A stretch of DNA of 64,000 nt from Acidobacteriota bacterium (GCA_016213755.1 JACQZT010000200.1:2710-66709), one strand, 5' to 3'; counted from the stretch's first letter, positions 1 through 64,000 are shown. The notes: generated by a model from the letters alone, not told the origin. Made by a program: numbers and translations.

Positions 1-1826
1 AACATCACCACGCGCCGCAGGTGGCCGTCGATCATGCCGCCTTCCTTCACGCTGGCCGAGAGCATGGCGAACTCCTGCCCGTCGCCGCGCCAGTTCACGG
101 GCAGGATCGGGCTGCCCGAGTGGATCGGCTCGCCCTGCTCGATCACCCGCCCCTCGGGATCGAACAGCGTCACGATGCCCGGGTTGCGCCAAAAGTTGAT
201 GCTCATCAGTTGCAGCCCCGCCAGCTCCGGCCGGTACTTGGCCACGCTGGGGCTCTGGGTGTGGCCCGCGCGCACCCGCACCTCGACCTGGCCCTTCAGG
301 TTGCTCATGATGAAGCCTTCGTCGCTGGCGAACATGTAGCTGCGGATGGGGCCCTTCGGATTGCCGCTGAAATTGCCCAGCACGATGCCGTCGGAGTGGT
401 CGCCCACTTGCTCGTCGAGCGACCAGAGCTTCTTGCCGTCTGGCGCGAACATCGAGTAACCGATAACCATCTCCTCGCGGCCGTCGCCGTCGGTATCCAG
501 CGAGTAGGGGAAGTGGCCCGTGTTGCACTGGTTCCACCACAACTGCTTCAGGTTGCTGTCGAAGACCCAGAAAGTGCGGTAGCGGTCCTTGACCACGATC
601 TCGCGCTGCGCCTTGCGTCCCGCGAAGTCGGCGAAATAGATCGAGTCGCCGACCTCCAGCTCGTACGGCCGATCCTTGTTGTCCTTGGGCGCTTCGGGCA
701 TCCAAACCCACTTCTTCACCTTGCCGGTCTGGCCCTCCAGGATCTGGATCTTGAAGTCCTTGACCATTACGACCTCGCTGGCCCCGTCGCCGTCAATGTC
801 GTGAATCTGGAAGGGCGTGTCGTTGGCCAGCGTGTCGTTGTAGGGATCCGGGCGGCCAACCTGCCAAAGCACCTTGCCGTCCAGGTTCAAAGCGGTCAGG
901 CAACTGATATGGTCGAACGAGTTTTTGGACGCCTTGCGGACGTTCTGCGCGATGAGCATGTCCAGCTTGCCGTCGCCGTCCAGGTCGCCGAAGCGCACGT
1001 TGCGGCCGGCGCCGAAGCGCGGCGTGTCGAATTTCTTCCACAACTTCGGTTTCGGATTCGCGGCGCGCAGCTTCGCCAATTCCGCCTCGCGGGCGGCGAT
1101 GCGCGCGCGGATCTGCTTCTCGACCCCGTCCGCCGCGCTCACGCGCACGCCGGTGAAGCGGGCCGGGATGTTCGAGGTTACCCCAACCTTGCCTTTGAGA
1201 ATCTCACCGTCAGTGGCCTCGACCAGCAGCTTGCCGTCGATAAACGCACGAATCTTCGGCCCGTCGTTTTCCACCTTCAGCGTGTAGTAGCGCTTGGAGT
1301 CGTAGGCAAATTCGGCCGCGCCCAGCTCTTTCCACTCCGCGATGCGGGTCTTCTTCTCGTAGGGCAGCCGCAGGCGCAGCACCGCCCGGTTGCCGCCGGT
1401 GAGGGCGAACAGGTAGTAGTGCCGGTTGGTGCGGTAGCGGAACGCCAGGCCGGCGAAGTTGGCATTGGAGAAGGCGCGCACCTTGACTTCCAGCGTGTAG
1501 TCGAACCACTCCGGGTCGCCGGCGATCATGAGCGGATTCATGTTGCGGCCATGCTGCGAGTTGACGGTGTGCTGTTCCAGGTAGGTCTTGCCGTCCTCGT
1601 CGCCGCCGGCCCACACGTCGTCGTGGCAAATGGCGTCCTCCCAGGGGGCCACCGGCACTCCGCGGTGCGGCAGGTAGTGATACTCCTGGATGGCGTTGGT
1701 CAGTTGCTTGACCGGCTCGGAGAAGATCCGCGGCGGGAAGCGCGAGAAATCGTCGCGAAACAGATCGGCCGCCATGGCCAGCGGCGCCAGCAGAAGGAGA
1801 GTCGAAATTCGCAGTCGCGGAGTCAT
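1..1826 (-). CDS. Secreted LamG/DUF1080-like + FG-GAP/VCBS beta-propeller protein. The C-terminus runs off the left edge. Not present in the supplied ORF track.
   Basis: Hand translation of the reverse strand from ATG at 1826-1824 gives MTPRLRISTLLLLAPLAMAADLFRDDF (signal peptide). Next comes FDYTLEVKVRAF..FAGLAFRY..YYLFAL..YYTLKVENDGPKIRAFIDGKLL, which is jelly-roll/DUF1080-like. Then come Ca-binding FG-GAP-type repeats FGDLDGDGKLDMLIAQ, IHDIDGDGASEVV and SLDTDGDGREEMVIG. The frame stays open to base 1 and third positions are G/C-rich. ORF 21..2051(+) is its antisense shadow. Confidence 0.75.
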   Translation of the reverse strand, partial: MTPRLRISTLLLLAPLAMAADLFRDDFSRFPPRIFSEPVKQLTNAIQEYHYLPHRGVPVAPWEDAICHDDVWAGGDEDGKTYLEQHTVNSQHGRNMNPLMIAGDPEWFDYTLEVKVRAFSNANFAGLAFRYRTNRHYYLFALTGGNRAVLRLRLPYEKKTRIAEWKELGAAEFAYDSKRYYTLKVENDGPKIRAFIDGKLLVEATDGEILKGKVGVTSNIPARFTGVRVSAADGVEKQIRARIAAREAELAKLRAANPKPKLWKKFDTPRFGAGRNVRFGDLDGDGKLDMLIAQNVRKASKNSFDHISCLTALNLDGKVLWQVGRPDPYNDTLANDTPFQIHDIDGDGASEVVMVKDFKIQILEGQTGKVKKWVWMPEAPKDNKDRPYELEVGDSIYFADFAGRKAQREIVVKDRYRTFWVFDSNLKQLWWNQCNTGHFPYSLDTDGDGREEMVIGYSMFAPDGKKLWSLDEQVGDHSDGIVLGNFSGNPKGPIRSYMFASDEGFIMSNLKGQVEVRVRAGHTQSPSVAKYRPELAGLQLMSINFWRNPGIVTLFDPEGRVIEQGEPIHSGSPILPVNWRGDGQEFAMLSASVKEGGMIDGHLRRVVM

Positions 1827-2014
1827 GCTTGGCACAGTGTACGATTCCCGGGCGCACATTTCAAATTCGGACTGCAATGCGTGGCGCCCTTCTTCCCCCG
1901 CGCGCAGCTTTCGTGTTCCGTGGCCGCCGGCGTGTGCGTTGTGTTGCGCCCGCAGCATCTGGTATTAGTGACATCTTGGCCGGAGCAACTGCAAGATGCC
2001 GGTGCGGCGGGCGC

Positions 2015-2314
2015 ATGGTGCGTGTGCGACGGAAAGGCGTCGAACGCCTGATGTTCTCCGCCGCCTACCGGTGCTTGGGCTGCGAGTTAAGACTTTTGGT
2101 CCCCAGGCCAATCCGGCGCTTCTTCTCGCTGAAGTGCCGCTGCCCGCGCTGCTGGGGGGGCGACGTGCACCGTTTTGAGGAACTCGACGAGATCGAGCGG
2201 TTGTACAGGAATCCGATCAGCCTGCTCCAGGCGCTGTTCGGAGCGCCGCTCTACTGGTGCCCGTTCTGCCGCTTGCAGTTCTACGATTTCAGGAAGCGCG
2301 CCGGCAAAGGGTAG
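2015..2314 (+). CDS. Small Cys-rich zinc-ribbon-like protein (about 99 aa), function unknown
   Basis: C-terminal part of ORF 1829..2314. ATG at 2015 (alternative ATG at 2051). Paired Cys motifs CLGC ... CRCPRC ... CPFC. G/C-rich third codon positions support coding. Confidence 0.5.
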   Translation: MVRVRRKGVERLMFSAAYRCLGCELRLLVPRPIRRFFSLKCRCPRCWGGDVHRFEELDEIERLYRNPISLLQALFGAPLYWCPFCRLQFYDFRKRAGKG

Positions 2315-2454
2315 CAGGCACTTCGGCCCGGCGACTCCGCGGTGAGCATGCTTTTGCGGTGAATGAGTGCGGAGCGGTCCGTCCGGCTTGCGGCCGAATT
2401 CCTAATGCGACTCCGGCATCTGATATACTCGCCTCCGAAAGCGGGAGTGATCCA

Positions 2455-3090
2455 ATGCGACCTCGATCATTGCTGTTCTGTATCCCCTTGCTGGCCGCCG
2501 CGGCGGCCGCTCAAGATCTCAAGCCCATCGAATTGCCCAAGCCTCAGACCGAAGGCGGAATGCCTCTGATGCAGGCGCTGAAGGCGAGAGCCTCCGCGCG
2601 GGAGTTCAGCGCGGAAAAGCTCCCGCCCCAGACGCTTTCAAACCTGCTGTGGGCCGCCTGGGGAGTCAACCGCCCGGACGGCCGGCGCACGGCTCCTTCG
2701 GCCAGCAACCGGCAGGAGATCGACATCTACGTCGCGCTTCCCGAGGGCCTGTTCCTGTACGACGCCAAGGCCCACCAGTTGCAGCCCGTTGTTGCCGGGG
2801 ATCTTCGCGGTAAGACCGGCAGCCAGGCCTGGGTGAGCGAGGCGGCCCTCAACCTGGTTTACGTGGCCGACTACGCCAAAATGGGGAAGGGTTCCGACCA
2901 GGACAAGGCTCCGATGGCGGGCGCCGACACCGGCTTCATCAGCCAGAACGTCTACCTGTACTGCGCTTCCGAGGGCCTGGCGACGGTGGTCCGGGCCGGC
3001 GTGAACCGGGACGCTCTGGCCCCCGCCATGATACTGCGCCCGGAGCAGAAGATCGTCCTGGCGCAAACCGTAGGCTTTCCGAAGAAATGA
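2455..3090 (+). CDS. Nitroreductase-family (SagB/ThcOx-like fold) protein with N-terminal signal peptide
   Basis: Internal ATG of ORF 2257..3090, preceded by GGGAG. MRPRSLLFCIPLLAAAAAAQD is a signal peptide. Nitroreductase-like blocks: LSNLLWAAWGVNR, SASNRQEIDIYV, GFISQNVYLYCASEGLATV. Confidence 0.8.
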   Translation: MRPRSLLFCIPLLAAAAAAQDLKPIELPKPQTEGGMPLMQALKARASAREFSAEKLPPQTLSNLLWAAWGVNRPDGRRTAPSASNRQEIDIYVALPEGLFLYDAKAHQLQPVVAGDLRGKTGSQAWVSEAALNLVYVADYAKMGKGSDQDKAPMAGADTGFISQNVYLYCASEGLATVVRAGVNRDALAPAMILRPEQKIVLAQTVGFPKK

Positions 3091-3135
3091 TGTAGAATAC
3101 CGAGAGTCCTTCGGGACGATTGGGAGGGCGTACGG

Positions 3136-6100
3136 ATGTCTGGGGTTCGTGCAGCTCGTCTTGTTCTTTTTCTTTCCGCCGGGATGCTCGCCGGCGGCCT
3201 GTGGGCGCAAACGGCGGGAACCGGGACCCTGGTCGGAACGGTGACCGACACCACCGGCGCGATCGTCGCCGGCGCCAAAGTCAGGGTCGTCAGCGTGGAG
3301 ACGTCCTTTGTTTCCGAAACCGTAACCTCGCCGGAAGGCTCCTACTACACGCCCTACCTGGCGCCCGGCGTCTACCGCCTGACGGTGGAAGCGGCCGGCT
3401 TCAAGCGCCACGTGCGCGACGGCATACAGATTCGCACCTCGGAGGTTCCGCGCGTCGACGTGCAGCTCGAAGTGGGCGCGCTCACCGAAAGCATCAACGT
3501 GACTGGAGCGCCGCCGCTGCTGGAGACCGAAACATCTTCCTCGGGCCAGATTCTCTCGGGCGACGTGTTGCTGAAGATCCCCCTGTCGCAGAAGCGCTCC
3601 ATCCGCATGATGTACTACTACCCGGGCACCAGCTCCATGAGCGGTTACCACGTGCTCGGACAGCGGCAAAACATGATCGGCTACACGGTGGACGGCGTAA
3701 ACGGAAAGGAGCCCGGCACGCAGAGCGTGGGCGGAACCGACGACCAGATCTCGACCACGCAGGACGCCTTCGAGGAAGTGAAAGTGCATACCACTGGCGT
3801 GCCGGCCGAGTACGGGCACGCGGCGGGCGGGCTGATGTCGATCGTTTTCAAGTCCGGCGCCAACCAGTTCCACGGATCGGGCGAAGACCGCTACATCGGC
3901 AAGACCATGATCCACCGCTCCTATCTTGAACAGTTGCGGTCCACCAACCCTTTCACCTACCACGAAACCAGTTTTCTGGGCACCGGCCCGGTTCTGCTGC
4001 CGAAGGTCTATAACGGCCGCGACCGCACTTTCTGGCTGTTCGGCTGGGAGCGCCACCGCGAAATCGGGGGCACCACCGCGGCGCGGACGGCCGTTCCCAC
4101 CGCCGGGATGTACAACGGCGATTTCTCGTTCGGCGGACAAACCAGCCCGCGTCCGCTGCCGGTCTACAATCCGTTCACGACCCGGCAAGAGGGCGCCAAC
4201 TGGCTGCGCGATCCATTCCCCAACAACGTGATCCCCAAGAGCCTGTTCGACCCCGCTGTGCTGAAGTTCCTGGCCAAGAACCCTTTCACGGCGCCCAACC
4301 AGGCTGGAATCCCCAGCGCGACCGGCCCCGCCGAAAACCTGGTCATGAACCAGGAGAAGCGGATCCGCCGGACCCGCATGGACATCAAGATCGACCACCA
4401 GTTCACCCCCAGTCACAAGGTCTTCGGCCGCTACTCCGAGGCGCGCCACCGGGCCTGGAAAGGCGACTACCAGGCGCAGTTCGCCTGGCGCGAGATCGAC
4501 CCCAACGCGCAGTTGGCGCCGGTCGACCAGCGGAACGTGGTTTTCTCGGACATGATGATTCTCGGCCCTACGATGAACAACGAGCTTCGAGCCGGCTACA
4601 ACCGCCGCGCCCGTTTCGAGACGGCCCTCACCAAGGACCAGGACTGGGCAAAACAGCTCGGCATCCCCAATGTCGCCGGCTCCACCTTTCCGAACTTCAA
4701 CATCGGCTTCGGGCTGAGCGGATTGTCGAGCTTCCAGAACGTCGGCGACGACTTCACTCTCCAGGACAACTTCACCCGCATCAGCGGCAAGCACGCCGTC
4801 AAGCTGGGGTACGAACTGATTCGCACGCGCTACAACGCCACCGTGGCGGTGCTCCCCAGCGGCACTTACAACTTCGGCGGGACCAATGCGCCCTTTGTCC
4901 CCAACACGGGCCAGACCTTCGCTTCGTTCCTGCTGGGGACCGTCACCAGCGCCACCTACACCCAGAGTTTCGCCAGTTGGCTGCCGCGCTGGTGGTCGCA
5001 CCAGTGGTACATCCAGGACGACTGGAAGCCGCGCAGCGGACTGACGCTGAACCTGGGCCTGCGCTGGTCCTACGAGAGCCCGTTTCAGACCAAGTACGGA
5101 CAGAACTCGCAATACGATCCGGCGGCCAAGGATCCGATCACGGGGCGGACCGGCGCCATTGGTCACCAGCCCGGACCCTTCGCCAAGAAGGACTTGAATA
5201 ACTTCGCGCCGCGCGTAGGACTGGCCTGGAGCTTCCGCCCGAAATGGGTGCTGCGTTCCTCGTTCGGCGTCATCCACCAGGACATCTTCACGGTCGGCAC
5301 CGGCATCCTCTTCGAGGAATACCTCGCCACGGCCACCATCCAGGCGCCGACCGGCGACCCGCGCCACGTCTTCCGCCTCTCCGACGGGCCGCCGAGTTTC
5401 CAGTACCGCCTTCAGCCGGATGGTTCGGTGCCTTTCATAGGGTCGAATTACTCTTCGCGGACGGCAAGCTGGTGGGATCCCGGCATGCGCCTGCCCTACG
5501 TGATGAACTGGTCGGGCGGAGTGCAGTGGCAGTTTTCCGGCAACTGGCTGCTGGAGACGGTCTACCAGGGGCAGTCCGGCGTGGGCCTGGTCAACAGTTG
5601 GGACACCAACGCCATCCCGCTGGATGTCTCGCGCGACACAACCGTGCTGAACCAGATCTTCCAGGCCACCCAGAACTACAAACCGTCCACTCAATTCGGC
5701 GCGGTGAACCTGTACTCCAACTACGGCCACAACTCGCATCACTCGGGCACGCTGCGCGTGGAAAAGCGCTACTCGTCGGGCCTGAGCTTCAACTCCTTCT
5801 ACACGCTGGGAAAGACCCTGGCGGAAACCGACGCGGAAGGCGGCGGAGGCGGCATCACCTACTACAACCGCCGCCTGGAGAAGGCGCGCGCCAACTACGA
5901 CCTGCGCCACCGTTTCGTCAGCGTCATGAGCTACGAACTCCCCTTCGGCAAGGGGCGGCACTGGTTGAATTCGGGCGGGCTGAAGAACCATCTGGCCGGC
6001 GGCTGGGACATCACCTGGGTGCAGACGTTCCAGTCGGGCACGCCGCTCAACGTCTCCTTCACCGGCAGCCCGAACCGCTATCTGCCGGGCTCGTCGCGCC

Positions 6101-6507
6101 CCAATCTCCCCGGCGGCGCGGGGAGCGCGCGGGTGGAGAATTGGGCCATCGGCCCCAACCGTTTCCCGACCTCGGCGCAGAATCCGTACCTGAACTTCAG
6201 CGCTTTCTCCTACCCGGATGCGTTCTCCGCCGGCACGCTGGGCCGCAACATGTTCGAAGGGCCGGGGCTGAACTGGACCCAGATTTCGCTCTCCAAGTGG
6301 TGGAAGTTCGGCGAACGCTACCGGTTCCAGCTTCGCTTCGACGGCAACAACTTCCCGTTCAAACAGCCCAACTTCTCGAACCCCAACTCCAGTTACAATC
6401 GCAACAGCCCGGGCACGTTCGGGCGCATGACCGGGGTTCAGGGATCGTTCTCCAACATCGGCAGCGGGAGACCGAACCTCTACCTCATCGGGCGATTCGA
6501 GTTCTGA
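3136..6507 (+). CDS. TonB-dependent outer-membrane receptor with N-terminal carboxypeptidase-regulatory-like domain
   Basis: Signal peptide, then GTLVGTVTDTTGAIVAGAKVRVV...SPEGSYYTPYLAPGVYRLTVEAAGFK (CarboxypepD_reg). A plug-like region follows, then a long beta-barrel ending in the aromatic terminus ...YLIGRFEF. Confidence 0.9.
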   Translation: MSGVRAARLVLFLSAGMLAGGLWAQTAGTGTLVGTVTDTTGAIVAGAKVRVVSVETSFVSETVTSPEGSYYTPYLAPGVYRLTVEAAGFKRHVRDGIQIRTSEVPRVDVQLEVGALTESINVTGAPPLLETETSSSGQILSGDVLLKIPLSQKRSIRMMYYYPGTSSMSGYHVLGQRQNMIGYTVDGVNGKEPGTQSVGGTDDQISTTQDAFEEVKVHTTGVPAEYGHAAGGLMSIVFKSGANQFHGSGEDRYIGKTMIHRSYLEQLRSTNPFTYHETSFLGTGPVLLPKVYNGRDRTFWLFGWERHREIGGTTAARTAVPTAGMYNGDFSFGGQTSPRPLPVYNPFTTRQEGANWLRDPFPNNVIPKSLFDPAVLKFLAKNPFTAPNQAGIPSATGPAENLVMNQEKRIRRTRMDIKIDHQFTPSHKVFGRYSEARHRAWKGDYQAQFAWREIDPNAQLAPVDQRNVVFSDMMILGPTMNNELRAGYNRRARFETALTKDQDWAKQLGIPNVAGSTFPNFNIGFGLSGLSSFQNVGDDFTLQDNFTRISGKHAVKLGYELIRTRYNATVAVLPSGTYNFGGTNAPFVPNTGQTFASFLLGTVTSATYTQSFASWLPRWWSHQWYIQDDWKPRSGLTLNLGLRWSYESPFQTKYGQNSQYDPAAKDPITGRTGAIGHQPGPFAKKDLNNFAPRVGLAWSFRPKWVLRSSFGVIHQDIFTVGTGILFEEYLATATIQAPTGDPRHVFRLSDGPPSFQYRLQPDGSVPFIGSNYSSRTASWWDPGMRLPYVMNWSGGVQWQFSGNWLLETVYQGQSGVGLVNSWDTNAIPLDVSRDTTVLNQIFQATQNYKPSTQFGAVNLYSNYGHNSHHSGTLRVEKRYSSGLSFNSFYTLGKTLAETDAEGGGGGITYYNRRLEKARANYDLRHRFVSVMSYELPFGKGRHWLNSGGLKNHLAGGWDITWVQTFQSGTPLNVSFTGSPNRYLPGSSRPNLPGGAGSARVENWAIGPNRFPTSAQNPYLNFSAFSYPDAFSAGTLGRNMFEGPGLNWTQISLSKWWKFGERYRFQLRFDGNNFPFKQPNFSNPNSSYNRNSPGTFGRMTGVQGSFSNIGSGRPNLYLIGRFEF

Positions 6508-6533
6508 TCCTTGGAGTCCGCGAAAGGAGAATC

Positions 6534-7892
6534 ATGACCCGACGAGAATGGCTGGGCGCAGGTTCGGCGCTGGTCCTGAACGCAGCCGCGCCGCGCCGGC
6601 CGAACATCGTCCTGCTGCTGGCCGACGACCTGGGCTCCGGAGACCTGAGTTCCTACGGCTGCCCGGACATCCGCACCCCGCACGCCGATTCCATCGGCGC
6701 CGGCGGCGTGCGCTTCACGCAATTCTATTCCAACGGTCCCGAATGCAGCCCCACGCGCACGGCGCTGCTGACCGGGCGCTACCAGCAGCGCGCCGGAGGG
6801 ATGGAATGCGCTCTGGGCGTGGGCGGCGTGGGGCGCTACGACGAGGCCATCTGGCTCCAGAAGCAGGGAGAACTGGGCCTGCCGGTTTCCGAGACCTCGC
6901 TGGCGGCGATGCTCAAGGCGCGGGGCTACGACACGGCCTGCTTCGGCAAGTGGCACCTCGGTTACCGCGACAAGTTCTGGCCCAACCGCCACGGCTTCGA
7001 CGAGTACTTCGGAATCCTGGGAGGCAATGCGGACTACTTCACGCACAAGGAGGAAGGGGAAAACGGAGTCGCTTTTCTCTATCACAACACCGAACGCGTC
7101 ACCCGTCCCGGCTACACCACCGACCTGTTCGTCGAAGAGAGCATCCGCTGGCTCAAGGGACGCTCGCGCAATCCCTTCTTCCTCTACCTGCCCTTTAACG
7201 CCCCGCACGCGCCCATACAGGACCCCGACGGCTTCGACCCGAAAACCGGCACCGCGCCGGTGCGACAAGGACACCGGCCGATCTACGCCAAAATGGTCGA
7301 GCGCATGGACCGCGGCGTGGGCGCCGTGCTGGCGCAACTCGGCGCCATGGGCGCCGCCGATAACACCATCGTGCTGTTCCTGAGCGACAACGGCGGCGAC
7401 GCCAACGGCCGCAACGAACCCCTGCGCGGCAAGAAGAGTTCGCTCTGGGAAGGCGGCATCCGCGTTCCCTGCCTGGTCCGCTGGCCGGGCGTGCTGCCGG
7501 CGGGAAAAACCACCCGGCAGGTGGGCCTGACCATGGACCTGTTGCCCACCCTGCTGGCCGCCGCGGGAGCGAAGGCGCCGATTGGGCGCAAGCTGGACGG
7601 TGCGGACCTGCTGCCGGTGCTGAAAGGCCAAAAGCCGGCCTTCTCCCGCACCGTCTTCTGGCGCTTCAAACGCGGAGACCGGGTGCGCAAAGCGGTTCGA
7701 GACGGCGACCTGAAGTACGTCGCCGGCGATGGCAAAGAGGAGTTACACAACCTCGCCCAGGACGAGCGCGAACAGAAGGACCTGCTGGCCGGCTCCGGCG
7801 CCGACGCCGGGCGCCTGAAGGCCAAGCTAGCCGCCTGGGAGCGCGACGTGATGGCCCCGCGCCTGAAGCCATTCCGCGGCGAGCCGGGGTAG
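6534..7892 (+). CDS. Arylsulfatase (formylglycine-dependent sulfatase family)
   Basis: ATG at 6534 preceded by AAGGAGA, in frame with ORF 5244..7892. NIVLLLADDLGSGDL and the CSPTRTALLTGRY (C-x-P-x-R) active-site motif. The upstream 5244..6533 part of the ORF overlaps the TonB receptor out of frame and is discarded. Confidence 0.9.
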   Translation: MTRREWLGAGSALVLNAAAPRRPNIVLLLADDLGSGDLSSYGCPDIRTPHADSIGAGGVRFTQFYSNGPECSPTRTALLTGRYQQRAGGMECALGVGGVGRYDEAIWLQKQGELGLPVSETSLAAMLKARGYDTACFGKWHLGYRDKFWPNRHGFDEYFGILGGNADYFTHKEEGENGVAFLYHNTERVTRPGYTTDLFVEESIRWLKGRSRNPFFLYLPFNAPHAPIQDPDGFDPKTGTAPVRQGHRPIYAKMVERMDRGVGAVLAQLGAMGAADNTIVLFLSDNGGDANGRNEPLRGKKSSLWEGGIRVPCLVRWPGVLPAGKTTRQVGLTMDLLPTLLAAAGAKAPIGRKLDGADLLPVLKGQKPAFSRTVFWRFKRGDRVRKAVRDGDLKYVAGDGKEELHNLAQDEREQKDLLAGSGADAGRLKAKLAAWERDVMAPRLKPFRGEPG

Positions 7893-8106
7893 GCGCGGCA
7901 TAATCCTGCGAATCTCAGTACACCCTCACCCAGCCTGAAGCCGTGAAGATGCTCCGGCTGAACCGGGGCGCCGAAGGCGCGATCCTCCGCGTGAGTCCGA
8001 TCTGTTTGCAGAATCATGGCACTCCGGTCTGGTTCCGCGACCTCAAGGTGCGCCGGATTGAGGCGGGCGCCAATCGCGATACGATGTAGGTATCGGAGGT
8101 TTCCCG

Positions 8107-10479
8107 GTGCGAAACGGCATCCCGCTTTTCGTGTTGTGCTTCTCCGGTCTCGCCTTTTCAGCCAACCTCAAGCCCTGCGCCGGTTCGGTTCCAGTGGGGA
8201 CCTTCCAGTTGCGCATGACGCCGGCCAAGGGCGGCCAACCGCTGCCCATCCTGAAAGTGCGCGGCATCTTGCAGGGCTCCAAACTGACCTACGCGCCCGT
8301 GCAACTTCCTCCTGACGGGAACAAGAACGCGCGCGTGGCTCTGGTCATAGTGCCGGCGTCCGACCCCGGCGCGTCCGGCGTTACGGTCCTGGAACCCCTT
8401 CCCGCTGACAATCCCGGAGGATGGACCGTACCCTTCACGGCCTCCGTGGTCCTGCTGGTGTTCGGTCCGCAGGGGTTGGACGAGAAACGGCTGGCGAATC
8501 TGGTGTCCAAAGAGGACGACCTGGTGGCTGAGCTGGCCAGTTACGCTGGCCAGACCGAAGATCTCGAGGCGACCATCGAGTCCCTGGCGGCCGCCCAGGA
8601 CGAGGGCCCAGCGGACGACCGTGAGCAACAGGCCGACTCTAGTCGCGGTTCTCCAGCCAGCCAGGCGCTGTACACCCTGATGCGGGCTCTCAATCCGGTC
8701 GTGACGGCTTACAACCCGTTGGGGACCGGCCAGACCGCCGGCCCAGCCACGCTCATGGGCAAGGCCTCGGGCGCCTTCTTCGACAACGCCGGCAGCGTCG
8801 TGCCGGGAGGCGGCGCGCTGCCGGTCATGAAATCGTTTCTCATGCCGGACACCGAGTTTCGGAGCGTCTATGCCGAAGGGGCAAAGCCGGACGGCCTCAC
8901 CCTTTGCGCACAGCGGCGTCCGGGCGGCAGCCGCAACCGCATCGCTTACATCTGGGCACGGCGGGCGATCAACTCGGGTCCTCCCAAGGTCGCGCTGGCG
9001 CAGACGGCCTGGCTGCCGCTCGGCGCCCGCGCGACAGTTCCCATTCGCAGCCTGTCCGGCGAGGACTGGCCGCTAATCGGCCAGGTGCGCGAGTGGGAGC
9101 TGGTGGGCGCCGGGGCGCCGGTGCCGGTGAAGGTGCAGCCGGACACGCGCCGTACCATCGTCCTGGACCTGCGCGGCGCCGCGGCCCCGCCCGGCGTCTA
9201 TCGCCTGGAAGGGAAGTGGGATTGGCAGACCCTGCCTGTGGCGGGTGACGTCCGCCTGGCGCCCGCGGGCGAAGCAAGCCGCATCCGGCTGGCGGAAGGC
9301 GCCCAGGAGCGGCTCGTGGCAGGCTCCGGCCGGGTCGCCGTGCGGCTGGAGGGAACCGACTTTCAGTTTGTCGAGCGAATGACCCTGCAAAGGACCGGGC
9401 GCCTGGGCGCGGCGCCGTTGGAACTCGGCTACACGCTCCCGCTGGGCCCCCGCGCCGGACCCCAGCAGGCGGTGGAAGTCGAGATCGACACCGGCGGCCT
9501 GCACGCCGGCGAGTACCGCCTGGCCCTGACCCAGACGGGCGGTTCCACCCAGGAGGCGCCGTTGCGCGTCCTGGCGCCTCCGCCCAAAATTGAAGGCCTG
9601 CCCCTGCGCGTGAACCTGGGCGCCGGCGAGCAACGTCTCCTGCTGCGCGGCGCGGACCTGGCGCGCGTGGAAGCCGTGTCCTGCGATGGCGCCGCCGTGC
9701 GTCTGGGACCGGCGGCGAGCGACGAGCGCGAGATCTTCGTCTCTTTGAACGAGGGCGTTGAGAAGGGCCGGCGCCTGACATTACAGCTCGGAATCGGTGG
9801 AGTAGCCGGCGCCGTGCGCCTGGCCGGAGCGCTGCTGGTGACCGGCCCGCGGCCGCGCCTGGCCGCGGCCAAAGTCTCCCTGCCCGAGAATACCGGCGTG
9901 GCCTTGCGCGAGGGCGAACTGCTCGCCGGATCGTTCGTCGGGTTCTCTTTCGAGACTCAGAACCTGGAGTCGCCGGCCGCCCTTCGCCTGGATTGCGCCG
10001 AATCGGCGCTCACGCTGGAAGCGCAGCGCGTGCGGGCCGGCGAAAAGCGGTCCGCCGCCAGGGTCATCGTGACAGGCGACAATAAGCTGTTCGTCTCCTT
10101 CGACCCCGGCGCTGTCGGACAGCCCGGCTGCACCGTCGCCGCCGTGCTGGAAACCGAAGCCGCTGGCGCTTCCGAGCCGATGCAGTTGGGCCGGGTGGTG
10201 CGCCTCCCGCTCATTGAAAGCATCGCCCTGACCGAAGAGAAGGCGGAGGCGGGATACATCGCGTTGCTGAAAGGCCGCGACCTCGGACTCGTCCGCCAGA
10301 CCGGCTGGGATGCCGCCCGCGGCCTGGCCGTGCCCGCGCCCCCGCGCGGTCTGGCCGGCGAAGGCGATCTCCAGACTTTGCGCGTCGTGGTGCCCTGGCC
10401 CTCGCCTGCTCCTCTGGCGCCACTGTTTGTCTGGCTCCCCGGGGACACGGTGGGCCGGGCGGTGGCTCGCGCCCGCTGA
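8107..10479 (+). CDS. Large secreted hypothetical protein, probably built from repeated Ig-like beta-sandwich modules
   Basis: GTG start preceded by GGAGG. Signal peptide MRNGIPLFVLCFSGLAFSA. Repeated modules of about 90 aa of the type ...RLEGTDFQFVERMTL.., ..LLLRGADLARVEAVSC... No recognisable catalytic motif. Confidence 0.7.
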   Translation: MRNGIPLFVLCFSGLAFSANLKPCAGSVPVGTFQLRMTPAKGGQPLPILKVRGILQGSKLTYAPVQLPPDGNKNARVALVIVPASDPGASGVTVLEPLPADNPGGWTVPFTASVVLLVFGPQGLDEKRLANLVSKEDDLVAELASYAGQTEDLEATIESLAAAQDEGPADDREQQADSSRGSPASQALYTLMRALNPVVTAYNPLGTGQTAGPATLMGKASGAFFDNAGSVVPGGGALPVMKSFLMPDTEFRSVYAEGAKPDGLTLCAQRRPGGSRNRIAYIWARRAINSGPPKVALAQTAWLPLGARATVPIRSLSGEDWPLIGQVREWELVGAGAPVPVKVQPDTRRTIVLDLRGAAAPPGVYRLEGKWDWQTLPVAGDVRLAPAGEASRIRLAEGAQERLVAGSGRVAVRLEGTDFQFVERMTLQRTGRLGAAPLELGYTLPLGPRAGPQQAVEVEIDTGGLHAGEYRLALTQTGGSTQEAPLRVLAPPPKIEGLPLRVNLGAGEQRLLLRGADLARVEAVSCDGAAVRLGPAASDEREIFVSLNEGVEKGRRLTLQLGIGGVAGAVRLAGALLVTGPRPRLAAAKVSLPENTGVALREGELLAGSFVGFSFETQNLESPAALRLDCAESALTLEAQRVRAGEKRSAARVIVTGDNKLFVSFDPGAVGQPGCTVAAVLETEAAGASEPMQLGRVVRLPLIESIALTEEKAEAGYIALLKGRDLGLVRQTGWDAARGLAVPAPPRGLAGEGDLQTLRVVVPWPSPAPLAPLFVWLPGDTVGRAVARAR

Positions 10480-10524
10480 CACCTCTGAAATGTTGCCGTT
10501 TTGCTTCTTCTATAATAGAAGCGA

Positions 10525-11727
10525 TTGGGTTTCACGCCTCAGAACTCTTCCCCCCGAAGGTCACTCAGTGGCCGTTTGGCGGCCACCGTCCTGGTGGCAG
10601 CGGCCTGTCTCTCCTGCCAGCATCCCGCGCAAAGCGTTCCCCCGGCGGCCTCCTCCCAGCAGCCTCCCGATCCGGTTCCCTGGGCGCGCGAGGCCGACGA
10701 CGCCGGCCGGTTCCTGGCCGGTCTGCCCGGCCGGGACGGCAGTTCGTTCCGCGACCTGGAAGCGAACCCGGCCTGGCAGGTGCACCGCCAGGAAATGGAC
10801 CGCGCCTGGCAGAACATCGAGGCCCGGACCCTGCCGGCCATGCGCGAGTTCCAAGAAACCGAACTGAGCGGCGCTTTGATCGAACACTCCCTGGTTTTCT
10901 ATCCCTTTAGCGGGCCGGATGCGCTGATGCTGACGGTCTTTTTCCCGCGCAATTCCACTTATGTGATGGTCGGTTTAGAACCCCCGGGCACCCTGCCCAC
11001 TCCGCAACAGTTCGCCCAAAAGGACCTTGGAAACGCACTGGAGCAGATCCGCGATACCGTATCCTCGGAGCTCCAGCGCAGTTTCTTCATCACCCGGCAG
11101 ATGGATCGCCAGTTCCGGGGTCAGGTGACCGACGGGCTGTTCCCGCCCATCCTGCATCTGCTGGTGCGCGCGAACAACCGCGTGCTGGGCTACCGTTATG
11201 TGCGGTTCGAGGCGGGAGGACGGATCGGCGAGCGCAACCCGAAAACCGACCGCGGCACCAAGGCCCTCAATAAGGGCGTGGAGATCGACTTCTTCAACCC
11301 GGCGGATCGAACGAGGCACAAGCTGTACTACTTTTCGGTCAACCTGTCCGACTCGAGGATCCGGAAGAACGAGCCCTTCCTGGCCTTCCTCTCCCAGTTG
11401 AGCGGCGTGACGACCTTCTTCAAGGCCACCTCGTACATGCTGCACCAGCCCGGGTTTACCGTCATTCGCGACCAGGTTCTCGCCCACAGCGGGGCCGTCT
11501 TGCAGGACGACTCGGGCATCCAGTACCGCTTCTTTCCCGCTCCGCCCTGGCGGGTCCAGTTGTATGGGGAGTTCGACCGCCCCTTCGGCAGCTTCAAGTG
11601 GTTCGAACAGCCGGATCTGAAAAAAGCCTACGCCACGGAGAAACCCAAACCGCTCAATTTCCGCATCGGATACGGATTCTCGCAGGTTCCCTCCAACCTC
11701 CTGTTGGCTACTAAACCCGATCGATAG
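10525..11727 (+). CDS. Hypothetical exported/lipoprotein-like protein (conserved-looking FYPFSGPD block)
   Basis: ORF begins with TTG, so the exact start is uncertain. The N-terminus PRRSLSGRLAATVLVAAACLSC resembles a signal/lipoprotein peptide. It lies 46 nt downstream of 8107..10479 on the same strand. I recognise no family with confidence. Confidence 0.6.
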   Translation: MGFTPQNSSPRRSLSGRLAATVLVAAACLSCQHPAQSVPPAASSQQPPDPVPWAREADDAGRFLAGLPGRDGSSFRDLEANPAWQVHRQEMDRAWQNIEARTLPAMREFQETELSGALIEHSLVFYPFSGPDALMLTVFFPRNSTYVMVGLEPPGTLPTPQQFAQKDLGNALEQIRDTVSSELQRSFFITRQMDRQFRGQVTDGLFPPILHLLVRANNRVLGYRYVRFEAGGRIGERNPKTDRGTKALNKGVEIDFFNPADRTRHKLYYFSVNLSDSRIRKNEPFLAFLSQLSGVTTFFKATSYMLHQPGFTVIRDQVLAHSGAVLQDDSGIQYRFFPAPPWRVQLYGEFDRPFGSFKWFEQPDLKKAYATEKPKPLNFRIGYGFSQVPSNLLLATKPDR

Positions 11728-11741
11728 GGTAAGCGGAAACC

Positions 11742-12884
11742 TTACGCGGGCAGCCCGGTCCCGGCGAACGGAGCACGCCGGTCGCGCAGGGGAAAGGCCA
11801 CGCGCGCGCCGGCCAGGTGCGACTGGTAGAGGCCCATCGCCATCTCGATGGTCCAGCGGGCGTCGCGCGCGCCGCACACCGGCTCGCGGCCCTTCTCGAC
11901 GGCTGCGATCAGGTCGGCCGCCATCATCCGGTTGATCGCTTCCCGGTCCAGCGCGGCGGCTTCCGGCGGCGGGGCGATGAGTTCCCAGCGGGCCTCTTTC
12001 TCGAAAGACCAGGAGGCGGCGCGCAGGAGGGCCGCCGGCGCGCTGGGCACCGTGCTCAGCGGCACGAAGATCTGTCCCTGGCTGCCGCAGAAAGTCACTC
12101 CGAAGCGCGTGCCGGCGCGGACATCGCTCTTGCGCGAGCCGAAGTGCCCGTGCACACCGCGTGCGAAGCGGTACATTCCGATCACCTCGTCGCCGGCCAC
12201 AGGACCGATGGGCTCGGTGGCTTTTCGCTCCATGCCGCGCCGTACCGGCCGGCCCTGCTCGGTGACGCTGCCGAACACCCATTCCGGATCGCCGGCGAAC
12301 TGCCGCATCATATCGAAGCAGTGCGTTCCGAGCACCATGAGGTCCTCGCCGCCCGCGCGGGCATCCTCCTTGCCGCGCGCGCGAATCGCCATCAGTTCGC
12401 CGATAATGCCTTCTCCGATCAGGCGCTGCACCTGCAATGTGATGGGGTGCGGCCGGGCAGTGTGGCCGGCCTGGATTTTGACTCCGCGCCGCTCTGCGGC
12501 CGCCACCATCCGGTCGGCGTCTTCCACACTCTGCGCGAAAGGCTTTTCCACCAGGATGTGCGCGCCCGCTTCGATGGCGGCCAGTACCATCTCGAGGCGC
12601 CGATCGAGCCAGCGCGGACAGATGGCCACCAGGTCCGGCTTCTCGGCGGCCAGCATTTGCCGGTAGTCGGCGTATTGGCGCGCGGCGCCGCAGCGCGCGG
12701 CGGCGGCTTTGCGGCCCTTCTCGTCCGCATCGGCCAGGGCCGCCACCTCGACGCCGGGCAGGCCGTTCCAGGTCCGCTCCCAACCGTGGCCGTAGTTGCC
12801 GCGCCCGGTATGTCCGATCACCGCGGCGCGGTACTTACGCCGCGGTGCGGCCGCGACGTATAGAAACTCGCGACGGTCCAGCAT
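11742..12884 (-). CDS. Gfo/Idh/MocA-family oxidoreductase with Tat-like N-terminus
   Basis: Internal ATG of ORF 11742..14498, preceded by GAGGAGG. MLDRREFLYVAAAP.. then AAVIGHTGRGNYGHG (Rossmann) and ..ILVEKPFA.. (the EKP motif of the family). Confidence 0.85.
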   Translation of the reverse strand: MLDRREFLYVAAAPRRKYRAAVIGHTGRGNYGHGWERTWNGLPGVEVAALADADEKGRKAAAARCGAARQYADYRQMLAAEKPDLVAICPRWLDRRLEMVLAAIEAGAHILVEKPFAQSVEDADRMVAAAERRGVKIQAGHTARPHPITLQVQRLIGEGIIGELMAIRARGKEDARAGGEDLMVLGTHCFDMMRQFAGDPEWVFGSVTEQGRPVRRGMERKATEPIGPVAGDEVIGMYRFARGVHGHFGSRKSDVRAGTRFGVTFCGSQGQIFVPLSTVPSAPAALLRAASWSFEKEARWELIAPPPEAAALDREAINRMMAADLIAAVEKGREPVCGARDARWTIEMAMGLYQSHLAGARVAFPLRDRRAPFAGTGLPA

Positions 12885-12898
12885 AGATGGAATCCTCC

Positions 12899-14803
12899 TC
12901 AACGCACGGGGATCGCGTCTCCGTGCCACGGAAAAGCGTAGGTCGGCTGGTTGGCGAAGCGCCGCATGCCCATGTCGAGGACTATGCCGGCGCCCGGCGC
13001 CAGCGCGACCTCGAAGAACTTGCGGTTCACCGCCAGAGATCCCACCGTGGTGAACTGGTGCTCGCCAAACGTGCCCGCTTGCACGATGACCTTGCGGGCG
13101 TGGAAGGGACTCAAGTTCACCAGCTCGAGCGTCGCGCCCCCGGGTTCCAGCTTGCGAACCAGGGCCGCCACGTCCGGCGGAACGCCCGGGCGGCGCCGCT
13201 CGGGATCGAAGTAGCGCAGGGTGGCGTGCAGCATCCCGCCGTTGTAGAGAATCTGCGGCGCGCCCAGCATAAGCTGCACCAGCGCCTCGGTGGTCACCGG
13301 GTTCTGTCCCTGCCAGTGGTGCTCGTTGAGCTTGGTGAAGTCGGTTTTGTCCGGATCCACTTTGCGCCAGATGCCAGGGTATTCGTCGATGAGCAGCCAG
13401 TTGTCGCGCATGCGCTCCAGGCGCAACGCCACCTGCCCCAGCGCGGAGGCGAGCATGCGCTCCGGGTAGTCGGGATTGTCCCCGGCCAGGAAGCGCAGCC
13501 AGGGCGCGTCGTGCCCGGTGTCCATCTTGTTGTGCATGCCGGCAACTCTGCGCCAGTCGGTGGCCTCGGCGGCGCGCACCTTCTCGATAAGCTGCCAGTC
13601 CGATGCCTCGCGCGACATGTACCAGAGGTTGGACAGGTAGGTGTGGTCCACCCCGGTGAAAGCGAACCAACCCGAGTTGTCCTTCTGCGAGGGCGCGACG
13701 AAGCTCTTCTCGGTTTTCTTGCCCAGGCCGACGATCTTCTCGAGGTTGGTGCGCGGCATCGACAGGAAACGTGCGTCGCCGCCCGCCAGCAGCATGGCGT
13801 TGGCCGCGCCGATCTGAATTGCCTGGCCCACGCTGTGATAGCCGTGCGGCCAGCGCCAGCCGTACAATCCGCCCCACCACTTGCCGTTGAAGTACTCGCC
13901 GACCCGACCCGAGAGCCCCACGTTGTCGGGCGTGATGCCCCCGTTGAGGCGCGTGCGCTCGACCCATGCCTCGGCGTACTCCTTCACCCAGTCCGCATAC
14001 TTGCGCTCGCCAGTCAGCAGGAACGCGTTGACCGCCAGGCTGGTGGCGGCCAGGTTGGGCGGAACGTCGCCGCCGCGATAGAGCCGCTCTTCGAGCGCCA
14101 GGCCCATGCGCAGGGCGTTCGCCGGATTCCGGAGATCCGCCTCCGAACTTACGCCGGGCACGTCCTCCAGCGGAAGGCCGTACACCGCCATGCCGCGAGC
14201 CATGCGAAACGGCCGCGCCGCTTGGGCCGAACCCAGGTACGGCCCCGCGCTGCCGTTGCGCGGCGAGCGGATGATCTTTAGCTTGGGATCGTAATTGAGC
14301 GCTTCGGGGTCTTCGTTCATGTACAGGCCGGCGAAGCGCCGGGCGCGGTCCGCCAGTTCGTGGTCCGTTGGATCGGCCAGGCCGAGGTAGTAGAAATACA
14401 GATTGCCCTCGCCGTGGTGAAACCAGTCGGTCTGCTTGGCGTACTCGTTGCGCATGACGCGGAAGTCGTAGGTCAACTGCCGGGTGAGGGCGCTCCACAA
14501 CCTGAATGAAAGATCGCGCAGCTCATCGTCGCCGCCCAGCGCATAGAGCAGAGGGTAGTTGTAAAAGCTCTCGTAGGGGTCGTCGGGCGATGCCGGCCCG
14601 CTGGTCTTCCAGATGAGCGTGCCGCCGCTGCGCACGTGCTTGCGCGTGAACTCGAAAGCGGCCCGGCTCATGTCCTCGATCAGCCGCCGTTCCAGCACCG
14701 CCCAGCCGGGCGGGTTCACGCGCGCGTTGGCCTCCACCCGATTCTGCGCGTTCAGCGCGGAAACGAGGATGGCTGATAAGCAGACCACGGTCGTTCGTCG
14801 CAT
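12899..14803 (-). CDS. Secreted hypothetical protein, possibly an alpha/alpha-toroid glycan-active enzyme
   Basis: Signal peptide MRRTTVVCLSAILVSALNAQ. Helix-rich, W/Y-rich sequence. Its stop lies 14 nt upstream of the Gfo/Idh/MocA gene start. The function call is only a guess. Confidence 0.7.
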   Translation of the reverse strand: MRRTTVVCLSAILVSALNAQNRVEANARVNPPGWAVLERRLIEDMSRAAFEFTRKHVRSGGTLIWKTSGPASPDDPYESFYNYPLLYALGGDDELRDLSFRLWSALTRQLTYDFRVMRNEYAKQTDWFHHGEGNLYFYYLGLADPTDHELADRARRFAGLYMNEDPEALNYDPKLKIIRSPRNGSAGPYLGSAQAARPFRMARGMAVYGLPLEDVPGVSSEADLRNPANALRMGLALEERLYRGGDVPPNLAATSLAVNAFLLTGERKYADWVKEYAEAWVERTRLNGGITPDNVGLSGRVGEYFNGKWWGGLYGWRWPHGYHSVGQAIQIGAANAMLLAGGDARFLSMPRTNLEKIVGLGKKTEKSFVAPSQKDNSGWFAFTGVDHTYLSNLWYMSREASDWQLIEKVRAAEATDWRRVAGMHNKMDTGHDAPWLRFLAGDNPDYPERMLASALGQVALRLERMRDNWLLIDEYPGIWRKVDPDKTDFTKLNEHHWQGQNPVTTEALVQLMLGAPQILYNGGMLHATLRYFDPERRRPGVPPDVAALVRKLEPGGATLELVNLSPFHARKVIVQAGTFGEHQFTTVGSLAVNRKFFEVALAPGAGIVLDMGMRRFANQPTYAFPWHGDAIPVR

Positions 14804-14838
14804 GGGAAGATGGGGTAAATTGTTACCGTCCCTATTTT

Positions 14839-17184
14839 ATGAGCATTCTTCTTGTGTTGCTGGCGCTGTTCGCGGGCAGCGGGTGCGCCGCGCTGATCTA
14901 CGAGATTGTCTGGCTGCAATTGCTCCAGTTTCTGACCGGATCGTCGGCGGTCGCCCTGGGCGCGCTGCTGGGGACTTTCATGGGCGGCATGTGCCTGGGC
15001 AGCCTCGCACTGCCGCGCCTGGTTTCGGCGCGGCGTCATCCCTTGCGCGTGTACGCCGCCATCGAGCTGGGGATCGGAGTCCTGGGCGTCGCGGTGCTGT
15101 TCTTCATGCCCTGGATCGGCCGTATTTACGCCGCCGGCGCGGGCCACGGCCTGCCGGAAGTGCTGCTGCGGGGAGCGGCCTGCGCGCTGTGCCTGCTGCC
15201 GCCCACCGTGTTGATGGGCGCTTCGCTGCCGGCCATGGCCCGCTGGGTCGAAACCACGCCGCGCGGAGTGGCGTGGCTGGGGTTCTTCTACGGGGGCAAC
15301 ATCGCCGGGGCGGTATTCGGCTGCCTGCTGGCGGGCTTCTATCTGCTGCGGGTCCACGACATGGCCACGGCGACCTGCACCGCCGCGGCCGTCAATGCGG
15401 GCGTGGCCGCCGTCGCTTTCGCGCTGGCCGCCGTGACGCCGCACCGGGCCGCGGTAGGCAGCGCCTCCTCCGCTTCCGCCGCTCCGGGCGCCTGGGCGGT
15501 GTACGTTGCCATCGCCATCTCCGGACTCTGCGCGCTAGGCGCCGAGGTGGTCTGGACGCGGCTCTTATCGCTCATGCTGGGCGCGACGGTGTACACGTTT
15601 TCCGTCATCCTGGCGGTGTTTCTGCTGGGGCTGGGAATCGGCAGCAGCGCGGGATCGTTCCTTTCCCGCGGCCGTCTGAATCCTCGCGTCGCGCTGGCGG
15701 TGTGCCAGATCTCGCTGGCCGCGGCCGTCGCCTGGGCGGCTTACATGCTCGCCCGGCAGCTTCCGTACTGGCAGCTTGGCACGAACCTGTCGGCCAATCC
15801 GTGGCTCCGGTTCGGCTTCGACTTCCTTCGCTGCCTCGCCGCCCTGCTGCCCGCGGCCTGCCTGTGGGGCGCCAGTTTTCCGCTGGCGCTGGCGGCCATC
15901 GCGCGCCGCGGGCAAGATCCCGGACGGCTGGTCGGGCGGGTGTACGCCGCCAACACGCTGGGCGCGATTGCGGGCGCACTCGGCTTCAGCCTGCTGCTGA
16001 TTCCGGGCGCGGGCACGCAGCATTCCCAGGGGTTCCTGATCGCGCTGTCCGCCCTGGCGGCCCTGTCGGTCCTGCCGCGGATGGCTTTGTTCGCGGCTGC
16101 CGCACCGGCCGTTCTGCTGGCCTGGTTCCTGCCCGCCGTCCCCTGGGGCGTGGTGGCCTACGGCCGCCAGTTGAACACCATGAGCACCCGCTCCGAGCTG
16201 CTCTATCTGGGCGAGGGCCTGAACGCGTCGGTGGTGGTGGCCGAGGTCGACAGCACGCGCACCTTCCACGTGAGCGGCAAGGTGGAGGCCTCCAGCGGGC
16301 CGCAGGACATGCGGCTCCAGCGCCTGCTGGGGCACTTGCCCGCGCTGCTGCACCCCCAGCCCCGCTCGGTGCTGGTGGTGGGCTGCGGCGCGGGAGTCAC
16401 GGCCGGCTCGTTTGTCCCGTACCCGGATGTCGAGCGAATCGTGCTGTGCGAGATCGAACCGCTGATCCCCGCCGCGGCGGCGCGCTACTTCGGCCCCCAG
16501 AACAACCACGTGCTGCGCGACCGGCGCACGCGGACCGTTTTCGACGATGCCCGGCACTACATCTTCACGACCCAGGACCGGTTCGACATTATCACCTCCG
16601 ACCCCATCCATCCCTGGGTGAAAGGCTCCGCCACGCTGTACACCAAGGAGTATTTCGAACTCTGCAAACGGCGTTTAAACCCGGGCGGAATCGTCACGCA
16701 GTGGGTGCCGCTGTACGAGAGCACGCCGGAAACGGTCAACAGCGAAATCGCCACCTTCTTCGAGGTCTTCCCGGGCGGAACCATCTGGGCCAACGATACG
16801 ATTCTGGGCGAGGGCTATGACGTGGTCCTGCTGGGCTGGGCGGAGGATGCCCGCATCGACGTGGATGCGGTCGAGAGAAGGTTCGAGCGCCCGGATCACG
16901 GGCCCGCCGCGCGCTCGCTGCGCGAAGTGGGATTCGGATCCGGGGTGAGCGTGCTCGCCACCTACGCCGGCCGGCGGGCCGAGTTGCGGCGCTGGCTGCA
17001 AGGGGCCCAGATCAATCGCGACCGCAACCTGCGGCTGCAATACCTGGCGGGAATGGGGTTGAACCAGCGCAAGGCCTGGGGGATCTACGAGGACCTGCTG
17101 CACTACTGCACGTTCCCGGAGGATCTCTTCGCGGGCTCCCCGGCACGGAAACTGGCGTTGCGCCTCGCGCTGCGCGACCGCTGA
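14839..17184 (+). CDS. Fused polytopic membrane domain + spermidine-synthase-like (aminopropyltransferase fold) protein
   Basis: N-terminus LFAGSGCAALIYEIVWLQLL followed by many TM segments. Then VLVVGCGAGVTAGS ... IVLCEIEP ... DARHYI..DRFDIITSDPIHPW ... GGIVTQWVPLYES, typical of the spermidine-synthase fold. Confidence 0.85.
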   Translation: MSILLVLLALFAGSGCAALIYEIVWLQLLQFLTGSSAVALGALLGTFMGGMCLGSLALPRLVSARRHPLRVYAAIELGIGVLGVAVLFFMPWIGRIYAAGAGHGLPEVLLRGAACALCLLPPTVLMGASLPAMARWVETTPRGVAWLGFFYGGNIAGAVFGCLLAGFYLLRVHDMATATCTAAAVNAGVAAVAFALAAVTPHRAAVGSASSASAAPGAWAVYVAIAISGLCALGAEVVWTRLLSLMLGATVYTFSVILAVFLLGLGIGSSAGSFLSRGRLNPRVALAVCQISLAAAVAWAAYMLARQLPYWQLGTNLSANPWLRFGFDFLRCLAALLPAACLWGASFPLALAAIARRGQDPGRLVGRVYAANTLGAIAGALGFSLLLIPGAGTQHSQGFLIALSALAALSVLPRMALFAAAAPAVLLAWFLPAVPWGVVAYGRQLNTMSTRSELLYLGEGLNASVVVAEVDSTRTFHVSGKVEASSGPQDMRLQRLLGHLPALLHPQPRSVLVVGCGAGVTAGSFVPYPDVERIVLCEIEPLIPAAAARYFGPQNNHVLRDRRTRTVFDDARHYIFTTQDRFDIITSDPIHPWVKGSATLYTKEYFELCKRRLNPGGIVTQWVPLYESTPETVNSEIATFFEVFPGGTIWANDTILGEGYDVVLLGWAEDARIDVDAVERRFERPDHGPAARSLREVGFGSGVSVLATYAGRRAELRRWLQGAQINRDRNLRLQYLAGMGLNQRKAWGIYEDLLHYCTFPEDLFAGSPARKLALRLALRDR

Positions 17185-17194
17185 GGAACCGGGC

Positions 17195-19681
17195 CTACTC
17201 CTCCTTCAAACCCAGCTCGGCGCGCAGGCGCGCGACATCGTAATACGGCTCGCCCGCCCGGCGCCGGACCTCTTCTATGTTCTCGGCATTGCGCAGGATG
17301 GCGGTGAGTTCGCGCCGGCCGCCGGCGGTTTTGGCGGCCTCACGGGGAGTTTTCCCGCCGAGCGCGGGGAGGGCCGTATCGGGCCATGCGGCGTAGTGCC
17401 GCTCCAGAACCTCGGTCATCAGCTCGTGGCGCACCTCGGGCGGAATCTCATCCTGCCCGGACGTGTCCTTGGAAGACTTGTCCCGTGCCTGGCGCTTCAT
17501 TTCCTGCTGGGAAGTGATCTCGTCGCGCACGTGTTGCAGCGCGCCGCGGGCCAGGCCGGCCAGCAGGCTCTTGCCCCGCTCGAAGCGCTGTTTCGAATTG
17601 CATTCCAGGGTCAGTTCGCCGCCCTGGATACCAATTGTGCCGAGCACGGTGTTGCTCTCGCCGCCCGGCTTTCCTCTCAGCCAGGTGAAACGGGCGCCGT
17701 CCTCATCCTCGTGCATCTCGGCCGAGCCCTGCAGGGCGGCGATCAGCGGCAGTGGATCCAGCACCCGGTAGACGGCCTTGGAGAACTGAATTTCGTCGCC
17801 GTCGTTATTCTGAAGCCGTATTCCATCCAGCCACTCCCGGCTCAGCTTCTTCGGCTGGCGCCGGATGCGTGGCAGGTTGCGCTTGAGGTAATCCGGCCAG
17901 GAGAGACCGCTGGCCTGCCAGTCCAGGTCCATCCAATGGCGCATCGCTTCCAGTTGCTGGCGCGGAACGGACACGCCCACGCCGGAAAACTCGTGCCCGC
18001 GCTCGCCCTCCACCCGGCGCGCCAGGAGGCCGTCCCAGCGAACCACGCTCTTGGACATGCTCACGTCGTGGACGAAGCAGACTTCACCTGAGTGGAGGTC
18101 TTTGACCTCGACGCCGCTGCCCGGCTTTACCTGCTGCACTTCGTAGAGCGCGACGTGGCTGCGCGAGGAGGATTCGACAAACTCGCGCTCCCGCGCGGAG
18201 AGGCCGGCGCCGTTGCGGAGCAGGAATTCCCGCATCACGGTGCGGCCGAAACGCGGCACAGTCCAGTCGTGGATCATCCAGTCCACCAGCGGCATACCAT
18301 CCCTATCGCGCTCCTCGCCGCCGTAGTATTTCTCCACCGCCCGCCGGCTTTCGCGCACCGGGACCGCCTCGGCCAGGAAATCCCCGATCCGGCTGCGCAA
18401 AGCGTCGAACTCGCCGCGCACCTTTACCGGGGGGAGTTTTTCGTCTTTGCGCAGCACAGGCTCGGGCACTGGAGCGTCCTCCTCTTCGTCCTCTTCTTTC
18501 TCAGCCTCGCCCCACACCGCGTTGCCGGCGCAGACATCGTACACCGTGTAGGGGGAAGGCTCGGGCGCGGGCGGCGGAGCGCCCGCGTGGGGGACGAGCT
18601 TGTCGATCAGGTCCTTGCACGCCCAGCGAATCTTCCGGGATAGCACCTCGCGGTTCCGCTCCAACACGGCCCGCGCCTGTTGGAGACCGGCGCGGCCTCG
18701 GCTCAAGATCATCGAGGTCAGCAGTATCGGAAAGAAAAAGGCGCGAGCCTGTTCGTCCAGCGGACCGAGGTTCTCGGCCAGCCGCTCGAGCAACTCGCCC
18801 GCCGGGTCGATACGAGGATGAAGGAGCAGACCGTTGGTCACCGCCGTGCGCTCGACCGCGCCGAGTTGCGAGGCGATCTCGGCGATGACCCCGGCGGCAT
18901 CCTCCGGACTCTGGTCGAGAATCCGGTTGAAGGCCCAGCGCGCCGCGCCGGACAGGTCCGCGCTTTCGACACCGATGAACTCCAGCACGTGCGGGATCGC
19001 CGAGGCCGAGCCGATTTCGCCCAGCAGGGCCAGCGCGCTCCGCACCATGTCTTCGTCCTTGCGAGCCACGAAGTTCCGCGCCCAACCTCGCAGAATACCC
19101 ACCAGCAGCGGGACCAGGGACTCGCCTTCCGAGATCAGCGCGCCGACGAGTTTCCGATCCATCTTCGGAGCATCCTGCAACTGCTGAATCAGGCGATAGG
19201 GCCGGAGACGGGTGGTGACGTCCGCCGGTTCAAGTTCGCGCGCCCGATAGGAGAGTCCGGCGATGAACTGGAATTGCTTCGCCTTGTCGAGTTTCGCCAG
19301 GTCTTCGGTTTCCGGACCCTGGAAAGGCATCGGCTCCGGCCCCAGATCTTTCATGGACTCTTCGTCGAGCAGGAGCTTGCGAACCGCCAGTTCGGCCAAA
19401 CCCATGGAGAGCGCCGTCTGCCCGGAAACCTGTCTCGACAGAGTCATGTACGCCGCCCAATCGGTGGGCGCGGAGCGGATGGAACGCCAGGCCAGATCCT
19501 CGGCTCCGACTGCATCGCCCGCCTCGTACCGAAACATGCTCAGTTCGCGCAAGGCGATGTGGTCGTCGGGGACCAGTTCCAGCATTTGCCGGAAGGCCCG
19601 TTCGCGAGCCTCCCCTTCCGGAGCCAGGCCTTCCAGCAGTCCGTGCAGCACATTGTGAGTCTCCTGGGAGAGGAATAGCAT
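17195..19681 (-). CDS. Large (828 aa) cytoplasmic hypothetical protein: HEAT/TPR-like N-terminal half and a C-terminal helical tail resembling DUF2384/Xre-MbcA-ParS-type domains
   Basis: ATG start 8 nt after the stop of 19690..20760. Armadillo/HEAT-like segment LVPLLVGILRGW...ALALLGEIGSASAIPHVLEFIG. Acidic linker EAEKEEDEEEDAP. C-terminus ...ALPALGGKTPREAAKTAGGRRELTAILRNAENIE. No catalytic motif recognised. Confidence 0.7.
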   Translation of the reverse strand: MLFLSQETHNVLHGLLEGLAPEGEARERAFRQMLELVPDDHIALRELSMFRYEAGDAVGAEDLAWRSIRSAPTDWAAYMTLSRQVSGQTALSMGLAELAVRKLLLDEESMKDLGPEPMPFQGPETEDLAKLDKAKQFQFIAGLSYRARELEPADVTTRLRPYRLIQQLQDAPKMDRKLVGALISEGESLVPLLVGILRGWARNFVARKDEDMVRSALALLGEIGSASAIPHVLEFIGVESADLSGAARWAFNRILDQSPEDAAGVIAEIASQLGAVERTAVTNGLLLHPRIDPAGELLERLAENLGPLDEQARAFFFPILLTSMILSRGRAGLQQARAVLERNREVLSRKIRWACKDLIDKLVPHAGAPPPAPEPSPYTVYDVCAGNAVWGEAEKEEDEEEDAPVPEPVLRKDEKLPPVKVRGEFDALRSRIGDFLAEAVPVRESRRAVEKYYGGEERDRDGMPLVDWMIHDWTVPRFGRTVMREFLLRNGAGLSAREREFVESSSRSHVALYEVQQVKPGSGVEVKDLHSGEVCFVHDVSMSKSVVRWDGLLARRVEGERGHEFSGVGVSVPRQQLEAMRHWMDLDWQASGLSWPDYLKRNLPRIRRQPKKLSREWLDGIRLQNNDGDEIQFSKAVYRVLDPLPLIAALQGSAEMHEDEDGARFTWLRGKPGGESNTVLGTIGIQGGELTLECNSKQRFERGKSLLAGLARGALQHVRDEITSQQEMKRQARDKSSKDTSGQDEIPPEVRHELMTEVLERHYAAWPDTALPALGGKTPREAAKTAGGRRELTAILRNAENIEEVRRRAGEPYYDVARLRAELGLKEE

Positions 19682-19689
19682 GGGCCGGC

Positions 19690-20760
19690 CTATGACAGGT
19701 ACTCCTTGGCGTTCGCCGGCATGGACAACAGCACTTTCCGGTCCGCCACGGCGGCCTTCAGCAACTCCAGTTCGTTGGCCGCCTCAGCCAGCGGCAGAGC
19801 GACCTGGCCGCCTTGCGCCGCCGAACGGCCCAGGGCCATGGTGATCTCGAAGCCCTTGTAAGCGCTTCCGAAATTGCACGGATGCACCCGGCTGTCGTCG
19901 TCCAGCCACTGGGCCATGTCCTGGATGTAGGGCGGCATGTCCAGATCGTAGTTCATGCAACCCTCGCCGGAGAGGAACCCTTGTTTGGTTACCGCGCGCC
20001 AGCCGCCGCCGGTCAGCACCTCGGCAAAGCCGTCGCTGCCCTGCGCGCCGATGCGGCACTTGCGCCACCAGTAGTCGACTTCCGGCACGTCCGGCGCGCC
20101 GGCGCCGCATTCCACGATGCCGCGCACGCCGTTGGCGAATTGGATGAAGCCGGCGATGTAATCGGGCGAGGGATGCGCGTCGGCGAACTTGCCGCGGCCC
20201 GCCGCCTGCGCCATCACCCACTCCGCCTCGGCTTCCCCGTTGTACCAGCGCATGTAGTCCACCAGGTGCGAAAGCATGTGCATGGCCCAGCCGGTGGCCG
20301 TGCCATAGACCGTGTGGATGCGGCCCAGCGCGCCGCTGGCCACCACCTCTTTCACCTTCCGGTAGTGCACGCCGTAGCGATGCTGATGGCTCACCACGAC
20401 CTTGACGCCGGCGGCCTCGATCATCCGGCGCAGTTCGAACCCCTCGAGGCTGGTGATGGCGACGGGCTTTTCCATGGCGATCAGCCGGGCGCCGCTGCGG
20501 ATGCCGATCTCCAGCATCGAGGCGCGCACGGTGGGCATGGTGCAAAAGCAGAAAACGTCGGGGCGGACCGACGCCGCCACCTGCGCGGCGTCGGTCCCCT
20601 GGACGGTCACACCCAGCTTGGCCGCGGCCGCGCCGAGGCGCGCGGCAACGATGTCGCAGATGCCGGCCAGTTCGAAGCGGGGGTTGGCCTGGAAGGTGGC
20701 GGCATGGTGCATGCCCCGCTTGCCCATGCCCACGACGACAACTTTGTACTGGCGATCCAT
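19690..20760 (-). CDS. Gfo/Idh/MocA-family NAD(P)-dependent oxidoreductase (WbpB-like context)
   Basis: YKVVVVGMGKRGMHHA (Rossmann) and LIAMEKPVA (EKP motif). It lies 4 nt downstream of the DegT gene. Confidence 0.85.
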   Translation of the reverse strand: MDRQYKVVVVGMGKRGMHHAATFQANPRFELAGICDIVAARLGAAAAKLGVTVQGTDAAQVAASVRPDVFCFCTMPTVRASMLEIGIRSGARLIAMEKPVAITSLEGFELRRMIEAAGVKVVVSHQHRYGVHYRKVKEVVASGALGRIHTVYGTATGWAMHMLSHLVDYMRWYNGEAEAEWVMAQAAGRGKFADAHPSPDYIAGFIQFANGVRGIVECGAGAPDVPEVDYWWRKCRIGAQGSDGFAEVLTGGGWRAVTKQGFLSGEGCMNYDLDMPPYIQDMAQWLDDDSRVHPCNFGSAYKGFEITMALGRSAAQGGQVALPLAEAANELELLKAAVADRKVLLSMPANAKEYLS

Positions 20761-20764
20761 GGCG

Positions 20765-21889
20765 CTAGCTCACCTGCCGGTCCCAGGCCAGCACCTTCTC
20801 GATGGTGTAATCCACCTCCTGCTCGGTCAGCTCGGGGAACATGGGCAGGGAGATGCAGCAGCCGGCGTTGCGCTCGGAGTTGGGGATCGGACCTACGATG
20901 CGGGCGCCCTTGCCCCACGGGTAGCCTTCCTGCTGGTGGATGGCGATGTTGTAGTGGCACTTGGCGTCGACTCCGTGGTCGTTGAGGAAGCCCAGCAACT
21001 GGTCCCGCCACTCGGGCTTGCGGGTCTCGATGACATAGAGGTGGAAGACGTGATAGTAGCCCGGAGTTTCATAAGGGAGCGTGAAGTTTTTGGCGTCTTT
21101 CAGGCCGGCGGTCAGCCGCGCCGCCCACTTGCGCCGCATGGCGTTCATCTCGTCGATGTGCTTCAGCTTGGCGCTCAGCACGGCCGCGTGCAGGTCGTCC
21201 AGGCGGCTGTTGAAGCCGTAGCTGTGGCAAGAGCGCTTGTCCGAGCCGTGGTTGCGCAGTTTCCGAACCACGCGGTCGATCTCGGCGTTGTTGGTGACCA
21301 CCGCGCCGCCGTCGCCGAAGGTGCCCAGGTTCTTCTGGATGATGAAGCTGGTGCAGGCCGCGTCGCTCAGCTCGCCGATCCTGAATCCGTCGCCACGGGC
21401 GCCGATGGCCTGCGCATTGTCCTCGACCACGAACAGCTTGTGCTTGGCGGCGATTTCGCGAATGGCTTTCATATCCGCGCACTGCCCGTACAGGTGCACC
21501 GGCACGAGGGCCTTGGTCCGGGGCGTGATGGCGGCCTCGATCTTGGCGGGATCGATGCAGTTGGTCCGGGCGTCGGAGTCGACGAAGACGGCCGTCGCGC
21601 CGGCGATCCAAATGGCCTCCGCCGTGGCGAAGAAGGTGTTGGTGGTGGTGATGCACTCGTCGCCCGGGCCGATGCCCAGAGCCATGAATACCAGCCACAG
21701 GGCGTCGGTGCCGTTGCCCACGCCGATGGCGTGCTTGGTTCCGCTGTATGCGGCAAACTCCTTCTCGAAGCGCTTCAACATGGGGCCCATGACGTACTGG
21801 CCGCTCTCCAAAACCTCCTTCATGTTGGCGTCGATTTCCGCCTGGATATTACGGTACTGGCGGACATGACCGTAGAATGGCACTTGCAT
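20765..21889 (-). CDS. DegT/DnrJ/EryC1/StrS-family PLP-dependent sugar aminotransferase
   Basis: AAAGGAG RBS. GVGNGTDALWLVFMALGIGPGDE, VPVHLYGQCADM, FVVEDNAQAIGA and SFIIQKNLGTFGDGGAVVTN (PLP lysine region). Confidence 0.9.
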   Translation of the reverse strand: MQVPFYGHVRQYRNIQAEIDANMKEVLESGQYVMGPMLKRFEKEFAAYSGTKHAIGVGNGTDALWLVFMALGIGPGDECITTTNTFFATAEAIWIAGATAVFVDSDARTNCIDPAKIEAAITPRTKALVPVHLYGQCADMKAIREIAAKHKLFVVEDNAQAIGARGDGFRIGELSDAACTSFIIQKNLGTFGDGGAVVTNNAEIDRVVRKLRNHGSDKRSCHSYGFNSRLDDLHAAVLSAKLKHIDEMNAMRRKWAARLTAGLKDAKNFTLPYETPGYYHVFHLYVIETRKPEWRDQLLGFLNDHGVDAKCHYNIAIHQQEGYPWGKGARIVGPIPNSERNAGCCISLPMFPELTEQEVDYTIEKVLAWDRQVS

Positions 21890-21937
21890 TAAGTAGCTCC
21901 TTTCGTGTTACTTGAAGTTTAGCATCGCGGAGGGATC

Positions 21938-23029
21938 ATGCGGAACATTCTGGCTGGTCTTGCATTTGCCTCGCTTTCGGCGCTGGCTCAGACGGGCGAT
22001 TACAACTGGATCGCGCCGCCCGATACGCGGCTTGAAATCAACGGGTTGCCCTGGTACGGGGAGAACGGCGGCGAGCTATTCCGCCTTCCGCTGCGGCTCA
22101 AGGACAGCCTGCCCAAAGCGGTCTGGGACTTGGGCCAGTCGCCCAGCGGCGGCAGAATCCGCTTCCGCACCGACTCCGCCCGGCTCGCCATCCGCCTGGA
22201 GTACCCCTCCGCGCCCAACATGCGCAACATGCACGCCTTCGGGCAGACCGGCGTGGACCTGTACGTCGACGGCGTCTACCGCTCCACCGCCACGGCCGGC
22301 AATGACTCCAAGCCAGGCGTGTCCGCGGAGTTTGTTTACTTCGACCTCCCCGGCGGCCCGCGCACCGAACGAGAGGCGACGCTCTACCTGCCGCTGTACA
22401 AGCCCGTCAAGGTGCTGGCCGTCGGAGTCGACAAGCAGGCCCGCCTGAGCCGGGCGCGGCCCTTCGCGCTGGACAAGCCGGTGGTCTTCTACGGAACCTC
22501 CATAACGCAGGGAGGGTGCGCCAGCCGTCCGGGCATGAGCTATCAAGCCATCCTGGGCCGGATGTTGAACCTGGATTTCGTGAACCTGGGTTTCTCGGGC
22601 AACGGCAGAGGCGAGCCTGAAGTCGCGCGCATGGTGGCGGAGATCGACGCCGCCTGTTTCGTGCTGGATTTCGCGCAGAACAACAAGAGCGTGGAATCCC
22701 TCCGCGAGGTCTACGAGCCGTTCATGAAGACCCTGCGCGACAAGCACCCGAACACGCCCCTGCTGGCCATCACTCCCATCTCGAGCGCCGCCGAGCGCCT
22801 GGGACCGGCCGGGGAGCGCCTAGAGGCCATGCGGTCTCACATCCGCCTGGCGGTCGCCAAGCGCATAGCCGAGGGCGACTCGCGCCTGCAACTGGTCGAA
22901 GGCACCGACCTGCTCGGTCCGGACCGGCTGGACGGCCTGGTGGACGGCACCCACCCCAACGACCTGGGTTTCCAATGGATGGCCGAAGGCCTGGCCGCGC
23001 GGCTGGGGAAGGTGCTGGGGCTGCGCTGA
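21938..23029 (+). CDS. Secreted SGNH/GDSL-family hydrolase (carbohydrate esterase-like) with N-terminal beta-sandwich domain
   Basis: Signal peptide. VVFYGTSITQGGCASRPG (SGNH block I, GTS), GFSGNG (block II) and DGTHPNDLG (block V, DxxH). Confidence 0.8.
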   Translation: MRNILAGLAFASLSALAQTGDYNWIAPPDTRLEINGLPWYGENGGELFRLPLRLKDSLPKAVWDLGQSPSGGRIRFRTDSARLAIRLEYPSAPNMRNMHAFGQTGVDLYVDGVYRSTATAGNDSKPGVSAEFVYFDLPGGPRTEREATLYLPLYKPVKVLAVGVDKQARLSRARPFALDKPVVFYGTSITQGGCASRPGMSYQAILGRMLNLDFVNLGFSGNGRGEPEVARMVAEIDAACFVLDFAQNNKSVESLREVYEPFMKTLRDKHPNTPLLAITPISSAAERLGPAGERLEAMRSHIRLAVAKRIAEGDSRLQLVEGTDLLGPDRLDGLVDGTHPNDLGFQWMAEGLAARLGKVLGLR

Positions 23030-23033
23030 CGCC

Positions 23034-25457
23034 TCATTCGTATCGCAAGGCCGCCATCGGCTCGATGCGCAGTGCGCGACGAGCGGGGACGCAGGCCGCC
23101 AGCAGCGTCACCACCACCAGGATCAGGGCCGCGCCCGCAAGACTCTCCGGATCGGCAGGCGACACACCGAACAGGTCCGCCTGGATCAGAGGTATCACGG
23201 CCAGCGCCAGCAAAGCGCCGATCACCAGTCCGGCGCCGGTGAGCGACATGGTTTGCCGCAGAATCATGCGGAACACGTCGGCGGGCCGCGCCCCCAGCGC
23301 CAGGCGGATGCCGATCTCCGCCGTGCGCCGCGCGACCGCGTAGGACGTCACCGCGTAAACGCCGGCGGCGGATATGAAAAGCGCCAGCAGACCGAAAACG
23401 CCGATCATGGTGGCGTTCATCCTCTCGTTCGCCAGAGTCTCGGCAATGTGCCGGTCCATGGTCAGCAGCGTCGGAAAAGGCAGGTTCGCATCCAGAGCCA
23501 GAACCTGGTCGCGCACGACGGCCATGGCCCCCGCGACGTCGCCGTTACTGCGCACCACCAGTTTCATTCCCGGCTGGTAGTTCTGGGCGAAGGGCAGATA
23601 CAGGAATGGCTGGGGCTTCTCGGCCAGAAAGCCGTACTTGCTGTCGCGCGCGATCCCGACCACTTCGATCAAAGGCCGCGGACCGAGTCGATACCGGAAG
23701 CGGAAGCGCTTCCCGATGGCCGCCTCACCCGGCCACAGGAGGCGGGCCATGGTCTCATTGACCACCGCGACCTTCGGCGCGCCTTCGCCGTCGGCGGGGC
23801 CGAAACCGCGTCCCTGCAACAAGGCGATCCCAAACGTCTCGAAATACTTCTCGCTGACCACGGTATTGCCCACCCGCCGGGGCGCATTCCCGGCGCCGCG
23901 TGCGCTTCCCTCGGCCTCGATCTCCGCATCCCAGACCCATCCCACCGGCAGGGTGTTGGCCAGCGCGGCGCTGCGCACCTGCGGCAGCGCCGCAGCCCGC
24001 GCGAGCAACTCGCCGTACAGCGCCTTCCCGCGCGCATCGGAATACCCCTGCACCCGGAAATCGAACTGCACGGAAAAGACGCTCCGGCGCTGGAAGCCCG
24101 GGTCCATGGATTGCAGATTCCGCAGCGTGCGCACAAACAGTCCGGCCACGACCATGACGACCAGCGACAGCGCGACCTGCGAGACCACCAGCATCTGCCG
24201 CAATCGGACCCGCGAATCGCCTCGCCCCGGCGCCCCGCCTTTGAGGCTGGAGATAACGTCTTCCCGCCGGCATTGCAGAGCCGGAGCGAACCCGAACAGA
24301 AGGCCGCTGAAAACTGAAATCGCCAGCGCGAAGCCGAAGACACGCGGATCGATCGTGTAGTCGACTTCGCTGTAGAAGCTCCGGAACAATTCCCCGCCCC
24401 CCAGCGCAACGGCGAGTCCCGCCACCCCACCCAGGAGCGCCAACAGAATGCTCTCGGTGAGCCACTGCCGGGCCAACCGGGCCCGGCCGGCGCCGATCGC
24501 CAGGCGAACCGCGATCTCCCGCCTGCGGGCCACCGCGCGAGCCAGCAACAGGTTCGCGACGTTGGCGCAGGCGATCAGCAAAACCAATCCCACCATCGCC
24601 ACCAGGACGCGCAACATGCCCACTAAGAAACCGCGCCACTCGGGAATCAGCCGGATCCCGGAAAGCACCAGCACGCGCGCGCGCTTCCCGTCGTCCGGCT
24701 CCTCGAACCGAGCTGCCAGCACGCTCAGCTCCCCCTGGGCCTGTTCCAGCGGGATTCCCGGTCGCAGCCGGCCCACCACGCTCAAGCTCGTGAACAGGCG
24801 GTCGCCCAGCGCGGGGAACTGCGGCCGCGCCTGTCTTTCCATGGCCAGAGGGATCCACAGGTCCAGCTTCGAACCAAGTTCCACACCGCGAAACCCGTCC
24901 GGCGAGACTCCGAGCACCGTGAAAGGGAATCCGTTCAGGGTAATGGTCCGGCCCGCCACGTCAGCTCGGGCGCCAAAGCGCCCTTTCCACAGCGCGTAGC
25001 TCAGTACGGCGACCGGGTGCGCGCCCGGAATGCGGTCGTCCTCGGGGCCGATCAGGCGGCCGAGCGCCGCCCGGATGCCCAAAACCTGAAAGTAGTTCCC
25101 CGTCACGATGCCAACCGGGACCTCCTCCGGACGACTTGCGGCGCTCAGATTCATTCCCGAATCGCAATACGCCATGAGTCCCGAGAAAGAGCGGGCGTGG
25201 TCCCTGTAGTCCAGGTAGCCGAGATGCGAAAAACCATCCGTGTCGCGTCCGCCGAACTGCCGGCGCAACTGCACCAGTGCGCCGGGATCCGACGCTCGGG
25301 GCACGGGGCGGAGCAGCCCTTCGTTGAGGATGCCGAAAACCGTCGTGTTCGCGCCAATCCCCAAAGCAAGCGTCAGGACGCCCACGGCTGTCACTCCCGG
25401 GTTGGCGCGCATGGAGCGCAAGCCGTAACAGACGTCCTGCAACACTCCTGCAAACAC
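23034..25457 (-). CDS. ADOP-type duplicated MacB/FtsX-like ABC permease (no adjacent ATPase)
   Basis: LQDVCYGLRSMRANPGVTAVGVLTLALGIGANT is the typical ADOP N-terminus, and there are two FtsX-like 4-TM halves. The ORF-track start (TTG at 25574) would leave 2 nt before the divergent gene. I prefer GTG at 25457, which is preceded by GGGAGAGGA. Confidence 0.8.
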   Translation of the reverse strand: MFAGVLQDVCYGLRSMRANPGVTAVGVLTLALGIGANTTVFGILNEGLLRPVPRASDPGALVQLRRQFGGRDTDGFSHLGYLDYRDHARSFSGLMAYCDSGMNLSAASRPEEVPVGIVTGNYFQVLGIRAALGRLIGPEDDRIPGAHPVAVLSYALWKGRFGARADVAGRTITLNGFPFTVLGVSPDGFRGVELGSKLDLWIPLAMERQARPQFPALGDRLFTSLSVVGRLRPGIPLEQAQGELSVLAARFEEPDDGKRARVLVLSGIRLIPEWRGFLVGMLRVLVAMVGLVLLIACANVANLLLARAVARRREIAVRLAIGAGRARLARQWLTESILLALLGGVAGLAVALGGGELFRSFYSEVDYTIDPRVFGFALAISVFSGLLFGFAPALQCRREDVISSLKGGAPGRGDSRVRLRQMLVVSQVALSLVVMVVAGLFVRTLRNLQSMDPGFQRRSVFSVQFDFRVQGYSDARGKALYGELLARAAALPQVRSAALANTLPVGWVWDAEIEAEGSARGAGNAPRRVGNTVVSEKYFETFGIALLQGRGFGPADGEGAPKVAVVNETMARLLWPGEAAIGKRFRFRYRLGPRPLIEVVGIARDSKYGFLAEKPQPFLYLPFAQNYQPGMKLVVRSNGDVAGAMAVVRDQVLALDANLPFPTLLTMDRHIAETLANERMNATMIGVFGLLALFISAAGVYAVTSYAVARRTAEIGIRLALGARPADVFRMILRQTMSLTGAGLVIGALLALAVIPLIQADLFGVSPADPESLAGAALILVVVTLLAACVPARRALRIEPMAALRYE

Positions 25458-25576
25458 GGTCCTCTCCCGAACAGGGCCAGTATACAACCGCTGTCGAGAC
25501 TCCCGAAGCCTTGACTTCCCCTTGATCCGGAGGGATTCTGTAGGCAGCAAGTTCAACCGGCAGGAGGGAACCAATC

Positions 25577-25951
25577 ATGGCATGCAGCGGGATCATTCGG
25601 TCCACGGGCCAGGTGGACATCATCGACCTCAAGGGGCGGGTCACGTTGGGCGACGGCTCGGGAGTCATTCGGGAGACGGTCAAGGGCCTGGTGGAAAAAG
25701 GCTCCCGAAGCATCCTGTTGAACCTGGCCGAGGTGACCTACATCGACAGCGCCGGCCTGGGCGACCTGGTAGGCAGCTACGCCACCGTCACCAGCGTCGG
25801 CGGCCACATGAAGCTCTTGCACGCGCAAAAACGCGTCCACGACGTGCTGCAAATCACCAAGCTGTACACGGTGTTTGAGGCCTTTACCGACGAGGCTGCG
25901 GCGGTCGCCAGTTTCCAGACCCCGGCCGCGCGCGCCGCCGCCGAGGGATGA
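25577..25951 (+). CDS. STAS-domain anti-sigma-factor antagonist (SpoIIAA/RsbV-like)
   Basis: IIDLKGRVTLGDGS...LLNLAEVTYIDSAGLGDLVG...HMKLLHAQKRVHDVLQITKL. The phosphorylatable Ser of the DSAG motif falls at residue 58. Confidence 0.85.
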   Translation: MACSGIIRSTGQVDIIDLKGRVTLGDGSGVIRETVKGLVEKGSRSILLNLAEVTYIDSAGLGDLVGSYATVTSVGGHMKLLHAQKRVHDVLQITKLYTVFEAFTDEAAAVASFQTPAARAAAEG

Positions 25952-26970
25952 GGATCGCCCTCGACGCAACCCCGCTGTCGGTGGCTACCGGCGGCATCCC
26001 GCGCTATCTCCGTGAACTCGCCGCCGCGCTGCGGGAGACCGGGCCGGGCGACGAGACGATCTTCCTCACCGATCGGGGACAACCCGCCACCTGGCTCACC
26101 CGCCGCTGGTGGTCGGCCGGGCTTCCCCTGGAGTTATTGCGCCGCCGGGTGGATCTTTTTCACGGCGTCGATTTCGCGGTCCCCTATCTGCCGGTGTGCC
26201 CGAGCGTGATGACGCTGCACGATCTTTCTCCCTGGATGGATTCAACCTGGCACATCGGCGCCCAGCGGGTCCGCGCGCGCACGCCGGCGCTTCTGCGCCT
26301 GGGTTTGGCGACCCTGGCGATCACACCCTGCGAGGCCGTGCGCCGCCAGGCCATCGACCGCTTTCTGCTGCCGGCGGGGCGCGTGGTGAGCGTGCCGCTG
26401 GCCGCGTCGCCGCTGTTCCGGCCCGCCGCCCCGCCTCGCCGGCCGCGGCCGTACTTCCTTTTCGTCGGTACGCTGGAGCCGCGCAAGAACCTGGCGACTA
26501 TCCTGGAAGCGTGGCGCGAAACACGCCGCCACTTCGACGCGGACCTGGTGCTGGCCGGCCGGTGCCGCGAAGACTTCACGCCGCCCGCGCCGGAGCCGGG
26601 ACTGGAGTGGACCGGCGCCGTGCCCGACGACGACCTGCCCGCCCTGTATGCGGGCGCCGCGGCGTTCCTGTATCCTTCCCATTACGAGGGCTTCGGCCTG
26701 CCGGTGCTGGAGGCCATGCAGTGCGGCGCTCCGGTGATCGTGTCCCGCGACGCGGCGCTGGGAGAAGTCGCTGGCGATGCCGCGCTGCGCCTGGAGGCCG
26801 GCGACCCGCGAGCTTGGGCCGAAGCCCTGCGCCTGGCGCTGGCGAACCCGGACTGGCGCCGGCGACAGAGCGAAAGATCGCTGCAAAGGGCCGCCCAGTT
26901 CAGTTGGCGGCGCACGGCGCGCCAGACGCGAGAGGTGTATGCGGAAGCCATCCGACGCTTCGGGAGCTGA
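25948..26970 (+). CDS. Glycosyltransferase family 4 (GT-B)
   Basis: Its ATG overlaps the STAS stop codon (ATGA). MRIALDATPL...GGIPRY. C-terminal PSHYEGFGLPVLEAMQCGAPVIVS (the E-x7-E region). Confidence 0.85.
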   Translation: MRIALDATPLSVATGGIPRYLRELAAALRETGPGDETIFLTDRGQPATWLTRRWWSAGLPLELLRRRVDLFHGVDFAVPYLPVCPSVMTLHDLSPWMDSTWHIGAQRVRARTPALLRLGLATLAITPCEAVRRQAIDRFLLPAGRVVSVPLAASPLFRPAAPPRRPRPYFLFVGTLEPRKNLATILEAWRETRRHFDADLVLAGRCREDFTPPAPEPGLEWTGAVPDDDLPALYAGAAAFLYPSHYEGFGLPVLEAMQCGAPVIVSRDAALGEVAGDAALRLEAGDPRAWAEALRLALANPDWRRRQSERSLQRAAQFSWRRTARQTREVYAEAIRRFGS

Positions 26971-28165
26971 CAGATCGGCCCTCATCCTCGCGCCCGAAGC
27001 GCCCTACCCGGCGGTGGGCGGCGGGCCGCTGCGCACGGCGTCGCTGGTGGAGTACCTGGCGCGGCGCTTCACGGTGGACATCATCGTGTTTCGCGAGCCG
27101 TCCGCGCCACTCCCGCTCGCGGCGTTTACGGCCGGACTGGCGCGGCGCCAGGATGTCCTCCAACTCCCTTATCACGCCCGCCACTGGCCGGCGCGCGCCG
27201 GGCGAAACCTCTCCCGCCTGCTGCGAGGCGCTCCCCCGCTGAACGACCGCTTCGCGGGTTTCGGAGATGCCCTCAGCCGCCTTCTGGAAGGCCGCGCCTA
27301 CGACTTCGCCCTGGTCGAGCATTTCTGGTGCGCGCCCTACCTGGAACAAGTGGGCGCGGTGAGCCGCTCGGTGGCGCTGGATCTGCACAACCTCGAGTCG
27401 GTCCTGCTGGCGCGCACGGCGGACACCGAAACCGCCCCGGCGCGGCTCATGTTGCGCCGCTTCGCCGCCGCCAGCGCGGCGCTGGAGCGGCAATGGCTGC
27501 CGCGCTTCCCCTGGTTGCTGGTCACCAGCCGCCAGGACGCGGCCCGCGCGCGGGAGATCGCCCCGCGGGCGCAAATCCGCGTCTATCCGAATGCCCTCCC
27601 CTGGCGCGGCGTCCCCGCGGCCGAGAAGCAGGAAGCGATCGTGTTCTCCGGCAACCTGGAGTATCATCCCAACCGCGCGGCGGCCGAATTCTTCGCGCGT
27701 ACTGTTTGGCCCGGACTGCGCGCCCGCTGGCCCGATTTGCGCTGGCGGATCGTGGGCAAGAACCCGCACGCGTTGCGCGCGCTGGCGGCCGGCGACCCGC
27801 GCATCGAGCTTTCCGGCCCGGTGGAGGACGCGATTGCGGAGCTGGCCCGCGCCTCGGTGGCGGTGGCGCCCATGCTCTCCGGCAGCGGAACGCGGGTGAA
27901 AATCCTGGAGGCCTGGGCCGCGGCGCTCCCAGTGGTGTCCACGACCCTGGGCGCCGAAGGCCTGGAAGCGCGCGACGGCGAGCACCTGCTGCTGGCCGAC
28001 TCGGCGGAGGGCCTGCGCCGGGCCATCGACGGCCTGCTGGTCTCGCCGGCAAGGCGAGCCAGTCTCGGCGCCGCGGCGCGCCGCCTGTATGAGCGGAACT
28101 ACACCTGGGAGGCGGCCTGGCGGAGCCTGGACGAGGCGGGGCTGGAACCGGTTGTGGTGAAATAA
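26939..28165 (+). CDS. Glycosyltransferase family 4 (GT-B)
   Basis: Internal ATG of ORF 26777..28165, preceded by GAGAGG. It overlaps the previous GT4 by 32 nt. LILAPEAPYPAVGGGPLR... and SGSGTRVKILEAWAAALPVVST. Confidence 0.8.
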   Translation: MRKPSDASGADRSALILAPEAPYPAVGGGPLRTASLVEYLARRFTVDIIVFREPSAPLPLAAFTAGLARRQDVLQLPYHARHWPARAGRNLSRLLRGAPPLNDRFAGFGDALSRLLEGRAYDFALVEHFWCAPYLEQVGAVSRSVALDLHNLESVLLARTADTETAPARLMLRRFAAASAALERQWLPRFPWLLVTSRQDAARAREIAPRAQIRVYPNALPWRGVPAAEKQEAIVFSGNLEYHPNRAAAEFFARTVWPGLRARWPDLRWRIVGKNPHALRALAAGDPRIELSGPVEDAIAELARASVAVAPMLSGSGTRVKILEAWAAALPVVSTTLGAEGLEARDGEHLLLADSAEGLRRAIDGLLVSPARRASLGAAARRLYERNYTWEAAWRSLDEAGLEPVVVK

Positions 28166-28171
28166 ACTCTT

Positions 28172-28786
28172 ATGGATTTCGTCACCGGCAATCTCGGCTG
28201 GATCGAAGTGATCTGCGGCCCGATGTTCTCTGGCAAGAGCGAGGAGCTGATCCGGCGCCTGCGCCGCGCCATGATCGCGCGCAAACGCGTGCAGGTTTTT
28301 AAGCCCGTGATCGACGACCGCTACTCGCGCAAACAGATCGTCTCCCACGGCGACCAGCGGATGAACTCGGAAGTGGTCGCCGCACCGTCGGAAATCCTCG
28401 CCCGGCTTGATTGGCGCACGCAGGTGGTGGGCATCGACGAAGCGAATTTCCTGGGCGCCGAATTGGTCGAGATCGCCAGCCAGTTGGCGGACAGCGGCAA
28501 GCAGGTGATCGTCGGCGGCCTGGACACCGACTACCTCGGGCGGCCGTTCGCGCCCATCCCGGACTTGCTGGCGCTGGCCGAATCCATTACCAAAACGCTG
28601 GCCATCTGTATGCGCTGCGGCAACCCCGCCAAGCACACGCAGCGGCTGGTCGAGTCCGAGGACCTCATCGTGGTCGGCGCGGCGGGGATGTACGAAGCGC
28701 GCTGCCGCCGGTGTTTCGAGCCCGGCATCCCGAAACAGGAACTGCTGGAATTCGCCCGGCCGCGCCTGGAACGGGATAGCGAATGA
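28172..28786 (+). CDS. tdk: Thymidine kinase
   Basis: VICGPMFSGKSEELIRR (P-loop), VVGIDEANF, and the zinc site C-M-R-C ... C-R-R-C. Confidence 0.92.
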   Translation: MDFVTGNLGWIEVICGPMFSGKSEELIRRLRRAMIARKRVQVFKPVIDDRYSRKQIVSHGDQRMNSEVVAAPSEILARLDWRTQVVGIDEANFLGAELVEIASQLADSGKQVIVGGLDTDYLGRPFAPIPDLLALAESITKTLAICMRCGNPAKHTQRLVESEDLIVVGAAGMYEARCRRCFEPGIPKQELLEFARPRLERDSE

Positions 28787-28848
28787 CAGTAGGGATGTTA
28801 AACTGGCAGTAGTGAAGAAGTTGAGATGAGTGAAGGAGACTTGCAGCC

Positions 28849-29727
28849 GTGAGTGACTATACCCCCATGGCCCCGCCGCCCCCGCCGTCCGGCGGCTCGG
28901 GACTGAAGATTCCGATTCTGTTCGGCGCCGTGATTGCCCTGCTGGCCGCCAATGTGTACTTGTTCCTGCAACTGGACAAAGTGCGGACCGACGTATCCAA
29001 GAACCGCGAGGCCCTGGCCACTGAAATCGCGAACCTGCGCGAAACCTCTTCGGTGACCACGCAAACTTCCCGCCGCAACCTGGACACGCTGCGCGACGAG
29101 CTGGAAGCCGCCCGCCGGCAGGCCTCCATGGCCGCCGGTCAGGCCAAAGTGGAAGCGCAGAAACATGCCGACGACCTGGCCCGCCGCCTGGAGGTGGAGC
29201 AGAAGAAAGCCCAGCAGGCGGTGCAGGGTGAGATCAGCCAGGTGCGTGAAACCGCCACCGCCACCAGCAGCAAGCTGGGCGAGGTTTCGACCGAGGTCGG
29301 CAGCGTGAAAAGCGAAGTCGCGGCCACCAAGGGCGAACTCGAGAAAACTATCGCGGATCTCAAGCGCGTGACCGGCGACCTGGGTATGCAGAGCGGGCTG
29401 ATCGCCACCAACGGCAAGGAGATCGCGGCCCTGAAGGCGCTCGGCGACCGCAACATCTTCGAATTCACGCTGGGCAAGACCAAGGCCCCGCAACGCATCG
29501 GCGATATCGCCATGCAGCTTAAGAAGACCGATCCCAAGAAGAACAAGTACACCGTGGACGTCGTGGCCGACGACAAGAAGGTCGAGAAGAAAGACAAAGG
29601 CGTCAACGAGCCGGTGCAGTTCCTGGTGGCCAAGGCACAGGGCCGCCCTTACGAGATCGTGGTCAACGAGGTCAAGAAGGACATCATCGTGGGCTACCTG
29701 TCCACTCCCAAAGTGGTCGGGCGATAG
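28849..29727 (+). CDS. Membrane-anchored coiled-coil protein, function unknown
   Basis: GTG start (alternative ATG at 28867). Pro-rich N-terminus, one TM segment (IPILFGAVIALLAANVYLFL), a long heptad-like segment and a Lys-rich C-terminal domain. Confidence 0.65.
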   Translation: MSDYTPMAPPPPPSGGSGLKIPILFGAVIALLAANVYLFLQLDKVRTDVSKNREALATEIANLRETSSVTTQTSRRNLDTLRDELEAARRQASMAAGQAKVEAQKHADDLARRLEVEQKKAQQAVQGEISQVRETATATSSKLGEVSTEVGSVKSEVAATKGELEKTIADLKRVTGDLGMQSGLIATNGKEIAALKALGDRNIFEFTLGKTKAPQRIGDIAMQLKKTDPKKNKYTVDVVADDKKVEKKDKGVNEPVQFLVAKAQGRPYEIVVNEVKKDIIVGYLSTPKVVGR

Positions 29728-29733
29728 AGATCG

Positions 29734-29751
29734 GGCCGGGCGTGCCCGGCC
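29734..29751. terminator. Short GC hairpin between convergent genes (possible bidirectional terminator)
   Basis: GGCCGGG-CGTG-CCCGGCC: 7-bp stem with a tetraloop. There is no clear T-tract. Confidence 0.3.
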
Positions 29752-29752
29752 T

Positions 29753-30547
29753 CTACTCCAGGGTCAAGGCCGAAACCAGCAGCTTCTCCGGACGCCGCAC
29801 TTCGATTTTCATCCGCTCGCTCAGAGCCAGGTTGCCGCTCAGCGTGAGTATGTAGTGCGCGCGCAGCACCTCGAAAATGCGCGCTCCGGGCGCGTCCTCG
29901 GAGGCCCGTTTCATGTCCCGCAAGTTGAACGACGCCCCGCCGGTCTGCCGCGCCAGCGACTCGAACAATGATCGCCCCACGCCGGTCATGTAGACCGGAT
30001 AGATCGATACCTGGTTGCGCCGCGCCAGGCGAAACACTTCGCGCTCGCCGGTGCGGCTGGGCCCCTCGTAGCCGGTGCTGAGCAGGACAATGACGCGGCG
30101 CGACACGGTCCCCTGAAACCCTCCGTCCATGGCGGCGTACAGCGCGTCCAGCACCCGCGGGCTGTTGCCGAATTTCACTCCCGCCACGGCCCGCGACAGC
30201 AGTTCCCGGCTGGAGGTGAAATCCTGGATCAGGGTGGCCGACGAGTCGAAGGCCACCACCGCCATTTGCTCCTTATCCTGCAACTGGCCGATCAGGTTGC
30301 CGGCCACTGGCAGCACGGCGCCGCCGGCCAGGCTGGTATCGAGCAGCAGCATCGCGTCGATCGGTCCGCTGGAGTGCTCGGCCAACTCCACGCGCCGCGG
30401 AACACGGTCGTCGAGCACCGAGAAGTCGCCCGCTTTGAGATCCCGCACCGGCCGCCCGGATTTCTGCTCCACCACCGTGACCAGCACCCGGGTCGCGGCC
30501 GGAGCCGGCAGCGCGAGCAGCACCAGGAGCAGGGCGCGGTTCCTCAT
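29753..30547 (-). CDS. Secreted VWA-domain protein (Acidobacterial VWFA-related, TIGR03436-like)
   Basis: Signal peptide MRNRALLLVLLALPAPAA. N-terminal beta segment VLVTVVEQKSGRPVRDLKAGDFSVLDD, then a VWA core LLLDTSLAG...VVAFDS. The MIDAS motif reads D-T-S-L-A, so the second Ser of DxSxS is absent. The start overlaps the stop of the upstream gene (ATGA). Confidence 0.8.
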   Translation of the reverse strand: MRNRALLLVLLALPAPAATRVLVTVVEQKSGRPVRDLKAGDFSVLDDRVPRRVELAEHSSGPIDAMLLLDTSLAGGAVLPVAGNLIGQLQDKEQMAVVAFDSSATLIQDFTSSRELLSRAVAGVKFGNSPRVLDALYAAMDGGFQGTVSRRVIVLLSTGYEGPSRTGEREVFRLARRNQVSIYPVYMTGVGRSLFESLARQTGGASFNLRDMKRASEDAPGARIFEVLRAHYILTLSGNLALSERMKIEVRRPEKLLVSALTLE

Positions 30548-31785
30548 TCCGCTTTCCGCGCGCCCTCCTGCTTGCCCTCGGCGCCGGTAGCAACGCGAAC
30601 CTTGGTCCCGGTATCCAGGCGCGCCACCTGCGTGGTGGCCACCCGGTCGCCCACCTCCAGCCCCTCGACAATCTCCACTTCCTGGTCGAAGCGGTCGCCC
30701 AGCTTCACTTCGCGCGCTTCCACCTGGTCGCCGCGCACGATGTACGCTTTGTTGGAACCGAGCACGTAGTTCACCGCGCGCACCGGCACCAGGCGGATCT
30801 GGTCGATCTTCTCGGTCGGCACCCGCGCGCGGGCGTAGGAACCAGGCTTCAGCGTCCCGCCCGGGTTGTCGATCAGCGCTTCAATCAGGAAGGTGCGTTT
30901 GGACTGTTCGACAGTGGGTGAGATGCGCCAGATCTTGCCGTGAAAAACCCGGTCCGAATACGCCTCCAGGACCACCTCCGTGGTCTGGCCGCTTTTGACC
31001 CAGGGGGCCATGCGTTCGGGAATCTCCAGCCGCAGCCGGATCGGATCGATCTTCACCAGCGTCAGCAGCGGCGTATTGGTGCGCACGTATTGTCCGACCG
31101 CGACCTGCCGGTCCTTGACCGCGGCGGCGAAAGGCGCACGCACGATGGTATCGCGCAGTTTCTTACGCTGCAAGTCCAGCACGGCCCTGAATCGTTCCAC
31201 TTCGCGGATCAGGTTGCGGGTCTGGTTCAGCATCGCGTCGTAAGCCGCCTGCATGGTGCCGAGCCGCGCCTGGGCCTGGTCCAGATCCGCCTGGGAAGCG
31301 ATGCCCTGGTCCACCAGGTTTCGCGCGCGCTTGTAACGCTGCTCGGCATCGGTCAGCTCCGCCTGGGCACGCCGCACTTCGGGCGTCTCGCGAATGTCCT
31401 TGACCTTGTCCGTTTCGTCCTTCAATCCCAGCCGCTCGAGAGACTGCCGCAATTGCGCCTCGTTCTGCGCCACCACGTAACGCTGCTCCTCGTCGAGAAT
31501 CCGCACCATGACTTGGCCGGGCGTCACTTGGTCTCCCAGATCGACGTTCACCTGCTCGATGCGGCCTTCCACCTCCGCGCTGACAATGATCTCCTCGAAG
31601 GGAAAAAGGGTCCCCACCGACTCCACCACGCGCCGCATCTCGCGCGTGATCACCGGCGCCACACGCACCGCGATGGGACCCGTGTCCTGTTTGGTGACCG
31701 CGGCCTTCTGCCGGCTGCATCCGCTGAATACAATTGTAAGGCTCGCCAGGGCGAGCCACTTCCGTATAGACATGAGTTCGCTCAT
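30544..31785 (-). CDS. Membrane-fusion (HlyD/MacA/AcrA-type periplasmic adaptor) lipoprotein
   Basis: The first ATG is at 31785, with an alternative at 31773; the ORF-track start at 31815 is GTG. Lipobox LTIVFSGC. A coiled-coil hairpin is flanked by lipoyl-like and beta-barrel segments (VSAEVEGRIEQVNVDLGDQVTPGQVM..., IVRAPFAAAVKDRQVAVGQYV). Confidence 0.85.
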   Translation of the reverse strand: MSELMSIRKWLALASLTIVFSGCSRQKAAVTKQDTGPIAVRVAPVITREMRRVVESVGTLFPFEEIIVSAEVEGRIEQVNVDLGDQVTPGQVMVRILDEEQRYVVAQNEAQLRQSLERLGLKDETDKVKDIRETPEVRRAQAELTDAEQRYKRARNLVDQGIASQADLDQAQARLGTMQAAYDAMLNQTRNLIREVERFRAVLDLQRKKLRDTIVRAPFAAAVKDRQVAVGQYVRTNTPLLTLVKIDPIRLRLEIPERMAPWVKSGQTTEVVLEAYSDRVFHGKIWRISPTVEQSKRTFLIEALIDNPGGTLKPGSYARARVPTEKIDQIRLVPVRAVNYVLGSNKAYIVRGDQVEAREVKLGDRFDQEVEIVEGLEVGDRVATTQVARLDTGTKVRVATGAEGKQEGARKAE

Positions 31786-31858
31786 CTTGTAGCTTAGCGC
31801 TTTGCAGCGCGGCACGAGAATAGAATAACGCTATTCGCGGGGGCGGGGTTACGGGCGA

Positions 31859-32128
31859 TCAGAGCAGCAGAAACCCGGTTTCGACCTGGCCGGCCAGAAT
31901 GCGGTTCCAGATCACCCGGGCATCGCCTTCCAGCGTGGAATAGCGGAAGTGCACGTTCTGGCCCGGCTCCAGCAGCGGGTAAGAGTGCTGGGCGCGGAAA
32001 CCCCGGTGGCTGACGTCTATCAGGCGCCCCTGGAATTCGCGCGGCGCCGGGTGATATATCATGAGGGTCAAACCGCCCTCCAGCGCTTCCCGGATCTCGC
32101 TGCGTCGGTCGTCGCTTGGCTCGGGCAT
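31859..32128 (-). CDS. Stand-alone PilZ-domain protein (predicted c-di-GMP receptor)
   Basis: 89 aa. RRSEIR (RRxxxR) at residues 8-13 and DVSHRG (DxSxxG) about 25 residues later. It begins 8 nt after the stop of the sigma-54 activator gene. Confidence 0.75.
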   Translation of the reverse strand: MPEPSDDRRSEIREALEGGLTLMIYHPAPREFQGRLIDVSHRGFRAQHSYPLLEPGQNVHFRYSTLEGDARVIWNRILAGQVETGFLLL

Positions 32129-32135
32129 GCCGCAC

Positions 32136-33107
32136 CTATGTCGCGCAGGCCTTGCTCGAGCTTTCCAGCCGGTAGACCTTCAGCTTGCGCGCCAGAGTTC
32201 GCCGCGAGATGCCCAGCATCCGGGCGGCCCGCTGCTGGTGTCCGCCGGTGCTGGCCAGGGTGTTCATGATCAGCTTGCGTTCCACGCAGTCGATCCGCGA
32301 GCCCGCCGCGGCCGGCGGCGGCTCCACCCGGCAGGTCCGTCCGGTGACTTCAGCAGGCAGGTCGGCCAGTTCCACCAGGGGATGGGTCGAAAACACGATC
32401 GTCTTCAGGATTACGTTGCGCAACTGGCGCACGTTGCCCGGCCAGTGATACTCGGTGAGAGCGCGGACGGCGTCCGCGGACAGGCGCATTTCCGGGTTGC
32501 CGCGCCGCAGGTAAAACAAGGCCAGCGGCAGGACGTCCTCGGGCCGTTCGCGGAGCGCGGGAACCCGGATGCAGATCTGGCCCAGCCGGTGGTAGAGGTC
32601 TCCCCGGAACTGCCCGCTTTCGATGCCGGCGAGCAGGTCCCGGTTGCTGGCCGCCACAATGCGCACGTCCACAAAGATCTTGCGCGTGCTCCCCAGGCGG
32701 TAGTACCCGGCGCCGTCCAACACCCGCAGCAGCTTTACTTGCAATCGGGGATCCAATTCGCCGACCTCGTCCAGAAACAGCGTCCCCGTATGGGCCGCCT
32801 CGAACAGTCCCGGCTTGGCCGCCTCGGCGCCGCTGAAGGCGCCTTTCTCATGCCCGAACAGCTCGCTCTCGATCAGGCTTTCGGGCAAGGCCGCGCAACT
32901 GACGTCCACCCACGGCCGGCTGCACCGCAAAGAGAAGTGGTGCACGGCGCGCGCCACCAGTTCCTTGCCGCTGCCGCTTTCGCCTTCCACCAGGACCGCG
33001 GCGTCGGAACGGGCCGCTCGCTCGGTTCTCTCAAACACCTCGCGCATGGCCCGGCTGTGGATTACAGCGGGCATACCAAGAACGTCGATGGAAACACTCA
33101 GGCCCAC
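32136..33107 (-). CDS. Sigma-54-dependent transcriptional activator (bEBP) lacking an N-terminal sensory/receiver domain (PspF-like architecture)
   Basis: GTG start (alternative ATG at 33074). The AAA+ core starts within about 15 aa. Walker A GESGSGKE, Walker B LFLDEVGEL, sigma-54 contact loop GAFSGA (a GAFTGA variant), WPGNVRQL, and a C-terminal Fis-type HTH AARMLGISRRTLARKLK. Confidence 0.9.
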   Translation of the reverse strand: MGLSVSIDVLGMPAVIHSRAMREVFERTERAARSDAAVLVEGESGSGKELVARAVHHFSLRCSRPWVDVSCAALPESLIESELFGHEKGAFSGAEAAKPGLFEAAHTGTLFLDEVGELDPRLQVKLLRVLDGAGYYRLGSTRKIFVDVRIVAASNRDLLAGIESGQFRGDLYHRLGQICIRVPALRERPEDVLPLALFYLRRGNPEMRLSADAVRALTEYHWPGNVRQLRNVILKTIVFSTHPLVELADLPAEVTGRTCRVEPPPAAAGSRIDCVERKLIMNTLASTGGHQQRAARMLGISRRTLARKLKVYRLESSSKACAT

Positions 33108-33187
33108 TCACTCTACACTTTCGGCTCAAAGAGCAGCCCGCCACCTAAGGCAAACCCCCGACTCGCCGCCCCCGAACCACCCTACAA

Positions 33188-33274
33188 AAACCGGGACAGG
33201 CAGCGCTTTCCCATTTTTAAGTCCAATGGTTTCAACGCATCTCAAAAATGGGAAAGTGCTGCCTGTCCCGGTTT
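33188..33274. repeat. Long near-perfect palindrome: about 31-bp stem (one G-T pair), 25-nt loop. It may act as a terminator for the cupin operon.
   Basis: AAACCGGGACAGGCAGCGCTTTCCCATTTTT ... AAAAATGGGAAAGTGCTGCCTGTCCCGGTTT. It begins 1 nt after the cupin stop codon. On the minus strand it is followed by TTTTTG. Confidence 0.6.
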
Positions 33275-33275
33275 C

Positions 33276-33743
33276 TTACTTTTCGATCTTGACGATCATG
33301 TAGGTGAACGGCTTGGCGCCCGGCGCCAGCACCACTTGGTGCGGCGTGTTGGCGGGGATGTGGGCCACGTCGCCGGGGAGGAGTTTCTTCTTCACTCCGC
33401 CCTCGATGGACGTGCCGCGGATTTCACCCGGCCCGGTGCTTTTTCCGCCCACCACCTTTCCGCCCACCACCAGCGTGGCCTCGCCGGCGCTGACAACAAA
33501 AATGTCGGCCACGGTTTCGTGGACTTCGGCTTCGCCGCTCGCCTCCCGATAGGCGACCATCGCCGAATGCCGGCCGAACTTGCCAAGCTGCTCGGTAGCC
33601 ACCTTCTGCTCGTTCATCTTGGGCGCCAGCTTCTTGCCGTAGGCCCTCATTTCGGCCGCGGGCCAGGATACAAATCCAGCAGGTTCGGCCGCTCCCAGCG
33701 GCAGCGCGCCGCAGGCCAGCAAAGTCATTGCGATTCGTTTCAC
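33276..33743 (-). CDS. Secreted cupin-domain protein
   Basis: GTG start preceded by AAGGAGAA. Signal peptide MKRIAMTLLACGALPLGAA. Cupin core HETVADIFVVSAGEATLVVGG...GDVAHIPANTPHQV. Confidence 0.75.
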   Translation of the reverse strand: MKRIAMTLLACGALPLGAAEPAGFVSWPAAEMRAYGKKLAPKMNEQKVATEQLGKFGRHSAMVAYREASGEAEVHETVADIFVVSAGEATLVVGGKVVGGKSTGPGEIRGTSIEGGVKKKLLPGDVAHIPANTPHQVVLAPGAKPFTYMIVKIEK

Positions 33744-33756
33744 GATCCTATTCTCC

Positions 33757-34896
33757 TTAAGCGGGTAATTTCACGCGCGGGATGCGTTCTTCGATGGGCG
33801 CCAGCGCCGGGAAGTCGGTGTACGGCTTGTCCTGGTACCAGTAACCGACCGAATACCAGTTGTCGCCGCGGTCGTTGGCATGCCCGTGTTCCAGGGTGTG
33901 TTTCAGGTAGCGGGTGAAGGTGACCGGGTTGTCTCCGTGCCAGCGATAGCAGCAGTAACGGCCGCCGGTGCGCTCGGGCATGATAATCAGGGGCGCCCCG
34001 TAGTAGTGATGGCCGAAGGGGATGGCGCCATCGCGGCCGCCGAAGTTCCAGCTTCCCAGAAAGTAGTCCTCACTGCCAGTGCCGACGATGGCGGGCTTGG
34101 ATTCGTCGTCGATAAAGATCATGTCGTCGCCTTCTCCCATCCACCCGTCGGCGTTGAGCAGCACGCCCAGTGTCATGCCCATCAACTGTCCCCGCCCGCG
34201 CGCCTCGCACACGACGTGGTTCAGCTTGCCGTCCGGATTCTTGCCTCCGGGCAGGCGCTGCGGCTGGCAGGGCGCCGCCTGGCGGTACTGCGCGTGGAAG
34301 TAGAGCGCATCCGCCGGCAGCGCATCGACGCCGATGTAGTCGATGTTGGAGTAGAACGCGCCCACGTCCCCCTTGCCCTCGTTGGTCACGGTCATGCGCG
34401 CCGACGTGCGGTAGGGCATGGCGAAGTAGCAGTTCAGCGAGCGGCCGGGTGAGCAGGCCAGGTAGGCCGACTGGTAAATCACGTACTGGCCCAGGTTGAG
34501 GCCGAAGAAATCGCCCACCGGGGTCTCCACCGAGGGCTTCGGATTGCCGTCCCACCACACCCGCAGGACCAGTTCTTTCAGGTGGTGGACGCTCTGCGCC
34601 GCGATGGTGAACCAGATGTGAGTGATGACCCCCGGGCCTTTCTGGTTGAACAGCTCCTGCGTGGCGCCGGCTTTGATGGGCCAGCGGTCGGCGTTGCCGC
34701 CGGTGGTATCGTAGCTGGACTGCTTGAGCGAGCGGTAATTCTGCGCCCGCGCGTAGGAGGGAAGGAAGGCATCGCCGCGTCCGCCCCGTCCCGGGGCCTG
34801 CGCCTGCAAGGCCGCCGTCGAGGCGGCCGCGCCGCCGGAAAAGGTTAACAAGCGCCGCAAAAAGCCCCGCCGTCCGGCGCCGGAATCGGTTTGCAT
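33757..34896 (-). CDS. DUF2961 / glycoside hydrolase family 172-like protein with Tat signal
   Basis: AAGGAGAA RBS. RRGFLRRLLTFSGGAAA is a twin-arginine signal. ITHIWFTI, GEGDDMIFIDDE and GTGSEDYF blocks are typical of DUF2961. Confidence 0.8.
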   Translation of the reverse strand: MQTDSGAGRRGFLRRLLTFSGGAAASTAALQAQAPGRGGRGDAFLPSYARAQNYRSLKQSSYDTTGGNADRWPIKAGATQELFNQKGPGVITHIWFTIAAQSVHHLKELVLRVWWDGNPKPSVETPVGDFFGLNLGQYVIYQSAYLACSPGRSLNCYFAMPYRTSARMTVTNEGKGDVGAFYSNIDYIGVDALPADALYFHAQYRQAAPCQPQRLPGGKNPDGKLNHVVCEARGRGQLMGMTLGVLLNADGWMGEGDDMIFIDDESKPAIVGTGSEDYFLGSWNFGGRDGAIPFGHHYYGAPLIIMPERTGGRYCCYRWHGDNPVTFTRYLKHTLEHGHANDRGDNWYSVGYWYQDKPYTDFPALAPIEERIPRVKLPA

Positions 34897-34920
34897 AGGT
34901 TCTCCTTGGAACGAAAGAAT

Positions 34921-35466
34921 TCAGAGCCCGAGAGCCGGATTATATCGGAAACGGCGGCCGGGATGGTAGCCCACCAGCCGTTTGTAACTCTCCAGCGCGT
35001 TGTAGACGATGGGGCAAAACCAGGCGTGGCGGCACAGCGACTCGAGGCGCGCGCCGAGCGAGTGGTCGCCCCGCGACAGGTGGGGAAACCCGCGGCAGGC
35101 CGCCGGCCGGGCGTCGTAGATGAGGCACAGGTTGCGGTGCAGGAAGGTGCAGGCGTCGTGCCGGTTGAGCAGTATCCGGGCCGTTGAATCGGCTGGGTCG
35201 GGCGCCGTGTGCCGGTGGACGATGTCGCCAGCCGACTCGCCCAGGTGGCACGCGATGGCCGCAATCTCCGCCGGGCTGACGTCGACCGCCGTGTAGCGGC
35301 AGCAGTTGGCGCACTGGGTACAGTCGAAGCGCTTCTGGATCTCGGCCGCCAGAAGCTGAAACGGCTCGATGGGATAATGATGGGCGCACAGATAGCGGCG
35401 GAAATCCAGGTTTTCCGCCCGCTTCGCCTCCGCCAGCCGGCGGACTTCGTCCAGGCCGGTGACCAC
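34921..35466 (-). CDS. YkgJ-family (UPF0153) cysteine-cluster protein
   Basis: CTQCANCC motif plus the later Cys residues ACTFL...LCLIYDARPAACRGFP. GTG start. Two overlapping ORFs in other frames are rejected. Confidence 0.7.
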   Translation of the reverse strand: MVTGLDEVRRLAEAKRAENLDFRRYLCAHHYPIEPFQLLAAEIQKRFDCTQCANCCRYTAVDVSPAEIAAIACHLGESAGDIVHRHTAPDPADSTARILLNRHDACTFLHRNLCLIYDARPAACRGFPHLSRGDHSLGARLESLCRHAWFCPIVYNALESYKRLVGYHPGRRFRYNPALGL

Positions 35467-35565
35467 ATTCCAGCATACGCCCGAGCGCCTGCCGGGAAAA
35501 GCTCTTTTTCATACCGCCTCCCGTCGAGTTGAGGATATACTATCTGCCACGGCAGGTGAAACCTC

Positions 35566-36597
35566 ATGAAATCTCTGGATCGACGTTCCTTCTTGACCGC
35601 CGCGGTCTTGGCCCAGGCGCCGCGGGACTGGAGCGGCAAGACTCCGGTGCGCTACCCCGATCCCGACGTGGTGGTTTTGGACCCGCGTTTCGCAAAATAC
35701 AAGGTCGGCAACACGCCCATTCAGCGCCTGTACACGGGAGCGCTGTGGGCCGAAGGCACGGCCTGGAGCGGCGTGGGCCGCTACCTGGTGTGGAGCGACA
35801 TACCCAATAACCGGCAGATGCGCTGGCTGGAGGAAGACGGCCACGTCAGCCTGTTCCGCTCGCCTTCCGGATACAGCAACGGGAACACCTTCGACTGGGA
35901 AGGGCGGCAGATTTCCTGCGAACACGGCCACCGGCGCGTGGTGCGCTACGAGGCCAACGGCACGGCGACCGTGCTCGCCGACAAGTGGCAGGCGAAGCCG
36001 TTCAACGCGCCCAACGACGCCGTGGTTCACCCGGACGGTGGCATCTGGTTCACCGACCCCGGCTACGGCAGCCTCGCCAACTACGAGGGCTTCAAGGGCA
36101 CGCTCGAACTGAAGGAAGCCGTGTACCGCCTGGATGCCAAGACCGGCAAACTCGGTCTGGTTACCGACGCCGTCTTCAAGCCCAACGGCCTGTGCTTCTC
36201 GCCGGACTACAAGAAGCTCTACGTCGCCGACACCGGCGCCTCGCACTACCCCCGGGCGCCCAAAAACATCCAGGTTTTCGACGTGACGGATGGCGTAAAA
36301 CTGCGCGGCGGCCGCCAGTTCGTCTCGATGGAACTCGCCGGCAAGGGCGCGGGGATGGCGGACGGGATCCGCGCGGACGCGGACGGTAATATCTGGGCCG
36401 CGGCGGGCTGGGTGGGGGAAGGATACGACGGAGTGCACGTTTTCGCGCCCAGTGGAGAGCGCATCGGGATGATCCTGCTGCCGGAAATCTGCGCCAACCT
36501 CTGCTTCGGCGGCAGCCGCCGGAACCGGCTCTTCATGGCCGCCAGCCAGTCCCTCTACGCCGTCTACGTCGAAACCCAAGGCGCCCACCCCGCTTAA
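35566..36597 (+). CDS. SMP-30/gluconolactonase/LRE-family beta-propeller hydrolase with Tat-like signal
   Basis: MKSLDRRSFLTAAVLAQA. EGTAWSGVGRYLVWSDIPNNR, NAPNDAVVHPDGGIWFTDP, PNGLCFSPD and DGIRADADGNIW. Confidence 0.85.
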   Translation: MKSLDRRSFLTAAVLAQAPRDWSGKTPVRYPDPDVVVLDPRFAKYKVGNTPIQRLYTGALWAEGTAWSGVGRYLVWSDIPNNRQMRWLEEDGHVSLFRSPSGYSNGNTFDWEGRQISCEHGHRRVVRYEANGTATVLADKWQAKPFNAPNDAVVHPDGGIWFTDPGYGSLANYEGFKGTLELKEAVYRLDAKTGKLGLVTDAVFKPNGLCFSPDYKKLYVADTGASHYPRAPKNIQVFDVTDGVKLRGGRQFVSMELAGKGAGMADGIRADADGNIWAAAGWVGEGYDGVHVFAPSGERIGMILLPEICANLCFGGSRRNRLFMAASQSLYAVYVETQGAHPA

Positions 36598-36692
36598 AAA
36601 CCCCGTCAGCCTGATCTACCCGGGTTTTCGGCTGGAACATTTCAGATCCGTTTACGTCTATCACAGTCTGGCGGACGTTTCGGGGTTCGACG

Positions 36693-38267
36693 ATGGCCCA
36701 ACCGACCTCTCTCAAAACGATTGACTTCCCCGGGTCCGAGGGTGGATCGCGGGTGGTGAGATCTGCCGCGGATCGTTTGGATTCCTGGAAGGAAATCGCC
36801 GCGCACCTGCGCCGGGGCACCCGCACCGTCCAGCGCTGGGAACGCGAACAGGGCTTGCCCGTGCACCGTTTGCGTCATGAACTGGGAAGCACGGTGTACG
36901 CCTACCGTTCCGAGCTCGACGCCTGGATGGCGCGCCAGCGCACCCTGGTCGAACACGACGCCGGAACGGACGAAGACCTGGGTCCCTCCGTCGCCGTGCT
37001 GCCCTTCACCGACATCAGCCGCGAGAAGGACCAGGAGTATTTCTGCGAGGGCATGGCCGAAGAGATTCTCAATGCCCTGTCGCGCCTCCAGGGACTGCGC
37101 GTGGCCTCCCGCATGTCCTCCTTTCAATGCAAGAACGCGCCCGCCGGCAGCCGCGAGATCGGCCGGCGGCTGCGGGTCAGAACGCTGCTCGAGGGCAGCG
37201 TGCGCAAGGCGCAAAACCAACTGCGGATTGCCGCCCAGCTCACCGACGCCGAAACCGGCTATCAGCTTTGGGCGGGAACCTACGACCGCGAGCTGAGCGA
37301 CGTTTTCGCGGTTCAGGAGGAGATCGCCCACAGCATCGTCGAAAAACTCGAGGTGACGCTCAGCGCCGAGGAGAGCGGCGCCCTGCGCCAAGCTCCCACG
37401 CGCCACTTCGAGGCGTACGACTGCTATCTCCGCGGCCGCAAATTCTACTATCACTACAACCGCCGCGACGTCGAATTCGCCATCCAGTTGTTCTCGCGCG
37501 CCATCCAACTGGACCCCGCGTTTGTGCTGGCGCACGCCGGCCTGGCCGATTGCTGGTCGTACATTTACATGTACGCGGCGCGGACCGAAGACGCGCGCCG
37601 CCAGGCCGACGAGGCCAGCCTGCGGGCGGTGGAACTCGACTCCCGCTCGGCGCAGGCTCAGGCTTCGCGCGGGCTGTCGCTCTCGCTGAGCTGGCGCGAC
37701 GAAGACTCCGAGAAGGCCTTTGAGCTGGCCGTTCGCCTGGATCCGAGTCTCTTCGAGGCCCATTACTTCTACGCCCGCCACCGATTCGCCCGAGGAGAGC
37801 TGGAGCGGGCCATCGAGTTGTACGAAAAGGCCGTGCGCGTGCGTCCGGAGGACTACCAGTCGCCGCTGCTGATGGCGCAGAGCTACGAGGCCCTGGGCCG
37901 GCCGGAGCGGGCGCGAGCCGCGCGCGAGCGCGGCATCCGCCTCGCCGAGGAGCAACTCCAAGCCAATCCCGACGACACCCGCGCTATGTACATGGCGGCC
38001 AACGGTCTGGTCGGCCTGCGGGAACTTGGCCGCGGCTTGGCGTGGGCCGAGCGCGCCATCGAGCGCCAGCCGGAGGAACCGATGGTGCTGTACAACGTCG
38101 GTTGCGTCTACGCGCTGGCGGGGAAACTCGACCCGGCTCTGGAAGTCCTGGAGCGGGCGGTGGAGAATGGTCTCACCCAGAAGGGCTGGTACCTTCACGA
38201 CAGCAATCTGGACCCCTTGCGCGCCCTGCCGCGCTTCCAGGCCTTGCTCGCCCGGCTCGATTCCTAG
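36693..38267 (+). CDS. Regulatory-type protein: N-terminal HTH-like segment + TolB-N-like domain + TPR repeats
   Basis: SWKEIAAHLRRGTRTVQRWEREQGLPVHR is HTH-like. SVAVLPFTDISREKDQEYFCEGMAEEILNALSRL is a TolB_N-like module. The C-terminal half consists of TPR repeats. Confidence 0.75.
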   Translation: MAQPTSLKTIDFPGSEGGSRVVRSAADRLDSWKEIAAHLRRGTRTVQRWEREQGLPVHRLRHELGSTVYAYRSELDAWMARQRTLVEHDAGTDEDLGPSVAVLPFTDISREKDQEYFCEGMAEEILNALSRLQGLRVASRMSSFQCKNAPAGSREIGRRLRVRTLLEGSVRKAQNQLRIAAQLTDAETGYQLWAGTYDRELSDVFAVQEEIAHSIVEKLEVTLSAEESGALRQAPTRHFEAYDCYLRGRKFYYHYNRRDVEFAIQLFSRAIQLDPAFVLAHAGLADCWSYIYMYAARTEDARRQADEASLRAVELDSRSAQAQASRGLSLSLSWRDEDSEKAFELAVRLDPSLFEAHYFYARHRFARGELERAIELYEKAVRVRPEDYQSPLLMAQSYEALGRPERARAARERGIRLAEEQLQANPDDTRAMYMAANGLVGLRELGRGLAWAERAIERQPEEPMVLYNVGCVYALAGKLDPALEVLERAVENGLTQKGWYLHDSNLDPLRALPRFQALLARLDS

Positions 38268-38310
38268 TCCGGGCGGATGTTAAGATCGGCACACGGACGC
38301 ATTTCGCTCT

Positions 38311-38658
38311 ATGCCGATCTACGAATACCGATGCCAAGACTGCCGCCGGCGCGTCAGCGTCTGGGTGCGGCGGATGGGAGAGGAAGCCGAAAGCTGCCCG
38401 CACTGCGGGGGCCGTCGTCTGGAACGTCTGGTTAGCCGGTTCGCGCTGGCGCGCAGCGACGAATCCCGCCTGGAGCACCTGACCGGCGACGCCGCGCTGG
38501 CAGGGGTCGATGAAAACGATCCCAAGAGCGTGGCCCGCTTCATGAAGCGCATGGGCCAGGACCTCGGCGAAGACGCCGGCCCGGAGTTCGAGCAAGCCAT
38601 CGAGGAGATGGAACACGGCGGCCCCGAGGCCGGCGAAGACACCACCGCCCCGGTCTGA
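38311..38658 (+). CDS. FmdB-family zinc-ribbon protein
   Basis: MPIYEYRCQDC...CPHCG (CxxC...CxxC) with an acidic C-terminal tail. Confidence 0.8.
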   Translation: MPIYEYRCQDCRRRVSVWVRRMGEEAESCPHCGGRRLERLVSRFALARSDESRLEHLTGDAALAGVDENDPKSVARFMKRMGQDLGEDAGPEFEQAIEEMEHGGPEAGEDTTAPV

Positions 38659-38695
38659 GCCAGCACGCCGCCGGCGGGTGTTATAGGCTGCTCTT

Positions 38696-40249
38696 ATGGT
38701 CTGTCGCATTGCTGCCTCGCTGGGCTTCTGTCTCCTCCTCGCCGGGCAGGAGAGGATCGATTCCGACGTCAACGACAGGATCCGCCAGGAGGCCATGGAG
38801 AACTCCCGGATCCGCCGGACGGTGCATTACCTCACGGATGTTGCCGGGCCCCGCTTGACGGGCTCGCCGCAGTGCCGGGCCGCCAGTGAATGGGCGGCCA
38901 GACAGATGAGCGAGTGGGGCCTGTCGGACGCGCGGTTGGAACCTTGGGACTTCGGCCGGCACGGCTGGTCCAATCAGCGCGTCGCCGCTTTCCTCACCGC
39001 CCCGGTCGAAGACACGCTGGTCGGCAAGGCGCTGCCTTGGACGCCGGGCACCGATGGAACGGTCACGGGCCAGTGCGTGCAACTGATTCCGCCGGAAAAC
39101 CCCGTGCAGGAGCAGTTCACGGCCTGGATCGAGGGCCAGCGGGAGATCGTCCGCGACAGGATCGTGCTCGTCGGCAGGCACACGGAAGTGCCGGTGAACT
39201 TCAAGCCTCCCGCGCTCCGGCTGGAGGCGGACTTGACCCTCCTGCGCCCGGCGCCGGCCGCGCAAGCCGCCGTCCCTCTCACCGCGCAGCAGATCGGCGA
39301 CCAGATCGACCGCTTTCTAAGAGACAACCGCGCCCTGGTGCGGGTCAACGATTCAGCCCGGCCGCTGGGACAGGTTCGCGCTTCGCAGAACCGGGCCTAC
39401 GACATCACGCAGGTTCCTCCCACGCTGATCCTCCGCAACGAGGATTTCGGGCGCATCTCACGCCTGCTGGAGGAGGGGCTGGCGGTGGAGATGGAAGTGC
39501 AAATCGCCAGCCGTACCCATCCCGAAGGCCGCACCGCGTACAACGTCCTGGCGGATATCCCAGGCGGCGACAAGCGCGACGAGATCGTGATGCTGGGCGG
39601 CCACATCGATTCGCTGGACGGGGCCACCGGCGCGACCGACAACGCGACCGGCGCCGCGGTCATGATGGAAGCCGCGCGCATCCTCAAGGCTCTTGGCGTC
39701 CAGCCGCGGCGCACCATCCGCCTGGCGCTGTGGGGCGGCGAGGAGCAGGGGCTGCTGGGCTCGCAGGCCCACGTGAGAGAGCAGTTCGGAACCGCCGAAT
39801 CGCCTAAACCGGCCTTCTACAGGCTGGCCGCCTGCTTCAATCTCGATTCCGGCACCGGACGCATCCGCGGCCTTTCGGTGTTCGGCCCGCCGGCGGCGGC
39901 CGCGGCCCTGAACGAGATCGTCCAGCCCTTCGCTCGCTGGGGGGTTGCCGGGGCGGCCGGCTCGCGCTCGCGCCGCCTGGGCGGCTCCGACCACACCTCG
40001 TTTGCTGCCGCGGGACTCCCGGGGATCGGCTTGTTGCAGGACCCCATCGAATATCCAACCTCCACCTGGCACACCAATCTGGACGCCTACGAGCGCATCG
40101 TCGAGGACGATCTGAAGCAAGCCGCCATGGTGGTGGCCTCCGCGGTCTATCATCTGGCGATGCGCGAGCAGATTCTGCCGCGCTTCGCGCCTTGGGAACT
40201 GCCCCGGCCGGGCACCGAGGCCGCATCGCCGGCCGCGGCCGGCCCTTGA
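38696..40249 (+). CDS. Secreted M28-family metallopeptidase (aminopeptidase) with PA-like insert
   Basis: Signal peptide. MLGGHIDSLDGATGATDNATGAAVMMEAARIL, WGGEEQGLLGS and GGSDHTSFAAAGLP (the zinc ligand blocks of M28). Confidence 0.85.
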   Translation: MVCRIAASLGFCLLLAGQERIDSDVNDRIRQEAMENSRIRRTVHYLTDVAGPRLTGSPQCRAASEWAARQMSEWGLSDARLEPWDFGRHGWSNQRVAAFLTAPVEDTLVGKALPWTPGTDGTVTGQCVQLIPPENPVQEQFTAWIEGQREIVRDRIVLVGRHTEVPVNFKPPALRLEADLTLLRPAPAAQAAVPLTAQQIGDQIDRFLRDNRALVRVNDSARPLGQVRASQNRAYDITQVPPTLILRNEDFGRISRLLEEGLAVEMEVQIASRTHPEGRTAYNVLADIPGGDKRDEIVMLGGHIDSLDGATGATDNATGAAVMMEAARILKALGVQPRRTIRLALWGGEEQGLLGSQAHVREQFGTAESPKPAFYRLAACFNLDSGTGRIRGLSVFGPPAAAAALNEIVQPFARWGVAGAAGSRSRRLGGSDHTSFAAAGLPGIGLLQDPIEYPTSTWHTNLDAYERIVEDDLKQAAMVVASAVYHLAMREQILPRFAPWELPRPGTEAASPAAAGP

Positions 40250-40279
40250 GGGATTGTCCCCGGTTTATGCTGGAGGGGG

Positions 40280-41884
40280 ATGAGGCGATTGGTTTGTTTG
40301 TTGTGCCTGCCCCTGGCGCTGGCGGCCCAGGAACGCTGGAATGCGTTTCGGAGCGGGCCGTTTGAGGTTGTCACCACGGGCGGCGATAAGCCGGCGCGCG
40401 ACGTCCTGGTGGTGCTGGAGCAGTTCCGCCACACCTTCGGCACGCTGCTGAGCCGGCCGGAGATGGGCTCGTTGTGGCCGATCCGCGTGGTGGTCGAGCG
40501 CGGCGCGAAGACCACCGGCTTCGTCCTGGCGCGGGACGCCTGGATCGCCAGCATCGCGCCGGGCACGAGGGTCCCTCAACAGTGGCTGCGCGAGTGCGGC
40601 CGCATCCTGCTCGATTCCAGCGCGGGCCGCATGCCGCGGGAAACCGAGGAGGGCCTGCTGGAGATGTTCTCGACGCTGGATGTGCAAGTCACGCGCGTCA
40701 CTCTCGGCGCGCCACCGCCCGAACGAACCCCCGCCTGGCACCGGCTGCATCTGGTGGCCACCAACCCCGAGTACAGCGGCAAGCTGCGCGTGCTGCTGGC
40801 CAACCTTCAGCAAGGCATGGACGAGGATCCCGCCTGGCGCAACGCCTTCGGCAAGACGCGCGCTGAGATCGATCGCGAAACCGATACGCCCGCCACCATT
40901 GCGCTCTCCGGCCGCGCTATCGATCCGGAGTTCCACTTCCCGCCCCGCCCCGTCGAAGCGCCGCTGGCACGCGTCATCGCCGCCGATCTGCTGCCGGTGG
41001 ACGCGGCGCGCAGGGCCTACGACGCCCTGCCGGATTCCGCCGAAGCGCACGAAGGGCTCGGTTTTCTGCACCTGCGCGAGGGGAACGCCGCCGGGGCGCG
41101 CCGGCATTTTGCCAAAGCCATTGAACTGGGCAGCCGCAACGCGCGCGCGCACCTGGAGACCGGCGCCTTCGAGAGCGCGTCCAAGCTCAATCCGCGCTGG
41201 GCCGAGCCGTACCTGCGGCGGGCCGCGACCGAAAAGGACCCGCGCCGCCAGGCGCCGCTGCTGGCTATTGCCGCCAAGCTCGACCCGCGCAACGCCGCGG
41301 CGTGGAGCGCCCTGGCGCAGGCACAGTTCGGCGCCGGGCTGTTCTCGGAATCGGCCCGCTCGTGGATCGCCGCCGAGCGCGCGGCGGCCACCGAAGAGGA
41401 ACGTGCCGCCTTGCACCAAACCCGTCTGGGCATGGATCAACGGCGCTTGGACGCCGAAGCGGCCGAACGCAAACGCCTGGCCGGCGAGAAGGAACGCGAA
41501 CTGGAAAAACTCAAGAACGAAGCGCTGGAGCGCATCCGCGCCGCCGAGGCCAGGGCCGCGGGCGGCAACCCGCCCCTGGAACCCGGCCGCAAAGTGGAGG
41601 AATGGTGGGGCGACAACACCGGGCCGGGCGCGCGCGTCAACGGCGTGCTGGAACGGATGGACTGCCTGGGAGGCCCGGCGCGCCTGGCGATCCGCGCCTC
41701 CGACGGCAAGACCGTCCAACTTCTGATCCGGGATCCGTCCCAAGTGGTCATTGAAGGCGGCGGCGAACAGACCCTGCGCTGCGGCCCGCAAAAGCCGCCG
41801 CGCAAGCTCACCGCCGACTACACTCCGCGCGCGGACAAGAAGATGCAAACCTCGGGCGATGCCACCTTCCTGCGCTTCCAATAG
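40280..41884 (+). CDS. Secreted hypothetical protein with TPR-like and coiled-coil segments
   Basis: Signal peptide MRRLVCLLCLPLALAAQ. TPR-like HEGLGFLHLREGNAAGARRHFAKAIELGS. A charged coiled coil AERKRLAGEKERELEKLKNEALERIRAAEARA. Confidence 0.65.
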   Translation: MRRLVCLLCLPLALAAQERWNAFRSGPFEVVTTGGDKPARDVLVVLEQFRHTFGTLLSRPEMGSLWPIRVVVERGAKTTGFVLARDAWIASIAPGTRVPQQWLRECGRILLDSSAGRMPRETEEGLLEMFSTLDVQVTRVTLGAPPPERTPAWHRLHLVATNPEYSGKLRVLLANLQQGMDEDPAWRNAFGKTRAEIDRETDTPATIALSGRAIDPEFHFPPRPVEAPLARVIAADLLPVDAARRAYDALPDSAEAHEGLGFLHLREGNAAGARRHFAKAIELGSRNARAHLETGAFESASKLNPRWAEPYLRRAATEKDPRRQAPLLAIAAKLDPRNAAAWSALAQAQFGAGLFSESARSWIAAERAAATEEERAALHQTRLGMDQRRLDAEAAERKRLAGEKERELEKLKNEALERIRAAEARAAGGNPPLEPGRKVEEWWGDNTGPGARVNGVLERMDCLGGPARLAIRASDGKTVQLLIRDPSQVVIEGGGEQTLRCGPQKPPRKLTADYTPRADKKMQTSGDATFLRFQ

Positions 41885-43052
41885 ATGGATCGCGGTGGCG
41901 GTGATGGTGCTGGCCACCTCGCTCAGCTTCCTCGACCGGCAGGTGCTGGCCGCGCTGGCGCCGTCGCTCAAGCGGGAGTTCCATCTGAGCAACGAAGGTT
42001 ACGGCTGGGTGGTGGCGGCCTTCTCGCTGGCCTACGCGCTGGCGGCGCCGCCCATGGGCCTCGCGATCGACCGGCTGGGGCTCAACCGCGGCGCCGCGCT
42101 GGCAGTGGGGCTGTGGTCGCTGGCGGGCACGGCTACCGGACTGGCGGGCGGACTGGCGAGCCTGGTGGCCTGCCGCGCCGCGCTGGGAGTGGCGGAAGCC
42201 GGCGGCATCCCCGCCTCGGGCAAGGCCTTCGCGTCCTACCTCAAGCCGCACGAGCGCGCCATGGGCACGGCTGTCAATCAGCTTGGCATCAGCCTGGGGC
42301 TGGTGGCCGCGCCGCTGTTTGCCGGCGCCATCGCCGGCCGGTTCGGCTGGCGCGCGGCGTTCGTCGCCACCGGTCTCGTGGGGTTCTTGTGGCTGCCGCT
42401 ATGGAGCGGTGTGACCCGGCGCATCCCGCCCGAAGCCGCATCGGCGGCCCCGCCCGCCACCGTGCGCCGCCTGCTGCGCGATCCGCGGCTATGGGGACTG
42501 GCCGTCGCCAACGTCCTGCTCATGACCGTTTACAGCCTGTGGATGAACTGGACCACCATCTACCTGGTCACGGCGCACGCGCTCAGCCAGGCGGAGGCCA
42601 ACCGGCGGCTGGCTTGGATCCCGCCCGTCTTCGCTTCGCTGGGCGGCTTGTGTGGAGGGTGGCTGTCGATGCGCTGGGCACGGGCGGGCGCCGGGGTCCA
42701 ATCGGCGCGCATGCGCGCGTCGCTGGTGAGCGCTGCGTTCCTGCTGGCGACCGCGGCGATACCCTGGATGCCCAGCGCCGGCTGGGCCACGGCCCTCATC
42801 TCACTCAGCTTCTTCTGGTGCGTGGCGATGAGCGCCAACCTGTATGCCATGCCGCTGGACCTGTTCGGCGCCGCGCGCGCGGCCTTCGCCGTGTCCGTGC
42901 TCACCTTCGCCTACGGCCTCATGCAGACCTTCGTGTCGCCGCTGTTCGGCCGTCTTATCGACCGCTACGGGTTCGAGCCGGTCTGCGTGGGGACGGCCGT
43001 GCTGCCGCTGGCCGCCGTGGGCGTGCTTCAATTGACGAGAGGAAGGTCTTGA
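41859..43052 (+). CDS. MFS transporter
   Basis: Internal ATG of ORF 41751..43052; it overlaps the previous gene by 26 nt. About 12 TM segments. Motif-A-like GLAIDRLGLNRG. Confidence 0.8.
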   Translation: MPPSCASNRWIAVAVMVLATSLSFLDRQVLAALAPSLKREFHLSNEGYGWVVAAFSLAYALAAPPMGLAIDRLGLNRGAALAVGLWSLAGTATGLAGGLASLVACRAALGVAEAGGIPASGKAFASYLKPHERAMGTAVNQLGISLGLVAAPLFAGAIAGRFGWRAAFVATGLVGFLWLPLWSGVTRRIPPEAASAAPPATVRRLLRDPRLWGLAVANVLLMTVYSLWMNWTTIYLVTAHALSQAEANRRLAWIPPVFASLGGLCGGWLSMRWARAGAGVQSARMRASLVSAAFLLATAAIPWMPSAGWATALISLSFFWCVAMSANLYAMPLDLFGAARAAFAVSVLTFAYGLMQTFVSPLFGRLIDRYGFEPVCVGTAVLPLAAVGVLQLTRGRS

Positions 43053-45094
43053 GGCAGCGGCTCAAGCAATGGCTGTTCGGTCTCGCCGGCAAGGACGCCG
43101 AGGCCGTCGTGGTGACGTTTCTTTCGGGCGACGCGGCGCCGGCGCGCGCCATGGCGGAGGAAATCCGGCAACTGATTCCGGACCGCGAGCATTTCACCGT
43201 GGAGCCGGTGCAGGGTTCCACTTGGCGCCTGTGGCGCGAACTGCGCCGGCGTTTCCGGCGCAAGCGCATCGGCATGGCGGCGGTGCTGTTCGGCTCCGGC
43301 TCGCGCCATCGCGCCCTGCGCCGGGCCGCATTCCTGCTTGCGCCCACCCGCATCCTGGCCTTTAACCGGCGCGGCGAACGGCACCATTTGAAGCTCTCTT
43401 CGTGGATCGCCTCGTGGCTGTTCCTGCGCGGCGTGCCGCTGGACCGCATCTGGCTGCGCCCCTGGTGGCTGTGCCCGTGGAAGAAGGACCGCAGCGTTTT
43501 CCCGCGCGATTGCCGCGTGCTGGCCGGCCGCCCGGCGTCGAGCGACCGGCGGCGCGTGGGCGTGGTGTCGCCCTACTTCCCGTACCCGCTCGCGCACGGC
43601 GGCGCGGTGCGCATTTTCCACCTGCTGCGCGAGATGGCGCGCGAGTTCGACGTCTACCTGTTCGCCTTCTCCGAACGGCAGCGCGACGAGGACCTGGCGC
43701 CGGTGCTGGAGTTCTGCACGCAGGCGGCGCTGCTGCCCGTGCCGCGCTATCGCGAGCCGCGCTGGTCGACGATCGCGCCGCCCGAGGTGCGCGAGTTCGG
43801 CTCGCAGCCCATGCGCGAGCTGGTCGCGCGCCTGCGCAAGGAGTGGAAGCTCGACCTGGTGCAGGTCGAGTACACCTATATGGCCGGCTACCCGGGCGAT
43901 GTGCTGGTGGAGCACGACGTCACCTTCGATCTCTACGACCAGGTTCGCCGCCGGCACCCCTCTCTCGGCGCCTGGTGGAACTGGCGGCGATGGGCATGCT
44001 TCGAGAGAAAAGCGGTGCGGCGCTACGCGCGCGTGGTGGTGATGTCGGACAAGGATGCGAGCCTGCTCCCGCGCGCCCAGACGCGCGTGATCCCCAACGG
44101 CGTCGATCTCGACCGGTTCCAGCCGGAACCGGAACCCGAGGGCCAAAGGCTCCTGTTCGTCGGCTCGTTCCGCCACTTCCCCAACCTCACTGCATACCGC
44201 TTTTTCATCCACCAAGTGTGGCCCGCGCTGCGGGACCGGTTCCCGGAGATGACCCTCACCGTGGTGGCGGGGCCGGACGGGCTGCGCTACCTGGGCGAAG
44301 CGCCGCCCCGCGACTCGCGCGTGCGCTTTCTGGAGTTCGTGCGGGACGTGCGGCCGCTGTATGCCGAAGCCAGCGTGGTGCTGGTCCCGACGCTCGAATC
44401 GGCGGGCACCAACCTGAAAGTGCTCGAGGCGATGGCCATGGAGCGGGCCGTGATCTCGACCAGCAGTGGCTGCGCGGGGCTGGGCCTGAAACACGGCGAA
44501 AGCGTCTGGATTGCCGGCACGGCGGAAGCCTTCGCCGCCGGGGTTTCGCAGCTTGTGGAGCAACCGGCGCTGCGCGCTCAACTGGCGCGCGCCGCCCGCC
44601 GCATCGCCGAGCAGCGCTTCGACTGGAAGGGGGTGGGCGGCGAGCAGCGCCGCCTGCTGCGGGAGTTGCTGGAGGAACCGGTGACGCTGCGGCCCGGCCA
44701 GCCGCGCGACCTGGAGCGCATGGCTCAGATCCAATCCGTTTCGCCCGAGGCCGCGCAATGGAAGCCGGACCGGTACTTGCCCTACGACACCGAAGTGGCC
44801 GAGGTGGGAGGACAGGTGGCGGCGTTCCTGGTTTCCCGCCAGACCGCGCCCGGAGAGAGCGAGATCCTGAACCTGGCCGTGGACCCGGACTTCCGCCGCC
44901 GCGGGCTGGCCAGCGCGCTGGTGCGGAGCGTGCAGCGCCGCCGGCCGGGCCAACTGTTCCTCGAAGTCCGGGAATCCAACCTGGCGGCGCAGGATCTGTA
45001 CGGCAAGCTCGGGTTCGACCGGGTCGGCCGCCGCCCGAAGTACTACGAGAACCCCCCCGAAGCGGCGGTTGTCATGAGATTAAAATCATGTTAA
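43049..45094 (+). CDS. Three-part fusion: about 150-aa N-terminal region of unknown function + GT4 glycosyltransferase + C-terminal RimI-like GNAT acetyltransferase
   Basis: In frame with ORF 41885..45094. Proposed TTG start at 43049, preceded by GAGAGGAAGG and overlapping the MFS stop codon (TTGA); an alternative ATG lies near 43151. GT4 blocks: [19 protein letters not shown] and [27 protein letters not shown] block: [20 protein letters not shown]...[19 protein letters not shown]. There is no stop codon between the GT and GNAT parts. Confidence 0.75.
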
Positions 45095-45228
45095 TGTCGC
45101 AAGTGAAGGCGTTCGGTGAGAAGCTCTCGCAACGCTGTTATGAAGTCACTCGCGATCACCCCCGAGCCCCCAATTTCCTCACACCCTTACGACTCGGTGG
45201 GCGACCTCACAAGGAGGGATCCCCTACG

Positions 45229-45462
45229 ATGGAGAAGCAATTGGATGATCTCAAGGCGCATCTGATGAAGACGGACGGCGAGTTCCGGCGTCTGGCCGCC
45301 GAACACGCGCAGTACAAGAAGAAGGTCGAGGATCTGGAATCCCGGCCCTACCTCTCCGAAGACGAGAAGATCGAAGAGACCCGGCTCAAGAAGCTGAAAC
45401 TGCGTTTGAAGGACCAGATGATGGACATGCTAAACCGTTACCGCACGCAACAAGCGGTCTGA
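45229..45462 (+). CDS. DUF465 (YdcH-like) small coiled-coil protein
   Basis: [60 protein letters not shown] is typical of DUF465. The upstream part of ORF 43402..45462 is out-of-frame overlap and is rejected. Confidence 0.8.
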
Positions 45463-45487
45463 CGTCAGGTGCGCTGAATCCAACTCG

Positions 45488-45523
45488 AGGCCCGGCCCGC
45501 AAGAGCCGGGCCTTTCGTGTTTT
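45488..45523 (+). terminator. Rho-independent terminator after the DUF465 gene
   Basis: AGGCCCGGC-(8-nt loop)-GCCGGGCCT followed by TTTCGTGTTTT. Confidence 0.65.
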
Positions 45524-45531
45524 CCGGGATG

Positions 45532-46221
45532 CTACAGTTTCCTCAGGGCGGTGACCAGAAGATCCGTAACGGCCTTCTTCCCAGCCTCGATCGGCTGGTC
45601 CGGCTTGTCCAGTGCGGCCTGCACTTCCTGCCGCAACAAGCCCAAGTCAAGCCGCTTCACAACCCGCCCGGAGGACACGGTCCTTCCGCCGGAGGCCTGC
45701 CGGACTGCGGAAAGGATCACGTTGCCATCCTGACACGGCAGGAAGTTGAAATACAGCCCGGCGAGATCCACAGCCCCGCGGATCTGATCTTTTACCGACT
45801 CCATGATGTCATCGATCATGGCGTCGCGAAAGGCCGAGTCGTCCACTTGCAGAGTCACATCCACGTTCGGCTGCGAACCGTTCTGCCAGTTTCCCCAACT
45901 GTCCTTGTACTGGTAGCATTCGGCCCCGTTGTCCAGTATCAGGGTGCGGTTTGTGTCGGTCTCGTCCTTCACCGCGCTGTAGCCGTGCTTCTCGCCACGC
46001 CAGATGACGCTGTCCCCAGCGTGGTCGCTGACCGGAAGCATACGGCCGCGATAGGGGAAGAAAGTCATGGGCACGGAGATCTGCAACTCGGTCCCCGCGC
46101 CGATCTGAGCAGCGACCAGCATAGCGGCGTTGTATGCGAGGCTCACGCCGGCCATATCGATGCCTCTGCTGGCCGGGTTGGTGGTCCGTGCGGCGGCGCT
46201 GGCCGCCCCGTAGCTTGCCAT
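45532..46221 (-). CDS. Orphan hypothetical protein (229 aa), no recognisable family
   Basis: ATG preceded by a strong AAAGGAGG RBS. No signal peptide or TM segment. Visibly less GC-rich than its neighbours. MASYGAASAAARTTNPASRGIDMAGVSLAYNAAMLVAAQIG... Confidence 0.65.
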   Translation of the reverse strand: MASYGAASAAARTTNPASRGIDMAGVSLAYNAAMLVAAQIGAGTELQISVPMTFFPYRGRMLPVSDHAGDSVIWRGEKHGYSAVKDETDTNRTLILDNGAECYQYKDSWGNWQNGSQPNVDVTLQVDDSAFRDAMIDDIMESVKDQIRGAVDLAGLYFNFLPCQDGNVILSAVRQASGGRTVSSGRVVKRLDLGLLRQEVQAALDKPDQPIEAGKKAVTDLLVTALRKL

Positions 46222-46239
46222 ACGAAATCCTCCTTTGTC

Positions 46240-46265
46240 GAAGAAAACACCCCCAATGGGGGGTG
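46240..46265 (-). terminator. Intrinsic-terminator-like hairpin + T-tract about 20 nt upstream of the orphan gene start (leader attenuator, or terminator of the galU/GT-C operon)
   Basis: Minus strand: CACCCCC-CATT-GGGGGTG followed by TTTTCTTC, then ...AAAGGAGGATTTCGT-ATG. Confidence 0.4.
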
Positions 46266-46308
46266 GCGGTTGCGCTGCGCGAGAGGGTGTCCCGCTCGCA
46301 ATACCCTC

Positions 46309-46337
46309 ATCCTAAGCGCCTGCATGAGCGGCGTCAA
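46309..46337 (-). promoter_or_regulatory. Possible sigma-70-type promoter for the orphan gene
   Basis: Minus strand: TTGACG - 17 nt - TAGGAT. This is pattern only, and Acidobacterial promoter rules are poorly known. Confidence 0.3.
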
Positions 46338-46421
46338 GCAAAAACGGAGTATCGGATCTTCTGATCCCGGCCGGAGGTTTTGGCGGGGCGTGGAAACGCC
46401 GAAGCAGTCTCGAAACCAACC

Positions 46422-47816
46422 CTATGGGGGTTGCCGCCGGTAAATCACGCTCCCCCGCGTGCGCGCGATCTCGCGGTACTGGGCCAGCCAGGAGCGCAGA
46501 TCGTCGTGAGTTTCCAGGGCCAACCGGGGGTTGTAGAGCTTCAGCCCGTCTACCACGAGGGCGGGCCGGCTGCGCGCGAGTTCGGCGCGGTGCGCCGCGG
46601 TCCAGGGCGCGGGAATGGCGGTGGTGTCGAACAAGTGGCGGTCGGCCAGCACGCCGCTGAGCGGTTGGGACTCCAGAAAGCGCGTGGCCGCGGGCAGGCG
46701 AGTGTAGACATACAGGTCTGGCCGGTACCCCCAGACGAACAGCGTGTCGCCGGGGCGCGCGGATCGGCGGACAATTTGCGCCGCGGCGCGGCTGTCCCGG
46801 TCCATCTCGATGTCGCTCCACGGCCGGCCGCCATCCAGGGCCAGCAGTGCGTAGCGGGGGCCGAAACGCGCCAGCGGAATCAGCAGCAGCAACAGCGCCA
46901 GAGCTCGCTTCCGGCCCAACAGGACCATGCCGCGAGAAGCCGCCAGCACGGCCACCGGCAGCAATTGAAAGTAGTAGCGCGGGAAGAAACGCCAGCCCGC
47001 GGTCACAGCGGCCAGCGACAGGGCAGCCCAGGCGGCAAACCGCCAGCGGTCGGAATCCCTCCCTTTCCACCAGAACCACGCGGCGGCCGCTCCCAGGGCG
47101 GCGTGAAAGCCCAGCCAGTTGAGCGTCCGCGCGAAGCCTTCCCGCAGCGGGCTGCCCACGAAGGTGTGGCCGGAGTAAAGCAGCCCCAGTTGCCACACCT
47201 CGCGCCAGTAGGCGCCCAGCGAACCGGTGGCCCACAGCCACGCCGCCGCCAGCAGGTTCGGCAGCAGGACGCCCAGGGCAAAGGCAGGCGCCGCGCGCCA
47301 GACCCACAGCGCACACACGGCGATCGCGAACACGGCCTTGGCGTTCACCAGCAGCCCGAGGCCGGCCATCACGCCGCTGGCCAGCGCGCGGCCGCGCCAG
47401 GCCAGGTACACGGCCGCCAGGTGCGGGGCAATGAGCAGCAGGTCCGCGGCCAGCGGGAGCACCGCCGCCGGGATCCAGAAGGTCAGAAAGAAGGCCACGA
47501 AAAACGCCGCCCAGGCGGCTTCGCTCGCGCCCCACTTGCGGCGCGCGAACCACCAGGCCAGCCAGCAGCAGGCGAGCACGTACGCCGTGCCAACCGCTCG
47601 CAGCGGCCAGCCCGGTTGCGCGCCCGACAGCAGGTTCGCAACGGGAGCGGCGGGCGGCTTGTCGAACCACACGTCGCGGTACAGCGTCTTGCCGTGGAGC
47701 ATCTGCGCGGCGGCGGCCAGGGGCAGATTCTCCTCGGTCCACAGGATACCGACGTGGCACAGGCGCGCGGCCAGGACGCCGAGGGTTAGCAGCGCGAACA
47801 GCACCCGCGCGCGCAC
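46422..47816 (-). CDS. GT-C-fold polytopic membrane glycosyltransferase-like protein (ArnT/PMT-like) with C-terminal soluble domain
   Basis: GTG start 15 nt after the galU stop. About 10 TM segments, with an early loop LYRDVWFDKPP. C-terminal soluble domain of about 140 aa. The assignment rests on architecture, not on a diagnostic motif. Confidence 0.7.
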   Translation of the reverse strand: MRARVLFALLTLGVLAARLCHVGILWTEENLPLAAAAQMLHGKTLYRDVWFDKPPAAPVANLLSGAQPGWPLRAVGTAYVLACCWLAWWFARRKWGASEAAWAAFFVAFFLTFWIPAAVLPLAADLLLIAPHLAAVYLAWRGRALASGVMAGLGLLVNAKAVFAIAVCALWVWRAAPAFALGVLLPNLLAAAWLWATGSLGAYWREVWQLGLLYSGHTFVGSPLREGFARTLNWLGFHAALGAAAAWFWWKGRDSDRWRFAAWAALSLAAVTAGWRFFPRYYFQLLPVAVLAASRGMVLLGRKRALALLLLLIPLARFGPRYALLALDGGRPWSDIEMDRDSRAAAQIVRRSARPGDTLFVWGYRPDLYVYTRLPAATRFLESQPLSGVLADRHLFDTTAIPAPWTAAHRAELARSRPALVVDGLKLYNPRLALETHDDLRSWLAQYREIARTRGSVIYRRQPP

Positions 47817-47831
47817 GTCGCCGGCTCCGGC

Positions 47832-48713
47832 CTAGTCCCGCACCAGGCGCTTGAGCGTCTCGCGGAACGCCTCGCCGTAGAGCGGGTCGGCCAGCGCGAA
47901 TTCGACGAAGGTCTCGAAGTAGCTGGGGAAGTTGCCGATGTCGTAGCGGCATTCGCCCGGCGGCAGCTTCACGGCCAGCACTCGCTTGCCCTCTTCGCAC
48001 ATGAGCTGGATCGCGTCGGTGAGCTGGATCTCGCCCTTGCGATCCGGCTGCACGCGGCGAATCAGATCGAAGATCAGCGGCGAGAAGACGTAGCGGCCCG
48101 CGATAGCGAGGTTGCTCGGCGCGTCTTCGGGCTTGGGCTTCTCCACCAGGTTGCCCACGCGGCAATAATCCTCGCACTGTTCGGCCACTTGCACGATGCC
48201 ATAGTGCTGCGTCTGGTCGAGCGGCACTTCCTCCACCGCGATCACGCAACTGGCGCGCCGCTCCTCGAACAGTTGCATCATGCGGCCCATGGTTTTCGAC
48301 CGGCCGTGCAGACCCAGGATCGAATCTCCCAGCGCGACCACGAACGGCTGCTCGCCGGCGAAGTTCTGGCCACACAAAATGGCGTCGCCCAGGCCGCGCT
48401 GCTGGCGCTGCCGGGTGTAAAAGAAATTCGCGTTCAGCTCCTCGAACTGCACCTCCTGGAGCAGGTCGGTCTTGTTGGTGTTGTTCAAGGCCCGCACCAG
48501 CTCCGGATCGCTGTCGAAGTGGTTCTCGATGGAAGCCTTGTTTCGGCCGGTGACGAACAGAATGTCGCCGACGCCGTTGGCAACCAGCTCCTCGACGACA
48601 TACTGCACGATGGGCTTGCGCGCCACCGGCAGCATCTCTTTCGGTTGGGACTTAGTGGCCGGCAACAGGCGCGTGCCCAACCCCGCAACGGGAACAATGG
48701 CGTTTCGAATCAC
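47832..48713 (-). CDS. galU: UTP--glucose-1-phosphate uridylyltransferase
   Basis: AIVPVAGLGTRLLPATKSQPKEMLPV, VTGRNKASIENHFD and RQRQQRGLGDAIL. Confidence 0.9.
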   Translation of the reverse strand: MIRNAIVPVAGLGTRLLPATKSQPKEMLPVARKPIVQYVVEELVANGVGDILFVTGRNKASIENHFDSDPELVRALNNTNKTDLLQEVQFEELNANFFYTRQRQQRGLGDAILCGQNFAGEQPFVVALGDSILGLHGRSKTMGRMMQLFEERRASCVIAVEEVPLDQTQHYGIVQVAEQCEDYCRVGNLVEKPKPEDAPSNLAIAGRYVFSPLIFDLIRRVQPDRKGEIQLTDAIQLMCEEGKRVLAVKLPPGECRYDIGNFPSYFETFVEFALADPLYGEAFRETLKRLVRD

Positions 48714-48758
48714 TCTCTGAATATAGCGAAGTCCGCGAAAACCGGTGGCGGCGGGAAA

Positions 48759-48812
48759 ATTCGGTGACAGGCATCCATTTTCGGCCGCCGAAAATGGCGC
48801 CTGTCACCGAAT
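48759..48812. repeat. Long palindrome (14-bp + 10-bp stems, small internal loop, 3-nt apical loop), related in sequence to the palindrome at 33188..33274. It may terminate the M55 gene.
   Basis: ATTCGGTGACAGGC-AT-CCATTTTCGG-CCG-CCGAAAATGG-C-GCCTGTCACCGAAT. It shares CGG(T)GACAGGC and CCATTTT with the 33.2-kb element. Confidence 0.55.
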
Positions 48813-48823
48813 CTCCAGTGCTG

Positions 48824-49672
48824 CTAGCGTCCCGCGTACCGCGTCCAGGCTTCCATGAAATCCTTGCCCGAGTAGCGCAGGGTGCGCGGCCCGGCGCGCT
48901 CGACGCCCGGCTGATAAGAGGTCTGCGGCGAAAGCGTGCTGCGCGTCGAAACCTCGATTTCCAGCGTCACCGGCCCCTCGATCTTGTAGGGCTTGATCTG
49001 GCCGATCCTGGCCATCGACTCGCGCGCCTTTTGCTGGATCAGTTTCTGAGCCGCCGGCGCCGACACCGACATGCAGGCGTAGTAGCCGAACGCCTCCTTC
49101 ACCACCGCAACCTCGGCCTCGGGAACGATGGCCTTCAGGTCCTCCGCCGCGGCCTGGTCGCCCGAAAGGAAGATCACCGGCACACCAAACCAGCCGGCCA
49201 GCGCCGCGCGCGTCTCGATCTCGCCGACCTCCTTGCCGTTCATGATCATCTTCTGGATGCCGAGCGAGCTGTAGCTGTGCGCCATCACGGCCGGCGAGCG
49301 GTTGGCCCGCGCGTGCTGGCCGAGAAACGCCACCGCCGCCCATCCGCGCTCCAGCAGCATCGAGGCGCCCAGCGACCCGTGGATCAGCTTGGCGTCCGGC
49401 TCGATGGTCAGAACCGACAGCGTCTGGCTGCCGTCGTGCCCATCCCAGACCACGACCTCGCTGGCCCCGCCCTGAATGAATCCGCGAATCGCCGCGTTCA
49501 CTTCGCCCGTAATCAGGCGCTGGTGCTCGCTGTTGGTAGGCTCGGTCTGCGACTGCCGGCAGATGCCCGCCACCCCCTCGGCGTCGGTGATAATGAAAAC
49601 CGCCTTGCGCGACTGGGCGCAGGCCACAGCCGAACAGGCCAGCAGTGTAACGGAAAGAGCAATGAAACGCAT
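48824..49672 (-). CDS. M55-family (DppA-like) D-aminopeptidase with signal peptide
   Basis: ATG at 49672 preferred; the ORF-track start at 49681 is GTG. MRFIALSVTLLACSAVACAQ is a signal peptide. IITDAEGVAGI and VVVWDGHDGS resemble the M55 N-terminal metal-binding blocks. Confidence 0.75.
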   Translation of the reverse strand: MRFIALSVTLLACSAVACAQSRKAVFIITDAEGVAGICRQSQTEPTNSEHQRLITGEVNAAIRGFIQGGASEVVVWDGHDGSQTLSVLTIEPDAKLIHGSLGASMLLERGWAAVAFLGQHARANRSPAVMAHSYSSLGIQKMIMNGKEVGEIETRAALAGWFGVPVIFLSGDQAAAEDLKAIVPEAEVAVVKEAFGYYACMSVSAPAAQKLIQQKARESMARIGQIKPYKIEGPVTLEIEVSTRSTLSPQTSYQPGVERAGPRTLRYSGKDFMEAWTRYAGR

Positions 49673-49695
49673 GGTAAACACTCTACCGCAACCGG

Positions 49696-49730
49696 GAGTT
49701 TCGGGGACAGGCTACTAAACCCCGAAACTC
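49696..49730 (-). terminator. 11-bp hairpin overlapping the ETF-QO stop codon. It has no T-tract and contains the same GGACAGGC core as the two palindromes.
   Basis: GAGTTTCGGGG-ACAGGCTACTAAA-CCCCGAAACTC. Confidence 0.3.
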
Positions 49731-51540
49731 AATTCTCGCCCGAGTGCAGTCCCCCGGCGCCGGCGCGGAAGTCGATGTTGGTGCGCTCGGGGTCCTCCTC
49801 CAGCGGCTGGGAGCAGTTCCACAGGCAGGCGCCGCAGTGGACGCACTTCTCGCGGTCGAAGACCGGCACGCCCTCCGGGCCCGGCGCGATGGCCTGGCCC
49901 GAGCAGACCTCGACGCAGACCTGCGTGCCGCAGCTTTCGCACAGCGAGGGGTAGAGGAAGACCACGTGGTCGGCGTAGCCCGCCGGGGCCTGCACCTTGC
50001 CGCCCATCAGCAGCGCGTCCTGCTGCGTCACCAGCAGCCTGCCGTCGTATTCGATGGCCGGCCAGCCGCTGCGTTCCATCAGCGCGTCGTGAACCGAGGC
50101 GCCGCGCGCGGCGCATTCCTCGCGGATGCGCGCGATCTCCTCGGCCGGGATCTTCGACTTGTAGTATTCGAAGACCGTCGGAATGCGCTCGTAGTGCGGG
50201 ACGTGCTCGCCCGGCATCCACAGCCGGCCGCCGGTGAGTCCCGCCATGCCCATCCCGATCAGCCCGGTGACCACCCCGTGGTGGAAACCGTCGCGGGCGC
50301 GTTCGGCCACCCGCCCTTCCGTTTCCACCCAGCTCGCGCGGCGCCGCCGCACATAGGTCGCTTCCAGGTTCTCCTTGCTGAACGGCTTCCCTTCCCGCAG
50401 CAGCTCCAGCACGGCTTCGCCCAGTTCGACGCCCGTGGTCCAGGCCTCGTCGACGCCAGAGCCGGTCAGGACGTTGGTGGAACCCGAGCCTTCGCCGATG
50501 CGCGCAAAGCCGTCGCCGGCCAGCAGCGGCTCGCCGCGGCGGCCAGATTCCTGGAGCGACTTGGCGCCCCAGCTTCGCAGCGCGCCCCCCTTCAGATGCC
50601 GCCACAGACAGGGGTGCCGGATGTAGTGCTGCAAGTAACGGTAGCTGGTGCGCACCGGGCTGTCCATCCAGGACGGAACGAAGATGCCCACGCTGGCCAC
50701 CCGGTCGGGATGCACGTACAGGAAGCCGAAGATCTCAGGTTCCGGATAACCGAAGGTGTGCAGCACCGTGCCGGCCTCGAGTGCGCAGCCCTCGGGCAGA
50801 TCGATCACCATCTTCATGCCCACCGCCCACTCGCGCTGCGAGTGGCCTTCCGGCATGCCGAACCGCTGGTTAAGCTGGCGCCCCACGGCGCCGAAGGGCC
50901 CGTCGCCCACCACGGTCAACTGGGCGCGGATGTCCATGCCGGGCAGGAAGCCGGCTTCGGGATTGCCCTGGCGATCGGTCCCCTGGTCGGCCAGACGCAC
51001 GCCGGCCACGCGCCGGCCTTCGACGATAGCCTCGGTTACCGGTGTGCCAGGCCAGATCTGGACCGTGCCGGTGGCCATCAATTGCTGCCCGACCCACTGG
51101 TTGAACTGCCCAATGGAAAGCAGCAAGCCGCCCTGCTTGTGCAGGAATTCCGGAGTGAAGGGCAGTTCGAGGGCGTGATCCTGGACGGGGAGCGCGAAGC
51201 GCAGCGCGCGCAGCGCCGCGTCGGCGGCGCGCAAGGCGAGCGAACGGCGGCTGGCGCCGATGGGGTCCAGCAGGTAGAGCACCTTCTCCTGCCGGACCTC
51301 CGCCGCCATGGGAATCTCGGCCGGATTGAGTTCCGGAAACGACGCGCGGATGCCGCGCGCGCGGGTGACCACGCCCGAGACGCCGTAGCCGATGTCGTCG
51401 GCGCGCTCGTAACAGATCACCATGGGCGGCGGGGTATCCGAGTCCGCGAATCCGCGCGCCAGCGTGGTTAGAAAGCCGCCCGTGGCCGGACCGAAACCGA
51501 CGCAGACGATGTCCACGTCCATGCTCTGGCGCTCGATCAT
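49729..51540 (-). CDS. Electron-transfer-flavoprotein:quinone oxidoreductase (ETF-QO / FixC-FixX-like, with C-terminal 4Fe-4S ferredoxin-like segment)
   Basis: Internal ATG of ORF 49729..53547; it overlaps the upstream stop codon (ATGA). DVDIVCVGFGPATGG (FAD-binding), GDGFARIGEGSGSTNVLTGSGVDEA, and the C-terminal CESCGTQVCVEVC...CVHCGACLWNC. Confidence 0.88.
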   Translation of the reverse strand: MIERQSMDVDIVCVGFGPATGGFLTTLARGFADSDTPPPMVICYERADDIGYGVSGVVTRARGIRASFPELNPAEIPMAAEVRQEKVLYLLDPIGASRRSLALRAADAALRALRFALPVQDHALELPFTPEFLHKQGGLLLSIGQFNQWVGQQLMATGTVQIWPGTPVTEAIVEGRRVAGVRLADQGTDRQGNPEAGFLPGMDIRAQLTVVGDGPFGAVGRQLNQRFGMPEGHSQREWAVGMKMVIDLPEGCALEAGTVLHTFGYPEPEIFGFLYVHPDRVASVGIFVPSWMDSPVRTSYRYLQHYIRHPCLWRHLKGGALRSWGAKSLQESGRRGEPLLAGDGFARIGEGSGSTNVLTGSGVDEAWTTGVELGEAVLELLREGKPFSKENLEATYVRRRRASWVETEGRVAERARDGFHHGVVTGLIGMGMAGLTGGRLWMPGEHVPHYERIPTVFEYYKSKIPAEEIARIREECAARGASVHDALMERSGWPAIEYDGRLLVTQQDALLMGGKVQAPAGYADHVVFLYPSLCESCGTQVCVEVCSGQAIAPGPEGVPVFDREKCVHCGACLWNCSQPLEEDPERTNIDFRAGAGGLHSGEN

Positions 51541-53729
51541 GCAGGATAATCCAGCGCTTCGGGGATCATGACCTTGGTCAGCGCTTCGGCGGCGCGGTCC
51601 TTGGCCAGCATGGCGCCGGTGAGGCAGCCGTCCAGCTTGGCCCGCAGGCGCATGAATTGCTCCATCCCCTCGAACCGCACGCACGGGCCGGCTTTGGCCG
51701 GATGCGAGCCGTCGGATTCCACCACGTCGCGCGCCACGCTGGCCAGACCGGGCATGACCGCTTCCAGGGCCACCAGGTCGTCGGACCGGTAGCAGGACCC
51801 GCTCCCTTCGGCATCCCACGCCGGGTGCCGCTGGTAGCCGTAAACCAGCTCGGTGGCGATGCGGGCGACCTCGCCGGCACCGCGCACCGCCTGCACATGG
51901 CACAGGTCGGTGAGGAAGCCGGCCAGGCCGGCCAGCCCCTCGGCCAGCGCCGGGCTTTGCGGGCCCTGCTCCTCGAGCTCCAGGACGTCCAGGATCTGGC
52001 AGCGAGAGGCCAGCAGCCAGCACAGCGCGTCGGCCAGCCGGAAGGTCACGCCCTGGCGCGCGCTCTGGTACAGCTTGGCGCCGTCGGCGTCGGTGGCGTG
52101 CTGGAGGTAGTTCAGAGTCCACAGCCACATCTGCATGGCCGAGGCCAGTGTGCAGGCGCCCGTGCCGGGCTTGAGCGCGGCGAGTTCGCGCATCTCGGCG
52201 ATCCACTGGTGGAACTGCGCCAGGAAGATCTCGTTGGTCATGGTCACTGAAAGCTGGCGCCGCTGCACCGCTTCCGGCCCTTCGTAAGTGGCCTCCAGTT
52301 GCGCGTCCATCCACTTGTGGCCCAGGAAGCCGGGGCAGTCCTCGGTGATGCCGTAGCCGCCCATCAGGCTCACCGCCTCGCGCATCATGTTCGCGCCGTG
52401 GCCGGTGTTCCACAGCTTGGTGGCCGGGCACAGCACGTTGGCCAGCGAGTCCAGCAGGATGTACTTCACCAGCGGATTCTCCGGCTCGAGAGACTGGTGC
52501 AGGCAATCCAGCGCGTCCTTTTGCAGGCGCCGCAGCGCCTTGAATTGCGCCGACCCGCCGCCCACACCCTGCTCGGCGAAGATCTCGTCCTTTTGCCGCT
52601 CCAGCGGGTCCAATTCGTCGAACAGGCGCGCGGCGGCGAAGCCCAGCGAGGCGCTGGCTTCGCCGGTGGCCCACACGTCGAGCAGCCGGTGCAGCACGTC
52701 TTCGCGCTGCTGAAGCCCGAGTTCGTAGCGCGGCGTGCCCGGCGCCACCGATTCGCCGCCGCGGAAACGGGTGCGCTGGTAACGCAACAGCGGCTCGACG
52801 GCCGACAGCAGTTTGGCCGAGGTCATGATGCCCACCGTCACGCGCGTGCGGCGGAACACGGCTTCGATGATCTCGCCGTGACTGTAGCGCGGCACGATGA
52901 CACCGTCCTTGACGGTGTATCCGCCGATGATCCGGCTGGCGGGAACGCGCAGGCTCAGCACCGGGTCGTTGGTGGAAGAGAGCTGATGGACCAGTTTCTT
53001 GGTCGGCGTGCCGCGGTCGTAGATGCCGGGGTCGCCCTCCTCGAGAATGACCATGCAAGTGCCTTTGATGCGCGGGTCGGCCGAATCCACGGCGGCGGTG
53101 ACGAAGTTGGCGAAGCCCATGTTGGTGATGAAGCGGCCGCGCTTGTCGACTTGCAGCACCGGCTCCTGGCCTTCTTTCCACTCGGCGACCCGCACTTTGC
53201 CGCCCAGCAGCCCGGTTTCCACGCCCACGTAGGGGATGGGCTCGGTGAGGGCGAAGGCGCCGCGCCAGGGCTCGCGGTCCTCGCCCGGCTGCGCCGGGAC
53301 GCACTTGGCCATGTAGTAGTTGCGCTGCTCCTGGGTGCCGCGCTCGTGGATTGGCGACAGCGCCAGGCAGCCGGCCAGGCTGCCGGTGGCCGCGCCGGCG
53401 TCCACCCAGGCCAGCTCGAACGCCACCAGCGCCAGCGCCAGGTTCTTGGGCCCCTCGAGGTAGCCGCCCTGGTGCGGGTCCATGAAGACGCTGGTGATGC
53501 CGGCTTCGTCGAAAGCCTTCAGCAGACGGTCCTTCTCGGGCGTCCACTCATGACTGTTGCGCGCGCCCTCGGCCACCAGGCGGGCCACCGGCCCGCGCGC
53601 CACGGCGCGCACCGATTGGACCATCATTTGCAGGTCGAAGCGATCCGCGAAGCGCCAGAGAATCTGGCGCACATCGTCGCCGGGCAGCGTCCGCAAGAGC
53701 TCGCGCGGAGTCTTCACAGGAGTTTCCAT
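51537..53729 (-). CDS. Large acyl-CoA dehydrogenase-family flavoprotein (about 730 aa)
   Basis: ATG at 53729; the ORF-track start at 53735 is TTG. ACAD-like blocks: GAFALTEPIPYVGVETG, ITNMGFANFVTA and a C-terminal helical-domain extension. Confidence 0.8.
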   Translation of the reverse strand: METPVKTPRELLRTLPGDDVRQILWRFADRFDLQMMVQSVRAVARGPVARLVAEGARNSHEWTPEKDRLLKAFDEAGITSVFMDPHQGGYLEGPKNLALALVAFELAWVDAGAATGSLAGCLALSPIHERGTQEQRNYYMAKCVPAQPGEDREPWRGAFALTEPIPYVGVETGLLGGKVRVAEWKEGQEPVLQVDKRGRFITNMGFANFVTAAVDSADPRIKGTCMVILEEGDPGIYDRGTPTKKLVHQLSSTNDPVLSLRVPASRIIGGYTVKDGVIVPRYSHGEIIEAVFRRTRVTVGIMTSAKLLSAVEPLLRYQRTRFRGGESVAPGTPRYELGLQQREDVLHRLLDVWATGEASASLGFAAARLFDELDPLERQKDEIFAEQGVGGGSAQFKALRRLQKDALDCLHQSLEPENPLVKYILLDSLANVLCPATKLWNTGHGANMMREAVSLMGGYGITEDCPGFLGHKWMDAQLEATYEGPEAVQRRQLSVTMTNEIFLAQFHQWIAEMRELAALKPGTGACTLASAMQMWLWTLNYLQHATDADGAKLYQSARQGVTFRLADALCWLLASRCQILDVLELEEQGPQSPALAEGLAGLAGFLTDLCHVQAVRGAGEVARIATELVYGYQRHPAWDAEGSGSCYRSDDLVALEAVMPGLASVARDVVESDGSHPAKAGPCVRFEGMEQFMRLRAKLDGCLTGAMLAKDRAAEALTKVMIPEALDYPA

Positions 53730-53813
53730 TCCCAAAACCGGGTCCTTTCCAGATGCAGCGTTCCCAGATCTTTCAGTTTAACTTGGACCCGGGCTCGCCG
53801 GGCGCCGCGGCGG

Positions 53814-54215
53814 CTACCCGAGCAGCGGCACGCGTTCGGCCCGGGCGGATTTCACCAGGTCCGCATCGAGGGTAGCGAGCGCCAACCCTTCCCGCCGGGC
53901 TAATTCCAGATACGCGGCATCGTATACCGACAGGCGGCGTCTCCGGGCCAGCCGCAGGACTTCGGCTTCATCCGGATCGCGGTCCTGCCGGATGCACAGC
54001 CGGGAGAGATCTCTCAGGAACGCCGCCGTGTCCGACTCGGTCAGCCTCTTGCGGCGCTCGTTCACGATCAGGATGTTCCGCACTTCAAACCACCAGAGGC
54101 TCGGAACCACGGCCTCCTCCGTTCGGATGCGGGCCAGCGCCCGGCCGGCAACCGGGTGATCCTCATCGCAAAAGGCCCAACACAGGGTCACCGATGCGTC
54201 CAGCACGAAGGGCAT
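53814..54215 (-). CDS. vapC: VapC-type PIN-domain toxin
   Basis: Internal ATG of ORF 53814..54503. MPFVLDASV (first acidic residue), WWFEVRN, and SVYDAAYLELARREGLALATLD (PIN acidic residues). The start overlaps the antitoxin stop codon by 1 nt (TGATG). Confidence 0.85.
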   Translation of the reverse strand: MPFVLDASVTLCWAFCDEDHPVAGRALARIRTEEAVVPSLWWFEVRNILIVNERRKRLTESDTAAFLRDLSRLCIRQDRDPDEAEVLRLARRRRLSVYDAAYLELARREGLALATLDADLVKSARAERVPLLG

Positions 54216-54460
54216 CAGCGTTTGCGGCCTTCCTCTCGCGCCGAGAGCAGTTCGCCCACCGTGATTCTCCCGGTGCGCTGGCGGAGAGCGGCCATGCTGG
54301 CGATGGCTTTGTCGATCTCCTCCTGACGACGATCCGCCTCCGGAACAATTCGCGCGATGGGCCGGCCGTGGCGGGTGATAACCACGGTTTCGCCGCGCTC
54401 CACGCGATCGAGGAGTTGAGGCAGATGAGTTTTGGCCTCGGAAGCTTGGATTTCCCGCAT
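54215..54460 (-). CDS. vapB: Phd/YefM-type antitoxin
   Basis: MREIQASEAKTHLPQLLDRVERGETVVITRHGRPIARIVP is the typical Phd/YefM N-terminal fold. Confidence 0.85.
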   Translation of the reverse strand: MREIQASEAKTHLPQLLDRVERGETVVITRHGRPIARIVPEADRRQEEIDKAIASMAALRQRTGRITVGELLSAREEGRKR

Positions 54461-54471
54461 GGATTTTCGAC

Positions 54472-54521
54472 CAGTCTATTAGACTAGTCTGATCGTAGGG
54501 CAACTATATCCCGGTTGTCAA
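54472..54521 (-). promoter_or_regulatory. Putative vapBC promoter with overlapping palindromic operator
   Basis: Minus strand: TTGACA - 18 nt - TACGAT, followed directly by CAGACTAGTCTAATAGACTGG. That stretch contains AGACT/AGTCT half-sites forming two overlapping palindromes. It lies 12 nt upstream of the vapB ATG. Confidence 0.45.
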
Positions 54522-54570
54522 CCAGATACCCACGGGGGCGCCGGCCTGCCGGGCGGCGGGGCCGGATCTC

Positions 54571-56277
54571 TTATCGCCGAAGCACCAGTTCGCCGCCCAG
54601 AGTGTGCCGCACGGGAACGCGGATGTATTCCGCGCGAGAGAGGGCCGGTTCAGTCCTTCGGTACAGCGAGATGCGCCGCGAAACCGGCGACCCAGCGGCC
54701 TCGGGAACCAAGGTCCAACGGGCGCCGCCGTGTTGCAGCGCCTCGACCAGAACCGCTCGATCCTGTTCCCAGATGACCGCGGAGTTGTCTATGACGACCG
54801 CGTCGACCGGGATCTCTTCGAGAAACCTGGAAACTTCCTCGGCGGTGCGAAGCAGCGGGGTGTAGGCCGCCGGAGTCCACAGGTTGTCACTGATCGTCTT
54901 GGAGGCCCGCAGAACCACGTGCTTCCGGCGGGCGCTCCGCAGGGCCAGCTCGGTGATCAGCGCCCCTTCTCCGTTCGCATCCGAACATACAAAGACGACT
55001 TCATCCCCCGCCGAACTCGAGACCATCTCCGCCACGCGGGCGAAGCCCAGTTCCGGGCGCTTCGGGATTCTCATGGGAGTAAAAACCAGGGCCAGAACGC
55101 ACAGACCGCCCGCCACCAGGTGCTTGGGTATGGAAAGGGGCAACCGGAGAGATATCAGCCCGGCCATCCAGCGGATTCCCGCCGCGGCGAACAGCAGAAA
55201 GAAGGGCCAGGCCATCATCATGTACCGGAGGTCGACCGAAGTCGTGACCAGCGAATGGAAAGAAACAACCGCGACCACGAGGGCGGCGGCCGCGGCCAGG
55301 TCCAGGCACGAATCCTTGCGCCGCGACAGCAGCCGGGCACATTCAACCGTGAAACCAAGCCCTGCCGCCACAAAAAGCCCCGCGCCCAGATTCCGGTAAA
55401 TGCCCGCTCCGTATAACACCAGCGCCCGGGCAACATAGGAAGCGCTAAGCGGCTCCATGGGCACGCTCGAGCTGAGCATTCGGTACGAAAAGATCTGCCA
55501 CGGCAAGCCGAGGCACGCCACGACAAGCGCACTGAGGTACAAGTCCGGACGAAGAAACAAGCGGTAACGGCCAGCCAGCACGACCAGGATGGCCGGCGCC
55601 AGAACCAGAGCGATCGCGTTCGCTTTCGTAAGCAGGGCCAGCGCGGTCGCCAAGCCGAACAGGAGCGCCCAACGGGTCTGTTCGGTCCGAAAGAAACGCA
55701 AAAGCAGCAGCAGCGCCCAAAAGCCCAGCAACGCGACCGGCAGATCGAGCATCACCATGCTGGTCCCGTCCTGCATAACGGGCAGGGCAACCAGCAGCAG
55801 CCCCAAACCAAGAGCGGGCAGATCTCCAAAACCGCGCCGGGCGAACAGGGCTAAAGTGACCGCCAGAAGCGCACACACCAACTCCATCAGGACCAGCAGG
55901 GACACCCGCGGCTCGCCGAACAGCAGAACCCATACCGTCGCGACCACGTAGAAAACCGGAGGCCACATTCCGAGGCCCACCTTGGGATAGCGCACGTAGT
56001 ATTCCTGGGCGAACTGAAACGGCGGCGACGCGAAGCCGGAAACCAGGTAGTCCCGCACCATCAGGGTCGTCGTGACATGAGCGGCCTCGTCGGGCCAATG
56101 GCTCAGTTCACTCTGGTACGCTCCGCTCAAGAACTGGAGGACAAGAACGAAAACGAGAATCGGGAGGAAGAACTTGCCGAACAAGCCCAGTCTGGCCGGC
56201 CATGCCGGGCCACAGACGCCCCTCCAAAGACGCCCGAACCGGCTCGGTTCCGGGCAGGATGAATTCGCCGGCGGCAC
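54571..56277 (-). CDS. GT-C-like polytopic membrane protein (ArnT/PMT_2-like) with C-terminal soluble domain
   Basis: GTG start preceded by GAGG, 6 nt after the stop of the upstream gene. SELSHWPDEAAHVTTTLMVRDYL is the first-loop acidic motif region. About 11 TM segments, then a soluble C-terminal domain of about 170 aa. Confidence 0.7.
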   Translation of the reverse strand: MPPANSSCPEPSRFGRLWRGVCGPAWPARLGLFGKFFLPILVFVLVLQFLSGAYQSELSHWPDEAAHVTTTLMVRDYLVSGFASPPFQFAQEYYVRYPKVGLGMWPPVFYVVATVWVLLFGEPRVSLLVLMELVCALLAVTLALFARRGFGDLPALGLGLLLVALPVMQDGTSMVMLDLPVALLGFWALLLLLRFFRTEQTRWALLFGLATALALLTKANAIALVLAPAILVVLAGRYRLFLRPDLYLSALVVACLGLPWQIFSYRMLSSSVPMEPLSASYVARALVLYGAGIYRNLGAGLFVAAGLGFTVECARLLSRRKDSCLDLAAAAALVVAVVSFHSLVTTSVDLRYMMMAWPFFLLFAAAGIRWMAGLISLRLPLSIPKHLVAGGLCVLALVFTPMRIPKRPELGFARVAEMVSSSAGDEVVFVCSDANGEGALITELALRSARRKHVVLRASKTISDNLWTPAAYTPLLRTAEEVSRFLEEIPVDAVVIDNSAVIWEQDRAVLVEALQHGGARWTLVPEAAGSPVSRRISLYRRTEPALSRAEYIRVPVRHTLGGELVLRR

Positions 56278-56283
56278 GCAACC

Positions 56284-57798
56284 TCACTTTTCCTCGTGGT
56301 ATTCCTTTTCGGTGTTGAGCGACCACAGCGCATCCGGATCGCGCGACCCGCTCGCGATCTGGTCCACGGCCAGCATGGCGGTCAGCATCGAGTGGTCCTG
56401 ATTGTTGTAACGATGCATGCCGTTGCGTCCGACGAGGTACAGGTTCCGGAACTGCCGGCTCCACTCGATCAGTTCCGGAAAGCGCCGGTATGCGCCGAAG
56501 TAAGCGGGATAGGCTTTCGGCATGCGGATGACGGTTGCGTCCAGCACGTCCGCCGGATCGGCGATATCGATCGCCGCCAGCTCACGCTTGGCCAGCTCGA
56601 TCAGGTCCGCGTCGCCGCGGCTCCAGAGGGCGTCGCCCTCGTTGCAGAAGTACTCCAGGCCGACCCAGGTGGTGGCGGGATCCGCCACCATGTACGGGCT
56701 CCAGTTGTTGAAGATCTGGAGGCGGCCCACCTGCACCTCGGGTTCCTGGATGTAGATCCAGTTATCGCGAACCGGCTCCGGGCCGCGAGGGGTGCGGTTC
56801 TTCAACTTCAGATCCCGGCACAGAACGCCGACCGTGAGGAAGTCCCGGTACATCAGGCCCTCGCCGATCTCGCGGACGGGGGCCGGCGCGGGCGGCTCGA
56901 TCGCCGCCACCAGTTCCTGCACGGGCATGGTCGAGAAGAAGAAGTCGCCCGCGAAACGGTGGCTCTCGCCGGTTTCGGTTTGCGCCGCCCGCACCGCCAG
57001 GACCCGTCCCGCGCCGTCGTGCTCGACTCCGTCCACGTTCCAGTGGGTCAGGATCTCGCCGCCGCGCGCGGTCACCCTCCGGGCCACCTCTTCCCACATC
57101 TGCCCGGGGCCGAACTTGGGATACAAGAAGCGCTCGATCAGCGAAGTCTCGGTTCCCTTCTGAGCCACGTCGCCGCCGCCCCGGCCCTTCTTGAGCATGT
57201 GCGCAATCGCCCGCCCGATGGATAGCCCCTTGATGCGTTGCGCGCCCCACTCGGCGCCGATCTCGCGGCACGGAACGCCCCAGACCTTTTCGGTGTAATC
57301 GCGAAAGAAGGTCTCGTAAAGCTCCCGCCCGAAGCGGTTGATGAAGAAGTCCTCCAGGCTCTTTTCCGGCCGCAAGGGAAAGAGCATCGACCACAGGTAG
57401 CTCGCGCCCGCCCGCGCGGTTCTCCGCAGGCCGAGCTTCAGTATCGTCTCCGCGCTCAGGCTGAGCGGGTAAGAAAAAAACTTCCGCAGGTAGTAGATTC
57501 GCGACAGCCGGTTGCGCACTAGGAAGACCAAGTCGGAGGTCGCCGGATCGGGTGCGTCGCGGGTCCCCTCGACCGGCAAAACATCCTGCCACCAGCGCAT
57601 GACGCGATCGGACTTGGAGAAGAATCGATGGCCGCCGATGTCGATCCGGTTGCCCTTGTAGTTCACGGTGCGGGAAATCCCGCCCATGAAGCCGCTTTTT
57701 TCGAGGACCACGGGCCGGATATCCGTCCGGACAGACAGCTCATGCGCCGCCGTCAATCCGGCCGGACCCGCGCCGACGATGATCGCGCATCTGGACAT
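56284..57798 (-). CDS. FAD/NAD(P)-binding oxidoreductase (amine-oxidase / UDP-galactopyranose-mutase-like fold)
   Basis: [17 protein letters not shown]...[15 protein letters not shown]...IDIGGHRFF is a dinucleotide-binding GxGxxG motif with the following beta-alpha-beta extension. Confidence 0.8.
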
Positions 57799-57807
57799 GC
57801 CCGCTCG

Positions 57808-58548
57808 TCACGGCCAGTATTGCCACTGGCCGTACAGCACTACATAGGCCGACAGCGCGGCATTGGTCACGGCGTGCGCCAGGATGCAGTCGCCCAGGCG
57901 CCTGGTCCGGATCATCCACCAGTTGTAGGCCACCCCGGCGATCAGACCCACCTCCCAGTAGGAGCCGTGCTCCATCGCGAACAGGATCGCCGTCCACCAG
58001 AAGGAGCGCCGCGTGTAAGCGCCCAGCGGCACAGACTGGAAATCCGGATGCACCAGCCAGCGCATCAGCCATCCGCGCCAGAACAGCTCTTCCACCACGG
58101 GTACGATCACCACCGCGCGCAGAAGGCGAAAGACGATGAACATTCCGCTCTCGCTGAGGATTCGGTTGTGGGGATTGGCGGCCGAGCCTAGCAGCCGGTT
58201 GTCAAACAGCCAGTGCTGGCGGTAGCCGGGCCACAACAGATCCGGCGCAATCCACAGCGCGAACACCACCAGGCCCAGGGCGACCGTCGCCGCCGGCGAG
58301 GCCATTCTCAGGTCCACTACCCGCCGTGAAACCAGCAGCAGGACCGCGCCCAAAGCCGCGAACCGAAGCGGCGCCTGCCAGGCCTCCAGGAAGAGCAGGT
58401 AGTCCTGCAAACTTAGCAGCAGAAGGAAAAGCGCGAAAGGCGCCACGTAGGGAAACGCAGGATGCCGCCATAGGCGTTCCACGCCGCCGAGCGGCCATCG
58501 CCGGGGAGTGAGCTTCGATGCGGAGGGCACGAGTCCTGGGTCCGTCAC
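57808..58548 (-). CDS. CPBP-family intramembrane glutamic endopeptidase (CAAX-protease-related; resembles the PEP-CTERM-associated TIGR03008 type)
   Basis: VVEELFWRGW (EExxxR motif), FAMEHGS and HAVTNAAL (conserved His motifs). GTG start overlapping the upstream stop codon (GTGA). Confidence 0.8.
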   Translation of the reverse strand: MTDPGLVPSASKLTPRRWPLGGVERLWRHPAFPYVAPFALFLLLLSLQDYLLFLEAWQAPLRFAALGAVLLLVSRRVVDLRMASPAATVALGLVVFALWIAPDLLWPGYRQHWLFDNRLLGSAANPHNRILSESGMFIVFRLLRAVVIVPVVEELFWRGWLMRWLVHPDFQSVPLGAYTRRSFWWTAILFAMEHGSYWEVGLIAGVAYNWWMIRTRRLGDCILAHAVTNAALSAYVVLYGQWQYWP

Positions 58549-60857
58549 CCGATGCGGGCCATCAGGTCCTTGATCTTGATCTCGTCCTCCTTGGCGGGCT
58601 TGCTCTTTAGCGCCGTTTCCAGTTCCTTCTTCGCCCTCGGCTTGTCCCCCTTCTGGAACAACGCCATCGCGAGGTGGTAACGGAAGATCGGGTTGCCCGG
58701 ATGCTTGAGCAGCAGCTCCTGGAAGATCTGAATCGCGTTGTCGCTCAGGTTCTTCTTGATGTAGATCCAGCCCAGGGTATCGGAGACATTGGGATCCTGC
58801 GGGAGCTTCTGCTTGGCCCGCTGAGCCAGAGTCAGCGCCTGGTCCAGGTCCGCCCCCGACTCGGCCAGAATGAAGGCCAGGTTATTGAGCGCGATCGGGT
58901 TGTCCGGCTGCACCTTCAGCACTCTCTCGTACATCGGCTTGGCTTCCTGGCGCCGGCCGGAAGCCTCCAGCAGCAGCGCATACTGAACATTGATCATGGG
59001 ATCGGCGGGTTTAATCTCCTGGGCCTTTTGGGTGGCCTCAATGGCCGCCGAAATGTTGCCCGCGCGGCGAAGGGTCTCTCCCAGGCGCAGGTGAACATCG
59101 TCCCGCTTGGGATATTTGACCAGCAACGTCCTGTAGTGGCCGATGGCCGCATCGAGCTTTCCCGCGCGTACGCACGTATTGGCCAAGTACAGACGCAGCT
59201 CCGGCCGGTCCGGGTTCCTCTCCAGCTCGCCTTCCAGCATCTTAATGGCGCCGTCAAACTGCAATTGCGCGATTTGAACCTCCACCAGCCCCATCAAACC
59301 GCGCGGGTCCGGAGGAGACATCTGGTTCAGGCGCCGGAACTCCTCTTCCGCCGTCCGGTACTGCTTGTCGGAGAAGTTGAGCATGGCCATCTGGAACTGG
59401 GCGTCGCGGGAACTGGGCTGCACCTTGAGCGTAGCCTGCAGCTCGTCGCGGGCACGGGACTTGTCGCCCATCCCGATGAGCGCGCTGGAGCGAATCAGCT
59501 TGGCCGTGAGGTTGCCCGGATCGACGGTCAGAACTTTGTCCGCACCCTGCAACGCCGACGAGAAATCGCCCTTGCTCAAGTCGAGTTGAGCCAGCGCCAG
59601 GCGGGGCGGAACGTAGTCCGGCCGCAACCGTACCGCCTCCTGGAACTGCATCCGCGCCTGTTCGACATCCCCCTTTGCCAGGTGCGCCCGGCCCGACTCG
59701 AAGCGCAAAACGAAGTTCTGCGGCGAGCGGCGGATCACGCTCTGCAAATCGTTAATCGCCGACTGGATCTGCTCGGGGTTGCCCGTTTGCAAGCGCAGGG
59801 AAGCGCGCATGCTCAGCGCCTTGTCGTTGCCGGAGTCCTCCTTCAGGACCGAGTCCAGCAATTGGGCCGCTTCGGTCTTCTTGTTGTTGAAAGCCAGCAC
59901 TTCCGCCGTCGCCACGCGGTACTGTATCCGGTCTTTGGGGGACGCACGTTCCCCAAGCTGGTATTGCTGAATCGCCTGATCGAACTCGCGGATGCGGAAG
60001 TAGAACTCGCCGGCCATGCCGTAGCCCTTCGGAAAGTCCTTGGGATTGGCGACAATCTGGTCCAGCACCCGGACCATGTCCGGGCGCCGCTGCTGAGAGT
60101 AGTAGTGCACCGCCAGTTGCAAGCGGAACGCGCCCTCCTTCGGGTTGTTCGCCACCTTCTGCTTCAGAACTTCCTCGGCCGCCGCGGGCTGATTGGAGCG
60201 CATGTAGTAGACCACCAGCAGGTCGTACATCTGGGCGAAGGTCTTATCCTTCTGGATCATGGCCTTGGCTGTCTGTTCGGCCTCCGCGTTCTGACCGTCG
60301 GTCAGCAGGACCTCCACCAACGGCAGGGTCGCCTCCCGGGTCAGCGGCTGCACCTGGTTCGCCGCGCGGAGGACCTCTACGGCCTCTTTCAGTTTCTGTT
60401 CCAGAACCAGTTGCAGACCGCGGATGCGCAGGCCCTGAAACGATTTTGGATCCGTCTTCAGCAAACCGTTCGCGATATCCCGGATTTCGTTCAGGATCCC
60501 GGCCGGCCGCCGCCGGTCCGAGGAGAAAGCGAAAATGAGGAAGTCGGCCAGCTTGGCATGCGCATCGATGTTCTTGGGGTCCAGTTCCATGCTGCGCCGC
60601 AGCGCGCGAATCGCTTCTTGATAGCGCTGCAACTGCATTTCCGTCAGACCCAGCCGGTAGTAAGCTTCGCCAAACTTGAGGTCCTTCTGGATGGCCCGGC
60701 GGTACATGATGGAAGCTTCCTTGTACTTCCCGTTCTTGAAGTACTTGTTGCCGGTCTCCAAATACCTGCGTTTGGCGGCCTCGGGACTGAAGTTGCAGCC
60801 CGAAACCAGCAGGGCCAGAAGAACCGGCAAGCAGAATAGGAGCTTATGTCGTCGCAT
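58545..60857 (-). CDS. TPR-repeat lipoprotein (PrsT-like, resembling the PEP-CTERM-system TPR lipoprotein)
   Basis: GAGGGA RBS. Lipobox LLVSGC. TPR repeats run through essentially all 770 aa. Lower GC than its neighbours by eye. Confidence 0.8.
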   Translation of the reverse strand: MRRHKLLFCLPVLLALLVSGCNFSPEAAKRRYLETGNKYFKNGKYKEASIMYRRAIQKDLKFGEAYYRLGLTEMQLQRYQEAIRALRRSMELDPKNIDAHAKLADFLIFAFSSDRRRPAGILNEIRDIANGLLKTDPKSFQGLRIRGLQLVLEQKLKEAVEVLRAANQVQPLTREATLPLVEVLLTDGQNAEAEQTAKAMIQKDKTFAQMYDLLVVYYMRSNQPAAAEEVLKQKVANNPKEGAFRLQLAVHYYSQQRRPDMVRVLDQIVANPKDFPKGYGMAGEFYFRIREFDQAIQQYQLGERASPKDRIQYRVATAEVLAFNNKKTEAAQLLDSVLKEDSGNDKALSMRASLRLQTGNPEQIQSAINDLQSVIRRSPQNFVLRFESGRAHLAKGDVEQARMQFQEAVRLRPDYVPPRLALAQLDLSKGDFSSALQGADKVLTVDPGNLTAKLIRSSALIGMGDKSRARDELQATLKVQPSSRDAQFQMAMLNFSDKQYRTAEEEFRRLNQMSPPDPRGLMGLVEVQIAQLQFDGAIKMLEGELERNPDRPELRLYLANTCVRAGKLDAAIGHYRTLLVKYPKRDDVHLRLGETLRRAGNISAAIEATQKAQEIKPADPMINVQYALLLEASGRRQEAKPMYERVLKVQPDNPIALNNLAFILAESGADLDQALTLAQRAKQKLPQDPNVSDTLGWIYIKKNLSDNAIQIFQELLLKHPGNPIFRYHLAMALFQKGDKPRAKKELETALKSKPAKEDEIKIKDLMARIG

Positions 60858-60907
60858 GGAGTGATCCCTCGTTCCGTTCGGCCATTGAAGATTACTTCAT
60901 CACAGTT

Positions 60908-60942
60908 CGGCGCGCGGGCGCAATAAGTTTCCCCGCGCGCCG
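60908..60942 (-). terminator. GC-rich hairpin after the large Soli_cterm gene
   Basis: CGGCGCGCGGG-(13-nt loop)-CCCGCGCGCCG. There is no T-tract. Confidence 0.3.
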
Positions 60943-60959
60943 GCCGTTTGCCACGACTT

Positions 60960-63900
60960 CTATTCTAGCGAAACCGTGGGACGAACCGGCGTGTTGGAGG
61001 GAGAGTCCACGCCGCCCACCCGGATCGTGACGGGCTGTTCGCCCTTGAGCCGGTACCAGGGAACGTAAACGTTGATCTGGTAGATCCCCACCGAGCCCGG
61101 GACCAGGCCGCTCCATTCGACCGACATCTGGGATTCCCGCACCTTTGGGTCTCCGAAGAAGACCAGGACCGGCTCGGTAACCGCGGGCGGCGCCGCGGGG
61201 GTTGGTGTGCCGGAAACGATTCTGGCGCCCTTGGTGGCGCCCAGACCGGTGGCATAGATCGCCAGGCGCTGGTCGCGATTGGCCGGAGCGCTCTTGCCGA
61301 CCAGGCGCCCGTCCTCGTGGTAAATCGCGGCCTGCTTGGTTTCCGGATCCACGAAGACCGCCGGCGCGTACTTGGTCAGAGTGACTTGCGTCGTTTGCGC
61401 CGCGGCTTTTCGGTCGATCGACCGCACCACCATGGCGAACCGGCCGGCCGCCAGTTCCGGGGGAATCTGCGCATTGATCTGCTGCGGCGAAGTCATCGTC
61501 AGCGGCATCGGGCGGCTGCCCAGCGTCACGCACACGCCGCCCAGAACCGTGGGCAGGGGCGTCGAATCCGCCGCGGCCGCCGAGGCCAGGTTGCGTCCGA
61601 AAACCGAGGCCAGCCCGCCCGGCGCCAGCCCGGGGACGAAGCTGGCTAGGTTGACCACGCCGTCCCGGTTCACCACTGGCCGTTCGGCCGCCGTAACCGC
61701 CTCCAGCGGAATGATGCTCAGACCGCTGGCGGTCAGAGCGTAGGCCACGGTCCCGGAGGGGTCCACCGCCAAGGTCCGCCCGACCATGTTCACCCGCTGG
61801 GTGCCGACCTGCACCGAGAGAGGCCCCTCAATGGTCGAAACCGAGCGCATGGTCTGGCCGCTGTTCACATCCACCAGTTCCACCGCGGGAGGCTCGCTCA
61901 CCAGCACATTCGCCGCGGCCACCACGGGCTGCACAAAACGCGCAAACAGGGTCGCACCTGCCGCCGCCACCGCCGACACCGGCCGGTTGAACTGCTGCGG
62001 CGTCTGGTTGCCCCGGCCGGGAATCGTCACCATGGTCGAGCCCGCGTTGGCCGTCGGCGTCAGGGATTGGTTCAACACCAGGCCGTTCACCAGGAAGTAG
62101 TTGCCCCGGGGGCCCGCCCCCACCGGGCCATAATAGCCTTGGATCGGCGGGGTGATCACCTGCCGGCGCTGCACGAATTCATCCGCCAGCGAGTCGTACA
62201 GCAGGGCATAACCGTTGCCGTCCAGCAGCAGCGCGTATTCGCCGTTGGGCGTGGCCACCATGGTGCGCGGCGCCGGCACCGTGCTGCTGCCCACCAGCGG
62301 GCTGATGGCGCGCGGCAGGGCGACGTCGCCGATGGTCTTCCACAGCGTGCCGTTGGACATCACGATCTGCACTCCCCGCTGGGTGGCGGCCACCACGCTG
62401 GGGTTGAGCACGCCCAAGCCGGAGTTGAAGGGGATCGGCGGAAAGCGGATCTTGCGGATCTCCGCCATCCGGTCCAGGTCCACCACGCTGATGTACTCGC
62501 CCCCGGTGTTCCCCACGTAGAGCGTGTTGCCGTCCGGGGCCAGCGCGATGGATCGCGGCAGTTGCCCGACCTTGATGGGGGCCAGCAGGGCCTTGCTTCG
62601 CATATCGAAAACCTCGATGCGGTTCATCCCCGAATTCGAGATGTACAGCCGCTGGCGGTTGTTGTCCGGCACCAGATCGACCGGCCCTTCATTCGGCGAG
62701 ATGGCCACCTGCAACGGCACGATATCGGCCCGCGCCTCGGCGTCGCGGTTGTTCTGAAACACGCGCACGCTCGGAATCACGTTCACCGCCTCGGCCGATT
62801 GCACCAGAAAGTCGTGCGGCGTTACCGTCCCCAGCGCGCGCGCCGCCATGGGATTGTAATCGAAGGTGATCTCCGAACCGTCCGGAGAAGGCCGCGACTG
62901 CACCCGCGGCGCCGTCTGAGTGACCTGTGCCTGCTGCTGCGTCTGACCGGCGGGCAAAGCTCCCACAATCGGCTGCAAGACGATGGGAATGGTGATGCCT
63001 GGCGCGCCTCCGCCCGGCCCTCCGGCGCCGCCCAAGCCAGGGACGGCGAGGTTCTGCACCGGCGCCTGCAAAAGGATCGCCGAAGCGGTCATCCGCCCGC
63101 GTCCCTCGTTGCGCACGGTCACCTTCTGGGAACGGATCGGCGCCGTCACTCCGCACTGGTCGTTGGCCAGCAACTGAATGCGGTTGTCCGACGCCGCGAT
63201 GGGACTTTGGTACAGTTGCCCCAGAGGCAGGATCATGAAACCCGATTCCGACAGCGCGAAAACAGTAGCTCCGTCGCTGGTGACGACCATCTTCCCGGCC
63301 GCGTTCTCGGGCAGTTGCAGCGCCAGCCGGATGAACATGTTGTCCGGGTCGTCGATGTAAAACTGGCTGATGTTAGCTCGCGCGGGCGGATTCTGCACCG
63401 GTGCGATGTTGAAGGCGGCGAACAGCGCGGAGCCGTCCGGCGCGAAAACGCTCCCGCCCTGGTTTTGCTGGGCATTGAACTGCGCGGCCACCTGGTTGAG
63501 GCCCTGCGCGGTCGTGTTGGTGGACAGCGGGAACTGCGCGTTGGCGGCATTCTGCTGCGCCAGCACCGTCAGCGTTTCGGTTTCAAACAGCGTCAGCCCG
63601 GCCATGAACTTCGATCCTTCGGGCGAGATCGAAAGCACCGTGGATAGTCCGGTCACGGTGCGGCTGCGGGTCACGGTGCCGGAGGCCGTCTCGTACACGA
63701 AAACCGCCCGCGCGTTGTTGTTCGGAGCGTTCAGGCCGATGATGCGGTCGCCGTCCCGGGTGGCGATCAACTGGCTGCGGCCGGCCAGGAACGGGCGGCC
63801 CGACAGGGGCGGCAACTGCGGCGGCATGGGGGTGGGCGGAGTGATGACCACGTTGCCCAGGGCGTTGCTGTCGGTGGCGTTTGGATCCCAGAGCAGGAGC

Positions 63901-64000
63901 GTGTTGGCGGCGTTGTTGGTGCCCGTGCCGATGGTGGTGATCAGCACCCGCTCGTCGGCGCCCACCGCCACGCCTTCGGGCTTGGCCGGAAGGCTGATGG
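60960..64000 (-). CDS. Very large secreted beta-propeller-repeat protein with TIGR03437-type Soli_cterm C-terminal domain. The N-terminus lies beyond the right edge.
   Basis: The frame stays open upstream of the ORF-track start (GTG at 63971) to base 64000. Repeats of the type LYISNSGMNRIEVFD / LAPDGNTLYVGNTGGEYISVVD (YVTN/NHL-like). The C-terminus VVNLASFVPGLAPGGLASVFGRNLA...LPTVLGGVCVTL...QQINAQIP...LAIYATGLG...GLVPGSVGIYQINVYVP matches my recollection of Soli_cterm. Confidence 0.8.
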   Translation of the reverse strand, partial: ISLPAKPEGVAVGADERVLITTIGTGTNNAANTLLLWDPNATDSNALGNVVITPPTPMPPQLPPLSGRPFLAGRSQLIATRDGDRIIGLNAPNNNARAVFVYETASGTVTRSRTVTGLSTVLSISPEGSKFMAGLTLFETETLTVLAQQNAANAQFPLSTNTTAQGLNQVAAQFNAQQNQGGSVFAPDGSALFAAFNIAPVQNPPARANISQFYIDDPDNMFIRLALQLPENAAGKMVVTSDGATVFALSESGFMILPLGQLYQSPIAASDNRIQLLANDQCGVTAPIRSQKVTVRNEGRGRMTASAILLQAPVQNLAVPGLGGAGGPGGGAPGITIPIVLQPIVGALPAGQTQQQAQVTQTAPRVQSRPSPDGSEITFDYNPMAARALGTVTPHDFLVQSAEAVNVIPSVRVFQNNRDAEARADIVPLQVAISPNEGPVDLVPDNNRQRLYISNSGMNRIEVFDMRSKALLAPIKVGQLPRSIALAPDGNTLYVGNTGGEYISVVDLDRMAEIRKIRFPPIPFNSGLGVLNPSVVAATQRGVQIVMSNGTLWKTIGDVALPRAISPLVGSSTVPAPRTMVATPNGEYALLLDGNGYALLYDSLADEFVQRRQVITPPIQGYYGPVGAGPRGNYFLVNGLVLNQSLTPTANAGSTMVTIPGRGNQTPQQFNRPVSAVAAAGATLFARFVQPVVAAANVLVSEPPAVELVDVNSGQTMRSVSTIEGPLSVQVGTQRVNMVGRTLAVDPSGTVAYALTASGLSIIPLEAVTAAERPVVNRDGVVNLASFVPGLAPGGLASVFGRNLASAAAADSTPLPTVLGGVCVTLGSRPMPLTMTSPQQINAQIPPELAAGRFAMVVRSIDRKAAAQTTQVTLTKYAPAVFVDPETKQAAIYHEDGRLVGKSAPANRDQRLAIYATGLGATKGARIVSGTPTPAAPPAVTEPVLVFFGDPKVRESQMSVEWSGLVPGSVGIYQINVYVPWYRLKGEQPVTIRVGGVDSPSNTPVRPTVSLE

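What the first reader, a model, noticed from the sequence alone, without database searches (positions are those of the whole stretch)
29753..33107. Sensor-less sigma-54 activator + stand-alone PilZ + pump-less membrane-fusion protein + VWFA protein in one tight operon
Four minus-strand genes are packed head to tail. The bEBP stop and the PilZ start are 8 nt apart. The PilZ stop and the adaptor start are 43-73 nt apart. The adaptor stop overlaps the VWFA start (ATGA). The bEBP has an intact AAA+ core (GESGSGKE, GAFSGA, Fis HTH) but essentially no N-terminal input domain, so like PspF it should need a trans-acting regulator. The gene immediately downstream encodes an 89-aa PilZ protein with intact RRxxxR and DxSxxG c-di-GMP motifs. 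My hypothesis is that the PilZ protein is the detachable c-di-GMP sensor of this activator. This would be a two-protein version of what FleQ-type activators do in a single chain. The output genes are also odd. There is a MacA/AcrA-type lipoprotein adaptor with no inner-membrane pump or OMF beside it. There is also a secreted TIGR03436-like VWA protein whose MIDAS motif is degenerate (DTSLA). I do not know of this four-gene module being described.
Basis: partly seen in the sequence, partly recalled or inferred. Interest (0 to 1): 0.7.

Follow-up and report, generated by a model that had tools for sequence, protein, structure and literature searches.

The report
PilZ-partnered sensor-less sigma-54 activator
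A sigma-54 transcription activator with no sensor domain is always encoded next to, and sometimes fused with, a tiny c-di-GMP-binding PilZ protein in soil Acidobacteriota, which points to an undescribed way of linking this second messenger to gene activation. The two export genes beside it are unrelated neighbours.

Summary
The four minus-strand genes exist as described, with small corrections to coordinates.

The conserved unit is the bEBP-PilZ pair, not the four genes.
- In 92 related loci, a short activator (AAA+ plus Fis HTH only) lies directly upstream of the PilZ gene in all 87 loci that can be assessed. The two genes often overlap.
- At least 8 proteins are natural bEBP-PilZ fusions.
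- The PilZ keeps RRxxxR and DxSxxG. Its predicted fold matches PilZ domains solved with c-di-GMP bound.

In nearly all relatives the pair faces a divergent MASE9-HD-GYP-GAF-GGDEF gene. That gene is preceded by a conserved sigma-54 promoter and by GACA-N3-TGTC dyads, which suggests a c-di-GMP feedback loop. This window lacks that gene, the dyads and any credible nearby sigma-54 promoter, so the local target is unknown.

The MFP-VWA pair follows PilZ in only 8 loci. It also occurs without bEBP-PilZ, and it has no sigma-54 promoter. An orphan MacB-type permease lies 5 kb away, so a pump-less adaptor is not unusual here.

The "four-gene module with odd outputs" is not supported. I found no description of the pair in the literature I could search. 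I rate it a new variant of known kinds.

The parts
32136..33107 (-). Sensor-less sigma-54 activator (bEBP): AAA+ core, lid and Fis-type HTH, with only about 15 residues before the AAA+ domain. GAFSGA loop.
   Evidence: Pfam hits Sigma54_activat 209.5 bits, AAA_lid_14 and HTH_8. This is the longest possible ORF. Orthologues are 309-405 aa. It scores below the equivalog cut-offs for PspF, NtrC and the other named activators.
31859..32128 (-). Stand-alone PilZ protein of 89 aa, with RRSEIR and DVSHRG motifs: a six-stranded beta-barrel without a C-terminal helix.
   Evidence: The subfamily has 506 representative clusters, almost all 85-120 aa.
32129..32135 (-). 7-nt junction between the bEBP stop codon and the PilZ ATG. 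This is the window's version of the tight or overlapping junction seen throughout the family.
   Evidence: overlaps of -11 or -4 nt in 46 of 84 loci.
33188..33274 (.). Inverted repeat with 34-nt arms, followed by a T-run. It is most likely the intrinsic terminator of the upstream cupin gene and marks the start of the bEBP transcription unit. It occupies the place where relatives carry the divergent regulatory region.
   Evidence: RNA fold -66.6 kcal/mol, z = -9.9. It is unique in the window. Rfam gave only sub-threshold hairpin matches.
33179..33184 (-). TAGGGT box, a possible -10 element of the bEBP-PilZ promoter. This is an inference.
   Evidence: TAGGGTGTTCGG-like sequence recurs upstream of the bEBP in L004-L009, and TAGGGA in L016, L017 and L102. 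The sigma-70 consensus scan found nothing.
31774..31858 (-). PilZ-MFP spacer of 85 nt. It is partly conserved in the MFP-bearing subclade and has no sigma-54 promoter, terminator or riboswitch.
30544..31773 (-). Lipoprotein membrane-fusion (periplasmic adaptor) protein. It is a neighbour, probably co-transcribed, and not part of the conserved module.
   Evidence: TIGR01730 at 203 bits; HlyD_D23 and HlyD_3. The start is set by the alignment. It is found without bEBP-PilZ in L101.
29753..30547 (-). Secreted VWA protein of the TIGR03436 type with a non-canonical MIDAS (DTSLA). It is translationally coupled to the MFP through an ATGA overlap.
   Evidence: Orthologues at 65-85% identity are widespread. 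DTSL plus a hydrophobic residue is conserved. It occurs alone next to the coiled-coil/TK genes in L100.
28849..29727 (+). Convergent 292-aa coiled-coil membrane protein. Together with thymidine kinase (28172-28786) it is a synteny anchor of this chromosomal neighbourhood.
   Evidence: It lies convergent to PilZ or VWA in L002, L003, L005, L007, L008, L013, L016, L076 and L100.

Best explanation
The activator and the PilZ protein form a two-gene signalling module that is widespread in Acidobacteriota (Terriglobia, Bryobacterales).

The activator has PspF-like architecture: AAA+ and HTH with no input domain. It therefore needs a regulator acting in trans.

The PilZ protein, translated from the same mRNA, binds c-di-GMP through RRxxxR/DxSxxG. 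It then binds the activator and changes its oligomerisation, ATPase activity or DNA binding. The direction of the effect is unknown.

In most genomes the activator binds one or two GACA-N3-TGTC dyads. It drives a sigma-54 promoter in front of the divergently transcribed MASE9-HD-GYP-GAF-GGDEF enzyme, so c-di-GMP feeds back on its own turnover.

In this window, and in L102, that enzyme gene and its enhancer are missing. The pair must act on a target elsewhere in the genome.

The MFP and VWA genes downstream are a separate conserved gene pair. Here they are probably co-transcribed from the non-sigma-54 promoter of the pair. They are neighbours, not demonstrated outputs.

Shown: gene anatomy, domain content, conservation of adjacency, fusions, and the promoter and dyad motifs.

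Inferred: c-di-GMP binding, the PilZ-activator contact, the dyads as the activator's binding sites, the feedback logic, and co-transcription of MFP-VWA.
For: - Adjacency: the bEBP lies immediately upstream of PilZ in 87 of 87 assessable loci out of 92. The two relatives found from the bEBP side and looked up also carry PilZ. The genes overlap by 4 or 11 nt in 46 of the 84 loci where a PilZ start could be placed.
- Fusions, first kind: P0130, P0154 and P0155 carry this PilZ subfamily at the C-terminus.
- Fusions, second kind: P0166, P0189, P0206, P0240 and P0241 carry a different PilZ that Pfam detects. P0166 and P0240 score 37.5 and 39.4 bits.
- Fusion context: the looked-up fusions P0154, P0155 and P0240 lie beside the same divergent enzyme gene.
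- No input domain: this is the longest possible ORF. Apart from the fusions and the 427-aa P0182, the top 120 relatives of the related fusion protein P0130 are 309-405 aa.
- PilZ identity: both motifs are found in 126 of 144 family members. The model has pLDDT 88.3. The best Foldseek hits are the PilZ domains of BcsA, PP4397, YcgR, PA0012/TssZ, MapZ and Alg44, most solved with c-di-GMP bound.
- c-di-GMP link: the divergent enzyme is present in all 43 loci with enough upstream sequence. It keeps HDIGK and HHExxDGxGYP. It keeps GGDEF, with RxxD in 4 of the 5 enzymes checked.
- Sigma-54 target: a tTGGCAg-N5-cTGCA element points at the enzyme gene. It reaches the 95th percentile of shuffles in 76% of 42 unique regions, against 0% on the other strand. 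GACA-N3-TGTC dyads are present in 39 of 43 regions, often two sites 31 nt apart.
- Precedent: a stand-alone PilZ that controls a transcription factor is known, TssZ-HinK (PMC10912698).
Against: - There is no biochemical evidence for c-di-GMP binding or for a PilZ-activator contact.
- The Pfam PilZ score is below the gathering cut-off.
- The model lacks the C-terminal helix of canonical PilZ domains (10.1101/814665).
- The second kind of fusion lacks a clean RxxxR motif. This is my own reading of the sequence.
- In this window there is no HD-GYP/GGDEF gene, no GACA-N3-TGTC dyad in 64 kb, and no intergenic sigma-54 promoter. The local output is unknown.
- rpoN was not looked for.
- Adjacency and fusion show a functional link but not its mechanism or sign.
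Confidence: 0.6

Rival explanations
1. The four genes are one functional unit. The PilZ-gated activator controls the MFP and VWA genes, which make a c-di-GMP-regulated envelope, adhesion or export device.
For: The four genes lie head to tail in 8 loci: the window, L001, L013-L017 and L102. No terminator was found between PilZ and MFP. Parts of the spacer are conserved.
Against: - 84 of the 92 PilZ-anchored loci show no MFP-VWA after PilZ, although many of those contigs end soon after PilZ. In the longer ones the genes after PilZ vary: HicB, Memo, TAtT, BlaR/BlaI-like.
- MFP-VWA occurs without the pair in L101, and VWA occurs alone in L100.
- The spacer has no -24/-12 element and the window has no dyad.
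- The adjacency is explained by shared synteny with the coiled-coil/TK genes.
Confidence: 0.12
2. The PilZ protein is co-expressed with the activator but acts on another partner. Candidates are the neighbouring HD-GYP/GGDEF enzyme (as an allosteric adaptor or c-di-GMP buffer) or an unlinked target. It does not regulate the activator itself.
For: The three-gene neighbourhood is equally compatible with a PilZ-enzyme interaction. Known stand-alone PilZ adaptors bind many kinds of partner, for example MapZ-CheR1 (PDB 5XLY and 5Y4R among the hits).
Against: Both kinds of fusion join PilZ to the activator, never to the enzyme. The pair is kept intact where the enzyme gene is absent, in the window and in L102. 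The gene overlap points to matched stoichiometry with the activator.
Confidence: 0.15
3. The small protein has a PilZ fold but does not sense c-di-GMP. It is a constitutive subunit or anti-activator, analogous to PspA, HrpV or FleN, and responds to some other cue.
For: - The Pfam score is below the cut-off.
- The model has no C-terminal helix.
- Non-binding stand-alone PilZ proteins exist, for example Xac1133 (10.1101/814665).
- The second kind of fusion has a degenerate first motif.
Against: R9, R13, D38, S40 and G43 are invariant or nearly so across the subfamily. Non-binding PilZ proteins lose exactly these residues. The module is genomically tied to a c-di-GMP enzyme.
Confidence: 0.1

Closest known systems
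PspF/PspA (E. coli phage-shock system)
   Same: The activator consists only of AAA+ and HTH and is controlled in trans by a separately encoded protein.
   Different: It is not a PspF orthologue: TIGR02974 scores 245.7 bits against a cut-off of 443.55. No pspA-like gene is present. The partner is a PilZ barrel whose motifs imply a nucleotide signal rather than membrane stress.
FleQ, FlrA and VpsR (c-di-GMP-binding bEBPs)
   Same: c-di-GMP is coupled to an NtrC-family AAA+ transcription factor.
   Different: In those proteins c-di-GMP binds the AAA+ domain itself, through LFRS/RN/ExxxR in FleQ (PMC10333796). Here the activator lacks LFRS and reads RA instead of RN after Walker A (direct reading), has no FleQ N-terminal domain, and the nucleotide-binding motifs sit on a separate or C-terminally fused PilZ.
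Stand-alone PilZ adaptors: TssZ (PA0012)-HinK, MapZ-CheR1, HapZ-SagS
   Same: A PilZ protein of about 85-120 aa binds c-di-GMP and controls a partner protein. TssZ controls a transcription factor (PMC10912698). PA0012 is a close structural match, TM 0.78 over 85 residues.
   Different: The partner here is a sigma-54 AAA+ activator, not a LasR-type regulator, a methyltransferase or a kinase. The genes are strictly adjacent or fused. The PilZ subfamily has its own signature, GFRA.H ... ARV.WNR ... VE[ST]GF.
MrkH (PilZ-containing transcription activator of Klebsiella)
   Same: A PilZ domain directly gates transcription activation in response to c-di-GMP.
   Different: MrkH is a single-chain PilZN2-PilZ protein that acts with sigma-70 RNA polymerase. 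It has no AAA+ domain and no sigma-54.
MacA/YknX-type membrane-fusion proteins and TIGR03436 acidobacterial VWA proteins
   Same: The two downstream genes belong to, or sit at the edge of, these families.
   Different: No adjacent pump or outer-membrane factor is present. The MIDAS is DxSx-hydrophobic across the orthologues. These genes are not tied to the bEBP-PilZ module.

Membership tests
Bacterial enhancer-binding protein (sigma-54 activator, NtrC family) | Sigma-54 interaction AAA+ domain with Walker A, Walker B and a GAFTGA loop | tested here: met
   Sigma54_activat scores 209.5 bits. GESGSGKE, LFLDEVGEL and GAFSGA (a T-to-S variant) are read directly. The same GAFSGA is present in the related fusion proteins.
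Bacterial enhancer-binding protein (sigma-54 activator, NtrC family) | C-terminal Fis-type HTH and a cognate enhancer plus a -24/-12 promoter | tested here: inconclusive
   HTH_8 scores 60.3 bits. A conserved -24/-12 promoter and dyads are found next to the orthologues, but none is found in this window.
PspF-type (input-domain-less) bEBP | No N-terminal regulatory domain | tested here: met
   The longest possible ORF is 323 aa and the AAA+ domain starts at residue 16. Apart from the fusions and the 427-aa P0182, the nearest 120 relatives are 309-405 aa.
PspF-type (input-domain-less) bEBP | Orthology to PspF and a PspA partner | tested here: not met
   TIGR02974 scores 245.7 bits against a cut-off of 443.55, and PRK11608 scores 193 against 529. 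No pspA-like gene was seen next to the bEBP.
PilZ domain (PF07238), c-di-GMP receptor | Match to the family profile at the curated threshold | tested here: not met
   It scores 18.9 bits against a gathering cut-off of 22.5. NCBIfam gave no hit.
PilZ domain (PF07238), c-di-GMP receptor | RxxxR and [D/N]xSxxG motifs with the usual spacing | tested here: met
   RRSEIR is at residues 8-13 and DVSHRG at 38-43. These residues are invariant in A1 and A3. Both motifs occur in 126 of 144 family members.
PilZ domain (PF07238), c-di-GMP receptor | Six-stranded beta-barrel fold | tested here: met
   The AlphaFold2 model has pLDDT 88.3 and six strands. Foldseek probability is 1.00 to the PilZ domains of BcsA, PP4397, YcgR, PA0012, MapZ and Alg44.
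PilZ domain (PF07238), c-di-GMP receptor | C-terminal alpha-helix of the canonical type (Galperin & Chou) | tested here: not met
   The model ends with strand 6 at residue 88 and has no helix. The criterion is taken from 10.1101/814665.
PilZ domain (PF07238), c-di-GMP receptor | Actual c-di-GMP binding | not testable with these tools
   This requires DRaCALA, ITC or MST on purified protein.
FleQ-type c-di-GMP-binding bEBP | FleQ N-terminal domain and LFRS / R-N / ExxxR c-di-GMP contacts in the AAA+ domain | tested here: not met
   There is no N-terminal domain. No LFRS precedes Walker A, and the post-Walker A sequence reads VARA rather than ARN (direct reading). The motifs are as listed in PMC10333796. 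ExxxR was not assessed.
RND/ABC membrane-fusion (periplasmic adaptor) protein | Family profile match and lipoprotein or membrane anchor | tested here: met
   TIGR01730 scores 203.4 bits against 94.9. HlyD_D23 scores 93.6 and HlyD_3 81.1. The lipobox VFSGC follows the start at 31773.
RND/ABC membrane-fusion (periplasmic adaptor) protein | Encoded next to its inner-membrane pump | tested here: not met
   No pump gene is adjacent. An orphan MacB_PCD/FtsX permease lies at 23034-25574.
TIGR03436 acidobacterial VWA protein / VWA domain | Profile match at the cut-off and a canonical DxSxS MIDAS | tested here: not met
   TIGR03436 scores 77.9 bits against 81.25. VWA_2 scores 20.7 against 27. The MIDAS position reads DTSLA, and DTSL plus a hydrophobic residue occurs in about 105 of 120 orthologues.

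The most novel reading that the evidence does not exclude
The bEBP-PilZ pair is the first example of a PilZ receptor that gates a sigma-54 AAA+ activator in trans, or in cis in the fused forms. Together with the divergent sigma-54-dependent MASE9-HD-GYP-GAF-GGDEF gene, it forms a c-di-GMP homeostat that appears confined to Acidobacteriota. In this circuit the messenger controls transcription of its own bifunctional synthase/phosphodiesterase.
Probability: 0.45. Interest if true: 0.7.

Novelty: new variant of a known kind. Interest (0 to 1): 0.6.

Why it matters
Known links between c-di-GMP and sigma-54 activators all involve the nucleotide binding the AAA+ domain itself (FleQ, FlrA, FlrC, VpsR). 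Known stand-alone PilZ adaptors act on motors, kinases, a methyltransferase or a LasR-type regulator.

A PilZ protein that gates an input-less AAA+ activator would add a new wiring principle. It would also give a function to one family of short bEBPs with no known input. The subfamily has 506 representative clusters, and 348 matching stretches were found in metagenome contigs.

Acidobacteriota are abundant in soil, and I know of almost no experimental work on their signalling.

The inferred feedback onto a bifunctional HD-GYP/GGDEF enzyme is a simple circuit that can be tested directly. The natural split and fused versions offer ready-made constructs for structural work.

Tried and rejected
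- **Longer bEBP from an upstream start.** Rejected: this is the longest possible ORF, a terminator hairpin lies upstream, and orthologues share the same short N-terminus...(V)FLGM....
- **Sigma-54 promoter for MFP-VWA or for the operon.** The consensus and PWM scans gave only intragenic, chance-level hits. The consensus scan found 48 matches against 79 expected. The spacer alignment shows no GG-N10-GC.
- **Sigma-70 and terminator consensus scan.** It was uninformative: 0 promoters, and terminators at chance level.
- **Enhancer dyad in the window.** TGCGACAAACTGTCTCA with up to 3 mismatches, and GACA-N3-TGTC, both gave 0 hits in 64 kb. The hairpin arms carry GGGACA and TGTCCC about 60 nt apart. 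I treat this as coincidence or a remnant.
- **HD-GYP/GGDEF homologue in the window.** tblastn found none.
- **Riboswitch or sRNA in the intergenic regions.** Rfam gave only sub-threshold miRNA-model hits on the hairpin.
- **Broad alignments A2 and A3 for the locus scan.** The narrower A4 worked.
- **Word-indexed protein search.** It found only 4 PilZ relatives and greatly understated the family. The exhaustive HMMER search found 506 clusters.
- **Literature searches** on PilZ with bEBP, sigma-54, PspF or Acidobacteria found no description of the pair.
- **AlphaFold model of a fusion protein.** Not run, because the tool returns no inter-domain contacts or PAE and so could not test docking.

Full report
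**1. The observation**

The four minus-strand ORFs are present as described.

- **bEBP (32136-33107, 323 aa).** It has Sigma54_activat (209.5 bits), AAA_lid_14 and HTH_8. The AAA+ domain begins at residue 16. It scores below every NCBIfam equivalog cut-off, including PspF at 245.7 against 443.55.
- **89-aa ORF (31859-32128).** It scores only 18.9 bits on Pfam PilZ, below the 22.5 cut-off. It carries RRSEIR and DVSHRG.
- **MFP.** It is a clear TIGR01730 adaptor at 203 bits.
- **VWA protein.** It scores 77.9 bits on TIGR03436, just under the 81.25 cut-off.

Junctions, read:
- 7 nt lie between the bEBP stop codon and the PilZ ATG.
- The MFP stop and the VWA start overlap as ATGA.

An alignment of seven loci shows that the real MFP start is ATG 31773 (M-S-I-R-K-W..., lipobox VFSGC). 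This leaves an 85-nt spacer.

Upstream of the bEBP, a 34-nt-arm inverted repeat followed by a T-run closes the cupin gene (-66.6 kcal/mol, z = -9.9). The bEBP therefore starts its own transcription unit, and no longer bEBP is possible.

**2. The PilZ protein is real and belongs to a large, distinct subfamily**

The word-indexed search found only four relatives. An exhaustive HMMER search with their alignment found 506 representative clusters, 334 of them at E ≤ 1e-10. Nearly all are 85-120 aa.

R9, R13 and G43 are invariant, and D38 and S40 nearly so. Both motifs are found in 126 of 144 members. The subfamily has its own signature: GFRA.H ... ARV.WNR ... VE[ST]GF.

The AlphaFold2 model (pLDDT 88.3) is a six-stranded barrel with a disordered N-terminal arm and no C-terminal helix. 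Its best PDB matches are the PilZ domains of BcsA, PP4397, YcgR, PA0012/TssZ, MapZ and Alg44, most of them solved with c-di-GMP bound.

**3. The conserved unit is the bEBP-PilZ pair**

I scanned GTDB genomes (9 loci, all Terriglobia, Bryobacterales or Ca. Solibacter) and metagenomes (348 matches, best 80 kept). With three contigs from the look-ups, this gave 92 loci.

- tblastn with the window's proteins places a bEBP immediately upstream of PilZ in 87 loci. The other five have fewer than 125 nt of upstream sequence.
- The bEBP alignment always starts near residue 10. The longest possible ORFs are 311-357 aa.
- The genes overlap by 11 or 4 nt in 46 of the 84 loci where a PilZ start could be placed, and are otherwise mostly 4-29 nt apart.
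- I searched from the activator side using the related fusion protein P0130 as query. The best 120 relatives are 309-405 aa apart from the fusions and P0182, a 427-aa protein with an N-terminal extension and no PilZ.
- The two non-fused relatives I looked up both carry the PilZ gene. One of these PilZ genes had been mis-called on the opposite strand.

**4. Natural fusions**

One search revealed a 460-aa protein, and one search revealed more.

- P0130, P0154 and P0155 (70-83% identical to each other) are bEBP plus this PilZ subfamily at the C-terminus.
- P0166, P0189, P0206, P0240 and P0241 are the same short bEBP fused to a different PilZ domain that Pfam does detect. P0166 and P0240 score 37.5 and 39.4 bits, located after HTH_8.
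- The three fusions I looked up (P0154, P0155, P0240) lie in the same genomic context as the split pair.

Two independent fusion events to the same activator family are strong evidence that PilZ and the activator work together. The second kind of fusion has QQxYFR instead of RxxxR, by my reading, so its ligand binding is less certain.

**5. A third conserved partner that is missing from this window**

In every one of the 43 loci with enough upstream sequence, a gene of about 810-865 aa is transcribed divergently from the bEBP. This includes L016 and L017, which also carry MFP-VWA.

- Its domains are MASE9 (weak), HD_5/HD-GYP, GAF and GGDEF.
- It keeps HDIGK and HHExxDGxGYP. It keeps GGDEF, with an RxxD I-site in 4 of the 5 enzymes checked.

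The intergenic regions contain two conserved elements.
- **A -24/-12 element, tTGGCAg-N5-cTGCA, pointing at the enzyme gene.** The mean best PWM score is 10.8 bits, against 4.3 for shuffles and 4.0 for the opposite strand. 76% of 42 unique regions reach the 95th percentile of shuffles, against 0% on the other strand.
- **One or two GACA-N3-TGTC dyads, often 31 nt apart, upstream of that promoter.** They are present in 39 of 43 regions. By my own estimate, chance would give about 0.004 per region.

This is the classical enhancer-plus-sigma-54-promoter layout. I infer that the bEBP binds the dyads and activates the enzyme gene, which would make a c-di-GMP feedback loop.

**6. What differs in this window**

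- The window has no HD-GYP/GGDEF homologue, no dyad, and no intergenic sigma-54 promoter.
- Cupin and DUF2961 genes and the hairpin occupy the position of the divergent gene.
- L102, whose VWA is 80% identical, shows the same four genes and also lacks the enzyme gene.
- The local target of the activator is therefore unknown. It must be sought elsewhere in the genome.

**7. The MFP-VWA pair**

MFP-VWA follows PilZ in only 8 loci: the window, L001, L013-L017 and L102. Many of the other contigs end soon after PilZ. In the longer ones the downstream genes vary: HicB, Memo, TAtT, BlaR/BlaI-like, or the convergent coiled-coil gene directly.

VWA orthologues at 65-85% identity and 263-266 aa are widespread in Bryobacteraceae.
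- In L100 the VWA stands alone beside the same coiled-coil and thymidine-kinase genes.
- In L101, MFP-VWA occurs without bEBP-PilZ.

The adjacency is therefore best explained by shared chromosomal neighbourhood.

The spacer has no sigma-54 promoter, no predicted terminator and no Rfam match. Co-transcription from the pair's own promoter is plausible but not shown. A conserved TAGGGT-like box upstream of the bEBP may belong to that promoter.

The non-canonical MIDAS, DTSL plus a hydrophobic residue, is a conserved trait of the orthologue family.

An 846-aa MacB_PCD/FtsX permease with no neighbouring partners lies at 23034-25574. From my own knowledge, orphan duplicated permeases of this kind (ADOP, TIGR03434) are typical of Acidobacteria. 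A pump-less adaptor is therefore unremarkable here.

**8. Comparison with known systems**

- Architecturally the activator resembles PspF, but it is not a PspF orthologue and has no PspA.
- Known c-di-GMP-responsive bEBPs (FleQ, FlrA, FlrC, VpsR) bind the nucleotide on the AAA+ domain (PMC10333796).
- Known stand-alone PilZ adaptors include TssZ, which inhibits the LasR-type regulator HinK (PMC10912698). TssZ/PA0012 is also a close structural match.
- Six literature searches found no description of a PilZ-bEBP pair or fusion. The PilZ domain survey 10.1101/814665 does not mention one either.
- The library is incomplete, so prior mention in domain-architecture databases cannot be excluded.

**9. 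Verdict**

The PilZ-as-trans-sensor hypothesis gains strong comparative support and a plausible circuit. The four-gene module and its "odd outputs" do not hold up.

I rate the novelty as a new variant of known kinds, and interest at about 0.6. Confidence in the PilZ-gates-bEBP mechanism is about 0.6. The sign of the regulation and the target in this genome remain open.

Noticed in passing
window 23034-25574 (-): An 846-aa duplicated MacB_PCD/FtsX permease with no adjacent ATPase or adaptor. It resembles the orphan ADOP-type permeases and is a possible, untested partner for the orphan MFP 5 kb away.
   Followed up: partly
window 33188-33274: A very stable inverted repeat with 34-nt arms, unique in the window. 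Its arms contain GGGACA and TGTCCC, the half-sites of the enhancer dyad seen in relatives, but about 60 nt apart instead of 3. It may be a terminator, or a remnant or rearrangement scar of the lost divergent regulatory region.
   Followed up: partly
L004-L099: the region between the HD-GYP/GGDEF gene and the bEBP (for example L050, L060): A conserved sigma-54 promoter (tTGGCAg-N5-cTGCA) and tandem GACA-N3-TGTC dyads 31 nt apart lie in front of a MASE9-HD-GYP-GAF-GGDEF gene. In several loci (L093, L094, L098, L099) this gene is followed by ABC peptide/oligopeptide-type transporter genes (BPD_transp_1 x2, SBP_bac_5).
   Followed up: partly
L099 6105-6422: The public gene call places a 105-aa ORF on the minus strand where the PilZ gene lies on the plus strand (6114-6362). 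Mis-calls of this kind will hide the pair in automated neighbourhood surveys.
   Followed up: yes
window 28849-29727 (+) and 28172-28786 (+): A 292-aa coiled-coil membrane protein and thymidine kinase are conserved synteny partners. They lie convergent to the bEBP-PilZ unit or to VWA across many Bryobacterales loci. The function of the coiled-coil protein is unknown.
   Followed up: no
window 25577-28165 (+): A STAS-domain protein is followed by two overlapping GT4 glycosyltransferase genes, in a stretch with raised G+C (0.72). This may be an exopolysaccharide-related cluster.
   Followed up: no
L007 and L010 (GTDB MAGs), and L005: The divergent HD-GYP/GGDEF gene appears in several frame-shifted pieces in these assemblies. 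These are either assembly errors in long-read MAGs or pseudogenisation.
   Followed up: no
window 29753-30547 and 120 orthologues (P0273-P0392): The MIDAS position of this VWA family is DTSL plus V, L, A or M in almost all members. The loss of the second serine is therefore a fixed family trait and not decay in this genome.
   Followed up: yes
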